Positions 1 to 64,000 of a stretch of 64,000 bases of DNA are shown here, one piece after another; positions within the stretch are counted from its first letter, which is position 1, and each line of letters opens with the position of its first letter. Made by a program: the position numbers and the translations under genes. A model generated the notes under the pieces. That model searched no databases and had not been told where the DNA came from. It worked only from the letters and a program-made list of their open reading frames with translations. Where the stretch lies: contig OX597822.1 in assembly GCA_951406725.2 (NCBI GenBank), forward strand, positions 32,054,001-32,118,000, in the 5' to 3' direction. This DNA comes from Octopus vulgaris. Its lineage: Eukaryota.

Positions 1-665
1 TATGTATGTGGCTCATAATCATATAAACTATGCTTCTCTAGTCTTTCAGCACATATTCGCTGTGATTGGTTACGCCTTTTTATGCTGGTTAAATAGTGCA
101 CTCATCAGTTTGCTCCTTTCTTGTCAAACATTATACTTTTCCCTGTGGCCTATGCCAAACTACTGGAAGATTAAACGTAGTGTATCATTTTGCTACACAT
201 AAACAATACATCTAAACGTCTAAAATAACCTTTCAAATTCAAGCCTAGAACCGCCACCACAGCTCTCGTCATTTTATGCAAGTCGCATTTAAGCAATATT
301 CACATAAATTAGGATGTTAATAATCCTACTATGCTTACAAACACGATTAAGCTATAACTATTAGGTCACCTCGTACTATTGCTTTTATGGGTAATTTCTG
401 CAACTACAAAGGACGTTGCTCCTTTGAAATAAGAATCCTTTGAAAATAAGGATCTGCTAATACCTATGCACTCCTTACATTATATATTATATGTTGTCAG
501 TCTTACAGTATATGATACCCAAACGTTGCACGTCCAACTTGCCTGGTTACTCTCCCGCAGAAAACGCTGCTCACCAACATACTCCTATATTGCTCGGACT
601 TGTGCATCTGAGGGAAACTCTCAAGGTGCTTAAATGATCATTTATGACCGAAGGGGGTCTTTACT

Positions 666-723
<58 letters not shown>

Positions 724-731
724 GCATAGTA

Positions 732-998
<267 letters not shown>

Positions 999-1304
999 GT
1001 ATATACTCAAAATAAGCAACAAGAATGACTCCGGTAATTTGGTACAATCGTTTCGTACTACATCATTTTATTAAATGTTGTAAGTATTACAACAGTTTTA
1101 AAATGCTGAATACTCATCAGCCAATTATAGAGGTTTTCCATTAATACAAACATTTTCATATCAAGTGGCAATATTATAGAGGAGGTAGATACATAGACAA
1201 AGATGTGGATTTAACTTTTAAGAACATTTGGGGTAGTTGAGCTCATCAACTAACTGACTAAGATTCAGTTGTTCTAAACTACTTTACGGTTCTGAGAATG
1301 AAGG

Positions 1305-1338
<34 letters not shown>

Positions 1339-1340
<2 letters not shown>

Positions 1341-2873
1341 TAGTTTCAGCTCAGAACTGCGGCCATGCTGATGCACCGCCGTTTTCTGTTACACTGTTAT
1401 TACGACGAACCTCGTCTAATATGTGGCACTTGGTGAAGAATGGAGTTTGATATAGCTATTCTCATTTGCACCTCTTGCCGTGAGGTAGGTTCATCTGGGA
1501 CTCTTGACAGGAAGATGTCCAGCTTTGATTTAAAGAGCGCTATCTCTACTTTGTGCAAGTTCCTCAGACTCTTTGGGAGAATATTAAAAAGCTGTGGGCC
1601 CTTGAAACCCAGGCTGTTGCAGAAGCTGGTCCTGAAGCGTGATGGCATTGCTGGGATCTTGGGCACTATGCAGTGTCGTCCCGTTCTTGCATTGGTGTAG
1701 CTTACAATGCCAAAATTTGGCACAATTCCTTCCAGGATCTTCCAGACATATATTACTGCATACCTCTCCCGTTTTCTCCCCAGGGATTAGTGTCTTAGCT
1801 GTTTCAACCTTTCCCAGTAGCTGAGCTGTTGCAAAGAGACGATCTTCTTTGTGAATCTTCTCTGGATTGCTTCAAGGTCCGCTGTTAATTTTACACTGGT
1901 GGGTGACCATAGCTGTGAGCAGTAATCTAGGCGACTGAGGACGAATGTCCGCCAGAGGACCATCATGCTTTCCTTATCTCTGGTTCTGAATGTTCTTAGG
2001 ATCCACCCAGCCAGTCGTCTGCACTTTGTCTCCATCCTGGTAATGTGCACTTGGAAAGAGGTATCATCACTCATGTCGATACCCAGGACCCTCACAGACT
2101 TAGGCTGTGGGATTCAAATTCCCTGTGGACCGGTGTATCCTGTAAGTTTCATATTCAGTTTTGGATGCTTGTAGCGGAGGGCCTGGAATTTTTCAGCATT
2201 AAACTGCATATTATTATCCTCAGCCCATCTGTAGATTGAGTCCAACTCCTGCTGCAGGTGTGCAACATCGCTGGGGTTCTGTATTTTCTGCGATACTTTC
2301 GTATCGTCTGCATAGCTGGCCAGAGTGGCTATCCGGGCATTTGAGGGCATATCTGAGAGGGCCACTATAAAAAGCAGTGGTCCCAAGACAGTGCCCTGCG
2401 GAACACCGCTCACTATTTGTGTGTTCATAGATGTGGCTCCATTAACCACTACTGCCTGATTCCTATCTTTCAGGAAGTCATGCAACCACACTCCAAGTTT
2501 TCCAGCTATGCCGAGGTCACGCAGTTTGTGGCATGTCATACCATGATCCACCTTGTCAAAAGCTTTTGCAAAATCAAGGTAGATTACGTCCACATTTGAT
2601 TTGTTAAGTAACTGCCTCAACACCCAGTCATAATGCTGTAAGACCTGGGTCAGGCAGCTCCTACCTAGTCGAAAACCATGCTGGGTTTCACTTAGCAAGT
2701 TATTTTCCTTAAGAAATGCGATTAGTTTCTTTCCGACTATCCTTTCCATGACTTTGCTGATGTGTGAAGTCAGAGAGATAAGCCTATAGTTTTTGGCATC
2801 TGCTCTACGTCCCCCTTTATGTATTGGGCATATTATTCCCTCCTTCAGCTTGCTTGGCAGTTTGCTATTCGCA

Positions 2874-2875
<2 letters not shown>
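1339..2875 (-). mobile_element. 5'-truncated CR1-group LINE (RT and C-terminus, frameshifted) between two (TA)n tracts
   Basis: RT motifs NYRLISLTS, QHGFRLGRSC, YLDFAKAFDKVDH, SGVPQGTVLGPLLF, YADD and LDYCSQLWSP spread over ORFs 2114-2749, 1787-2095 and 1400-1723. Short 3' UTR at 1339-1399. Confidence 0.92.
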
Positions 2876-2930
<55 letters not shown>

Positions 2931-3172
2931 TATATATGCATATGTAAATGTCGAACAAAAAAATGAGTTCTTTATTTGTATAGTAAGGCTAACATTGGTA
3001 ATATGTTAAGAAAAGCATCCTAATATCTCCACAATTTTTAAAGCCGATCTCATGGAGGAATGGAGTTCGTCTCCATTTACAATGAAAAATTATGATATTA
3101 AGATATTTTTCTCTCAACACGAAACCAATGGTAGCCTTAAGACACCCACACTCACACTCTTATACACACATG

Positions 3173-3211
<39 letters not shown>

Positions 3212-3696
3212 CCATATATTATAGACATATTTGCATATCTACATATATATAAACATGAATATTTATGTATACATACACAAGTATATGACGGACTACTGCA
3301 CTCTTACTGCATTTGTCTTCAGTTTATGCATACAATTGACATTATTTGCATAAGATGCCACACATAGCCAGCCGTAACCTACGTGGATATGAACCAAGAA
3401 CAGAAATTCTTAACCACAAGTATCACATCATTCTTAGTGGTCCACACATTTTGAGACACAAATTATTCAAGTGGGAGTTATTGTGTGATTCCAGAAGATA
3501 CTTTAACGAATTTCAATCATGTGAGAGGGTTAATATATATAGTTTGGCAATAGTCTCTCTGAACTAGTTTGCTTGTTATTTTTTTACCCATATTTTTTTG
3601 ACATTTTTCTAACGAAGAGATGCCTTGACGAAAGTTTGGTATGTATAATTTGGCAACCTGTGCAATATCGGTGCATACATATTTTATACAATCAGA

Positions 3697-3750
<54 letters not shown>

Positions 3751-4044
3751 ATGAGTGTGTTTGAGTCTATGTGTGAGTACTAGTGTGTATAATATTATGA
3801 ATTTATATACGTATATATATATATATACACATAGATACATACACACTCATATATGCACGTTACTTACATATGCGTAATACTTACACATACATACACGCAC
3901 ACACACATTTTTTAATTCTCTTATTCTTATATATGTTTCAGTCCAATGACTGTGACCATGCTGGAGCACCGCCAATATAAACATCATGACAGTTAGACAG
4001 ATAGTTAGAAAGAGTGGTAAATAGATTAATAGATAGATTGAAAG

Positions 4045-4075
<31 letters not shown>

Positions 4076-4081
4076 GATAGG

Positions 4082-4123
<42 letters not shown>

Positions 4124-5488
4124 CAGTGGAAGAGGCGAAAGGTGAATGGATAGATGGACGTAGGAGAAAGGTCTAGAGAGAGAGAGAAACAGAAAGAGAG
4201 TGAGCGACAGTGAGAGAAAGAGAGATAGAGAGAGAGAGATACAGTGGGAGAGCGAGAGAAAGATAGAGAGAAAAGTATTGGGAATGAGAGATTGAGGTGA
4301 GAAATAAACACAAAGATGTGTGAGATAATAGAGACATAATGCAGAAAATGTATAGAGAGGCAAATGTAATATAGAGAGTGGCAGACAGTAAGTAAGAGTT
4401 TTACCGATCAATAGATGGGAGATATAAAGATATGCAGAGGGAATGAGTGATAAGTAAAAGGGTGGAAATATATATAATGTTCGTGTGTGTTTGCTTCTAT
4501 ATATAACGAGAAACGGGGAAGAAGGGGGACGGCGATAGAGAAGGGGGTAAGAAAGGACAGATTCGATGAATAGAAATTGATGGGAAGAGAGAGAGAGAGA
4601 GAGGTGAGCGAGAAGATTATGTAAGTGTTATGTCAGTGCGGTGATTTGTGGTTTCACTAGGTTAAAACAGTGAGACAGCTGGACGTAACAAACGACAAAA
4701 TAGTAAAAATAACAACCAACAATATACTTGAAACCTTGCTTTTTTTTGGTGTTAATGTTTGACTACAAATACATTCAAGTTAAAAACGAAAATTTTTCTT
4801 CTCAGGCGTCTTGTTTGTTTTCTCATTAATAATTTGGCAACTTGGCAGTTCGGCTATCATCATGTCCATCCACCGTTAATAAAAATAAAGACATTAGTTT
4901 CGTAACTGAATCAAAATTTGAATAAAATGTCACGTAAGTAGATTATAACCGCTAGACATCTGATACTGAATAAATCACTAACTAAATTTTGATCATACTA
5001 TTGTTCAAACATTTATATTATCTCGAAGCCTTTCTGTAAAACTCAAGAACGTGCGCATTCCAATTACTTTTACATATTAGCATACTTCTACAACCTATTC
5101 TTATTTTTGAAGTGTTTGTCTAACATGATTTAAATTATCTCTGTATTTTACATACAGTCCGGCTACGGATCCTTAATATTCTATGTCATTTTATTCTCGT
5201 TTTATCTGGAATCACCTTAGTCGTCTCCTTTCATGACATATTAAACTCTGATTACGCCTCGCACACTATTCCCTTCAACTTGTCTTATTACGTTTCCACA
5301 ATTTCCATTCCTGAGGTGAAATAAGTAATATTCTACAAGTGGTCTTTATTACGATTTTGACAATTTGCCTTACAAAATCGCAATAAATCGTAATCTTCAA
5401 CTGTCCAACATGATTTAAAGTATTCATGTATTTAACTCAGCGTCTAGTTTCGTGTCTGTTATAAACGACAGTGTATGTACTGTATGTA

Positions 5489-5536
<48 letters not shown>

Positions 5537-5612
5537 TACATATATACATATATATATACATTCATATATACATACATACATATATATATATGCATATACA
5601 CATATGTATATT

Positions 5613-5673
<61 letters not shown>

Positions 5674-5780
5674 GTATCGACGGATAAATTAATATTTATG
5701 TATATATGTGTATCTATTTATAGATGTATCTTTCCTCTTCTCTTTTGTGTCACTGTTTCTCGTCCTATCTCTCTCTGTGA

Positions 5781-5859
<79 letters not shown>

Positions 5860-6227
5860 TGTGTGTGTATGTGTATGTGTGTGTGTATGAGTGAGTATAT
5901 TTCAATAAATTCTTTCCGTCCAGAATTACTTTTGCTCCCAGTTGTACAACATATTTACAGAAGGCATATGACACAGGCTACGAGCCAAAAGCGGATCTAT
6001 TAAATCGAAGGAGCAGGCGACAACTCGCTGATGCTATAACTTATTTAAATCTATTTCTACATGACGAATTCTTCTACAGATTTCCATAAGAAATTAAATT
6101 CATGATCTGCTGAAAATATCATGAGAGAGCGCTGTGTTTGTGTGCGCATTATCAACGTTATACACGTAGTTGTCTTAATGTAAAACTGTTTAATGTGATT
6201 ACATTCGCATAATAATTACGTATTATG

Positions 6228-6385
6228 GCACAGGCGTGGCTGTATGGTAAGTAGCTTGCTTATAAACCACACGGTTCCAGATTCAGTGCCACGCAGGTGT
6301 CTCTTCTTCTATAGCCTCGGACCGACCAAACCCTTGTGAGTGGATTTGGTAGACGAAAATTGAAAGTAGGCTGTCATATACATAT
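6228..6385 (+). mobile_element. SINE family A, 5' half (interrupted by the Naiad PLE)
   Basis: GGCGTGGCTGTATGGTAAG...CCTTGTGAGTGGATTTGGTAGACG...CTGTCATATA. It ends where intact copies enter their central (AT)n tract. Confidence 0.85.
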
Positions 6386-6645
6386 TTAGCAGCTCTAACA
6401 AACAACTCGCAGCAACCTAAATCTATTCTCGATGCCTGCCTTTCTACTACACTTTTCCATTCCCAATTCCAAGCAACGCTAGCCCACCAACCGGTTACAA
6501 TTCCCAACTCCACCCATTCATTCACAATTTCAACGACGTTCACCTCCACAGCGCTACATATAAGCCTCAACATATACACCGGAGATACGCTTTCACAACC
6601 GTGCGGAAGGGTGAGAGTATACATTAAGTGTAGTGATGGGGCTCC
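6386..6645 (-). repeat. 260-bp inverted copy of 11756-12015 at the 5' end of the PLE
   Basis: Near-exact reverse complement. This is why ORFs 6283-6702(-) and 11672-12025(+) share the same peptide. Confidence 0.95.
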
Positions 6646-7969
6646 TCCATTCATTATTTTAAAGATGTTCGTTTCCAGAGCGGTTATATATTTTTTATAC
6701 ATATGTTAAGTTCCTTGGTAAAGTAATTTTGTTTGGTGTATATGTTGAGGCTTATATGTACTTGTGGGTGTGTGTGAGTGGGGTGGGTGTTTGTATTTGT
6801 TATGGGTGTGTGGTTTACGTGTGTGTATTTGTGTGTGAATGTATAGGTTAAAGGGATTGCTATATAAGTATGTTATAGTGTTTAGTAAAGGGAGGTTTTA
6901 TCATTTATGTTTTGTGAGTTTTAGCTTATCATGGTAGTTTTATAAAAGAATCCATTCATATTTTTTGTGTTTATTTGTCTGTGTGGGGTTGAGTGGGTTT
7001 TTGGAGTATATGTTGAGGTTTATATGTATGTATAGGTATGTGTAAGTGGTGTGGGTATTTGTATATGTCGTGGGTGTGTGGTTTATGTGTGTGTATTTGT
7101 GTGTGAATGTTTAGGCTAGGGGGATTGCTATATAGGTATGTTATAGAGTTTAGTAAAGGGAGATTTTATCATTATATGTTTTTATGAGTTTTGGTTTATC
7201 ATGGTAGGTTTGTTGAGGAATTCGTAGTAATTTGTGTCTATTTGCGATGTCTGTTGTTTTATTGCATTGTTTCATTCATAATTTTTAAGTAGTGTTCGTT
7301 TTACCAAGTGAATATAATTTTTAATTCCATTTATTCCATTTCTCCGTTCATAATTTTAAGTGATGTCCGTTTTCTAGAGCGTGAATGTGGGTTGTATGTG
7401 TGTGTGTGTGGGAGTATGAATTAGTATTGTGTTGAAGTATTTAGCTATTTTATTTATTTATAGTTGCCTAGACGTTTTTATGTGTATGTATAGGGATATA
7501 TTTATAGGTGTGTGATTTAGTGTATGTAGTTAGATATGGTTATATATAATTAGGTATATGTGTATGGGTGTATATATAGTTTATTATTATATTATTATTA
7601 TTTTTTTGTTTTGTTTTATATTTTATATTTTATATTTTATATTTTATATTTTATATTTTATATTTAATTGTTGATAGGTTTATTTTAGTTTATATATTGT
7701 TTATATATTGATTATATATGGATTATATATAGGTTATATATGGATTATATATTTATATTTTTTCATTCATACTTTAATTATTTTAAAATTATTATTTTAT
7801 ATTTTAAAATATTGATATTTTAGATTGGAAGTCCACCTGAAGATTGTCGATCAAGACAAGTAACAATTGTAGTGGCGGTTTTTTTGACTATTTATTAAAA
7901 TTTTATGTATTGATTAAGTCTTTCCTTGTTTGTTTTGCAAAATAGTGGTTTTGTCTCTAATAATATTTT
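6645..7969 (+). repeat. 5' pseudo-LTR (direct repeat of 12960-14284)
   Basis: About 1325 bp at offset 6315, with only a handful of substitutions seen by eye. Confidence 0.95.
7833..7875 (+). ncRNA. Type I hammerhead ribozyme in the 5' pLTR, core mutated (GAAA>GTAA)
   Basis: CCAC-CTGAAGA-TTGTC-gatcaa-GACAA-GTAA-CAATTG-TA-GTGG. Confidence 0.75.
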
Positions 7970-8106
7970 AATATTTTACTATAAAATTGGATTTAATCCT
8001 AAATCTGATTTTTTCCCTGTAAATTTGGATTTATTCCCTAATATTTATTATTTATATAATATTGATAATTTTGTATATTGAGTGTAATACCTCAATTTCG
8101 TAATTT

Positions 8107-10627
8107 ATGGATTTTACAGGTAAGATAGAACCGCTGTTTTGGGATTCATCTTTGAAAGATATTCCTATTCCTTCTAGAAAGGAATTTATCTTGAAACTTG
8201 TTAATAATGTTAAAGATTTTATTTCTAGAATTAAATGGAAAGCTTTTTACTATAATTTTTATTTATTTAATGATATTGATAGTAGGAATGATAATTTTAC
8301 CTCTAAATTTAAATCTAGAAAGGAACCTCCATTTAATAAAGAATTACAATTACTTGAAGATAGTATATGGAAGGTGGTAAAAAATATTGAATTCCATAAA
8401 TACCCAAATAGAAATAATGAATATTTAAGGAATTTAGCAATTAAAATTAAAGATATGAGAAATATGGATGGTATTATAGTACAATCTGATAAAACAAGGA
8501 ACCTATATAAATTAGATGTTAAATTATATGATAAACTATTAGGAAAAGAAATAATTAAAAAATATAAAATTGTTCCAGATGATATTCTTTATAATATTTA
8601 TAAGGCCTCTAAAGTAGTAATGTTAAAATATGAGTTGGATAATAAAACTGAACCTTATGTACCTTTGCACCCCAGAATTACTCTTAAAGACCATAAAGAT
8701 AATTTTTATTCAGACCCTAAAGTTAGATTAATTTGCCCATGTAAATCGGACCTAGGTAAATTAAGTAAATTTATTTTAGATAAATATATTGATAAGTTAA
8801 ATAAATTTAATTATTTAAAATTATGGTTTAGTAATAATAATACATTGAAATGGTTTAATAATATTAAAGATAAAAATCGTTATAAATTTATTCAAATAGA
8901 TATAGATAATTATTATTCTTCTATTAATGAAATTGTGTTTAATAAAGCGCTTATTTTCGCAATGAATAAAGTGGGTATGTCACGGGAAGAAGTTAATGTA
9001 ATTAAAATGGCTAGGAAATCGCTAATTAAATATAAAAATAAATTATGGGCTAGGAATGATACTAGAGATTGTTTTGATATACCTATGGGAGCACCAGATT
9101 CTGCACAGGCTACTGATTTAGTAGGTATTTTTCTTTTATCTGAACTCCAATTAGAAAATCTTAAGATAGAGGGTGGTTTATATAGAGACGATCTTCTACT
9201 AGTTACAAAGAATTGTACTAATAGGAATCTAGAAGTATATAAGAAAAAATTATATAGTTTCTTTAAAAGATATGGTTTAAGTATTACTATATATAAGGAG
9301 AATTATAATGTTAATTATTTAGATGTTAATTTTAATCTTATTACAGGTAAAACACAACCATATCATAAACTTAATGAGAACCTTAGATATATAAATGTTA
9401 ATAGTAATCACCCATTTTCTATTAAAAAATCGTTGATTAATAATATAAGTAAACGTATTTCATTACTCTCTTATGATATAGAGATTTTTAATAAACATGC
9501 TAATTATTATAATGAGGCCCTTAGAGGGGCAGGTTATAATAGGAATATTAAATTTTTTAATATTAGTGATAAAGATTTAATTGATAATTTTCGAGATACT
9601 TCTAATAATAATTATAATTTTGTTAGGTTTAGTGGTATAAATAATAGATATTATAAAAAAAAATAATAAAAATGATAAAAATATAAATAAGAATAATAAT
9701 AATAATAATAAATATAATAATAATAATAATATAAATAAGAATAATAAAAATAAAAATAAATTTAATAATTATTATAATAATTATATTGATAAAATTAATA
9801 ATATTAATAATTCCTTAAATGATGTACATAGATATAATTTTGATAATAATTTTAATAAAATAAAGAATTATAAATATATTTATAATAATGATAATAATAA
9901 TAAGGTTAATAAGAATAAAATTTGGTTAATAGTTCCTTATGGAGATCAAGTAAAAACGAATATTATTAAAGAGATTTTAGATGTTATAGAACTATTTATT
10001 AGAGATAATCGTAAATATAGAAACATTTTCTCTTTTAATGATTTTGGAGTTGGTTATTCTACCACTAATAATGTTGGTAACATTATTTCTTCATTTAATA
10101 AATATAAACTGAATAATTTTTATAAAAAGAAATTATTTGATAATAATATTAATAATGATAAGACTTATATTAATTGTACATGTAGAGATAAATCTAATTG
10201 TATATTAAATAATAATTGTGATATTAACGATGTAGTGTATAAATGTATAGTTACATTACATGATAATAACTTTAAGAATAATAATTACCCAAAAGCGGTT
10301 TATATAGGTTCTACTTCCTCAAAAATAAAACTAAGAATCGCACAACATATGAATTCTTTTAAAAATAAAAACTTAATCAACTCAACCGGACTTAGTAAGT
10401 ACATTTGGAGTCTTAAATCACTAAATATTAATTATAGTTTAATTTGGGAAATAATTTGTAAAACTAAATCATATACTATAGGAGCTAATTGTTGTTATTT
10501 ATGCTCTAATGAGTTTAAAGAAATTTTATTTTATAAGTATGATAATTTACTTAATACTGGTGAAGAGCGCAAAATAAAATGCAGACATAAGTTACTTTAC
10601 CTATATAATAAGTTTCATGATAAATAG
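8107..10627 (+). CDS. Naiad-type PLE polyprotein (RT + C-terminal GIY-YIG endonuclease), one +1 frameshift at the A9 run 9655-9663; about 839 aa if repaired
   Basis: SLKDIPIP..RIKWKAF, QSDKTRN, KVRLICPCKS, IDIDNYYSSI, IPMGAPDS, LYRDD, NYLDV, SNHPFSI. After the shift the frame is stop-free through KIWLIVPY, CTC..C..C, VVYKC..VYIGST..RIAQH..SF, CYLC..E, LLN..E..CRH. Confidence 0.92.
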
Positions 10628-12959
10628 CAATAATAGTTCCCTATTAGATTACTTTAGTTTAGTTTAAATTAGTTTAGATAATATATTTTTTGGTTATGTA
10701 GTCTAGGCTTTAATTATAGTTAGTCTTTATTGATATTTCTTTGTTTTAATTAGTTCATTTTTAATGTATATTAATATAACAATTTATGGTATGTTAAAAC
10801 TTTAATAATTTATATTAGGTTTTTTTTTCTTTATTTATATATTTTTTTATTTTTATTTTATTTTATTATGTATTTTTATTATGCATTTGTTATATGTATT
10901 TTGGAGGATATATTTATATGTTGATGGGTGTTATTTAGTGGTGTTTTTATTGAGTTTTGTATGTATGTGTGAATGTTTACGATCCCTTTGTTTTTTGTTT
11001 TTTATTTGGTATGTTGAATTGACAGATTCTATTTGGGTATTGTCTGTTATAATAAAGTATACACACCCATAATAAATATAAGTGCCCACTTCATTCGCGC
11101 GTACCTGGAATTGCATGTGAGCCTCAAAATATACACCAAACGGCCACTCCCGCCCCATACGGACTAATTTACACATACATCCCCAAAAATGGGCTTAATC
11201 CCACTTACACCAATCATATGTATACAATTATACACACTAGAATAATACATAACTAACCCAAATATACAGAACATATTAAAAATCACCAACAAACAACCAT
11301 CACAAATGAAACCTACACCCATACAATGACAAAACTCCCCCTCCATACCCAATTTACACCCACATAGCAATCCCAATATATTCATCCATACATGGACGCA
11401 CGTGCGTGAAGCACGTGCACACAATAAATACGTACAACCCCCCAATACACACTCATATACATACGTATTAAGCTCGACATCCACAGCAATACGCATACAC
11501 CCACTCACACCCAGATGGGTGAATTGCACAACCAGGGAACGCACACACACATGTGCGTATTTTGATTGTGCAACTCGCCCATATGCATGTATGCGGGCGC
11601 GATTACATTGTTGCACATATCGAGCCTAACTAGCATGCATATGTACATGTGAGGGGGTACACGTACATGCCGTGCGCGTGTACCCCCTGCATTTATACCC
11701 GTGCGTGAATATACACATGGAGACTACCACACAGGTACAAATGTGTATAGTAATGGGAGCCCCATCACTACACTTAATGTATACTCTCACACATCCGCAC
11801 GGTTGTGAAAGCGTATCTCCGGTGTATATGTTGAGGCTTATATGTAGCGCTGTGGAGGTGAACGTCGTTGAAATTGTGAATGAATGGGTGGAGTTGGGAA
11901 TTGTAACCGGGTGGTGGGCTAGCGTTGCTTGGAATTGGGAATGGAAAAGTGTAGTAGAAAGGCAGGCATCGAGAATAGATTTAGGTTGCTGTGAGTTGTT
12001 TGTTAGAGCTGCTAAGATGAGCTAAAGCTCATAAATGTATATAATAATTTATTATGGTAGTTTTATTAAAGAATCCATTCATAATAAATTTTTTTTAAGT
12101 AGTGATGGTTTGCCACGTGGATATAGTTTTTAGTTCCATTTATTCTATTTCTCCATTCATAATTTTAAATGACGTTTACTTTCCATGGCGCGTATTCTTT
12201 TTTTACATAAGTTATATTTCTATGGTAACGTAATTTTGGTTTGATTTTATTAACGGCTAAGAATTTAATTTCACTTCATAATTTGAAACTGATATGTAAG
12301 TATGTATTTTATTTCTCCTTATGTCATATTGTTATTTTTGATATTCTGGTTAATTACGATGTATTTAATGTTGTTTTTTATTGGAGTGTTTATGTATATG
12401 AGATTGTGTGTGACTTTTTAGTTGTATAATTTATTTATCTGTATGAGTGTGGGTGTGTAAATATTGTTGTATATATCGAGTTTAGTGAGTATGTATATGC
12501 GTATATTGAGGGAGTATATGTATCTGTTGTGTGTGTGTGTTTTGCGTGTGTGTGTGTTTGTGTGTGAATGTGTATATGGGTTTGTTATTTAGGTTTTTGG
12601 GATGTATGTGTTAATTTGTCTGTGTGGGGAGGGAGTGGGTTTTTGGTGTATATTGAGGTTTATAAGTTAGTATAGGTATGTGTATAAGTTGTGGGTCTGT
12701 GGTTTACGTGTGTGGTTTTTTGTGTGTGAATGTTTAGGTTAGGGGAATTGCTATATAGGTTTGTTATAGAGTTTAGCAAAGGGATATTTTATCGTTATAT
12801 GTTTTTAAGAGTTTTGGTTTATCATGGTTTTTTTAGGGAATTCGTGGTAATTTGTCTATTTTCGATGTTGGTTGTTTTATTACATTGTTTCATTCATAAT
12901 TTTTGAGTGGTGTTCGTTTTGCCACGTGAATATTATTTTTAATTCCATTTATTCCATTT

Positions 12960-14284
12960 CTCCATTCATTATTTTAAAGATGTTCGTTTCCAGAGCGGTT
13001 ATATATTTTTTATACATATGTTAAGTTCCTTGGTAAAGTAATTTTGTTTGGTGTATATGTTGAGGCTTATATGTACTTGTGGGTGTGTGTGAGTGGGGTG
13101 GGTGTTTGTATTTGTTATGGGTGTGTGGTTTACGTGTGTGTATTTGTGTGTGAATGTATAGGTTAAAGGGATTGCTATATAAGTATGTTATAGTGTTTAG
13201 TAAAGGGAGATTTTATCATTTATGTTTTGTGAGTTTTAGCTTATCATGGTAGATTTATAAAAGAATCCATTCATAATTTTTGTGTTTATTTGTCTGTGTG
13301 GGGTTGAGTGGGTTTTTGGAGTATATGTTGAGGTTTATATGTATGTATAGGTATGTGTAAGTGGTGTGGGTATTTGTATATGTCGTGGGTGTGTGGTTTA
13401 TGTGTGTGTATTTGTGTGTGAATGTTTATGTTAGGGGGATTGCTATATAGGTATGTTATAGAGTTTAGTAAAGGGAGATTTTATCATTATATGTTTTTAT
13501 GAGTTTTGGTTTATCATGGTAGGTTTGTTGAGGAATTCGTAGTAATTTGTGTCTATTTGCGATGTCTGTTGTTTTATTGCATTGTTTCATTCATAATTTT
13601 TAAGTAGTGTTCGTTTTACCAAGTGAATATAATTTTTAATTCCATTTATTCCATTTCTCCGTTCATAATTTTAAGTGATGTCCGTTTTCTAGAGCGTGAA
13701 TGTGGGTTGTATGTGTGTGTGTGTGGGAGTATGAATTAGTATTGTGTTGAAGTATTTAGCTATTTTATTTATTTATAGTTGCCTAGACGTTTTTATGTGT
13801 ATGTATAGGGATATATTTATAGGTGTGTGATTTAGTGTATGTAGTTAGATATGGTTATATATAATTAGGTATATGTGTATGGGTGTATATATAGTTTATT
13901 ATTATATTATTATTATTTTTTTGTTTTGTTTTATATTTTATATTTTATATTTTATATTTTATATTTTATATTTTATATTTAATTGTTGATAGGTTTATTT
14001 TAGTTTATATATTGTTTATATATTGATTATATATGGATTATATATAGGTTATATATGGATTATATATTTATATTTTTTCATTCATACTTTAATTATTTTA
14101 AAATTATTATTTTATATTTTAAAATATTGATATTTTAGATTGGAAGTCCACCTGAAGATTGTCGATCAAGACAAGAAACAATTGTAGTGGCGGTTTTTTT
14201 GACTATTTATTAAAATTTTATGTATTGATTAAGTCTTTCCTTGTTTGTTTTGCAAAATAGTGGTTTTGTCTCTAATAATATTTT
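12960..14284 (+). repeat. 3' pseudo-LTR
   Basis: Direct repeat of 6645-7969; ends at (AT)n. Confidence 0.95.
14148..14190 (+). ncRNA. Minimal type I hammerhead ribozyme with intact core in the 3' pLTR
   Basis: Stem I CCAC/GTGG; core CTGAAGA; stem II TTGTC/GACAA; GAAA; palindromic CAATTG stem III; GUA cleavage triplet. Confidence 0.88.
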
Positions 14285-14329
14285 TTATATATATATATAT
14301 ATATATATAAATATATATATGTATATTTG

Positions 14330-14552
14330 TGTGGGGGTGTATGTTTTGTGTGTCTGTGTTTGTCCCCCACCATCGCTTGACAGCTGATGTTGGAGTGTTC
14401 ACGTCCCTGTACCATAGCGGTTCGGGAAAAGAAACCGATCAAATAAGTACTAGACTTACAAGGAATAAGTCCTGCGGTCGATTTGTTTGACTGAAGGCGG
14501 TTCTCCAGCATGGCCATACTCAAATGAGTGAAACAAATAAAAGAATAAAAGA
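14330..14552 (+). mobile_element. SINE family A, 3' half (continuation of 6228-6385)
   Basis: TGTGTTTGTCCCCCACCATCGCTTGACA...GGCGGTTCTCCAGCATGGCC...GAAACAAATAAAAGAATA. Confidence 0.85.
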
Positions 14553-14591
14553 ATAGATATAACATACACACATACATGCATATATACATAC

Positions 14592-14622
<31 letters not shown>

Positions 14623-14685
14623 CATACATAAACACACGCAAACACACACATACACACACAAACACACGCACACACATATATATAG

Positions 14686-14939
14686 CTGTAAATATAATAT
14701 GTGACAATTATTCGGTAGCCATATGAATCTGAGTTTCAAATGTCGGGGCAGTAAACCACGCCGGCATCACTTCAGTTAACGGAAGAGATATCGGCATGGG
14801 TTACCACCCCAACATCCGAAACACATAGTTTTATCACGGCTACCGAATAATTGTCATATATTACATTTACAGATAAATTTCTCCATTTACATAATATCGA
14901 GGTCTCTTTCATTTTTTTTTTGTAGTTTTACCATTTCTA

Positions 14940-14942
<3 letters not shown>
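14686..14942. repeat. Fold-back insert at (TA)n with two head-to-head degenerate HHR-like motifs
   Basis: Arms CTGTAAATATAATATGTGACAATTATTCGGTAGCC / GGCTACCGAATAATTGTCATATATTACATTTACAG, centred on GTTAAC at 14775-14780. Confidence 0.75.
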
Positions 14943-14998
<56 letters not shown>

Positions 14999-15009
14999 AA
15001 CGTAGATGC

Positions 15010-15347
15010 TGATTGCCAACATAATATGGCTCTCTATGGAAGAGACGGTGATACTGTTCTTTTAGTCCCAAGAAGCACCGTTTCTAGCTGGCTATACGAC
15101 ACACTATACGTGTCCTTATAATTCCGAACAGGGAATTCAGCATCCCCAACTAGCACAAGACAACATCTGGGCAATAACCCTGAAACTAGTCTACGGTGGC
15201 CGTCTTGTGCTTGGTTGAGATGCTAAATTCCCTGTTCGAAATATAAGGACACAGTGTGTCGTATAGCCAGCTAGAAGCGACGCTTCTTGAGGCTAAAACA
15301 ACAGTAACAACGTCCCTTCAAGGATAGCCATGTTATGTTGGGCAATT
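15010..15347. repeat. Diverged inverted repeat with ~150-bp arms between (TA)n tracts
   Basis: 15010-15161 versus 15202-15347. The spacer contains GGG-caataa-CCC-T-GAAAC-TA-GTC, which resembles the 3' half of an HHR. Confidence 0.8.
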
Positions 15348-15390
15348 GGCTTTTATTTTAAAGAACTGTTATAGTAAATATATATATATA

Positions 15391-15680
15391 TATAAAAGAA
15401 GTTTTGAAAATGCAATTTTAAAAGATGTATATTTACTTGACCGGTTTCACTTTTTTAGAAACAAATTGTCAAAAGTAACGTGTAAAAGCTTGGTTGTGTT
15501 AGGTACTGTGTGACAACCAGTAAGTAACACAGCCAAGCTTTTACACGTTACTTTTGACAATTTGTTTCTAAAAAAAGTGAAACCGGTCAAGTAAATATAC
15601 ATATTTTAAAATTGCTTTTTCAAACCTTCTTTCATATATAATTCCACTCGTGCGGTACCTTACAACTCCACATAGTTATA
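15391..15680. repeat. Near-perfect inverted repeat with ~110-bp arms and a degenerate HHR in each arm
   Basis: 15391-15501 versus 15525-15640. The right arm has TTACTT-TTGACAA-...-GAAA-CCGG-TC-AAGTAA at 15548-15594. Same family as 62300-62445. Confidence 0.85.
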
Positions 15681-15686
15681 TATATG

Positions 15687-15776
<90 letters not shown>

Positions 15777-16207
15777 CATACATACATATATATATATATA
15801 AATATATATTAATATATATATAAATATATATATGTATGTATATAAATATGTGTGTGTATATGTGTGTGAGCGTGAGCATATGTGTTTGTGGGCTCATGTG
15901 CGTGTATTAGTAGTTGAGTGCCATTAATATGATTACATGATTACATGTAAAAAGTCGCAATTATTTAATCATAGTTTGAATAACTATAGTTCAGCAAAAT
16001 TTGCTAAACTGAGTGCAAATTAATTAGTAAGGTAATTAACTAATTAATTAATTTGTTCATTAATTGATTATTCCTTTTGTATTTGTACCATCTGCTACCA
16101 TACGAAATTTTGTTTGACATTATGTTTGCTCTCAGTGTTATAAAATGTCTGTTTTGATCTAATCTCCAAACTGCGATTAAATAATGATGAATTATTGCAT
16201 GTAAAAG

Positions 16208-16627
16208 GGGCGAATTGGCAGAAACGTTAGAACGCTGGGCGAAATGCTTAGCAGTATTTGATTCGTCTTTACGTTCTGAGTTCAAATTCCGCCGAGGTCG
16301 ACTTTGTCTTTCATCTTTTTGGTGTCGATTAAAAATGTACCAGTTACGCTCGATATAATCGACTTAATCCTTCTGTCTGTCTTTGTTTGTCCCCTCTGTA
16401 TGTAGCCCCTTGTGGGCAGTAAAGAAATAAGAAATGTTAACACGCCGGGCGAAATACTTAGCGGTATTTCGTCCGTCTTTACGTTCTGAGTTCAAATTCT
16501 GCCGAGGTCGACTGTGCCTTTCACCCTTTCGGGGTCGATTCATTAAGTATAAGTTGCGTACTGGAGTCGATCTAATCGACTGGCCCCCTCTTCCAATATT
16601 TCGGGCTTTGAGCTTCGAGCAGAAAAA
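16208..16627 (+). mobile_element. SINE family B, two tandem copies
   Basis: GGCGAATTGGCAGAAACGTTAG..GAGTTCAAATTCCGCCGAGGTCGACTTTG..TTTCATC..GTCGAT..GTACCAG; tRNA-like B box (GAGTTCAAATTC). Confidence 0.85.
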
Positions 16628-16694
16628 AGTTAACGTATGAAACTAATGGTATCCTTGAAACAATAATATTGGGTGACTTTAATATTAGTTTAAA

Positions 16695-16897
16695 ATTTTG
16701 GGCACAAGGCCACCAATTTCGAGGGTAGGCGTAAGTCGAATTCTTCGAAACGAGTGCTCGATTGGAACTTATGTTAACGAACACGAAATGATGAAATCAA
16801 ATTTGACTTCAGTGCAATTTGATCTGAGAGCATAAAAATTGACAAAAGGTTGCTAAGTATTGGTTCGGCATGATAATGACCCTGCCAGCTCACCACC
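16695..16897 (-). mobile_element. SINE family B, degraded
   Basis: Diverged reverse-complement match to the 16208 copy. Confidence 0.55.
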
Positions 16898-17009
16898 TGT
16901 GGGTGCCTTTAATATTGAAACAAAATATTAATTAATAATGCGATGTTGATTATCCATTTTCTGGTTCGTTACTTGCTTATATACATATATGCATGTATGT
17001 ATGTATCAC

Positions 17010-17072
<63 letters not shown>

Positions 17073-17765
17073 GTCTATCTCTCTATCTACCTCTCTATCT
17101 ATCTCTCTATCTATCTTTCCATCTCTCTCTCTCTCTCTCCCTCTATCTGACTGTCTGTCTATCTATATGTATATATACACACATGTGTGTGCGCGCGTCT
17201 GTGTATGTGTTTGTGTATGTGTGAGTGTGTGTGTCTGTGTGTGTGTGTGTGTGCGTATGTGTGTGTGTAGGTAGGTATGTATGTCTATATGTATCATTTG
17301 GATTTTGAAAATATGTCGGTTTTTCAATATTCAAAGCGAAAAATATGCGATATCGCATTAAAATCAGGCGACTTTGCCTTTAATCCTTTGAGCGTCGATG
17401 AAACAGAGTATCAGATAAATACGTGGATGGATCAAATAATATTCCTTTAACATGCTAAATATGAAAGGGAATATAATTTGAGATTAAGTCTAGACAAATA
17501 AAATATGCAATATCAGCAGCATACATGCAATGACATATTACATTCCCGCAGAGAGAGTTGATCTAATAATTAATTAGAATAAATGATTATCAATGGTCGG
17601 ACACATGTCAATCATTTCGTTGGAGATAAAGACATTTTATCTCAGGACAATATGCTGACTATTAATATAATTATATCATAATATGATTTGTTTGAGTGAT
17701 ACATGAAGGGCGGCATATTGCAGTTGTTGTCTTAGTTTCTCATCGATCCATATATATATATATAT

Positions 17766-17967
17766 GTGACCGCGTGAGAACCGCCAGCGATTTTTTTCCT
17801 CTGTCTTCCCTTCTCGGGATCTTTTCTTCTCCTATGTTTCAGACGAAGAGCTCCGCTCGAAACATTAAACCCTCCTTCTTCCCTTCTTTCCTGAGCGTCC
17901 AATAATACATTATTTGTTCCACGTCCTCGCGTTGCTGTGTTTTTTTGTGTTTACTTGTTTGGATTAA

Positions 17968-18018
<51 letters not shown>

Positions 18019-18167
18019 CCTACGCATATACATCCTACGATTTCTGTCGGAGAGCGTAGGCAGGAAACGTCAAAGAATTTTCTAATTTTTCACAAGCCTT
18101 AAAACAATATACCTGCTTGTTATTCCCTCCACCTGTCTCTGTCTTTTGTTACCTGCATATTTGAACC
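17766..18167 (+). mobile_element. Two short PLE pLTR-end fragments at (TA)n, each with a degenerate minimal HHR (17836-17870, 18041-18074)
   Basis: GTTT-CAGACGA-A-GAGC-TCC-GCTC-GAAA-CATT-AAAC and TTT-CTGTCGG-A-GAGC-GTAG-GCAG-GAAA-CGTC-AAA. Downstream sequence is homologous to the PLE end at 24735-24870. Confidence 0.65.
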
Positions 18168-18209
18168 AAATATATAAATATATATCTATCTACCTATATA
18201 CTACCTATA

Positions 18210-18250
<41 letters not shown>

Positions 18251-18658
18251 TTGCAAGATTCTTGATGCGAAATCGTGTGTGAAACAGATGTTGTTGTATT
18301 TAGGAATGGTCTTCCCACACACACACACACTAACTAAACATAAACACACATAGGGGTATACGCATGCGCAAATAAAGACACATACAATAGGAATACAAAA
18401 TGCAAAATGACTGACTGTTAGTAAGGAGAGACACACACATAAGAAAGAAGAAAGAAATGAACCACTGATGACTGACTATAGAACTCTGGCCGAAACAAGA
18501 TTAAGATTAATATATTAATCTATATTAATCTTAATATATGAAAATAAAGTTTAGTTGGTAGCCGAAAGCTTACTGAATCTTCTGATACCCCATTCGTCAA
18601 AATCAGCATCTCAGTTTTGGAATGCATAAGGAACATACGCTCTGTCTGTTTCTCTCTC

Positions 18659-18721
<63 letters not shown>

Positions 18722-20215
18722 TATAAGCTCTCTTTTGTGGGTGTAGATATATAAATGTACACATATATACATGAAATCTTTATATATGGTGGAAGTCGAA
18801 GTACAGAAAGCAATAGATTATTGGGTTAAAAAAAGCCTTCGATGTAAAATATATATCGTGAGATTTATTTCTATCCAAGGGTTTGGATAAATCAGTATTC
18901 TACAGACCATTATTTATGACTTTATCTACTTCGAGTTCCATAGTTAAATACGATATATTTCATATCTCTAGAAGTTTCTATACTGGTATGACATCTGTCT
19001 GTGTGTATGCGTGTTTGTGTGTGTATGTGTTTGTGTATGTGTGTGTGTGTTTGTGTCCATGTATGTGTAATTATAACCAAAGGAGACCAATAAAATACAT
19101 TTTGTTGGATTCATTGTTGTAAGAAAAAATATTAAAATTCAGTCCCAATGAATTTGAGAATATAATTCATTGCTCTTTGTACGCTCGATTGAACAGTGTA
19201 TCTCTGAATTTACCGATTTATCTATTTGTCTGGCTGTCTCTCTTTCGCTTGGACATTGTATGTGGTTTCGTGATTACCGAGGACGATTCATTTGACCTAC
19301 ACTTTTCTAGAAGATTATCCAACGGTTTCGCTTTTTATGCAACAAATACATGCAAAACATTAACAAAATATTTAATAGATTAGCATAATCTGTTGTGTCC
19401 AATAGACAATATTGTCTGTTGCTTATTTTGTCTATCATGTATGTATGAAAGCTTAAGCTATACGATTTGAAATCCAAACATACTATTTTTGTCATTTTTT
19501 CATCATCACCATCGTGTTATTAATAATTTCCTCAAAGCAATATTATTACTATATCAGCATCTCATACTTCGATTTGTCTGTTTTGATATTCCTCCAATAT
19601 TCAAACGATTGGCACATATCAATATATTCTACCGTGGGTTTTGAAAATATTCCTCCCTAAACATCAAACGTTAACCTATTTAGGAATATATCATTTCCAA
19701 ACGTGGTGACCAGCTGTCTTAAAATTTCGTTCCGTTAAAGATTATGGAGGGTTTATGTAACCTGATTTATATCTGCATTTAGGCGCTAATGCCTAATAGC
19801 ATAACGTTACCTACATTTGAAATGTAAACCAAAGATATATTTTTAGCACTATAATGTATATGCTAATAATTATTTACGCTTCCATTGCTATACTTACATG
19901 AAAAAAGCGCAACAAAATTGAAAGCTAAAATGAATTCTGAGGATTCATTACATTTGAAGAACATTACTGCACGCAAGCTGTTGCTTGTTGCAGTATTTAT
20001 TTGAATATGCAGATATTTATGTACCCCACTCAAATACACACACACACGCACACATGAAAATACATATATTTATGCACACAAATAAAGACATGTATATGTA
20101 TGTATTTTATACGTATGCATGTGCATGTATGTATATATGTATATATATATAAGTATATATATATGTATATATGTATGTTTATATGTATATATAAATATAT
20201 ATATGTATATATGTA

Positions 20216-20316
<101 letters not shown>

Positions 20317-20964
20317 GTTTGTTAGTGCGAGGGTGTAAGAAAAATTTATATTTTTACATTAAACATACTCCTTATTCTTAAGCTGAAACTAAAACAATAA
20401 ATAATTTATTGCCTCCCTATTGATGTTACACGCGTTATGAGTTTGGAGACTTACTTTATTCGGATGTATTGTCGTATATCTTTCTGGAGAATATAAATAA
20501 AAGTTCAAAATACGAAAATCATTTGCATTCGACAAAACCCCTTATTACTTTAAGATTTCATTGCTTTGTAGCAAATTGCATTTCTCAAAAATACATGTAC
20601 ATGATAAAAACAAACCAACGTGCAAATTTCACAATATCCATTCAACGAAATATCTCAACTACGCACTGAAGAGAAGAAAGCACAACCTTTGCTGCGGAAA
20701 CAGCCAATGGTACCGCTGAATCAGCCGCATTATCTCACGTTACTTTTTCTTCCAGATGAGGAAACTTAATTTGATGGAGGTATCTACCAGTCCAGCATCC
20801 GAGGTCTGCATATGTTTTAAAACAGCGGTCAGCATGAAAATAAATTATGCTGTCAATCTTTATGATGAATATATGGACATCTGCTCTTCTGTATTTTGGA
20901 CAGCATCTCTCAAGCTTATTAACAAAATGACAGGTCGATCCTGTGCTCACCTAGGCTAAAGAAA

Positions 20965-22003
20965 TACGAAGACAAGTGAAAAATTGTACACACTTTTGTT
21001 TGTACAATTTATTAAAGCAAAAATCCTGGGATTGAATACTTACATCAGTTTTCGATATAGTCTCTTTGTTTTTGATTCACTTCTTCCAACGGTTCACAAG
21101 CTCGCTAATTCCATCCGTAAAGAGACTTTTCGGTTGGTCGCATAGCTATTTATACTCCACCTCCTGCAACTCTTCGTGAGTAGCAAACCTACGAACTTCG
21201 TTAATAATGCTTGAATAGTCCAAAGTGGTGACAGCCAGAAAGAACGAGATCGGGACCGCTAGATATTTTAGACATTTCCACTCCATATTCTGCCTTTTGA
21301 TTCTGGCTCAAAGTTATGTAGTCAGGTCTCATCTCCTGTGACTATTTTCCCTCTAAAAAAGTTAAATAAATAAAATGCTTCACTTTCATTATTGCAAAGG
21401 CCGAGTCGGCATTGACAGATCTCCAAAGAGTTACGCTTATGCGCTTTAATAAGATTTCTTGGCACCATCTCGCACACTCTTTACTTAAACGAAGCTTGTC
21501 GCGAATGATTTCGTAAGTAGAACCATGACTTATATGCAGAGAATTTGGTGCCTCATTGATGGTCACTCATCGATTCACCAGAACTAACTATCGAGTTTGC
21601 TGAATCGTCACACCAGTGGTGAGGTTGATAGGTATTCTGCTCCCGCTTCGGGCTTCACGCTTGTCCAGACATTTTTAAACTTCCCGATCTGCTCATACAC
21701 ACTTCTACGCGGTAGTTCGGTGTCTCGGTATTGTACTGAAAGTTTGCGATGTGTTTCAGCCTCTGACTTACATTCAGACCAGAGAAATCGGATCACTTAT
21801 CTCTGTTCTTCTTTGGTGTATACTGCCAGTGGAGCGGCCACGTTTACTCTGAAACACAAAATAGAAGATTGGAGCGAGCAACATCAAACCTCGGTTACGT
21901 AAACACAAGTGTACCATCTTTTAACATGCAATCACTGAAGGCAGTGCAACCAAACTATAAAAAGTTTTCGTGAAAGTACGGATAAGTTTTGATCTTCTCT
22001 GAT
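20965..22003 (-). mobile_element. Degenerate mariner transposon, internally deleted
   Basis: HTH IRFLWSE..ETHRKLSVQY; ISHGSTYEIIRDKL..KECARW; IVTGDET; PDLVLSGCHHFGLFK; LVNRWKK. Ends are approximate. Confidence 0.8.
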
Positions 22004-23174
22004 AAAATTAATCCATTGTCTGTTTTAACAAGATTCAACTAGAGTAATCATCCGTATATGAAATCTTGTCTGAAATTAACCTCTTCTTTGACTTCCCTAA
22101 GCACGGCTGCCATTAAAATTGTCAAGTAGTACTCTTCATTTTTCTTAGTTAATGGTCTCATCACTCCAAAGCCAACTATTTAAAAACCAAGAGGTATCCT
22201 ACAAAGTTTATGAAGTGAAAGACGTTATACAAACCAAAAACACTATATATGTAAATCAAAATTGAACAATGTTAGAACACGCAGTGTAGATGGGTACAAT
22301 AATTGTAAAGCAAATATCAGTCACTGCTTTCGCTAAGCAGATAACAACCTGCAATCTAAGTGGCTGCTGTTCGTATTTGACCCAGGCGAACAATAGTACA
22401 ATGGATCTATGCTATGTGTGTCCCATGTTTTATTAACGCAGTGTTTAAGTACGTATCCAATGTGTTCTTTATTCCTTTAACGATAATTTATAATGGAAGA
22501 TTGGCTGATGTATCCAGCAAGACATGCAAACAAATGGAGAGCATCTCGTTGACATTTGTAATCCTTGTACTTCGCGTGTTAATTCTTGCTTACAGGCTGC
22601 AGAAAATATTGTTGAGATTTATAATAGGAACGAAAGAATGTGTCGATATTTCGAAGGCCGTTGCTTTAATATGCTATATGGAAACGAGAGTTTGCAAAGC
22701 TTTACATTTCTAACAATACGATATCTGTTCAATGATTGAGGGGTTTGAAACTATTAACGAAATATATTTGCAATATAGCTTACGTGGTAGTAATACACTC
22801 GAGCAAGGAAAGAGTTTCATCACAACAATTTAATTTGAGAAAGAATCATCTAGATTCAAAATCGATACGTAAAGTTAGATATATAACCAGCGATATGCAA
22901 CTATCGCTTTGACCGTAAGCTCTTCGTGCAAAATATAAAACAAGTTGTGTACATGTTATAGTTTTGCTTTTACGCTGTTCTTATTTGCTTTTCATTTTTT
23001 TTTTTTTTTTGGCAAATTTGAATAGGATGTGTAATATGTAAATCTGAATAAACTCGGCATTCAGTATTTTGATTCCCGTAAGTGTCTGGTAATAATTCGA
23101 TACAGATTAATGCACTTCTTCGTTAAATACAAAAAAAGTAAATATACACTAGGACATATATATATATGTGTGTG

Positions 23175-23310
23175 TAGACAACAAACAGATGTATTAGTAT
23201 AACGCTCGGGAAGTGAAAAATCTTTAACGTTTTGAGCCTACGCACTTCCACAGAAAGAAACAAGGATAGAAAATAAAGAATATGTAGTAGTTAGCGATCT
23301 ATCATGGCGA
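23175..23310 (-). mobile_element. PLE pLTR-end fragment with a degenerate minimal HHR (23221-23258)
   Basis: Reverse complement TCTTT-CTGTGGA-A-GTGC-GTAG-GCTC-AAAA-CGTT-AAAGA; homologous to 24780-24870. Confidence 0.6.
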
Positions 23311-24561
23311 TTATATACAAACATATATTTTTCAAAAATATTTTTATATTTTTCAACGCTATTTTCATTCAAACGCAACTGATGCTTGAAAGCAACTGAG
23401 TGAGAGACAGTGGTCTGAGGGAGTCCTGCGTTGCCAGATGCTGCCACAGTTATTGTACGTGCAGCTGCCCAACGTCCGAAAATTGGCTTTTTATTGATTT
23501 ATTTATTTTTTTGTGGTCGTAAATGCGGATGGTTGTAAGTCGAGGAAAAGGTGTTCTGTATTTGTGAGGCGAACACAGGTGCTAGTCCAGCTAAGCTATT
23601 AACAGGCAAGATGTGTAGATGGAGAGAAATTACTGAAGTATACAAAAAAAACAACAACAACACAAACACATACGTACACACACGCACAAATTCCCGCACA
23701 GACGCTCATACACACAGAAACGGATATATGCTGTGATAAACGTTATTGATTGAGATAGACGTAATTGCAAACTGCATTCGATTTAAGTGCAACTGCTTTC
23801 GATCGTCGGTTGTATTTAAGTAACTTTTGCATAACTTACATATCAGGAATTAAGATCCGTGATAAGCTAATATACTGCATATATCCTTATTAGTTACATT
23901 TCCCACGGTACGTTAATGTGTTCTATAGATTGTGAACATATATTATAGATTGTGAACATTTACGCGAATCCACATCGCAAAAGCGGAAATCGACCAATAT
24001 TAAATGAAAAATGTAACCGCTGGTTTATGCCTTCGATAAAATTGATACACTTTGGAGAAAGTTACAATTCAGTTGATAACTACACTGAATGATTGTAAAT
24101 ATCCGATAAATACTTTCATACAAGATATCATGCTATACCAAGATTAGAACAAAATCTCTATTTCAATTTAATCAAAACGGTTTCGAACACTACGACTCTT
24201 CGCTTCTGTTACTAGATCCGGTGCAAGACTAGAATTTAACATATACTTACATACATACTAGCATATTTGATTGTGTATGTGTGTTTGTGTGTTTATGTGT
24301 GTGTGTGTGTATATAGGTCCATTTACGAATTTGCTTTCCAAGGTTCCTGATGTGACATGATCTTGTTATATTTCGGGACGGTCATTTCTTTTCTCGCCAA
24401 GTAAACACGCGCACTATATTTTCGTTCTTCACTCGTTAATTATTATTCTTATATTATCTGATGACTATTATCTGAAATTCATTCGTCACACACCTGTGAC
24501 CTCCTTAGCGACTCTTCCATCTGTATTTTTCGTCGTGTTCTGTTGAATTTCTTCTGTTTCT

Positions 24562-24734
<173 letters not shown>

Positions 24735-25737
24735 ACGGTAAGCTTTATGAAAATAAACAAAAGACGAAGGCAGGTGGAGTACAAACAAACGATTGTATTA
24801 GTATGGGGCTCAGGAATAGAAATAAAACAAGTCTTTTACGTTTCGAGCCTACTCTCTTCAACAAAAAGATACACAGAAAAGAAACACGGAGAGAAACAAG
24901 GAGAGAAAAAAATGCGTGCAGGAGCTAACGAATCAACATGGCGGTCTGATTTCTGCCAGAAGTCAGAGATCAGACGTGAGGCGCAAGAGGGAAAGTAGGG
25001 GAGATAACAGGGTCAAATGACTTCGCCCCAACATAAGGATGCGTGTGTGTATGAGAGAGTATGTGCGTATGAGAGGTCTTGACGTGTGTATGTATGATGT
25101 GATGTGTAATGTCGTATGGTGTAGTGTAGAGAGAGGAGATGAGGGGGAGGGGGAGAGGGGGGAGAGATGAGATGAGGGGGAGAGGGGAGGTGGAGGGAGG
25201 GTAGAGAGGGAGAGTGAGAGGGGAGAAGGAAAGAGGAGAAGAAGAGGGAGTAGGGAGGTGGAGGGGAAAGAAGGAAGGAGAGGAGGGAGAAGGGGGAGAA
25301 GGAGGAGAAGGAAAGAGGAGAAGAAAAGAGAAGAGGAGGGGGGAAGAAGGAACGAGAGGAGAAGAGGAAAAGAGGAGGGGATGGGAAAGGAGGGGAGAGG
25401 AGGAGGGGGAGAGAAGGGGAGTGAGGGAGCAGAGAGAAAGAGAGAAGGGGAAGAGGGAAGAAGAGGAGGGAAAGTGAGTAGGGTTGAAAAGATGAAGGAC
25501 TGAAGAGAAGTAGGAGGCAGGGGGAAGATTAGATGAGGAGGGGGGAGGTTAGATGAGGAGGGGGAGAGTTGAGACCAAATGGCGTAAAAGAGCGAAGAGA
25601 GAAGATTAATCCCTGTTCACGGCACAAACGGGAATCCAGACGGCCTCTGTGCAAGGACAAACCGAACACAGACAGGTGTTGCAAGGAGTGACCGGTGGAG
25701 CGGAAATGGCGTGAGACCGGTGTGTCGTTGGCAAGGC

Positions 25738-25740
<3 letters not shown>
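24735..25740 (-). mobile_element. 5'-truncated Penelope-like element: GIY-YIG C-terminus plus pLTR with HHR-like motif (24832-24869), flanked by (TA)n
   Basis: PVSRHFRSTGHSLQHLSVFGL..R..REQGLIFSLRSFTPFGLN is a typical PLE endonuclease end. It is followed by a pyrimidine-rich UTR and TCTTT-TTGTTGA-A-GAGA-GTAG-GCTC-GAAA-CGTA-AAAGA. Confidence 0.8.
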
Positions 25741-25794
<54 letters not shown>

Positions 25795-26780
25795 TTGATA
25801 GATAGATACATACATAGATATGTATGTATGTGTGTGTGTATGTACACAACCCACACATAACACAGACGCGTACGCACACACACACACACACACATACACA
25901 CATACATATATAATTGGATCGGGGATAGGATATACTTTTTAATGATACACAATTACAGCAATACGAACAGGAAGATTAAGTGTTAAATACGTCCTCCCAA
26001 GAAACAAAGATTTAAGAGCGTTCGTCCTAGTAAATAGAACAGCAAAAATTATTGGACACATACTCGTGCTCCTTAGCTTTGAATCTGATATAATATCATA
26101 TCATAAACCTACACTAGCATGACTTATACTAAATTGCCTATCGAATCTAATTAGATTTAGCTCAATTAAGTGTACGCTCAGGAAGAAAGTTAGACGGCTA
26201 AGATCTCACTGACGTTTATGCTGTCAGTTTTCTTATCATACTAAGAAGCCAGTTATTATTAATGAACACTTAATTCAAAATGATAATTGAAAAATTGCTA
26301 ACGAACATTATATTAGAACGATAGTCAAGGGTACCTCTACGAGTCACTAATATTCATTTCCAATTTAGGTCAAAATTGAAGAACTATCAATTATAAATGA
26401 TAATGGACCTTATGTCTCCTTGAGGGAACTTTTAAATGGAAAGTGTGTTAAGGAATTTTTCAAGTAATAAAATTCACCGAAATATTATGAAAAATATGTA
26501 GATAGAAACGGGAAGTAAGCGGGGAAGAATACTCAACAATCAAATTAGGCAAGACTAGTGATAAATATGTCATATTAGGATAATTCATGATATTTTATGA
26601 AGAAAATTCGATTGTATTTGATAGGTCACCGAATGAAAATATGATACGAGTGGAAAAAAAGCTAGAACACCAACATTTAACATAGCAACTATTCGGAGCC
26701 TGTAATCGTATCCGAAAGCGATGATGACCGAAACGTTTCAAGAATTTAAATAGAGGGGCGTGGCTGTGTAGTATATATAC

Positions 26781-26845
<65 letters not shown>

Positions 26846-26924
26846 TAAATGTATGCGTGTGTGTAAATATATACATACACACACATATATATATGTGTGT
26901 GTGTACAGATATCTATGTATGTAT

Positions 26925-27138
26925 TCTTTTGTTCTTTTATTTGTTTCAGTCATTTTACAGCAGTCATGCTGGAGCGCTGCCTTTAGTTGAAGAAATCGAG
27001 CCTAGGACTTATTCTTTGTAAGCTTAGTATTTAGTCTATCGGCTTCTTTTGCTAAATCGCTAAGTTACGGGGACGTAAACACACCAGCATTTGTTATCCA
27101 GTGATGGTGCGTTGGAAAACATGCACACACACACACAC

Positions 27139-27179
<41 letters not shown>

Positions 27180-27332
27180 CGGGTTTCTTTCTATTTTCGT
27201 CTGCCAAATCAGCTCAAAAGGCTTAGGTCAGCCCGAGGGTATAGTACGAGACACTTGCCTAATGTGCCACATAGTGGGACTGAACCCTGAACCATGTGGT
27301 TGGTAAGTATGCTACTTAACACACAGCCACTC
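26925..27332 (-). mobile_element. SINE family A, full length
   Basis: Head, central (AT)n and tail all present. Confidence 0.85.
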
Positions 27333-27583
27333 AAATGTATACACAATTAAGGTTACAATTGTTATAAACATTTTATCAAGTGGCCAGCATGTAATAAAAA
27401 ACATATAGGTAGCAATTAATACTATTATATAATTACAAAGATATGATTATGTAATAAAGACTGCTGATAAACAACACCAACATGCTAGAGACAGACGACA
27501 AAGGGCGCTAGAACTACCTCTTGCACTCCGTTAGCACAGGTCGAAAGCGAGAAACGAATAAAGATTTTTTAAAATAGTAGTTA

Positions 27584-27641
27584 ACTATAGATCGATTTCT
27601 AGCTTAGAGATATAAAATTCCTCTGCCGTCTTCAGTATAAT
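27584..27641 (-). ncRNA. Type I hammerhead ribozyme in a pLTR-like fragment (~27345-27700)
   Basis: Reverse complement ATTATA-CTGAAGA-CGGC-AGAG..CTCT-AA-GCTA-GAAA-TCG-ATC-TATAGT; palindromic ATCGAT stem III; AUC triplet. Confidence 0.7.
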
Positions 27642-27837
27642 ATGCCCACAGTACATAGATACTAGTAATTATACGTACCCCTAAGAATAACATATATCCA
27701 CACGTAAATATACATATGTTCCCACATATATACGAGTCTAATCTAATTTATTCACCTCAACCACATGCATTTACAATAAAAATAGCGCCGCAGTGAATAT
27801 AACTTGATCGGAATAACTAATATATATTTATACATAA

Positions 27838-28203
27838 CTAGCAGTATCGCCCGGCGTTGCTCAGGTTTGTAAGAGAAATAACTATATAAGCATTTTTAGA
27901 GAGTTATAGCGGAAAAATAGCAAAAAATGCATTAAAAATGGGAAAAAAATGATAATTTTTTTAAATCGTTGACTCATCGTAGACATTTTTAGAGAGTTAC
28001 TTCCCTTATATAATAGTATAAAAATGCATTAAAATGGAAAGAAATGATGGTAATTTCGTAGACGCGCGCTAATACCCAGAAGGGCTCGATATGAATCACG
28101 ACTATAAGATACCCGCTTTTGGTTAAACTGCACCTCAAAATGTGGGAGTAGTTAGGAATCTAAATCGTAGGAGACAGACACACAACTCTTTTATATATAA
28201 AGA
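27838..28203 (-). mobile_element. Non-autonomous Helitron
   Basis: Minus strand starts TC(TTTATATATAAAA) and ends with hairpin CCTG..CGGG followed by CTAG. Inserted between A and T with no TSD. Confidence 0.75.
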
Positions 28204-29893
28204 TTAAGGATAAAATCGTTATATTTTATCAAGTGACCAGTATGTAATAAAACCATACAGGTAACATTTAATACGATATATCATTATACAGATATAATTA
28301 TAATAAAGGGTGCTGATAACAATACCAACATGCTAGAGATAAACGCCAAATGCCGCTAAATCGACATCTTGCACTCCGTTAAAAATATCTTCTTTATTCA
28401 TTTTCTCTTCGTCTTTAGTTCAAATCTCACCGTAGCCTACTTGTGTCGTGCATCAGTTCAGAAACTTAGTTTAACACTGACCCTTGATGCTTGTGGAGAT
28501 GAAACAGTTTCAGGTACATTTATCAAAGGTGTCCATTTTGCTCAATGCACGCATTCAGATAAGGTTCCCAGTTTGAGACTACCCTCCTTGCTACAATTTT
28601 GAAAGTCATGTGTACTACAAACCTTCGTTACTGAGCAAAACCCTCTCCCTCAATGCCGATGAAACAAAGAAGCAGCCATGCTTTATATTCATTGTAAACT
28701 ATAGAGATTGAATCGATGCTGAAAGCAACTGAAAACATTTGCAAGATGTTCCTATGTTCTAAAGCAATGTACAAAATTATGTGAATATTCACAAGAATCT
28801 ATTTACATACTACAAGCATTCATGACTGGCCGTATGAGATGTATTGCTCTTCTTCCATTTACTGTTAACAGTCTGTTCTTTGATGTAACACAGTTCATTT
28901 GCGTGCAGAATGATTTGTCAAATTATTCAGCCTTTGGTGTATAAGTATAGAAAGATCGAGAATAACTCTTAGATCATATATGCACATCAGTTTTACACAA
29001 GTACACAAAACATCACACAAGTAAAGACAAACGCACAAAATACGCACGCATACACAAACACAAAAACGCGGACAGACACGCATATACACATTTGTACACA
29101 CTACGTACATGCTGGCTTCCATCGACATTAAGAAATTCCTACAAACATAACAGTTTGTTCCCCAGTCGTACATCCATTCTTTCTTTCACACACACGTACA
29201 CACACGCACATACAACATACACATTTACTCACACGCACCCACACCCTGTCTTTGCTTATAAACGTGTGTCTGTGTAAAAGATTAAATCTAATAAGAAGAT
29301 GAAAAGCAGAAAGACACATACACTACAAAGAACTCCATTTGTAGTCTTTATTTCCAAGAGGAAACTCCGTAGAATATATATATTCGATTCACTTTCCGAT
29401 CTTTAATTTATACTTATGCATGTGCAAACATAGATGTTTATATAAAGATTTCCACACAAGAATTAAAATAATAAAATAAGAACAGTAATAAACGACTGAA
29501 GAAAAAAATATATATATACAATGCATGAGTTTATTTGGCAAAAAAACGACCATCCCGAAATACAACAATATATATATAATACGATAGACAGAGAGAGAGT
29601 TTCACTTTTGTAGTGTATTCGTTATTATTTATTCTTAGTCACATGATGTAGATATCTGCAAATAGAACCTTATATTACAATGTTTCTTTACAAACTGCAT
29701 GATATTCTATCTGTAGGATGGAACTGTGATGTCTAGAATCATCAGTGTCTCTGTAACTTCTATTCCTTGATGATGAAAACCCAGCTGTGCAGTATTGGAG
29801 ATGAATCATCTTTCAAGTTCGAGCCAAAGTATAATATAACAAAATGTACTACACACACAAACACACACACACACACACACACACACTGCCACA

Positions 29894-29924
<31 letters not shown>

Positions 29925-30292
29925 TCATACATACAAATATGCGTGTATGTATATATGCATATATATATATTTATTTATATATCGTATAACTCTACTACTA
30001 ATATAGAATGAAATTTATTTTTTCAGAAAAAAAAAATCATCAAAATGTGGCAGCATATTAAAATACGTTTAAAGGTTAAAATTATAAACAACTTATAAAC
30101 AAGGGCAAAAGAAAATTATTTTTATGCCAATATGCTGATAACAGACTTTTAAATCATCAATTTCCACATATTATATACTCACTACAGAAGTACGTTGTAC
30201 TGAAATCGGGAAGCTAGTCAATAGAATTTATTTTTTAATTCGTTATTTCTATAATGAATCAATTTCGGAATTAATCTCAGAATTTTTAAAGT

Positions 30293-30390
<98 letters not shown>

Positions 30391-30403
30391 TGTGTGTGTC
30401 TGT

Positions 30404-30712
30404 GGAGGCGCAATGGCCCAGTGGTTATGGCAGTGGACTCGCGGTCGGAGGATCGTGGTTTCGATTCCCAGAGCGGGTATTGTGTGTGTTTATTGAGCGA
30501 AAACACCTAAAAGCTACACGAGATTCCTGCAGGAGGGTGTGGTGGCGACCCCTGTTGTACTCTTTCGCCACAGATTTCTCTCACTCTCTCTTCTTGTTTC
30601 TTGAATAACGCTGCATTGGACTGGCGTCCCATCCAGCTGGGGGGAAAGCATTTTCCACAGAAACCTGGAAACCGGTCCCATGAGCCTGGCTAGACCCGAA
30701 AAGGGCGACAAA
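30404..30712 (+). mobile_element. tRNA-derived SINE family C
   Basis: GGCGCAATGGCCCAGTGGTT (A box) and GGTTTCGATTCC (B box). A second copy is at 54591-54880. Confidence 0.85.
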
Positions 30713-30741
30713 AAAATATATATGCATATGTATCCCCGTCA

Positions 30742-30821
<80 letters not shown>

Positions 30822-31039
30822 CTCACTCTATCATCTATCTATCTATATTTATATAAGTGTTTGTGTTTGTACGTATGTGTGTGCGTGTTTTTGTATCTGT
30901 ATGTGTGTTTGTTTATAAACACACTCGGGTCAAAAATTCGTGTTACGTTGTAACTACATTATTCTAAATATAACCACAACAACACTAACAGCCATAACAA
31001 CGACATTTACAACTACTATCAACATTGATTTCTTTTATT

Positions 31040-31142
31040 AGTAAATATGAATATGATAACGATGACGACGACGACGGAAACAACAGCAGGGACAACAGTA
31101 GCAGCACCAACATCATTGTCAATAATAATAATGACAACAATA

Positions 31143-31176
<34 letters not shown>

Positions 31177-31221
31177 GGATGAGGATGATGATGATGATGA
31201 TCAAAATAATAATAATAATCA

Positions 31222-31252
<31 letters not shown>

Positions 31253-31301
31253 ATTAATAATAATAATAATAATAACAATAATAATATCAATATTAGTAAT
31301 A

Positions 31302-31359
<58 letters not shown>

Positions 31360-31415
31360 CAATAATAATGATGATGATGATGATGATGATCAAAATAATA
31401 ATAATAGTAATAATA

Positions 31416-31486
<71 letters not shown>

Positions 31487-31590
31487 CACTCGACGAGAAT
31501 CGGAAGAAAATTTGAAGAAAGAAGGAAAAAACATAATAATAATAATAATAATGATGATAATAATAATGACAATGGTAATAATAATGAAAA
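31040..31590. repeat. Compound (AAT)n/(GAT)n microsatellite
   Basis: Directly visible. Confidence 0.95.
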
Positions 31591-32054
31591 AGCCTAAATA
31601 ATCATATGTACGACACGCAAACCTTCAGTTATCGTATAAATAGTCATTAAATATTACTTTATTAGAAGAGATATTACACTTGTCACATCGTTCGAACATA
31701 ATCTAACCGTATATTTATGCGCGAATCCTGTATAGACCTCTCTCCATTTTATACATGTGTGTGTAAGTGTGTGTGTGTGTTGTGCGTGGATGTGTATGTG
31801 CGTACGAATATATTCATATGTGTGTGTGTGTATCTGTATTTATGCATACATCTTATACTATCTAAGTATAAATATTTACGTTGGGCTTGTTTCCTCAAGA
31901 TAGCGTGTTTCTCTATACATTTAGTGTCACGAAATATCTTAAATAATACCCGAAAAGTAACTTTAATGTTCATAAAAAACAAACACAAAGCTAGGAATAG
32001 TTTGATAAATCGTATACAAAATTCAATGAAAATTTCTATTGAATGAATGCACAC

Positions 32055-32102
<48 letters not shown>

Positions 32103-32284
32103 CATATATATATACATATATCTACATACATATATATATATATGTATATGTATATGTATATATATATGTATATATATGTATATATATATATGTATATGTA
32201 TATATATGTATATATATAAATATATATATATATGTATATATATATAGAGAGAGATAGATAGATAGATAGATTGATAATACGGAG

Positions 32285-32347
<63 letters not shown>

Positions 32348-33261
32348 TACAAAGATTGATATACACATGTATGCTCATTCCAATATACATACATATATAC
32401 GTACATATATACATAGTTATATACGTCCCTGCATACATGAATACATCCCACATATGTATGCACACAAACATATATGTATGTGTGTAAGCACACTGAGATT
32501 TTTTTACGTACACCATTCAATACATATAAAAGTAAATTCATATTTAGAGTGACAATTATATTGTAATATGCAAAAATTTGAGACAAAATAACATTGACTT
32601 TGAAAAATATATACTGGCTGTAAATTTTAAAAAATCAATATGTACATATTCATATATTTTTACCAGGGTAATTTACAAGTTTCTATGCGTAGCACTACTT
32701 TCAAAATAAAAATTGAAATGCCGTCATTATTAGAAGAGTGATGTAGGAAGTCATAAGAAATATTTATCGGTTATATATACGTGCACATATTTATATAAAA
32801 GCCAAACGTGTTTTCTTCAATACAGTTTCCTGCTTCTCGCTGTTAGAAGTCACAGATCCAGTACATGGACGTATGATTAGAATGTTGCAGGAATCATTAG
32901 ACGAACCTAGAAAGAGATGGTTGCTTAGTATCCATAGTCTCTGTTAGTCATGCTTGGAAATCTTGCTCGGAAGTTGACTGATGGCCGCTTGTGATACAAT
33001 TTTATGGACGAATAGCCTGAGGATTCTGTCTTAAGGACCCTCCAAGGACTAATGGACGAAGTTGATGTTTGGTTGAGTAGCTGCTTATACATGTATGTAT
33101 GTATGTATGTATGTATGTATGTATGTATGTATGTATGTATGTTTGTATGTATGTATACATGTATGTATGTATGTATGTATGCGTGCATGCATGTATGTAT
33201 GTTGTATTATGTATGTATGTACCTGCAAAGTATTAATGAGACTCACGAAGTAAAGAAAGGG

Positions 33262-33298
33262 CGTTTTTCGTTTCGAGCAAAGTTCTTCTTCAGAAACA
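33262..33298 (-). ncRNA. Degenerate minimal HHR in a short insert next to (TA)n
   Basis: Reverse complement TGTTT-CTGAAGA-A-GAAC-TTT-GCTC-GAAA-CGAA-AAACG. Confidence 0.55.
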
Positions 33299-33306
33299 TT
33301 TTGGAA

Positions 33307-33345
<39 letters not shown>

Positions 33346-33487
33346 AATATGGAACAGTAATAGAGAGAAAGTTCATGGTACAGCATTATATATATTTGAA
33401 AGTATGAATAGTCATAGCTTTTATTTTAATCTTAATAAATGTTTCCAGTGAGTTACTCTGATATGAGTTTCAAGCCTTTTGTAGGCT

Positions 33488-33896
33488 TTTATCTGTTTCA
33501 GTCATTTGACTGCGGCCATGCTGGAGCACCGCCTTTAGTCGAGTAAATCTACCCCACGACTTATTCTTTGTAAGCCTAGTACTCATTCTATTGGTCTCTT
33601 TTTGCCGAACCGCTAATTTACGTGGACATAAACACATCGGTTGTTAAGCGATGGTGGAAGGACAAACACAGCCACAAAAACTCACTAACACACACATACA
33701 TACATCCACCTATCCATACATACATATATACGACGGGCCTCTTTCAGTTTCTGTCCACCAAATCCACTCACAAGGCTTTGGTCGGCCCGAGGCTATAATA
33801 GAAAACACTTGCGCAAGGTATCACGCAGTGGGACTGAACCCGGTACCATGTGGTCGGTAAGGAAGCTTCTTACCACACAGCTACTCCTGCGCCTAT
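33488..33896 (-). mobile_element. SINE family A, full length
   Basis: Complete head, CORE-like CCTTG..CAAGTG segment, central simple repeat and tail. Confidence 0.9.
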
Positions 33897-35209
33897 ATTT
33901 CGTTTGATTAAATTGATTTTAAACCGCTCTTTCAGTTGCTGGTTAAGTGTGGCAGATTAATGAACTAAATGCCTTAGAATTTAGGATGGCTTATTAGGAA
34001 CTTGTGGTGACATGTAAAACTCAATATTGATAGAGATAATTCTTTTTATAAAGCTAATATTCTATAGAGAGATAATATAATATAACACTTCAGTGATGAA
34101 CATGAAACATTGCATTATTTTAGTTTCTTCCTCTATTGCACAAAAGATCAATATGATGAGCAGGTGGAATACCAAGTATCACTTACTATTCTGAGCAAAA
34201 ATAGATTTTGTAAACAATAATTCAAACTTCACATCGATGTTTTACAATGAACAGTACGTAAAAAATATCGCCGTACAAGGCATTCAGTGTATTTGTCATT
34301 GTGTAACAATTAAAGCAGTTATGCATTAAGACATAAAAAAAAGAGTTAGGTAGCAAAATGTACGAGACCTTTGCGATACACAGTCAAGATTAATTAACTT
34401 CAATCATGACGTCAATACTCACACAAAGAAAGTATAGACATCAACACTTCCTATTGAATAGTCTGAAAGAAATCAATATCTAATTAAGTACCAATCACGA
34501 AACATTTACAATTCAAAACAGGATAGATTTTGTTAATAATGTTTTACGATTAACTGGTGAAGAAGACAACACAGTAAACTACTCTTGATAAGTTGTTGTT
34601 GTTGTTTTTGATTATAGAGAGGTCAGCTCTTTTCTACTAGAAATATAATCAAAGGTGTGTCTTCTATATGTTGAGTATTTCCTTTACAGAGTGGACCTAA
34701 GGTTAAGTATTACCTAAATATGTCATTTTAATAAAACGGCGTTATCTGAAGGATATTTGTTTATTGTTTCTAGCAGGTTGAGTAAACAAGGTGGTTCCTT
34801 AGTTGACTCGAAATTCTACAGTACTAATTCAGAAATTACTAACGTAAATTTTAATGATGCCAATCGCACAAATATATAAAACTTTGCAATTAAAATTTTG
34901 ATACGGGGAGCAATTTCTACGAGATGTTTCTATCTGACATGTTTGTCCATGTACCAGATCATAAATGTCTTGGCCAGGTTTTGAGTTTTAGAGATAAAGT
35001 GACAGTTGTCCATCTATGCAAGTATCCCTCTCTACAATGAACAGTGTTCGAAGATCACTAATGTTAGGGGGACTGATGGTTTCCTGAAACTGAAGAGTGC
35101 AAAAGGATACGCTTCAATAAAAAGCAGCCAGTGACAGGTGTGTTTAACAGGACGTTTAAATAGACGATAGCATTTTTTAAACCTAAAAACTAAGAATTAA
35201 AACAAACAT

Positions 35210-36375
35210 GCTAATGATGTTTTGGAAACAACTTCCACATACAAGTGCTACCAGTCGAAATCACCGCATACCAGAAGCCAACAAGTGTATGGGGTCATCA
35301 GCAGAGAATGCGCGCCGTTTCGAATGGGCTTATCTTTCGACGGCAACATTGCGTACCGCCCTTCACCTTCTCACTGATAGGAGACCCCGCTTACTAAAGC
35401 ATCTGGTTATCAAATATAGCTCAATATTCTTCTAGCCATTGCTCATCATCTCTATTTAGCCAAATCCAGTGGCTAGCCTTTTCCACTGAGTTTGGATATC
35501 GTTCATGATCGTATTTACTTTACGATGAGTTAAGCCTAACGATAACAACAGTCGTCTCACACGGTGTCCAACGAATCCTCTGTATCCGACTTCGATTGGA
35601 AAACTCAACTGTTTCATTCTCCTGATTCTTCTGTTTTTTTTCCACGCTTTTCTTTTGCCAATTGGACATCATCCTTCACTCCAAATAATTCCTTTCCTGT
35701 ATCGTATATTGAACTTTCCCAGTTTCTCTAATATAGATCCTGTCATTTTATAACGAGCTTGACATAGCTTGTTCTCAAAATTTACACCTTCCTTTCTCAT
35801 TAGCAGCAGGCAATAGAATCCTCAGTTTCCTCCGAGTGCTATCTGATGTACCGGTCTCATAACCTGCAGCTTCCTGTCGGGAAGAGGTCATTTATCGATC
35901 TGCTGTGGCTTTAGTCAGGGGATGATTTGCAACGTGTTTTACGATCAGATGATCCACATTGCTCTGTTCGCTTCTTACAAGTCTTTTCCTGATGAATCTT
36001 CAAGCCTCTCTCAGTTGCATCCAATGTTGTTTGCACTTCGTTCGCTGTTTGAAGGAATAGCCGAATTCATGCCCAAGGTAATTTCTGTGTTAACTGGGTT
36101 TGAGTGATTCTCGACTCCCCCCACCTCTGTCAACCATGGGGCTGTCATTCTCATTGGGAGTTGCTACAACATGTTACAGAGGCAGGGATTGTAAGTCTGC
36201 AGCCTCCGCCAATCTTTCCTGGTGTCGATAGTCTTTCCCATTGTCAGATCGTCTTTCCGAGCAGTCTTCTTGTCTTTCCAAGATGCCTAACCCTCTTTCC
36301 GGAATGTTATTTGTTACCTATCACAAGATCTTAGATGTTTCGCAAACAACTTGCACATGCAATGCTACCAGTCTG
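35210..36375 (-). mobile_element. HERO-like RLE non-LTR retroelement, internally deleted (N-terminus joined to C-terminus)
   Basis: Conceptual translation gives RGLKIHQEKTCKK, LRILLPAANEK and IYDTGKELFGVK, then immediately FPIEVGYRGFVG..LLLSLGL..EKASHWIWLNRDDEQW. No RT motifs. Confidence 0.7.
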
Positions 36376-36423
36376 TACATATATATATATATGTGTGTGT
36401 GTATATTTATATGTATATATGTT

Positions 36424-36484
<61 letters not shown>

Positions 36485-36524
36485 GTATGTATGAATGTAT
36501 GTATGTATGTGTGTGTATACGTTT

Positions 36525-36730
36525 GTGTGTCTGTGTTTGTCCCCCCAACATCGCTTGACAACCGATGCTAGTTGTGTTTACGTCCCCGTAACTTAGCGGT
36601 TCTGCAAAAGTGACCGATAGAATAAGTACTAGGCTTACAAAGAATAAGTCTTGGGGTCGATTTGCTCGACTAAAGGCGGTGCTCCAGCTTGGCCGCAGTC
36701 AAACGACTGAAACAAGTAAAAGAGAGTAAA
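36525..36730 (+). mobile_element. SINE family A, 3' half
   Basis: Matches 14330-14552. Confidence 0.85.
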
Positions 36731-36800
36731 AAAAAGAGATATATAAATGAATAGATACGTACATAAGTACATACATACATAACCATACACACACACACAG

Positions 36801-36835
<35 letters not shown>

Positions 36836-37129
36836 CATGCAGAAATATATACGTCACTGGAATGACAATGGTCACTAATATGCAACAGTATTGCTAGAAA
36901 TAAGAGTCAAAACAACTTAATAGCCACAGAAGCACCATCGTAATGATTGACAAGGGAGGCAACAGATATAACAAGATCATCGATGATTTCGCATCTTGTT
37001 GCTCAGGCATCAAAATGTTTCTGCGGGCTCAGAGATTCATTATTATGTTGCTAGATGTAGTTCATCACAATATTCGGACTTAATGGAAGCAATCAACATT
37101 GGATAAGAGACTCGTCAAGAACACACACA

Positions 37130-37282
37130 GGACAGACGTCTTCGATTTTCCGTCTACCAAATCCATTCACAAGTCTTTGGCTGTTCAGATGTTAAAGAAC
37201 ACACTTAACCACGGTGCCATGCATTGGGACTGAATCCGAAAACATGTTGTTGGGAAGAAAACTTCTTACAACACAGCCATAT
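37130..37282 (-). mobile_element. SINE family A, 5' half, diverged
   Basis: CGTCTACCAAATCCATTCACAAG..GGGACTGAA..ACACAGCCA. Confidence 0.7.
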
Positions 37283-38011
37283 ACACAAATTTGCTTTTAT
37301 CCCTGGAACACGAAGTAGACAAAGCTATCAGTAAGAGCTTCTTAAATATCCAGTTAAAAACGAGGTTTTATGTTGTGACTTGAGTTTCACGACCCTGAAA
37401 TCATCAGGTGAGATCTGTTACTACTCGCTTTTGGTGATATGTCTATTTTCATTGGAATGTGTGCTGGTGCGGTCTCACGATTTTGTTTTTACACTTGCTT
37501 ACGTTTTGAGTTGAGTGTCTGTTAGTTTTCTGTCTCTTTATGCATTATGTTTTGATGAAGGCGACAAGTTTGTTATTATCTTATTAATTCTATATTTCTT
37601 TGTCAATTTAATTACGACTGGTATTTTTCATGTTTGATATAGAATACTCTTTAAGATACTGTGTTAAAGACTCTTATGAGATTAAATGAGAAACTAAATA
37701 GAAATTTTGTTATTGAGATGAGTGTGTGAGTCTGTGTGTGCGTATGAGTGTGTGTGAGTGTTTGTGTGAGTGAGCGAATGTTGATTCTTATGTATCATTC
37801 GCTAGCGACTTTGTGCCTAACTATATTCAACGGGTACTGACTTTATGGTCTTGAAAATGAAGTGACTACTACTAGGAACTAATATTTTGTTGCAGTATTA
37901 GTTTCGGAGACATACTTCTTAAGCTCAACACATTCGATGGGATTCCGCACAGTTTTATGCGCGCAAAATCCCATGCACAAACCATTCGTCAATCCTAAGA
38001 TCCAGTATTAA

Positions 38012-38257
38012 TATTGGGTTGGTGCATAATTACTGCGGCTATTCTTCAACAAATTTTACTCAACAAATACAATAACAATATTTAACAAAACTATCTTTAA
38101 ATGACGGTCTGACCGTCTGCCAAGCAAATGGGAATCAGTAATTGAAGTAGATGGTGAATATGCTCCGGAATAATCACTTAAAGATGTTAAATGTTAATGT
38201 ATTTGTTGAATAAAATTTGTTGAAAATAAGCCGCAATAATTATGCGCCAACCCAATA
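38012..38257 (+). mobile_element. Mariner-derived MITE
   Basis: TIRs TATTGGGTTGGTGCATAATTA.TGCGGCT / AGCCGCAATAATTATGCGCCAACCCAATA with TA ends. Retains the transposase C-terminus DRLPSKWESVIEVDGEYAPE*. Confidence 0.9.
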
Positions 38258-38280
38258 ATAATAAATATTATTCTTTGAAA

Positions 38281-38475
38281 TTTTGGCACAAAACTATTAA
38301 TTGTGGGGGAGAGAATATATTGATTTCACCGATCTCAGTGCTGAACTCGTATTATTTTATCGTTCCCGATTTGATGAAAACAAAGTCGACCGCGTTTGAA
38401 CACAGAATGTAAAGACGGACAAAATGCCGCTATGTTTCTCTGTCAGATTACTAACGATTCTGCCAGTTCACCGCA
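38281..38475 (-). mobile_element. SINE family B, diverged
   Basis: AAAGTCGACC..TTTGAACACAGAATGTAAAGACGGAC..CTGCCAG. Confidence 0.65.
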
Positions 38476-38524
38476 GTAGAAATAAACTATTATAAAATAA
38501 ATAAATAATAAAAACATGTACACT

Positions 38525-39005
38525 GTTTTATCTTAGTATAAAAAGATGGGCTATAGCAAATATTCTACTCAATACCACAAATACGCTTGTCAGTTGTTTG
38601 ACTTTATCCAGTTGACGATATCCCACAGTGGCTGATGATATGTGCATCTCTGGGCACGAGTAGAAGTAGGGGGGGAGCATCATAGTCATGTGTTGAGACG
38701 GATTCTTTGGGGTTTGAATAATTCACCTCTGGAAACATGGGTGGTTCATTCAACATCCTTAAACAACCGTTATTCAAGGACCTTTTGAGCGGGATGGGTT
38801 ACTCAACCAGAAGAAAATTCTAACTGGGCCCCACCTACATGGTCATGTGCTGTTTATCTTGATATGGGATCACCATGTCGAGCACATATTGTTGTGATGC
38901 ATGTGCCTAGTGTACCCTTATCAGACGGGTAGTCATGATGGTTATACTGGGCTTCACATATTTTACCCCAGTGTCACTTTGATGGCATGCACTGCTCTCT
39001 TACTC

Positions 39006-39050
<45 letters not shown>
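38525..39050 (+). mobile_element. Probable 3' UTR of a non-LTR retroelement ending in an (AAT)n tail
   Basis: GC-richer non-coding block terminating abruptly in CTC(AAT)n, like the R4/Dong ends elsewhere in the window. Family not assignable. Confidence 0.5.
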
Positions 39051-39078
<28 letters not shown>

Positions 39079-40068
39079 CCGACTACGACGACGATGATGA
39101 TGATGATGATGATGATGATAATAATAATAATAATAATGATAATAATAATAATAGTAATAGCCACTGGTTCGAAATACTGCGCAGCTGGATCGAACACACT
39201 GTGGAAGTGGACTTAAAAAACTTACTGTTATGATGGCGACTAAGATTATCTCTTAATAATCGTGGTTATCAGGTAAGTTCGGGACACAATACTAAGCACT
39301 AACTTTATAAGACACTTGATAAACACTAACAGATGTCAGTTGAAATAAATCTGAAATAAGAATGATATATTCCATTATGCTGAAGGCTAACGTTTAGTAA
39401 CAGAGTTAATAAGTAATTGTTATCAGCATTGCAGTTGTCTTATTTTTTGTTTTGTTTTATGACATACGATTTTGTTTCTCTTCTCCATCGTACACTGTAT
39501 TTCTCAACCATTGTTCACAGACCAGTTATTTATGAGCAAAATATAATAAAAACAAATTCTATATGAAACTGAAATCCCATTATCACAGACAATGAATAGT
39601 CATAGAAAAAATCATTTTAAAACTTTTGGTAATGATGAAGATGAAAAAATACATAACCAGACATCTCGAATATAAACGAACGAAGAAAATTACTTTCTGA
39701 CTTCGCTTAAAAATTTTCATTCAGGATTACTTGAAAATGATATTTTCACTGCTTCTTATTTTATTTTATAAAAATAAACATTATAATTCATTTTAATATT
39801 TGAAAAATTACGGTAAAAAATTATAGAAACGAATAGCTATAAAGTATATTGATGTATTTACTTTAAATGAGGGTGAGAAGATATTCCTCCTGAGAAACGG
39901 TGCTAGCTTTTGAAATTTATGGAAATAGAAAGAAAAAATTTCCAAAATGATCCATGTAGAACAAACTCTATATGAAATATACACGGACGCATATACATGC
40001 GCATACAAAATTTTCAATATACACATGCATATGAACATACACACATACATATGAATGCATTATATATA

Positions 40069-40106
<38 letters not shown>

Positions 40107-41769
40107 GTGTGTAAATATACATATGCATTTATATGTATATACATATGCATATATACATACACACACACACACATATATATATATATGTACAAAGCGAGAG
40201 AAAAAAAAAGAAAGATGAATAATTAGATAGATAGATAGATAGATAGATCGATACATACATACATACATACATACATACATACATACATACATACATACAT
40301 ACATACATACATACATACGTAGAATGAGAGAGATTATAAAAGAATCAGTATTCCACTTCATTGTATATCCTTTTTCTTTCAAGGCTGAAAAAAAAAAGCA
40401 AAAATAAAAGAAATGCCACGCTTTCTTCTTATTTCTTTCAATAGCTATGTGCAAAGAACAGTTTGAACAGTCTATAGAGAATCCACAGTAAAAGAAATAT
40501 TCAGACAAAATGTATCAAAGAAATTTTTTTACTGCATTTTAATGTCTTCTTCTAAATTTATTTATTTATTTATTTATTTATTCATTTATTTATTTATTTT
40601 AGACTTAGATAATATTTTTAATGCATAAATAAATTGTTTTCTTGGCGAAGTCGATCGGTTATGAATCTGCAAGATACTTCAATAAGAGAGAACCATAGCA
40701 TGGATTTAAGCGTGATTGGTAAAAGACGTTAAACCATTAATTAATTACTCGTCTTCATTTAGTGTAAGTCACACCAGCGCGGAATTTTCGATTATTTCTG
40801 TTCCGAATCCGTTTTACTCAGGGCAGCAATTGGCCGCTATTATTTTGTGTATATTATTCGCGGGCCACTACAGCTAATGTCTATCTTCTTGCTATTTCTT
40901 AGTTGGTTTCAGTTATTGGAATGCAGTTGCACATGTGCATGTTAAATTGATTTATTTCCCCCTCAATATATGTAGCAACATATAAGACTTCCAGATTCTG
41001 CTCAGCTTTTCAAAGAATAAAGCAGTCCTCTGACAAATTCCTACTTACGCTACTCATACTATAAGGCAAATATCAACATTAAGTTACCTTGATGTATCTT
41101 CAATTTAAAATATGGAAATCTACTTAACACTTACCATTTAAACCTGTCATATCTAGCTCAAACATTCTACCTGATTTATGTAACAACATGTCCGAATGCG
41201 ACCTCTTATACCTACCCTACAATACATATTTTTATAAATTTTTTAACACGCAAAGTGACTAATCTCTAAAATATACCCTACAATATCATTCTAAAAATAT
41301 GCAACCACATTATCAAAACAGCGATGCTAAGAGATAGTGCAATATAAATTAGAAAGTAAGCAAATGAACAAGCATCAGATTTGATTGAATAATAAGTATA
41401 CTAAAGGGTTTATAAATGCCATTTGCCGTTCATGACCTCTGAAGTCAGCATAAAGTCGTGACATGCATACGTTTCTGCGTTCGTCATTCGTCAGTTTCAT
41501 ATACTTTATGACGTCTTCCGAGATATTTTTCAGGAAAGTTATATATACATGAAGTACTTGTATACGTTTCATATATACATTAAGTGTGTTATTAAATCAC
41601 GAAATGTTAAAGCAAAATGAAACAGTTTATGTAGAGAGGAACTGGTGTCATTTTGAAGCTTTGCATAAGTAGTTGCTAGAAAAGCCCCTATCATAGTTGA
41701 ATCATAAAGTTGTTTTGATCTTATATGATAAGTAAAAATCCACTCATTTCCCAAATCACCTAGAAAAAC

Positions 41770-42095
41770 ATTAATGCACTAAATATGGAAAGTTTGCCTC
41801 ATTACTCTCCTCATCCTGTTTCATCTGATTATTACTTTTCCATATCATTGCAACATTATTTAGAGGAAAAAGTTTTTTAATTGTGAAGATGTTGAAAATG
41901 ACACTGAATATTTTTTGTTTCAAAACCTGAAGAATGTTACGCCCCAGAGATCATCTATATGCAAAAGAGATGGGATTATGAAACGAACAATGAGGAGAAA
42001 TAGTAGCCGTATTAAATATACCAATTAAAAACGTAGAAGCATTTTCCTCTTTCCCATCTGGAAATGTGACACGACGTTCTTTCCAACTTAATAGT
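41770..42095 (+). mobile_element. Degenerate mariner transposase C-terminus
   Basis: ESLPH-YSPHPVSSDYYFSISLQHYLEEK..SKPEECY..KRW resembles the YSPDLAPSDYHLF block. Confidence 0.7.
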
Positions 42096-43399
42096 GTCAG
42101 TTATGATATCTATTTTCTTTGTGACTTTCTTAAGTTATCATGGGTTTGTTATTAATATAATTTTCGTCAGTGATTTGGTTAAAATCAGCTGTTTTAGTGA
42201 TTACATGTGAGATACATAACCAACAGAGTCAAATAAGATGTTTCTCTGCAAAGTTACATTATTCTAAGAAGATATTAGAAAGTCTTACATCGTAACAGCT
42301 TATTACATAAGTTTAAAATAAAAATCTTCCATTAACTTAATATGACTGTGTGAAAGCGTCGACTTTGGCATTGACGTTGATTCTTTACTTCCAGACTATT
42401 AAATATAAACGAAATAATGTATATAAAAAGTGAAGCAAAGTATATATATATATTTATATATATATATATTGCTAGCCATAACATATTTTGTAAGATACAC
42501 TGCTTTTGACAGTCTTTGACAATATAATATTCTCGACCATTTTGTGGCGTGAAGATTTTCGATTGGGTGAGAATCTTTATATAATCGTCACTTCCAAGGA
42601 AAATACTCAGAGCAGCCACAGGTTTTTTTCTAAATAAAATACATGAACACAAAATCATCAACAGATGTTTCAATAAGCTAAAAAACAGCACATTTAAATA
42701 ACCAAAGAGAATATTCAATAAAATCGCTATACGACAGCAATGATGAAAAATAGATGACTAGGATTAAAGCATTTTCTGAATGTATCAAACAATATTTTCT
42801 TTTTTATTGTAACGATAAGCTCTTGCTACGCCGATTTCCAGTTGACTAATATTGTCTATTCCTAATTCATCCATTCCATATTCTTGTGATAGTTGTTCTT
42901 CATCTCGGTAATTTCTGAATTTTTGTCATGTTCAATTTTTTACTTAGTCTTTGATGCATTGTTCTTTATTTCTGTAGATGTTTTGCTGTAATCAATATTC
43001 TAAAGAAGTGTAGGCTCTGTCAGGATCATTTACGCTCGGTACTATCGCATGAAGACAAAGCAGTTGTTGAAGACATAACGACATATGAATCATTACAAGA
43101 TATTTCTCAATTCAGGCCTACAGAATGACTAAGTTCATTCACTCTTTGTTAAAAAAAATATCCCAGAAAAATATAAGAAAATGAAACGAACAGAATACCG
43201 ATTACAACACATTTCTCTTTGATCCATGAAGTTAAATCAAATAAAAATAGAATGTAAAAAAACTACAAGAATAATTATTGAAACTAAAATGATTGTAGAG
43301 AAATAATAAGATTTCAATATAATTTGATTTATTTTTATCTTCTTAATTCAATACACCTTAGCGGGTAGAATCTCCTTATTTTATTATCTTAAGAAAAAG

Positions 43400-43755
43400 A
43401 CAAATGTATTTAATATTGATGTTGAAAATACCTCTGCTGCTGATGATGATCTTGTTGTGGCTGCCAGTGATGCTGGAGCTAGTTCTGATACTACTGTTGT
43501 TGTTGTTGTCCATGTTACTGCTGATGATGCCGATGATAATGTTGATGATGCTGACGGCAATGATGACGGTGATGATCACTATGACAACAACGTGGTCAAC
43601 GTCAATGAGGATCATGCTGAGGTTAAGGATACTGGTGGTGATGATTGTGTGGGTATCTAGGGTGATAGTGGTGGTCGTGGTATCAACAACGTCGATGATG
43701 GTAGAGATGACAATAATCATTATAATGACGGTGAAGTTGAAGATGACAACGAGAC

Positions 43756-43794
<39 letters not shown>

Positions 43795-43822
43795 CAACGA
43801 CGACGACGATGATGACAATGAC
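43400..43822. repeat. Degenerate (GAT)n-type trinucleotide tract
   Basis: Directly visible. Confidence 0.85.
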
Positions 43823-44124
43823 TCGATCAGTCAACCTTACTCGAAAAAACGCAGAAAAATAATCTATTCAAAGCATTGACACAAGTTATTCGCACAGAAC
43901 GGTATTTGTTACTGTTTTAAATTCCATTCATTTTCCGACAAGAATAACAACTGAAAAGGAATGTATTGGCAGACGAAAAAAAAATACCACGGAAGGAAAA
44001 CAAATCAAGACATTTCTATAAAGCTTTTCAATGGAAAAGACAGTGAGGTCTCGAGGTGATAGTGTTTGCATACATTCATATATACATATATACATGTACG
44101 TACATTCATACGTAAGACAAACAG

Positions 44125-44177
<53 letters not shown>

Positions 44178-44251
44178 CATATGTATGTACATAAGTATGT
44201 ATGTGTGTATGTAAGTTTGTATATATATGTATGTATATATATATATATGTA

Positions 44252-44292
<41 letters not shown>

Positions 44293-44294
44293 GC

Positions 44295-44326
<32 letters not shown>

Positions 44327-44342
44327 GCATATATGTATATGC

Positions 44343-44417
<75 letters not shown>

Positions 44418-44999
44418 CTGACAGATAGTCGTTGACATATACACTCACACACACAGGCACACACACATAGATTCACGCACACGCATTTTCATACATAGTT
44501 ACCGCCTTTCATACTTTTTATACTGTTTCCCCAGAATATTATTATTTAATAACTTTCATTCGTGTCATTTCTACTCTACTGCAGAAGTATTTCTAAAAAT
44601 CACTAAACATTCTTAAAGTGAAGATTTACAAAGTTATAATTCGATATGCAGAAAAGGAATTATGCAAATATGCACAAAATAGGTAGAATAATTATCATTA
44701 ATACTAACATATCACAAGTGCTTCAGTGTGCTGGACCTTAAGAAGAATCTATTTCTGCATTCTCCTTAAGACACACATACACACATACATATATGTATAT
44801 GCATGTTTCTTGCCGGTGCTTCCAGAGTGGAAGCAATATTATCGATAATGGCTGAAATTGCGTTTGAAACTCTGGTAATTGAAAGGGAGTTGGTGACCAT
44901 CTGTGTTTTCTCCTCCTCTTCTTCTTCCACCTCCTCCTCCTCCTCCTCCCCCTCCTCCTTCTTCTTATCATTATCATTATTATTATTATTATTGCTTTA

Positions 45000-45240
45000 C
45001 ATTTGTACAAGTTAGCTCGAAGTCTCACCCAGAGACCTCAAGAGACAAGTTGGAAGTTCATGTTGGTGTTATGTTTATTGAGCCATATATTTTGTTTTGT
45101 ACATAGTGTTGTTCTAGACAATGTTTAGGAAACCATAAGAAAATTATGTGTTTGTTTTAAAACTTGAGATTACATAGAAAGTATTTTGCGAAGGGTATGG
45201 GCAGTTCCCATTAGCACTATCTTTGAATTTCTGCCATTTT
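45000..45240 (-). mobile_element. R4/Dong-type element, 3' end
   Basis: KMAEI(Q)KIVLMGTAHTLRKILSM* followed by a 3' UTR, in (TAA)n context. Confidence 0.75.
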
Positions 45241-45302
45241 GTTATTATTTTTATCATTATTATTATTATTATTATTATTACTATTATTATTATTATTATT
45301 AC

Positions 45303-45412
45303 ATGACACCCTTGGCATCATACCAACATGAACTCCTAACTTGTTGTCTCTTGAGTTCTCTAGGTGAGACTTGGAAACAACTTTCACAAATACAAAGCAA
45401 AAGTCAATCATA
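45303..45412 (+). mobile_element. 3' UTR of the same R4/Dong family, opposite orientation, (AAT)n tail
   Basis: Reverse-complement similarity to 45000-45070. Confidence 0.65.
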
Positions 45413-45443
45413 TAATAATAATAATAATATTAATAATAATAAC

Positions 45444-45484
<41 letters not shown>

Positions 45485-45504
45485 TAATAATAATAATAAT
45501 TATA

Positions 45505-45980
45505 ATAGGTGTTAACTACAAATGTAAACAGACTGTATATAAAAGCGAAAGAATGGTGGAAGAGGACTGTGACCATTGTATAAGGAGTGAAAGGAAAACG
45601 CTTGCCGAATATTTGATAAATATTGACGATGATCTGCTGCAATACAGCGGGACCCATATTATTATTGATAATTTTAAATGCTATAGGTAGAACGATTGTG
45701 GTAATAATTACCAATGTGGTTTTGTAGTTGTGTTGAAATCCAACCTATATGTTACAAAAATGTTATTGCGGCAATGAATATCTGGACAGTTGTGGTGGTC
45801 AGATATAGTGCGTCCATCCTCAAATGGACTAAGTAGGAAATATCAACACTGGATAGAAGGATGAGAAAGTTAATGACGCTGCATGGGGCGCTGCACCCCA
45901 AAGCAAAACTAAACAGACTGTATATGGAAAGAAAGAACGGTGGCAGAGGACTAAGGAGTGAAATGAGAACGTTTGCCGAG
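45505..45980 (+). mobile_element. Two R4/Dong RT-thumb fragments
   Basis: NVNRLY..KNGGRGL, and AMNIWTVVVVRYSASILKWT..LDRRMRKLMTLHGALHPKAKLNRLYMERKNGGRGL. Confidence 0.75.
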
Positions 45981-46489
45981 TATATATGTGTGCGTGTGTA
46001 TGTGTGTATGTGTATAGTAGCTTAAAAGCTGCTTGATAAGGCGGCTTTAAGCGAACATCTGTAAAGGGCTCTTTATTAGGCATTATGCCCAACAATGACA
46101 CTTCATATATTGAGTACATATTGAATTTTATTAAACTTGAACAATATTTGTAAAAGCAATTAGTAATTTTCATCAAAACAACGATATAATTCCTCGCCTT
46201 GGAACTAATTGCAAAGCTGCATGATAAACAGCAGTACCACCACCATCGCTACACTTGCTATACACTCATCATTCAAACTATTGACGCTACCACCATGAGT
46301 ACCTTTGACTTCGCTGCCTTCCTGACACCACTATTCTCAATGTCTTTTACATCACTTACACCGTCATCCGTGACCGCCTCAGCTACCACCGCCGCCGCCA
46401 CCACCACCATCATCACCGCCGTTTCCACCTTTATCACAAATTCAGCTCATATTATTACTCTCACTCCATTACCTATTTCTTTACTATCC

Positions 46490-46685
46490 ACAAAGGGCTA
46501 AACACAGAAGGGACAAACGTATTAAATCGATTATATCGACCCCACTGCGTAACTGGTACTTATTAAATCGACCCCGAAAGGATGAAAGGCAAAGTCGACC
46601 TACGCGGAATTTGAATTCAGAACGTAACGGCAGACGAAATACTGCTCAGAATTTCGCCCGGTGTGCTAACGTTTCTGCCAGCTCC
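46490..46685 (-). mobile_element. SINE family B
   Basis: Close reverse complement of the 16208 copy. Confidence 0.85.
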
Positions 46686-47369
46686 CTATATTACCATCGC
46701 AATAAGGCTAAATGTGTGTGTGTAAAAAAATTGTGTTCAGTATATTAGTTCAGTATGTTAGCTCACTGTTCAGCGAGCCAACATACTGAACTAACATACT
46801 CTTTCTCTCACATATCCGCTCTCTCTCTCTCTTATTTGTACTCCCACTGCCATCATCAACACTACTACTTTTGATAAAAAACATCGTCAACTCTCCCTAA
46901 ATTTCTTTGTCTCTCTTTCTCTCCGTCTCTTTCTCTTTTTTCTCTCTCTCTCTATGTCTTTCTACTCCACCGCCCTCATCGTATTATTACTCTCACCCCG
47001 ACATGAGCAATACTAGAAGAGTCAATGAATAGTGAGGGAGGGTATCGAAGTGTGACACACTGTCACTCAGAAATTAGTTTTCGCATTTATTATATTAGAT
47101 CACTTGTTGCGACTCATGCAGATCACGATTATTTGATTATAACAAGTTTATATGACACAACTAATTTCGATAAGAGACTGTTATGTACTTGATTAGGAGA
47201 CATATTATCTATAAATTATGATGTGACATATTTAATGTCAATGGATCTTTTATGTTCAGAACATCTTGTGCTTAATCGTGAAAAATCCATTCTTATTATT
47301 ATGTATCTATCCATCTATATGCATGTTTTTAATTTGTTCGTGAGTGTGTGTATGGATATAAGTATGTGC

Positions 47370-48495
<1,126 letters not shown>

Positions 48496-49394
48496 AGTGT
48501 GTGTGGGTGTAGGTGTGTAAATATAAATGCGCATATATAATATAGCATGAGATATATATGTATTATGGCAAAAATATTTCTACTGCTGCATAATTAAATA
48601 AGAAATCATCTTACGCAACGTTCATTAGGTGCATTCGTTCTCCGTTGTGTAGAAATATATTGGAATAGGCGATGTTTAAATGTTTTATATACATTTGTGT
48701 TGAAATTCCAGCTTCTTTGCATCCAACAGTTAGCAATAAATCTTCTCATATTCCCGAAACCGAAAGACTTTATTTGAAATAAGTTTTATTTTGCTCAAAT
48801 CTTATTAAATATTTCACAACACCCTCGTAATTTAATAATTGCAGATTGAATATAAAAAAGCGAAAACTCTATACATACATACATACACATCTATTTATTT
48901 ATATGTCTGTGTGTGTATATGTGTGTGTGTGGGTGTATTATTTATATATGTATGTGTATGTGCATGAATGTATATATGTACATACATATACATAGGCATA
49001 TATATGCGTATATACATACATATTTATGTATATGTATACATACATATACATATACATATATATATATATATGTACATACATATACATAAGCATATATATA
49101 TATATATGTACATACATATACATAAGCATATATATATATATATATGTACATACATATACATAAGCATGTATATATATATATGTACATACATATACATAAG
49201 TATATACATATATATATATAGTTGCTCTTATACATCTATATATAAGCATGTATGTGCCTATATTTTATATACATATGAGTATGTACATAAAAAATATATA
49301 CATACTATATATATAGTGTGTGCGCGCATCACACGATGTTTGTATTTAGATATATATACGTATATATAGAGATGAGTATATATGTATATATACC

Positions 49395-49468
<74 letters not shown>

Positions 49469-49795
49469 AAGAGACATATACATACATACATATATATATA
49501 TATACATACATACATACATACACATACATATATATGCACACACACACACACACACACACACAAATATATATAATTTTCTGTTACATCTTTGGGTGATAGT
49601 TAACACAGTGCAGAAGATCTCTATCGGGTTGCAGTCTTCTTATTTAATAACCGCCCACTCCTTTATATTGTATTTAATAGTTTTGGCTTTTGAACTAGCG
49701 TTCACTACCAGCAGCGCGCATGATGGAACATTATTAGTTTACGTAGTGTAAAGCTCCAGTGTCTGATTCATCTAAGTGCAACTCACAGAACTGCA

Positions 49796-49796
49796 T

Positions 49797-49837
<41 letters not shown>

Positions 49838-49945
49838 GCTGCTGCTACTATTACTACTACTACTACTACTACTACTACAACGACTACTACTACTACTACT
49901 ACTACTACAACAACAACAACTACTACTACTACTACCACTACAACA

Positions 49946-49980
<35 letters not shown>

Positions 49981-49990
49981 AACAACAACA

Positions 49991-50049
<59 letters not shown>

Positions 50050-50050
50050 G
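49796..50050. repeat. (TAC)n/(AAC)n microsatellite
   Basis: Directly visible. Confidence 0.95.
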
Positions 50051-50469
50051 TTAACATTTGCGCACCGCTGAACAGAATTTCTAAAAAAAAAAAATACATA
50101 GTATGACACGAGAGCTGAAGCAATCAAGTGGCTGGCACACAGTTTGGAAATCCAATTTGATTTCAGAAGACAATTGATAAATATATACTTGTGGTGACAA
50201 AGAAATGGTAAGTTTTGGTGCGGGTGAGTGGAGAAAACCAAGTGTTTACTGTAGAAGTCAAATATTTATTGAAAAATATGACAGGTACATGACACGTTGG
50301 AACCGTTAAAAAGTGTGTTGTTTTTTTCTTCCATTCGTGCAAAATAGATTATAAATGGAGTTGAAGACAACAAGGTGACTTCATTGAAATCGAGTTCACT
50401 CTACGTGTCTGTTATTGTTGTTGTTATTTACGTTCAAATCGTAATCATTCTATCTTTACATATATCTCT

Positions 50470-50885
50470 TCTAGTCTTTTATTCGTTTCAGTCATTTGAC
50501 TGTGGCCATGCTGGAGCACCGCTTTTAGTCGAGCAAATCGACCCTAGGACTTATTCTTTGTAAGCTCAGTACTTATTCTATCAGTCCCTTTTGCCGATCC
50601 GCTAAGTTACAGGGACGTAAACACACCAGAATCGGTTGTCAAGTGATATTGGTGGGGTGGGGTGGGGACAAACACAGACACACAAGCACATACATACACG
50701 TACATATACATACATATATACGACGGGCTTCTTTTAGTTTCCGTCTACCAAATCCACTCACAAGGCTTTGGTCGATCCGAGGCTATAGTAGAAGACACTT
50801 TCGCAAGGTGCCACGCAGTGGGACTGAACCCGGAACCATGAGGTTGGTAAGCAAACTACTTACCACACAGCCACTCCTACGCCTA
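50470..50885 (-). mobile_element. SINE family A, full length
   Basis: Complete copy. Confidence 0.9.
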
Positions 50886-51929
50886 TATATCTAGGATTTT
50901 CCTTTTCTTATAACCCTCCAGTCATTTTCGAAACTTTGTTTTGGAGAAGAAGAATATAACAGGTTTATCGGGTGGCTTGTCTTTATTCACAAAGTGCTAT
51001 GTCTGGATCTCTTAGTTTGTTTGGATTTTGCCGGACATAAATTACGCTCCTCTTACCGCGTAGGAAGTCATGTAACTAAAGTTTCGAGGATATTGAGGAA
51101 CAATTTAAGGAAGCTTTGAAAGGTATTCCTAGGAAGCCGAGCGATTGTACATAAATTCATGCGCTTCGCTTTCATGTAGAATATCAGCAGAAAACCAGCC
51201 TTTACAAGCTATTGATTACTGATGAAAATTGCACTTAAGTGGAGTGAATGAAATGGAATTACTTCAAGCTGGATCCATCATATATGTCAGCATTTATTAG
51301 ACAGCGGATATGTTATATGCTGTCTAGTAGATAACACTGTACGTCACTTGCCTAACAAGATTATTGAACACTATAAAAATACCGTACCACACAGAATGTT
51401 ATGATTAATATCTGTGAAATAATGTTACAACACGGAAAACGAAACTTGTCGACTATAAAATATACATTAACGACGAAGGCCGGGATCTTTAAGAATTGAA
51501 TTTGAGTTTCCTAGTGAAGACTATTATAAGTTTGCTCTTTAAATGTAGAATTTTACATAATGTTTGCGAAGAAATACAATACGCTCCAAGAACTGAACAA
51601 AGATAATCAAAATACACCATGTACGAAAAATGTTTTCATCAGCTCTATCGATCTCTTTCTACATATTATTAATCATGAAAAAAAGAAACATATTTCCAGA
51701 GATATGTGCCTGTTCACCAGGATATATCAAAGAAACAGATTATTCAATAGAATCGTTCTCAATCTCATTTGTAACAACCATACAGTCACAGAAGGGACTT
51801 TTATTCTCCGATCAGTTAGTTATCGTTAATTCTATTCATTACATCGAGAATATAAGCTTTCAACTACTTTTTGTTATAGTAGAGCCATCAGTTGTTTTTC
51901 CTCTCGAAGATACCCAAACATAGTTGCGC

Positions 51930-52600
51930 TTGGTTTGAAATGTTAAAATATCATATCATGAAGTGTGTCATGATTCGAAAGATACTCAGCAAACTCCTCT
52001 AAGATGGCAACATGCGTGAGAGAGCAGAAACCAGCTGGAACGTGTATCATATACTTTGTGGAAAATCTATTGTACAGCTTTACGATCATGTTTAATAAGC
52101 GAATTAGTGGTCCTGGTTGTGAGATTAAATGGAAAGCAAGGTGTCATGACATGACCGTCGTTGCTTATGATTCCTAGCACCATCCAAAACGAAGGGTTCT
52201 TTGTGTGCATCACATTGTTTACGTATTTTGTGACCACCTGGAATTCCTCCTATTTCCATTGTGGTTCTCTGCAAATTTCTCCGCACCAAAAGAAACAAAA
52301 GTATGTTGGATATCTAGGGGTACAGGGTTTTGTTCAGTCAACGATTCGACCAGATTAAATGGTTCACACGTGTCTTGTCCAACAAAACCCATGATCTAAC
52401 CAAAGGAATTGTATCTAATGTCCTCGTACATCACTTACTTGGTTGTGGACTCCAACACTTTGATTTTCTCGCCAATTGTCTCATCGGTTTTCTGGCAATG
52501 TTCATTCTAAGCTATGTGACAGAGCATGCGCACATACATTTACAACTAGCTCTCATAGGAAAAAAATGTACTCGTTTAAGAAGAAACAAAATTCTTTAAC
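51930..52600 (-). mobile_element. Degenerate Tc1/IS630-superfamily transposase
   Basis: RKPMRQLAR..VMYEDIRY; VLGIISNDGHVMTP; degenerate TFQ..SA..H. Many stops and frameshifts. Confidence 0.6.
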
Positions 52601-53023
52601 TAAAGAAGTTTACTGTTATTGAATTTCTCTCTGCATCCACAAAAATGCTAGAATGGAATATTGGCTCCTGAGGGAATTATCTGTGGGGCTATCCTGAATA
52701 AACTCCATATTGTCAGTCACGTCTGGCTGCATTTTATCTAGGCCTTTGATGTCATTACCTTGATGGAAATCTTCAGGCATTTTGTGAACTTGAGAAATTG
52801 TTCAGAAAGCTATGGATCTCCAAGTTTCTGTGGACTGCGGCTATTGCCAGGGGCATGGAGTGACTTTCCATATCCTGTGATAGATTTCAATCCGCCATAT
52901 TAATACCGGCAGTATATCTGAAGAACAAATGAAGATACTGCGTGCTGGGTAGCATTATGGTAGAGTGTTTCTCTTTTATGGCTTGATAGAGCTAAATATG
53001 TTATCACGAATACCCTGGGTATC

Positions 53024-53129
<106 letters not shown>

Positions 53130-53319
53130 TGTGTGTGTGTGTGTTTGTGTATACATTCACAGATATACTTAATCATGCCCAATAGTTATCAGATACTGCG
53201 CAGTCACTCACAGACATGTACGAGTAGGAGTGTATATGTATGTGTGTGTGTGTTCGTTTTTATATATGTACTCATATACGTTCATATATATGTACACACA
53301 TATAAATGTTCATAGACAT

Positions 53320-53353
<34 letters not shown>

Positions 53354-53526
53354 GGCGGTGCAAATGTAGGTATACAGTTACGACAAAAGAAAACACGTAC
53401 AATACTCATTTTTAAAAATCAAGTGTTAAAATTTACGCTAAAAGTATTATGATTAATGACATTGAAAATATCAAAAATGTGTCTAACAAATATAATGTGC
53501 TAATAAATTTAATGAATTAAGCAGTC

Positions 53527-53800
53527 TTTTCTACTCTAGGCCCCAAATTTTGGGGGAGGGGTCCAGTCGATTAGATCGACTTCAGTACGCAACTGGTACT
53601 TAATTTATCGACCCCGAAAGGACGAAAGGCAAAGTCGACCTCGGGGAAATTTGAACTCTGCAAGTAAAGACAGACAAAATACCTATCTCTTTACTACCCA
53701 CAAGGGGCTAATTCTAGCGTTCTCCCATGCCGAGCCGAGAAGATACGGTGAGAATTCAACACCGGTTGTCAATCGGTGGTGGCGGAAAAACATTGACACA
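53527..53800 (-). mobile_element. SINE family B copy adjoining a family A fragment
   Basis: GTCGATTAGATCGAC..CTGGTACTTAATTTATCGACCCCGAAAGG..AAAGTCGACCTCGG. Confidence 0.75.
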
Positions 53801-54477
53801 AATCCGCGCGCGCTTAACACGCACGCACATTCTCCCACTTTAACTTTCTCTTTTTGTCTCTTTCGCTCTTTCACTCTTAAACACAGAAATATGTAGTGGT
53901 CACCTTTTCATAAGTCCGCAAAAAAAAGAAATATTCTCTAAAATTAATGCAGCCGTTGGTTATAACCGGTGAGGGAGGTACCTTTATTTTTGCACGTACT
54001 TATGCTCTTAGCAACATAGGCTACTCACCAGACTTGCTGGTCAGAGCTGCATAACCTCTCTACTACTGTAGGTGGGAATATAGTCTTGGTCAGTCAAGGT
54101 TGTTTAAAACGAAATTCTATTTAGTGACATTCATTGTGGGCAAGACAGGACCTGGGGTAGACAATGTCACACTTATTTATGCTCTTAATGATACAGGCAG
54201 CCAAGCAGACCTGCAGGCTACAAGCACTTGAGCTATCGACTAATAGATGTAAACGTAAAAATTTCGTCAGTCATACTTGTAAAAAGAAGAAAAAACTAAA
54301 AGGAAATCCTACTAAGCGACATTCTTTACGGGCAAGATGGGAGCGGAAGCACACGATGCAGACGTTGTCTGGCTGAGAGGGCGAAGATCCTAAAGAATAC
54401 GCTTAACCTGGAGGTTTTGCATTACATATTCATCCATCCATCCATCCATATATATATACACACACATACATACATGC

Positions 54478-54518
<41 letters not shown>

Positions 54519-54557
54519 ATGTATATATATATATACATATATATATACATATATATG

Positions 54558-54590
<33 letters not shown>

Positions 54591-54877
54591 CACGTGATCA
54601 CGTGACCGACCAGACCATCAGATGTTGTTACACATCGCTGGTCACAATGCGTTCGCATTGTTTTAGCCTTCGAATGACGCCACCCCGCCGGCTAAGCGAG
54701 CAGGCCAACAGAAGAAAGAGTGAGAGAAAGAGTGATGAAAGAGTACAGCAGGGATCACCAATCCCTGCAGGAGCTTCGTGGAGCTTTTAGGTGTTTTCGC
54801 TCAATAAACACTCACAACGCCCGGTCTGGGAATCGAAACCGCGATCCTGCGATCGTAACCACTAGGCCATTGCGCCT

Positions 54878-54880
<3 letters not shown>
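54591..54880 (-). mobile_element. SINE family C, flanked by (TA)n
   Basis: Reverse complement of the 30404 head, with a different tail. Confidence 0.8.
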
Positions 54881-54945
<65 letters not shown>

Positions 54946-55619
54946 ACCACGCAAAGAAACAATTTCTGTACAAGAACGTTTAAATGAATAGAAGTTATCG
55001 AAAAATACAGAACATGCCTAAATATGAACGGATAACCAACTTGGATCTCAATACATATTTTTTAATTCATGATCAGATACCCATCACTGTACATATTTCA
55101 TCTCACTACTTCACCTTTTGAGGATTTGTATATTTATTTATTTCCCCACTCTCCAATAAATGAGCAATTAGCTCCCCTGACCCGAATAATAACGATCACC
55201 AGTTAACACGCGACATTAGCTTTCTCTATTTATTGATTCATTCACAAATTCACAACTTTCTCTCACAACATGGGGAAAATCTTCTCAAATAGATGCCAAA
55301 TGACAATCATTTCAATGTCATGATTAGCGAAAGCGAAACCGTTATACAAACACAATACTTTTCACTTATAAAAGATATTAAAAAATATATTAAATCTATG
55401 TAAACTGTGGGCATTTTGCTCTTTATGATATATGTATATATATATATATACATGTGTGTGTATGTATATGTATACATATATATATATATATAGATATAGA
55501 TATATATAATATTTTTACATACAAAATTATTTTATATTTAAAAAATATTTTAATCTTCGGATTTTTTTAATTGATTAATATCAATTTCTACCCTTATTCA
55601 ATTTTATATCTATATATAT

Positions 55620-55845
55620 ACCTGTGTGTGTGTCTTTGTGTCTGCACTTCTCACCACACCGTTTGACAATTGGTATTATAGTGTCCAAGTCTCCGTAACT
55701 TAGAAGTTCAGCAAAACAAAAAAGAGACTGCTAAAGTACGTACGCTTTTTGAAAAATAAGTCCTGGGGGCGATTTGGTCGCCTAAAACACTTTAAGGCGG
55801 TGCCTCATGACTGAATGACTGAAACAAGTAAAAGAAATAAAAGAA
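55620..55845 (+). mobile_element. SINE family A, 3' half, diverged
   Basis: AATAAGTCCTGGGG..GGCGGTGC..ATGACTGAAACAAGTAAAAGA. Confidence 0.7.
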
Positions 55846-56041
55846 ATATAAGGGTAGCAGGAAATAGCTAAAAGAATGAAGTACTCGATGACGTATCCGA
55901 TAAATCTTTAATTTACTGAATTCCATATGCGATGAATTCGTGATCTATTTCAAGGATAATACCTTTGCAGGTATTGTCATTGAATCTCAAATAAAAATGC
56001 TATAATTTCAAGGAAGTAAATATTTAAAGTTCTCGAGTATG

Positions 56042-56124
<83 letters not shown>

Positions 56125-56126
56125 CA

Positions 56127-56172
<46 letters not shown>

Positions 56173-56176
<4 letters not shown>

Positions 56177-57139
56177 TAGTTTTATTTTTATAGCGTGCTT
56201 TCACTTCACTAGCGCGCGCAGCTCTGTGTGCCTTGGGTATGTGCTGTGATTTGTTGTGATGCTCTGATGGTTACTGTATGGAAAGTGTTCTGCGTAGGAT
56301 GTGTGCAGTGCCTAGTAGTGCAATTTTCTGTATGTTATATGTGTTTGTAAGTCCTGGTGTTTTTGTTATGTATTTGTCTGAATATTTTTTTATCATGCCT
56401 AATGCACCTACTATGATAGGAATTGTTTCTGTTTTCAGGTTCCACATTCTAGTTACCTCTATTTCCAGGTCTTTGTATTTTGAGAGTTTCTCCATTTCTT
56501 TTAGAGACACGTTGTCATCTGCCGGTATTGATACATCAATTAGAAAGCATTTTTTACTTCATGATCTCTGACAACTATATCTGGTCTGTTGGCCTTAATT
56601 TCTCTATCTGTGTGTATCGGCATATCCCAGAGTATGGTTGCTTTCTCGTTTTCTGTGACCTTTTCTGGTGTGTGCCTATACCATCTTTTTTCTGTTGTTA
56701 TTCCATAATGTTGGCATAGCTTCCAATGTATGTAGGTTCCAACTCTGTCATGACTGTGAATATATTCCTTCTTAGCCAGGACTGGGCAGCTAGAGATAAT
56801 ATGATTTATTGTTTCTTGTCCATCTCCACATATTCTGCAGTTACTCGGTATATTTCTTTTCATTACATGTTTTTGGTAATTTCTGGTGGGAAGGCTTTGG
56901 TCTTGTGCTGCAATTAAAAATCCCTCTATCTCCTTTGAGTCCTGAGCTTCTCAACCATTGTTGGGATCTATCTTTGTCTATTTCTTTTGCGTTTAGTTTA
57001 GTCCTGTATTTGCCATGAAGGGGCTTTTCTTGCCATCGTTTTATCATGGCTCGTTGCTGTTCTATTTTTAGTTTGGATTTCATTTGTTTTATAGCTTTTG
57101 TTGTTTCTTCATCATCATCTTCTTCTTCTTCTTCTTCTT

Positions 57140-57168
<29 letters not shown>
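56173..57168 (-). mobile_element. 5'-truncated R4/Dong-clade retrotransposon (CCHC + restriction-like endonuclease) inserted in (TAA)n
   Basis: WQEKPLHG, CRICGDGQETINHIISSC, HDRV, ILWD, NRPDIVV, EKLSKYKDL, IIVGALG, QKIALLGTAHILRR. Frameshifted; (TAA)n on both sides. Confidence 0.92.
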
Positions 57169-57237
<69 letters not shown>

Positions 57238-57499
57238 GCAGTCAGGAAGAGAACAGTCTGCTGTTAGTGTTCATGATTCAGAAGATATGTTTCCATGTAT
57301 TAGAACTCTCCAGTATGTTAGTCTACTCAAATTTCAACCTGACAAAATAATCTCTTAGGCGTAGAGGACAGATGGCGTCACATGGCGTAGAGGACAGATG
57401 TAAGGGTTATTACAGTTACATAGCTGAGAAAGCGCTCGCGAGTTTATAATGGAAACATTTTTTCTGTTTATAATGTATATGAAAGCAAAGAACGTTTCG

Positions 57500-58690
<1,191 letters not shown>

Positions 58691-58717
58691 TTAGCATGTG
58701 TATGTGTGTGTGTTTGA

Positions 58718-59038
<321 letters not shown>

Positions 59039-59234
59039 TTAGAAATATTGAAGATAGCCAGACAAAGCTTTGGAGAAAGGAGACTTCTCCGAAATTGCTA
59101 CTGGTAGTTTGAAAACAACTCGAAATACAAAAGCGGCTTATGGTGGAGATTTAAACAGATCTTTGTGCACTTTATTTACATTATCTTACATCATATATAG
59201 TTGACGGTTATTTTTCCTCATCTTGTTAGTTGTT

Positions 59235-59280
59235 AACACAAAGTTTCGGCTGATAAACCTCCCAGATTTCATCAGGTGTC
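59235..59280 (-). ncRNA. Degenerate minimal type I HHR in a pLTR-like fragment
   Basis: Reverse complement GACAC-CTGATGA-A-ATCTG..CAGCC-GAAA-CTTT-GTGTT. Confidence 0.6.
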
Positions 59281-59294
59281 TTGGGGAAATTTCT

Positions 59295-59860
59295 TTTTGA
59301 AGAGCTCGGGTTTAGGGAAGGTTTTCAGTGCTTCATTTTGGTCCAACTACTACGAAGAGTGTTTTTTTTTATTATTGTACAGAATCCACCTTTCATCGCA
59401 AGTTACAATACGGTCGAGGAATGGATCAGTTTTGTTACGGAAAAATCCGAGGGGCAAATTTCATATAAGCGCATTTTCTGCCTTTCATTCAAGTCAAATG
59501 GTAACTATTTGTCGGGCATTTTTGATTTTCTGATCGCATGCAAATAGTTGCAGGTAGTTTTCTAACTTGAATTTTTTTTTGCCAGTTATCGAGTAGTTGC
59601 AGGGGATATTTCTCAATGACGGTCAATTAAAGACCGTCGTCTATGACAGATGGGAATCCAATGCGCTCACGGACTTCAAGGTTTAGGTCTCCATTGAGAG
59701 ATCCTTTAAACCAATTTCGGACTGACCACTCACTGGTCATTCGCTCGCCAAATGTTTCGTTGATATTGGGAGCAGTTTCAGCTGCTTTACGTCCTTTTGT
59801 GAAGTTGAATAGTAAACATGCACCAATATTGCTCACTGACACTACCATTTCATATGATTG
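59295..59860 (-). mobile_element. Degenerate mariner transposase, N-terminal half
   Basis: KGRKAAETAPNINETFGE..VRNWFK..GDLNLE; PFLDRIVTCDERWILYNN. Confidence 0.85.
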
Positions 59861-59959
59861 TAACGACAGTGAAACAATATCAATGTTAATTTATTGATGC
59901 ATTTGGGCAAGTCTATGTCAGTATTATCGGACAGTGCAAACAATTTCAACATTATATTA

Positions 59960-60660
59960 AGACGTAAGTGGAAAAGATACCTGTATGACTACTGTATTAT
60001 TAGGAAGGAGATCATTAATAAACTTTTGGAATTCAAAGCGATAATAAATAATATAAACCCTAACATTCAATTGGATATCATGATGAAAAAAATTCAACAA
60101 CCAAATTATAACTGAAATGTATCATAAACCAAGGGACTATAAGCAGTATCTCCTGTTTAGCTCATGCCATCCGAAACACATCAAAAGAAATATTCATTTT
60201 AATTTAGCAAAAAAGATTTACACAATAGAGTCTGATAGAAATACTCGGGACCCTCGTCTTCAAAATTCCAGAACAGCACTAACTGAAAAACTTTATCCAC
60301 CTCCATTATTGACGATGTAATTGTCCTAAACTATTGGCTGGGTCGGAATTCCTATTCAAACAAGAAGAGAGGTTCACAATTGCAAACAACATCTCTTGTG
60401 CTTCCGAGAATATAATTTATGTTATAATTTGCTCGGGTTGTGGACGTACATATGACACTGAGACGGATAACCACACTACATAAGGCAGAGATCCCGTTTC
60501 CGCAATACAGACAGATTCCTTTGTGTGAACACATAGAGGAATGTGCAGGTGATATCCAATCAAACTTCACAGTTTTCCCCATCTACCAGTGCTAAGGAGC
60601 AATTTCTATGGAAGAAAGTTTAAATATAAAAAAATTGTTCATCGAAATTGTAAACACAGT
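59960..60660 (+). mobile_element. Heavily deleted Penelope-like element relic (RT thumb plus GIY-YIG piece)
   Basis: WKRYLYD, INNINPNIQ, YHKPRDYKQYLLFSSCHPKHIKRNI, IYVIICSGCG. Confidence 0.7.
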
Positions 60661-60704
60661 ATAATATATATGAAAAACATATTAAACCAATGTAAACATT
60701 CTTT

Positions 60705-60754
<50 letters not shown>

Positions 60755-60768
60755 TATTAAATTAAGTG

Positions 60769-60812
<44 letters not shown>

Positions 60813-60827
60813 TATTAAATTAGAGTG

Positions 60828-60861
<34 letters not shown>

Positions 60862-60865
<4 letters not shown>

Positions 60866-60997
60866 TATATAGAAGGAGTTTACAGGACTAGAACTGTTTC
60901 AGTTTAGTCTAGAACTCCTTCTATATAATAAGTTAATTTTACTCTGCTATGTATTGAGTACCTTATTTACTGTGGTTAACCCCGAATCAACCGGACC

Positions 60998-61000
<3 letters not shown>
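60862..61000. repeat. Short fold-back insert in (TA)n
   Basis: TTATTATATAGAAGGAGTT / AACTCCTTCTATATAATAA. The spacer in reverse complement contains GAAACAGTTC. Confidence 0.7.
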
Positions 61001-61088
<88 letters not shown>

Positions 61089-61604
61089 GCATATAATAGA
61101 AATATGTTACAAAATGAAAATAGAAACTACACGTGGAAATGTAAGGGGAAAGTAAGAAAAATCAACGAAAATGCACATTACAAACAAAAAAAGAAAAGGC
61201 TTTTTATGACTATATATATATATATAGGAATAGATAGATGTATGTATGTATGCATGTATGTACGTATGGCTGACTGACTGGCTGGCTGTATGTATGGATG
61301 GATATACATGATGGAGTAAACACCATAGTTTACAATCAATTTCCTAAACACAATCCCTACTTTCCAATTCAACTTCACAATTCATTAAACTCTAAATCCA
61401 TTCCATCATGGGACAGTATGCTTATAATCTTCCAGCAACTCATCAAATGTGATATTTGTGTAGCTATACAGGAATCTTTTGATATGATTAGTTTCAAAAC
61501 AATTAGGCGTAATTGTCAATAGAAATTTTAATTACTGCTTACGTAATTGATCAGATATTGAAGATATCGCATACATATATTTATTCCTCTATTTGTTCCT
61601 TTAT

Positions 61605-61833
61605 TCCTATATTCTATTATTTGTTTCAGCCATTTCACTGCAACCATGTTGGTGTACAGCTTTTTAGTTGGAGACTTAGAACCCAGGATTTATTCTCTCT
61701 AAGCCTAATACTTATTCTATCGGTCTCTTTTGCTGAATCACTAACTTATTGGGACGATAACACACCAACATCAGTTGTCAAGCCGTGGTAGGGGGACAGA
61801 CGCATACACAAAAATACATACATGCGTACATAC

Positions 61834-61875
<42 letters not shown>

Positions 61876-62040
61876 ACGAGCTTCTTTTAGTTTCCGTCTA
61901 CCAAATCCACTCACAAGGATTTGGTCAGCTCGAGGCCATATTAATAGAAACTTGCCGAAGCTGCCACGCAGTGGTACTGAACCCGGTAGCATATGGTTGG
62001 GAAGCAAGCTACTTACCAAACAACCACGCCAGCGCCTATA
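61605..62040 (-). mobile_element. SINE family A, full length
   Basis: Complete diverged copy. Confidence 0.85.
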
Positions 62041-62260
62041 CAGAAATTTATAAATGCATGCTACATTCTGCGTGTAAAAAAACTGCGACTAGCATAACCA
62101 CTGGGCACCTTCTGTTCTGTTGCCGTGAGTTGGTGTTAGTAATGTCAAACACTGTAACCTGCATGCTGTTTGTATGGATACATATATAGTTGTATCCATG
62201 TATGTAAGTGCGTATGTAGGTATACATATATTTATACGTATGTATGCTTGTCTGTCTGCA

Positions 62261-62299
<39 letters not shown>

Positions 62300-62304
<5 letters not shown>

Positions 62305-62445
62305 TTGAGTTGTGGGGTATCGCACGAGTGGGATTATATAAGAAAAAAGGTTTGAAAATGCAATTTAAACGATGTTTATTTAGAGTGAAACCGGTTAAGT
62401 AAATAAACATCGTTTAAATTGCATTTTCAAACCTTTTTTCTATAT
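62300..62445. repeat. Fold-back insert in (TA)n, same family as 15391-15680
   Basis: AAAAAGGTTTGAAAATGCAATTTAAACGATGTTTATTTA-GAGTGAAACCGGTTAAG-TAAATAAACATCGTTTAAATTGCATTTTCAAACCTTTT. Confidence 0.85.
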
Positions 62446-62464
62446 ATATATATATATATATATA

Positions 62465-64000
62465 GTTATTGAAGTAGATAAATGAATTATCTTATTACGG
62501 ATAATTCGAAAGATAACCGATACCTGGGTACCAAAATTCACAACAGAAAGGGTACGGTTGAAGTTACGACCATGGGGCATAAAATCCGTGCCTTAGTGCG
62601 GATATTTGAAGTTTTATATATTAAGTATAGGAAAGAATGGAGCTGAACGAAGATTTAACAAAATTCCTTTATTTTATTTTCGACATATGTTTCGAAGTCT
62701 GCAAAGTCCCTAATTCCGATTGAATAAGGAGTCCATTTTGCAGCTTTCTCTTCAGGAAAATCCAGGAACTTAATTCTCCAACAAAATGCAGAACAAGCTT
62801 TTCGACAAACGCTCACGCGGAGCCCACGAAATTACTGATACAAAATGTCTATTTATATGCGTTGACGCCAGATTGGATGAAAGCAGAAGAGATTGTCCGT
62901 TGAGATAGTTCAAGGTCAGAATCAAGGTAGTAGAAGGAGGGTACAGGAAAATCAAAGAGTGTGAATGTATTCTGTATGACTGGTGTTTATATTTGATTTA
63001 TTTTATGAATGAGTGCTAGAATGTATGAGTGTGAAAAATTGCCTTAATGTATATGTGTGCGCGTCTTTGAATGCGTGACAGTGTGTTTTGAAGGCAGAGA
63101 GAGAGAGAGATAGCAAGAATTGACGGACAAGAAACTGAAAAGGCTGTGTCTGTGTGTTCGAATGTGACAACTTAATAGAGAGAGGGTGTCCACAATAGCA
63201 ATGACAAGATACAGTGTTGCTGTAGGGATTGGTAGTAGTTCTTGACAACTATGATAAAGTCTTTTATACTAACAGGCATGAGATATCACCTTTCAAATTT
63301 TTTTAGGAAGTCTATATTAGACTTCATTGGTATGAGAAAAAGGTATGCCTTTTCCAGTGGAGGCATCTGAAAGAACTCTGCACAATCGAGTTTACAAGCC
63401 GTCCTCGGGCGAACAAAATATGAAATAGTTCGGAGTTACAAAGGGCACAGATTTTTTTTTCCCTTATCAAACGGTAAAGACACCGATAAAATTGACCATT
63501 CCAGTCTAAAAGTTGAATTCGCGTTCTTCAAACGCCAGACTAATTTGCTTAGCCCAGTAGCGTGTTGCTTATCCCTATCTCGGAACGTGGAAAAATGGTT
63601 CGATATTCTTGTGGCTAATTTTGATGATGTAGCGCCGATATAAAGGAAGACATCGGATTCAGTATAAACTCTGCACTGATAAATGACGTTTCTAATTTTG
63701 GAGTTGCTAGATAAGAACCTTAATCTATTGGGATTGGTTTCCGATACTAATACAGCGTTCTTATTACTATGATGGTTGTAAAAACTACCGCTGGATTCGA
63801 TACTATTCACCCCATTATCATTACTATTTAAGGCAATATCACCTGCATATTCCCTGTTACTGGGAATGCTGTGATTGATAATGTCCGTAAAACTACTGTT
63901 GTTAAAACCGCTGCTAATATTATTGTTGGGACTCCCTTCGTTAATGACGAGATCAGTGCTCTTATCCTTATTACTGTTACTAACTCCAATGTTGGTATGA
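62465..64000 (-). mobile_element. Second Naiad-type PLE, 3' portion (GIY-YIG + pLTR), truncated by the window edge
   Basis: NVIYQC..LYIGATSSKLATRISNHFSTF..TGLSKLVWRLK..W, then after a frameshift LCNSE..CLHW. 3' end at (TA)n. Confidence 0.88.
62676..62761 (-). ncRNA. Type I hammerhead ribozyme with extended stem II
   Basis: Reverse complement ATTTTC-CTGAAGA-GAAAG-CTGCAAA...TTTGCAG-ACTTC-GAAA-CATATG-TC-GAAAAT; palindromic stem III; GUC triplet. Confidence 0.85.

Follow-up and report, generated by a model that had tools for sequence, protein, structure and literature searches.

A self-folding 3' extension and a sense-strand C shortage in an octopus Penelope-like retroelement, with a possible genomic record of RNA editing

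A-to-I editing of RNA is normally transient, and ADAR-hypermutated inverted repeats of avian retroviruses were reportedly described by Hajjar and Linial in 1995 and by Felder in 1994. Fixation of such edits in DNA has been reported from a few retrovirus variants: in avian retroviruses nearly 50% of the A's of an inverted repeat had become G, and reverse transcription passed the change into DNA (PMC12925331, excerpt). At the level of RNA, Porath et al. (2017; PMC5625713, excerpt) place octopus among the two strongest hyper-editing signals and report a massively edited Penelope in lizard, and an APOBEC-like C>U drift is described for coronavirus plus-strand RNA (PMC7831814, excerpt). Penelope-like retroelements (PLEs) of the Hydra clade have units that are "generally <3 kb", Hydra-1_Obim measuring 2507 bp with its hammerhead at 2403 (Craig et al. 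2021, PMC8557442, excerpt). Our literature search returned no report of such fixation in a transposon's master lineage. The octopus element described here is, judged by its sequence, a Hydra-clade PLE with a self-folding and unusually long 3' tail, in which both C loss and a candidate trace of editing can be followed.

Within the window (the whole stretch of 64,000 nucleotides of Octopus vulgaris DNA analysed), the full PLE unit occupies 7970..14284 (+), 6315 nt or 6.3 kb, and sits in a (TA)n run inside an older dispersed repeat; the flanks of the insertion join up over the TA run in the dispersed-repeat copy at 61560-62060. The reverse transcriptase (RT) part of the ORF (8104..9666, +, frame 1) carries KWK at 44, DKT at residue 129 and YRDD at 360, and its open frame stops at a frameshift near a poly-A run (9641-9666). 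A second frame (9641..10627, +) holds an Asn-rich linker, CxCx5C and a GIY-YIG endonuclease with YIG at residue 221, CxxC and CxH, the three cysteine- or histidine-containing patterns occurring once each in that frame. DKT stands in place of DKG, as in the Hydra clade, and the N-terminal KWK of this copy is RWK in the consensus of 22 aligned proteins. Homologues have the same order of RT and then C-terminal GIY-YIG, and this position of the endonuclease rules out a Naiad/Chlamys PLE, in which GIY-YIG is N-terminal. A Pfam search of both ORF frames gave no RT or GIY-YIG match, and four pattern matches in viral contigs included none that was related. A type I hammerhead ribozyme is predicted at 14148..14190 (+) from a hand-drawn structure in which 11/11 pairs are Watson-Crick (CUGAAGA core, 5-bp stem II, GAAA, short palindromic stem III, GUA site, 4-bp stem I); an Rfam search left it undetected and the MFE fold differs from the drawing, while hammerhead-like motifs occur in related elements also. 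Upstream of the unit lies a 5' pseudo-LTR (6645..7969, +), a partial tandem copy of 12960-14284 (99.5% over 1325 nt, 6 differences), and abutting it is the 5'-inverted piece of the insertion (6386..6645, -), the reverse complement of 11756-12015 (98.5% over 260 nt, 4 differences). In the hammerhead core of the pseudo-LTR, A at 7861 has become T.

The domain order, DKT, CxCx5C, CxxC, CxH, the CUGAAGA-core hammerhead, the (TA)n target, the partial tandem with pseudo-LTR and the 5'-inverted piece are all shared with the Hydra clade as excerpted from PMC8557442. A short unit with one ORF is usual in that clade without being obligatory. The octopus element departs from that clade in its unit length, in the split of this copy's ORF between two frames, and further in its internal fold-backs, extreme sense C loss and Asn-rich linker; Hydra-1_Obim, judged by eye from an excerpt of the supplement, belongs to a separate family (PMC8557442). 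From the stop codon at 10627 to the element end at 14284 is 3.66 kb, in agreement with the 3.6-kb 3' extension of a preliminary description. Stop and hammerhead lie 3525 nt apart here; across the 35 relatives whose ORF reaches at least 680 aa and is followed by the core motif, the median distance is 131 nt, and the units of relatives are 2.4-2.8 kb. A PLE unit can thus, it appears, more than double in size by taking in its own inverted pieces. Two of the 35 relatives gave distances of 1108 and 2892 nt, possibly through chance motifs.

The preliminary description had the extension built from one repeat unit. The copies are genuine, for all four of the motifs it quoted in pairs were located and in every unit-to-unit alignment 0/200 dinucleotide shuffles reached the observed score (z 9-39; 28 for INV:DIR and 17 for INV:U1), but there are two units, A of ~230 nt and B of ~210 nt, besides unique sequence rich in AT, and one more inverted arm had been overlooked; the last 1325 nt are those of the pseudo-LTR. 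The inverted and direct copies that opened the array in that account are both present, with refined limits. The inverted block INV (11055..11549, -) comprises INV1, an A unit (11320-11549), Ib, a B start (~11225-11319), and INV2, another A start (11055-11200), and DIR (11552..11790, +), a C-rich direct A copy, is the second arm of a fold-back centred near 11550. The overlooked arm, MID (11847..12048, -), is an inverted B unit with a G-rich sense strand that forms G·U pairs with B copies; before it, 11821-11846 repeats 26 nt of the A start exactly as they stand at 13050-13075. B0 (12026..12245, +) is a direct B copy and the fold-back partner of MID (106 bp, 31 of them G·U, in the MFE fold), and a direct G/T-rich array with 5% C follows at 12391..13905 (+), made up of U1a, U1b+B1, U2+partial B, U3+B3 and a diverged U4. 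That DIR and MID are a single contiguous old copy was considered and rejected, the end of DIR being INV-like and the start of MID like the downstream copies. All nucleotide statistics below come from one genomic copy and ~220 aligned sites at 60-70% identity, and three-way counts were made with gapped and tied columns excluded (216 of 229).

On the sense strand the fold-back 11306-11790 (INV:DIR) has 59 A·C and 15 G·U mismatches (p=2.6e-7), and because of this excess of A·C a long rod forms on the antisense strand only, where alone this fold-back is G·U-paired. Antisense 11300-11790 folds into 195 pairs at -232.8 kcal/mol; sense RNA of the same stretch reaches -150.5 kcal/mol, with only local stems beside an inner hairpin of ~75 nt, so that the long hairpin earlier placed at ~11380-11720 holds for the antisense strand and shrinks to its inner part on the sense strand. 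Two weak Rfam matches to this inner hairpin, far under the gathering score, led to rejection of a miRNA precursor. MID:B1 and MID:B3 mismatches favour G·U on the sense strand (63 and 69 versus 3), which bears out the expected G·U-rich duplexes and leaves the two hairpins opposite in strand polarity. The suggestion that the inverted arm could also pair with downstream copies is upheld by the sense MFE fold of 11050-13700, with INV1:U1a at 137 bp and INV2:U3 at 104 bp; in the same fold DIR, which contains a perfect 11-bp G-C-rich local stem, folds on itself (60 bp). The strong skew toward G·U over A·C in each fold-back, folding z-scores as low as -9.4 (antisense) and -6.8 (sense), and the presence of the extension family-wide, in 4/4 sequencing runs, would fit selection for long RNA duplexes that put up with G·U pairs. 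Ordinary transitions to G·U would then persist and A·C pairs be purged, and the duplexes might serve, for instance, in packaging, in folding of the RT template or in siRNA self-silencing from a sense or antisense hairpin. We consider such selection improbable, however, given that transversion mismatches are freely tolerated (19/227 in INV:DIR, 17-26 in MID:B), that the two hairpins have opposite polarity, that relatives without such an extension still transpose, and that private A>G in the arm, at ~39% versus a background of ~5% per branch, is an acceleration and not a tolerance.

The strand-asymmetric substitution first noted in the repeats is strong. DIR has C where the downstream copy has T, against the mirror case, at ratios of 36:1 (U1), 27:1 (U2) and 28:0 (U3). 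C's are present in DIR, as the claim that hairpin copies keep their C's has it, but the inverted arm does not simply keep them: in the unit frame it has T at 32/48 of the sites with DIR C and downstream T. It had further been proposed that pairing spares C's, so that an unflipped direct hairpin copy would have kept its ancestral C's by shielding them from single-strand deamination. Sense DIR does fold on itself, the C's shared by both arms are concentrated at the inner hairpin (6 of 13 within the first 30 nt beside the loop), and more C is kept in the B copies that have a partner, where 17-19 of 55-68 C's are common with the inverted B arm versus only 2 common with both arms in A copies; some shielding of C by pairing is possible. 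As the sole cause, shielding is nonetheless very improbable indeed: in the long hairpin 32 of the 48 DIR C's with T downstream lie opposite A, not G, DIR A opposite inverted-arm G outnumbers the reverse 22:6, contrary to expectation, and C>T without a flip is the poorest of eight directional models in both data sets (AIC 1258 versus 1209 in the majority set, delta AIC ~49).

C depletion spans the whole element. The C/(C+T) ratio of twofold synonymous sites is 0.08 here versus 0.59±0.13, minimum 0.29, in 72 relatives (72/77 related loci, 5 dropped for want of an ORF of at least 400 aa), and since the loss covers synonymous sites of the ORF it is not peculiar to the repeats. The sense strand of relatives is C-rich (fourfold C 26%), and over the aligned part Ala, Pro, Thr, His and Gln are higher in 172/172 homologues. 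Because none of the 72 relatives has so low a C fraction, the shortage suggests that a mutational or restriction process affects a single PLE family while sparing the octopus sister families P0024 and P0085 and the neighbouring LINE, a CR1-like RT elsewhere in the window with balanced C 31 : T 34. The message-sense direction, the reach into amino-acid composition and a possible weakening in paired regions are shared with coronavirus C>U drift (PMC7831814, excerpt), but the octopus element lacks a 5'-neighbour preference: the synonymous C fraction is 0.07-0.13 after any base, which departs from APOBEC/AID-type contexts (TC, CC, WRC, AC). C is spared before C (14/36 versus 25/398) and rarest before A. 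The main text of PMC5889660 makes no mention of octopus or cephalopods and names no cephalopod AID/APOBEC-like enzyme. Among the 40 family differences listed out of 212, sorted by eye, recent changes lean to C>T (7 non-CpG versus 3 G>A, p=0.03) and show no excess of A>G. A-to-I editing was rejected as the cause of C loss: the chemistry is wrong, and ORF G/(G+A), at 0.21, is not raised but lies within the relatives' 0.12-0.72, with no A>G signal in the ORF by this comparison.

The link to A-to-I editing drawn in the preliminary description thus fails for sense C>T, which such editing cannot give, but it can account for an A>G surplus in the fold-back arms. At 13 sites DIR and the downstream copies have A and the inverted arm G, versus 1 in the mirror case (p=0.002), beyond what C>T can produce, and A>G affects 14/32 sites in the hairpin arm versus 1/17 in INV2 outside the hairpin (p=0.008). 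Counted as A>G, changes are alike in both arms of each duplex (48%/44%, p=0.72; 24%/24%, p=1.0; 47%/32%, p=0.054), and counted as C>T they are not (66/36, p=0.002; 92/12, p=8e-7; 74/53, p=0.03), the polarity in these percentages being assumed except for INV1. The 5' neighbour of A>G changes is skewed (U/A 95:103 versus C/G 19:46, p=0.009), and this U>A>C pattern could reflect ordinary TpA/CpG avoidance; the depletion of 5'-G, a hallmark of ADAR, is not significant (8:17 versus 74:78, p=0.14), unlike its universal occurrence in the transcripts of PMC5625713 (excerpt). Ib shows 7 private A>G versus 10 unchanged, yet has no partner in the present hairpin, and in the unit frame it gained 1 C, the figure for INV1 and INV2 being 18-27%.

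The reading we favour, at a probability of roughly 0.55, is that the extension grew from the element's own inverted and tandem pieces under two influences, sense C loss and ADAR hyper-editing fixed by reverse transcription; the editing is likely, on the comparison of arms in genomic DNA. Every inversion, like the fresh piece at 6386-6645, would give the transcript a long stretch of perfect dsRNA, host ADAR would edit ~45% of the A's of both arms and leave G·U pairs, and the edited RNA, reverse transcribed, would found the next master copy. The INV/DIR hairpin would afterwards have been flipped as a block, its G·U pairs now standing as sense-strand A·C, and with such a flip many of the C's apparently kept in DIR would be mirrored A>G edits, gained rather than surviving. 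A separate process, whether C>U deamination or an RT/polymerase bias during the RNA cycle, would drain C from the sense strand. A two-process model of this kind has AIC 1208.9 with 11 parameters and, when ancestral composition is held at fixed plausible values, an A>G dose of 0.54-0.61, or 42-46%, and it demands that downstream copies lose C >10x faster than hairpin arms. A>G alone is rejected (AIC 1229.7), and a further round of editing directed at A·C fits no better (1210.5-1215.4). Counting against the favoured reading are the private A>G of Ib, the non-significant 5'-G depletion and the local stem of DIR, more easily explained by ancestral C's than by random T>C.

The same stem is consistent with a single process of sense C>T acting on nested inversions, in which DIR and MID would preserve the state of a C-rich ancestor, segments would have kept their C's (as sense G) and lost G's while inverted, and ADAR would be unneeded. 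C>T is independently evident in the ORF, relatives do have a C-rich sense strand, recent differences lean the same way, and with one extra inverted stem and free ancestral composition the model ties at AIC 1209.5 versus 1208.9, with 1318.6 versus 1319.8 in a second data set. We regard this history as rather unlikely, though it deserves serious weight, since it requires an ancestor of 73% GC as well as the extra inversion and falls behind by 3, 15 and 27 lnL when ancestral composition is fixed at three plausible values, the two-process model then having two fewer parameters. It must also accept very unequal C loss between the arms of one duplex, 92% versus 12%. Three small and suggestive tests run against it too: INV1 and INV2 both have C at 1/39 sites only, the C's of INV2 are unlinked to those of DIR (OR 1.3, p=0.74), and at 14 C/T sites none of the C's of MID recurs in Ib.

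Fixed editing, as favoured here, would place the element beside the avian retroviruses in dose, with close to half of inverted-repeat A's turned to G (PMC12925331, excerpt), but those cases are single variant proviruses, and this would be a high-copy germline master lineage with more than one round, read from arm comparison only. It would likewise join self-folding ADAR substrates such as the lizard Penelope and the palindromic Xenopus Harbinger (PMC5625713, excerpt), with the difference that their signal lies in RNA-DNA differences and that of the octopus element in genomic DNA. A stronger version, that the master lineage of an active, high-copy germline element repeatedly wrote ADAR hyper-editing (~45%, one step per fold-back, the edited copy founding the generation after it) into its own DNA alongside a family-specific C>U process that hits CpA and spares CpC across the sense strand, protein included, is put forward tentatively, as something we would sooner doubt than assert. 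If true, the fold-back arms would be a datable genomic record of cephalopod germline RNA editing, and the C loss a pointer to a new deaminase or an error-biased Penelope RT. The family allows a direct test, the ancestry of its arms being known, its genomic copies apparently numerous and its host group one of very strong editing. In the sequencing runs none of the contigs covers the entire stretch, and contig depth is not equal to copy number, copies being apparently many; none of the runs carrying the element is recorded as RNA. Run X7, which we guess to be RNA and do not take as evidence, had A>G at 23 and T>C at 32 sites, versus 14-15 and 21-27 elsewhere.

The repeat and fold-back feature lies within a retroelement insertion at 6386-14284, a Penelope-like element (PLE) of the already known Hydra clade. 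Its nearest named proteins come from Octopus bimaculoides, O. vulgaris, O. sinensis and Argonauta, which suggests an octopus host. In self-comparison, 6645-7969 matches 12960-14284 (99.5%) and 6386-6645 matches the reverse complement of 11756-12015 (98.5%), the layout of partial-tandem pseudo-LTR with 5'-inverted piece known from Penelope-like elements (PMC8557442). A type I hammerhead motif is predicted at 14148-14190 (+); in the 5' pseudo-LTR copy (7861) the conserved GAAA has become GTAA, the 3' copy being intact. Both flanks rejoin across a (TA)n run, and the element sits in the TA run of one copy of a dispersed SINE-like repeat (6218-6388 and 14286-14600), further copies of which lie near 27164-27330, 33486-33903, 36460-36781, 50456-50878, 57774-58286 and 61602-62036.

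Related loci with a full ORF (n=35) have a median stop-to-hammerhead distance of 131 nt; here it is 3525 nt. Likewise, the unit of 6315 nt (7970-14284) compares with 2386-2847 nt in 16 related loci and with 2507 bp for the single octopus Hydra family seen in the PMC8557442 supplement. Given that contigs of four public runs from three organisms fill 30, 30, 30 and 29 of 30 bins across 10000-13900, none spanning the whole extension, the extension is a feature of the family and not a private accident. No description of a Hydra element of such length, or with such fold-backs or strand bias, was found in the open literature, Repbase lying outside the search; an O. vulgaris repeat annotation counts 31 Penelope-like families, which may include the present one, with no such detail in its accessible text (PMC13282606).

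Two repeat units make up the copies in the extension: A, as INV1 (11320-11549, -), INV2 (11055-11200, -), DIR (11552-11790, +) and the downstream U1a, U1b, U2, U3 and U4 (12391-13905, +), and B, as MID (11847-12048, inverted), B0 (12026-12245, +), B1, B3 and partial copies. The observation in the preliminary description is real and in part confirmed: the repeats are significant (z 9-39), and the direct hairpin copy, said to carry C where downstream copies carry T, does so 36:1. The proposed fold-back forms a rod of 195 pairs only as antisense RNA; its sense-strand mismatches are A·C (59) rather than G·U (15). Folding of sense RNA predicts INV1:U1a, MID:B0 and INV2:U3 duplexes, with DIR folding on itself, and MID:B has the opposite polarity to INV/DIR (sense-strand G·U, 63-69 vs 3). 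An exact 26-nt match joins otherwise diverged parts (11821-11846 = 13050-13075), a sign of either a recent template switch or motif conservation; most A copies hold a related core.

The sense strand is poor in C throughout the element. Third positions of the ORF (8104-10627) hold T 396, A 234, G 73 and C 39, with twofold C (26/274) below twofold G (41/195; p=7e-4) and T above A at fourfold sites (p=0.002). Twofold C is 0.08, against 0.59 (minimum 0.29) in 72 relatives with C-rich sense strands, and twofold G falls within their range; C-demanding residues are more numerous in 172/172 homologues compared, octopus sister families included. As a control, a LINE-type reverse transcriptase fragment (2114-2920, -; Pfam RVT_1, E 5e-31) has balanced third positions. 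Consequently, the change is polarised as sense-strand C>T and is confined to this PLE family. The low-complexity linker inserted between RT and endonuclease (9630-9930) is rich in Asn/Lys/Ile/Tyr where the O. bimaculoides relative P0024 is rich in Thr/Asn/His/Pro, a difference to be expected if C>T reshaped it. Leftover synonymous C in the ORF is enriched before C (14/36, 39%, vs 25/398, 6%; p=2e-7) and rarest before A (3%), and no 5'-neighbour preference was found there. RIP has a comparable 3'-neighbour preference, but the RIP-like context here is confined to one strand; the APOBEC contexts listed in the accessible part of PMC7831814 are not matched. Among 40 of 212 family differences, with the family majority taken as ancestral, non-CpG C>T exceeds G>A 7:3 (p=0.03 given composition), and 7 of the 10 differences between duplicated parts of the insertion are transversions. 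Candidate causes are deamination of the RNA, misinsertion by RT or during second-strand synthesis, and DNA deamination linked to transcription. The chemistry of PLE RT is known in outline only (PMC11167929).

C>T in one arm and A>G in the opposite arm can leave the same G·U mismatch, so that a pair by itself has no polarity; polarity was taken from patterns across three sequences, in the order DIR, inverted arm and majority of the downstream copies. AGA outnumbers GAA 13 to 1, an excess not attributable to C>T because C>T in either orientation cannot yield G when read along the unit. The A>G excess is 14/32 in the hairpin arm vs 1/17 in INV2, and arm rates are equal in all three duplexes if read as A>G, unequal if read as C>T. 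These patterns point to probable ADAR editing of the fold-back arms beside C>T drift, an explanation slightly better than even (roughly 55%). A likelihood fit of both processes with symmetric arms gives AIC 1209 and an A>G level of 42-46%, in agreement with the 'nearly 50%' in avian retrovirus inverted repeats (PMC12925331, as far as accessible). Octopus hyper-editing ranks among the strongest known, and lizard Penelope repeats are targets (accessible part of PMC5625713); no report of a transposon lineage in which ADAR edits became fixed was found in the open literature. The initial interpretation, that an unflipped copy keeps C through pairing, falls behind at 1258, as do C>T with a flip (1229-1243) and A>G alone (1230). 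A single process, C>T with an extra inverted stem, reaches 1209.5, but requires a 73%-GC ancestor and trails by 3-27 lnL under realistic ancestral compositions. Against editing, 5'-G depletion fails significance; Ib, the start of B at about 11225-11319 (-), which lacks a pairing partner today, has an A>G excess and next to no unit-frame C; a perfect G-C stem lies within DIR; quicker C loss in unpaired copies is still needed for the fits; and no recent A>G excess appears among the 40 of 212 family differences. Selection for structure of the extension is a minor rival, and no function has to be assumed for the extension.

PLE integration yields inverted pieces beside tandem copies, and the 260-nt inversion in this insertion is a fresh example. 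Readthrough of such a junction in a tandem transcript, followed by inclusion in a hammerhead-bounded unit, might then enlarge the unit and supply a perfect fold-back, which ADAR would edit heavily, the resulting G's being fixed via reverse transcription. The G·U-rich duplex left behind would be a poorer ADAR substrate, which would explain the episodic look of editing; a later inversion may have moved the INV/DIR hairpin to the opposite strand. Inverted pieces also lie in or near the element at related Hydra-like loci L024, L033, L049 and L006, and another (L018:1932-2669) carries a tandem repeat of ~123 nt internal to its ORF. Just 3' of the present element, at 15030-15340 and 15400-15630, are two more inverted-repeat pairs, MITE-like by eye.
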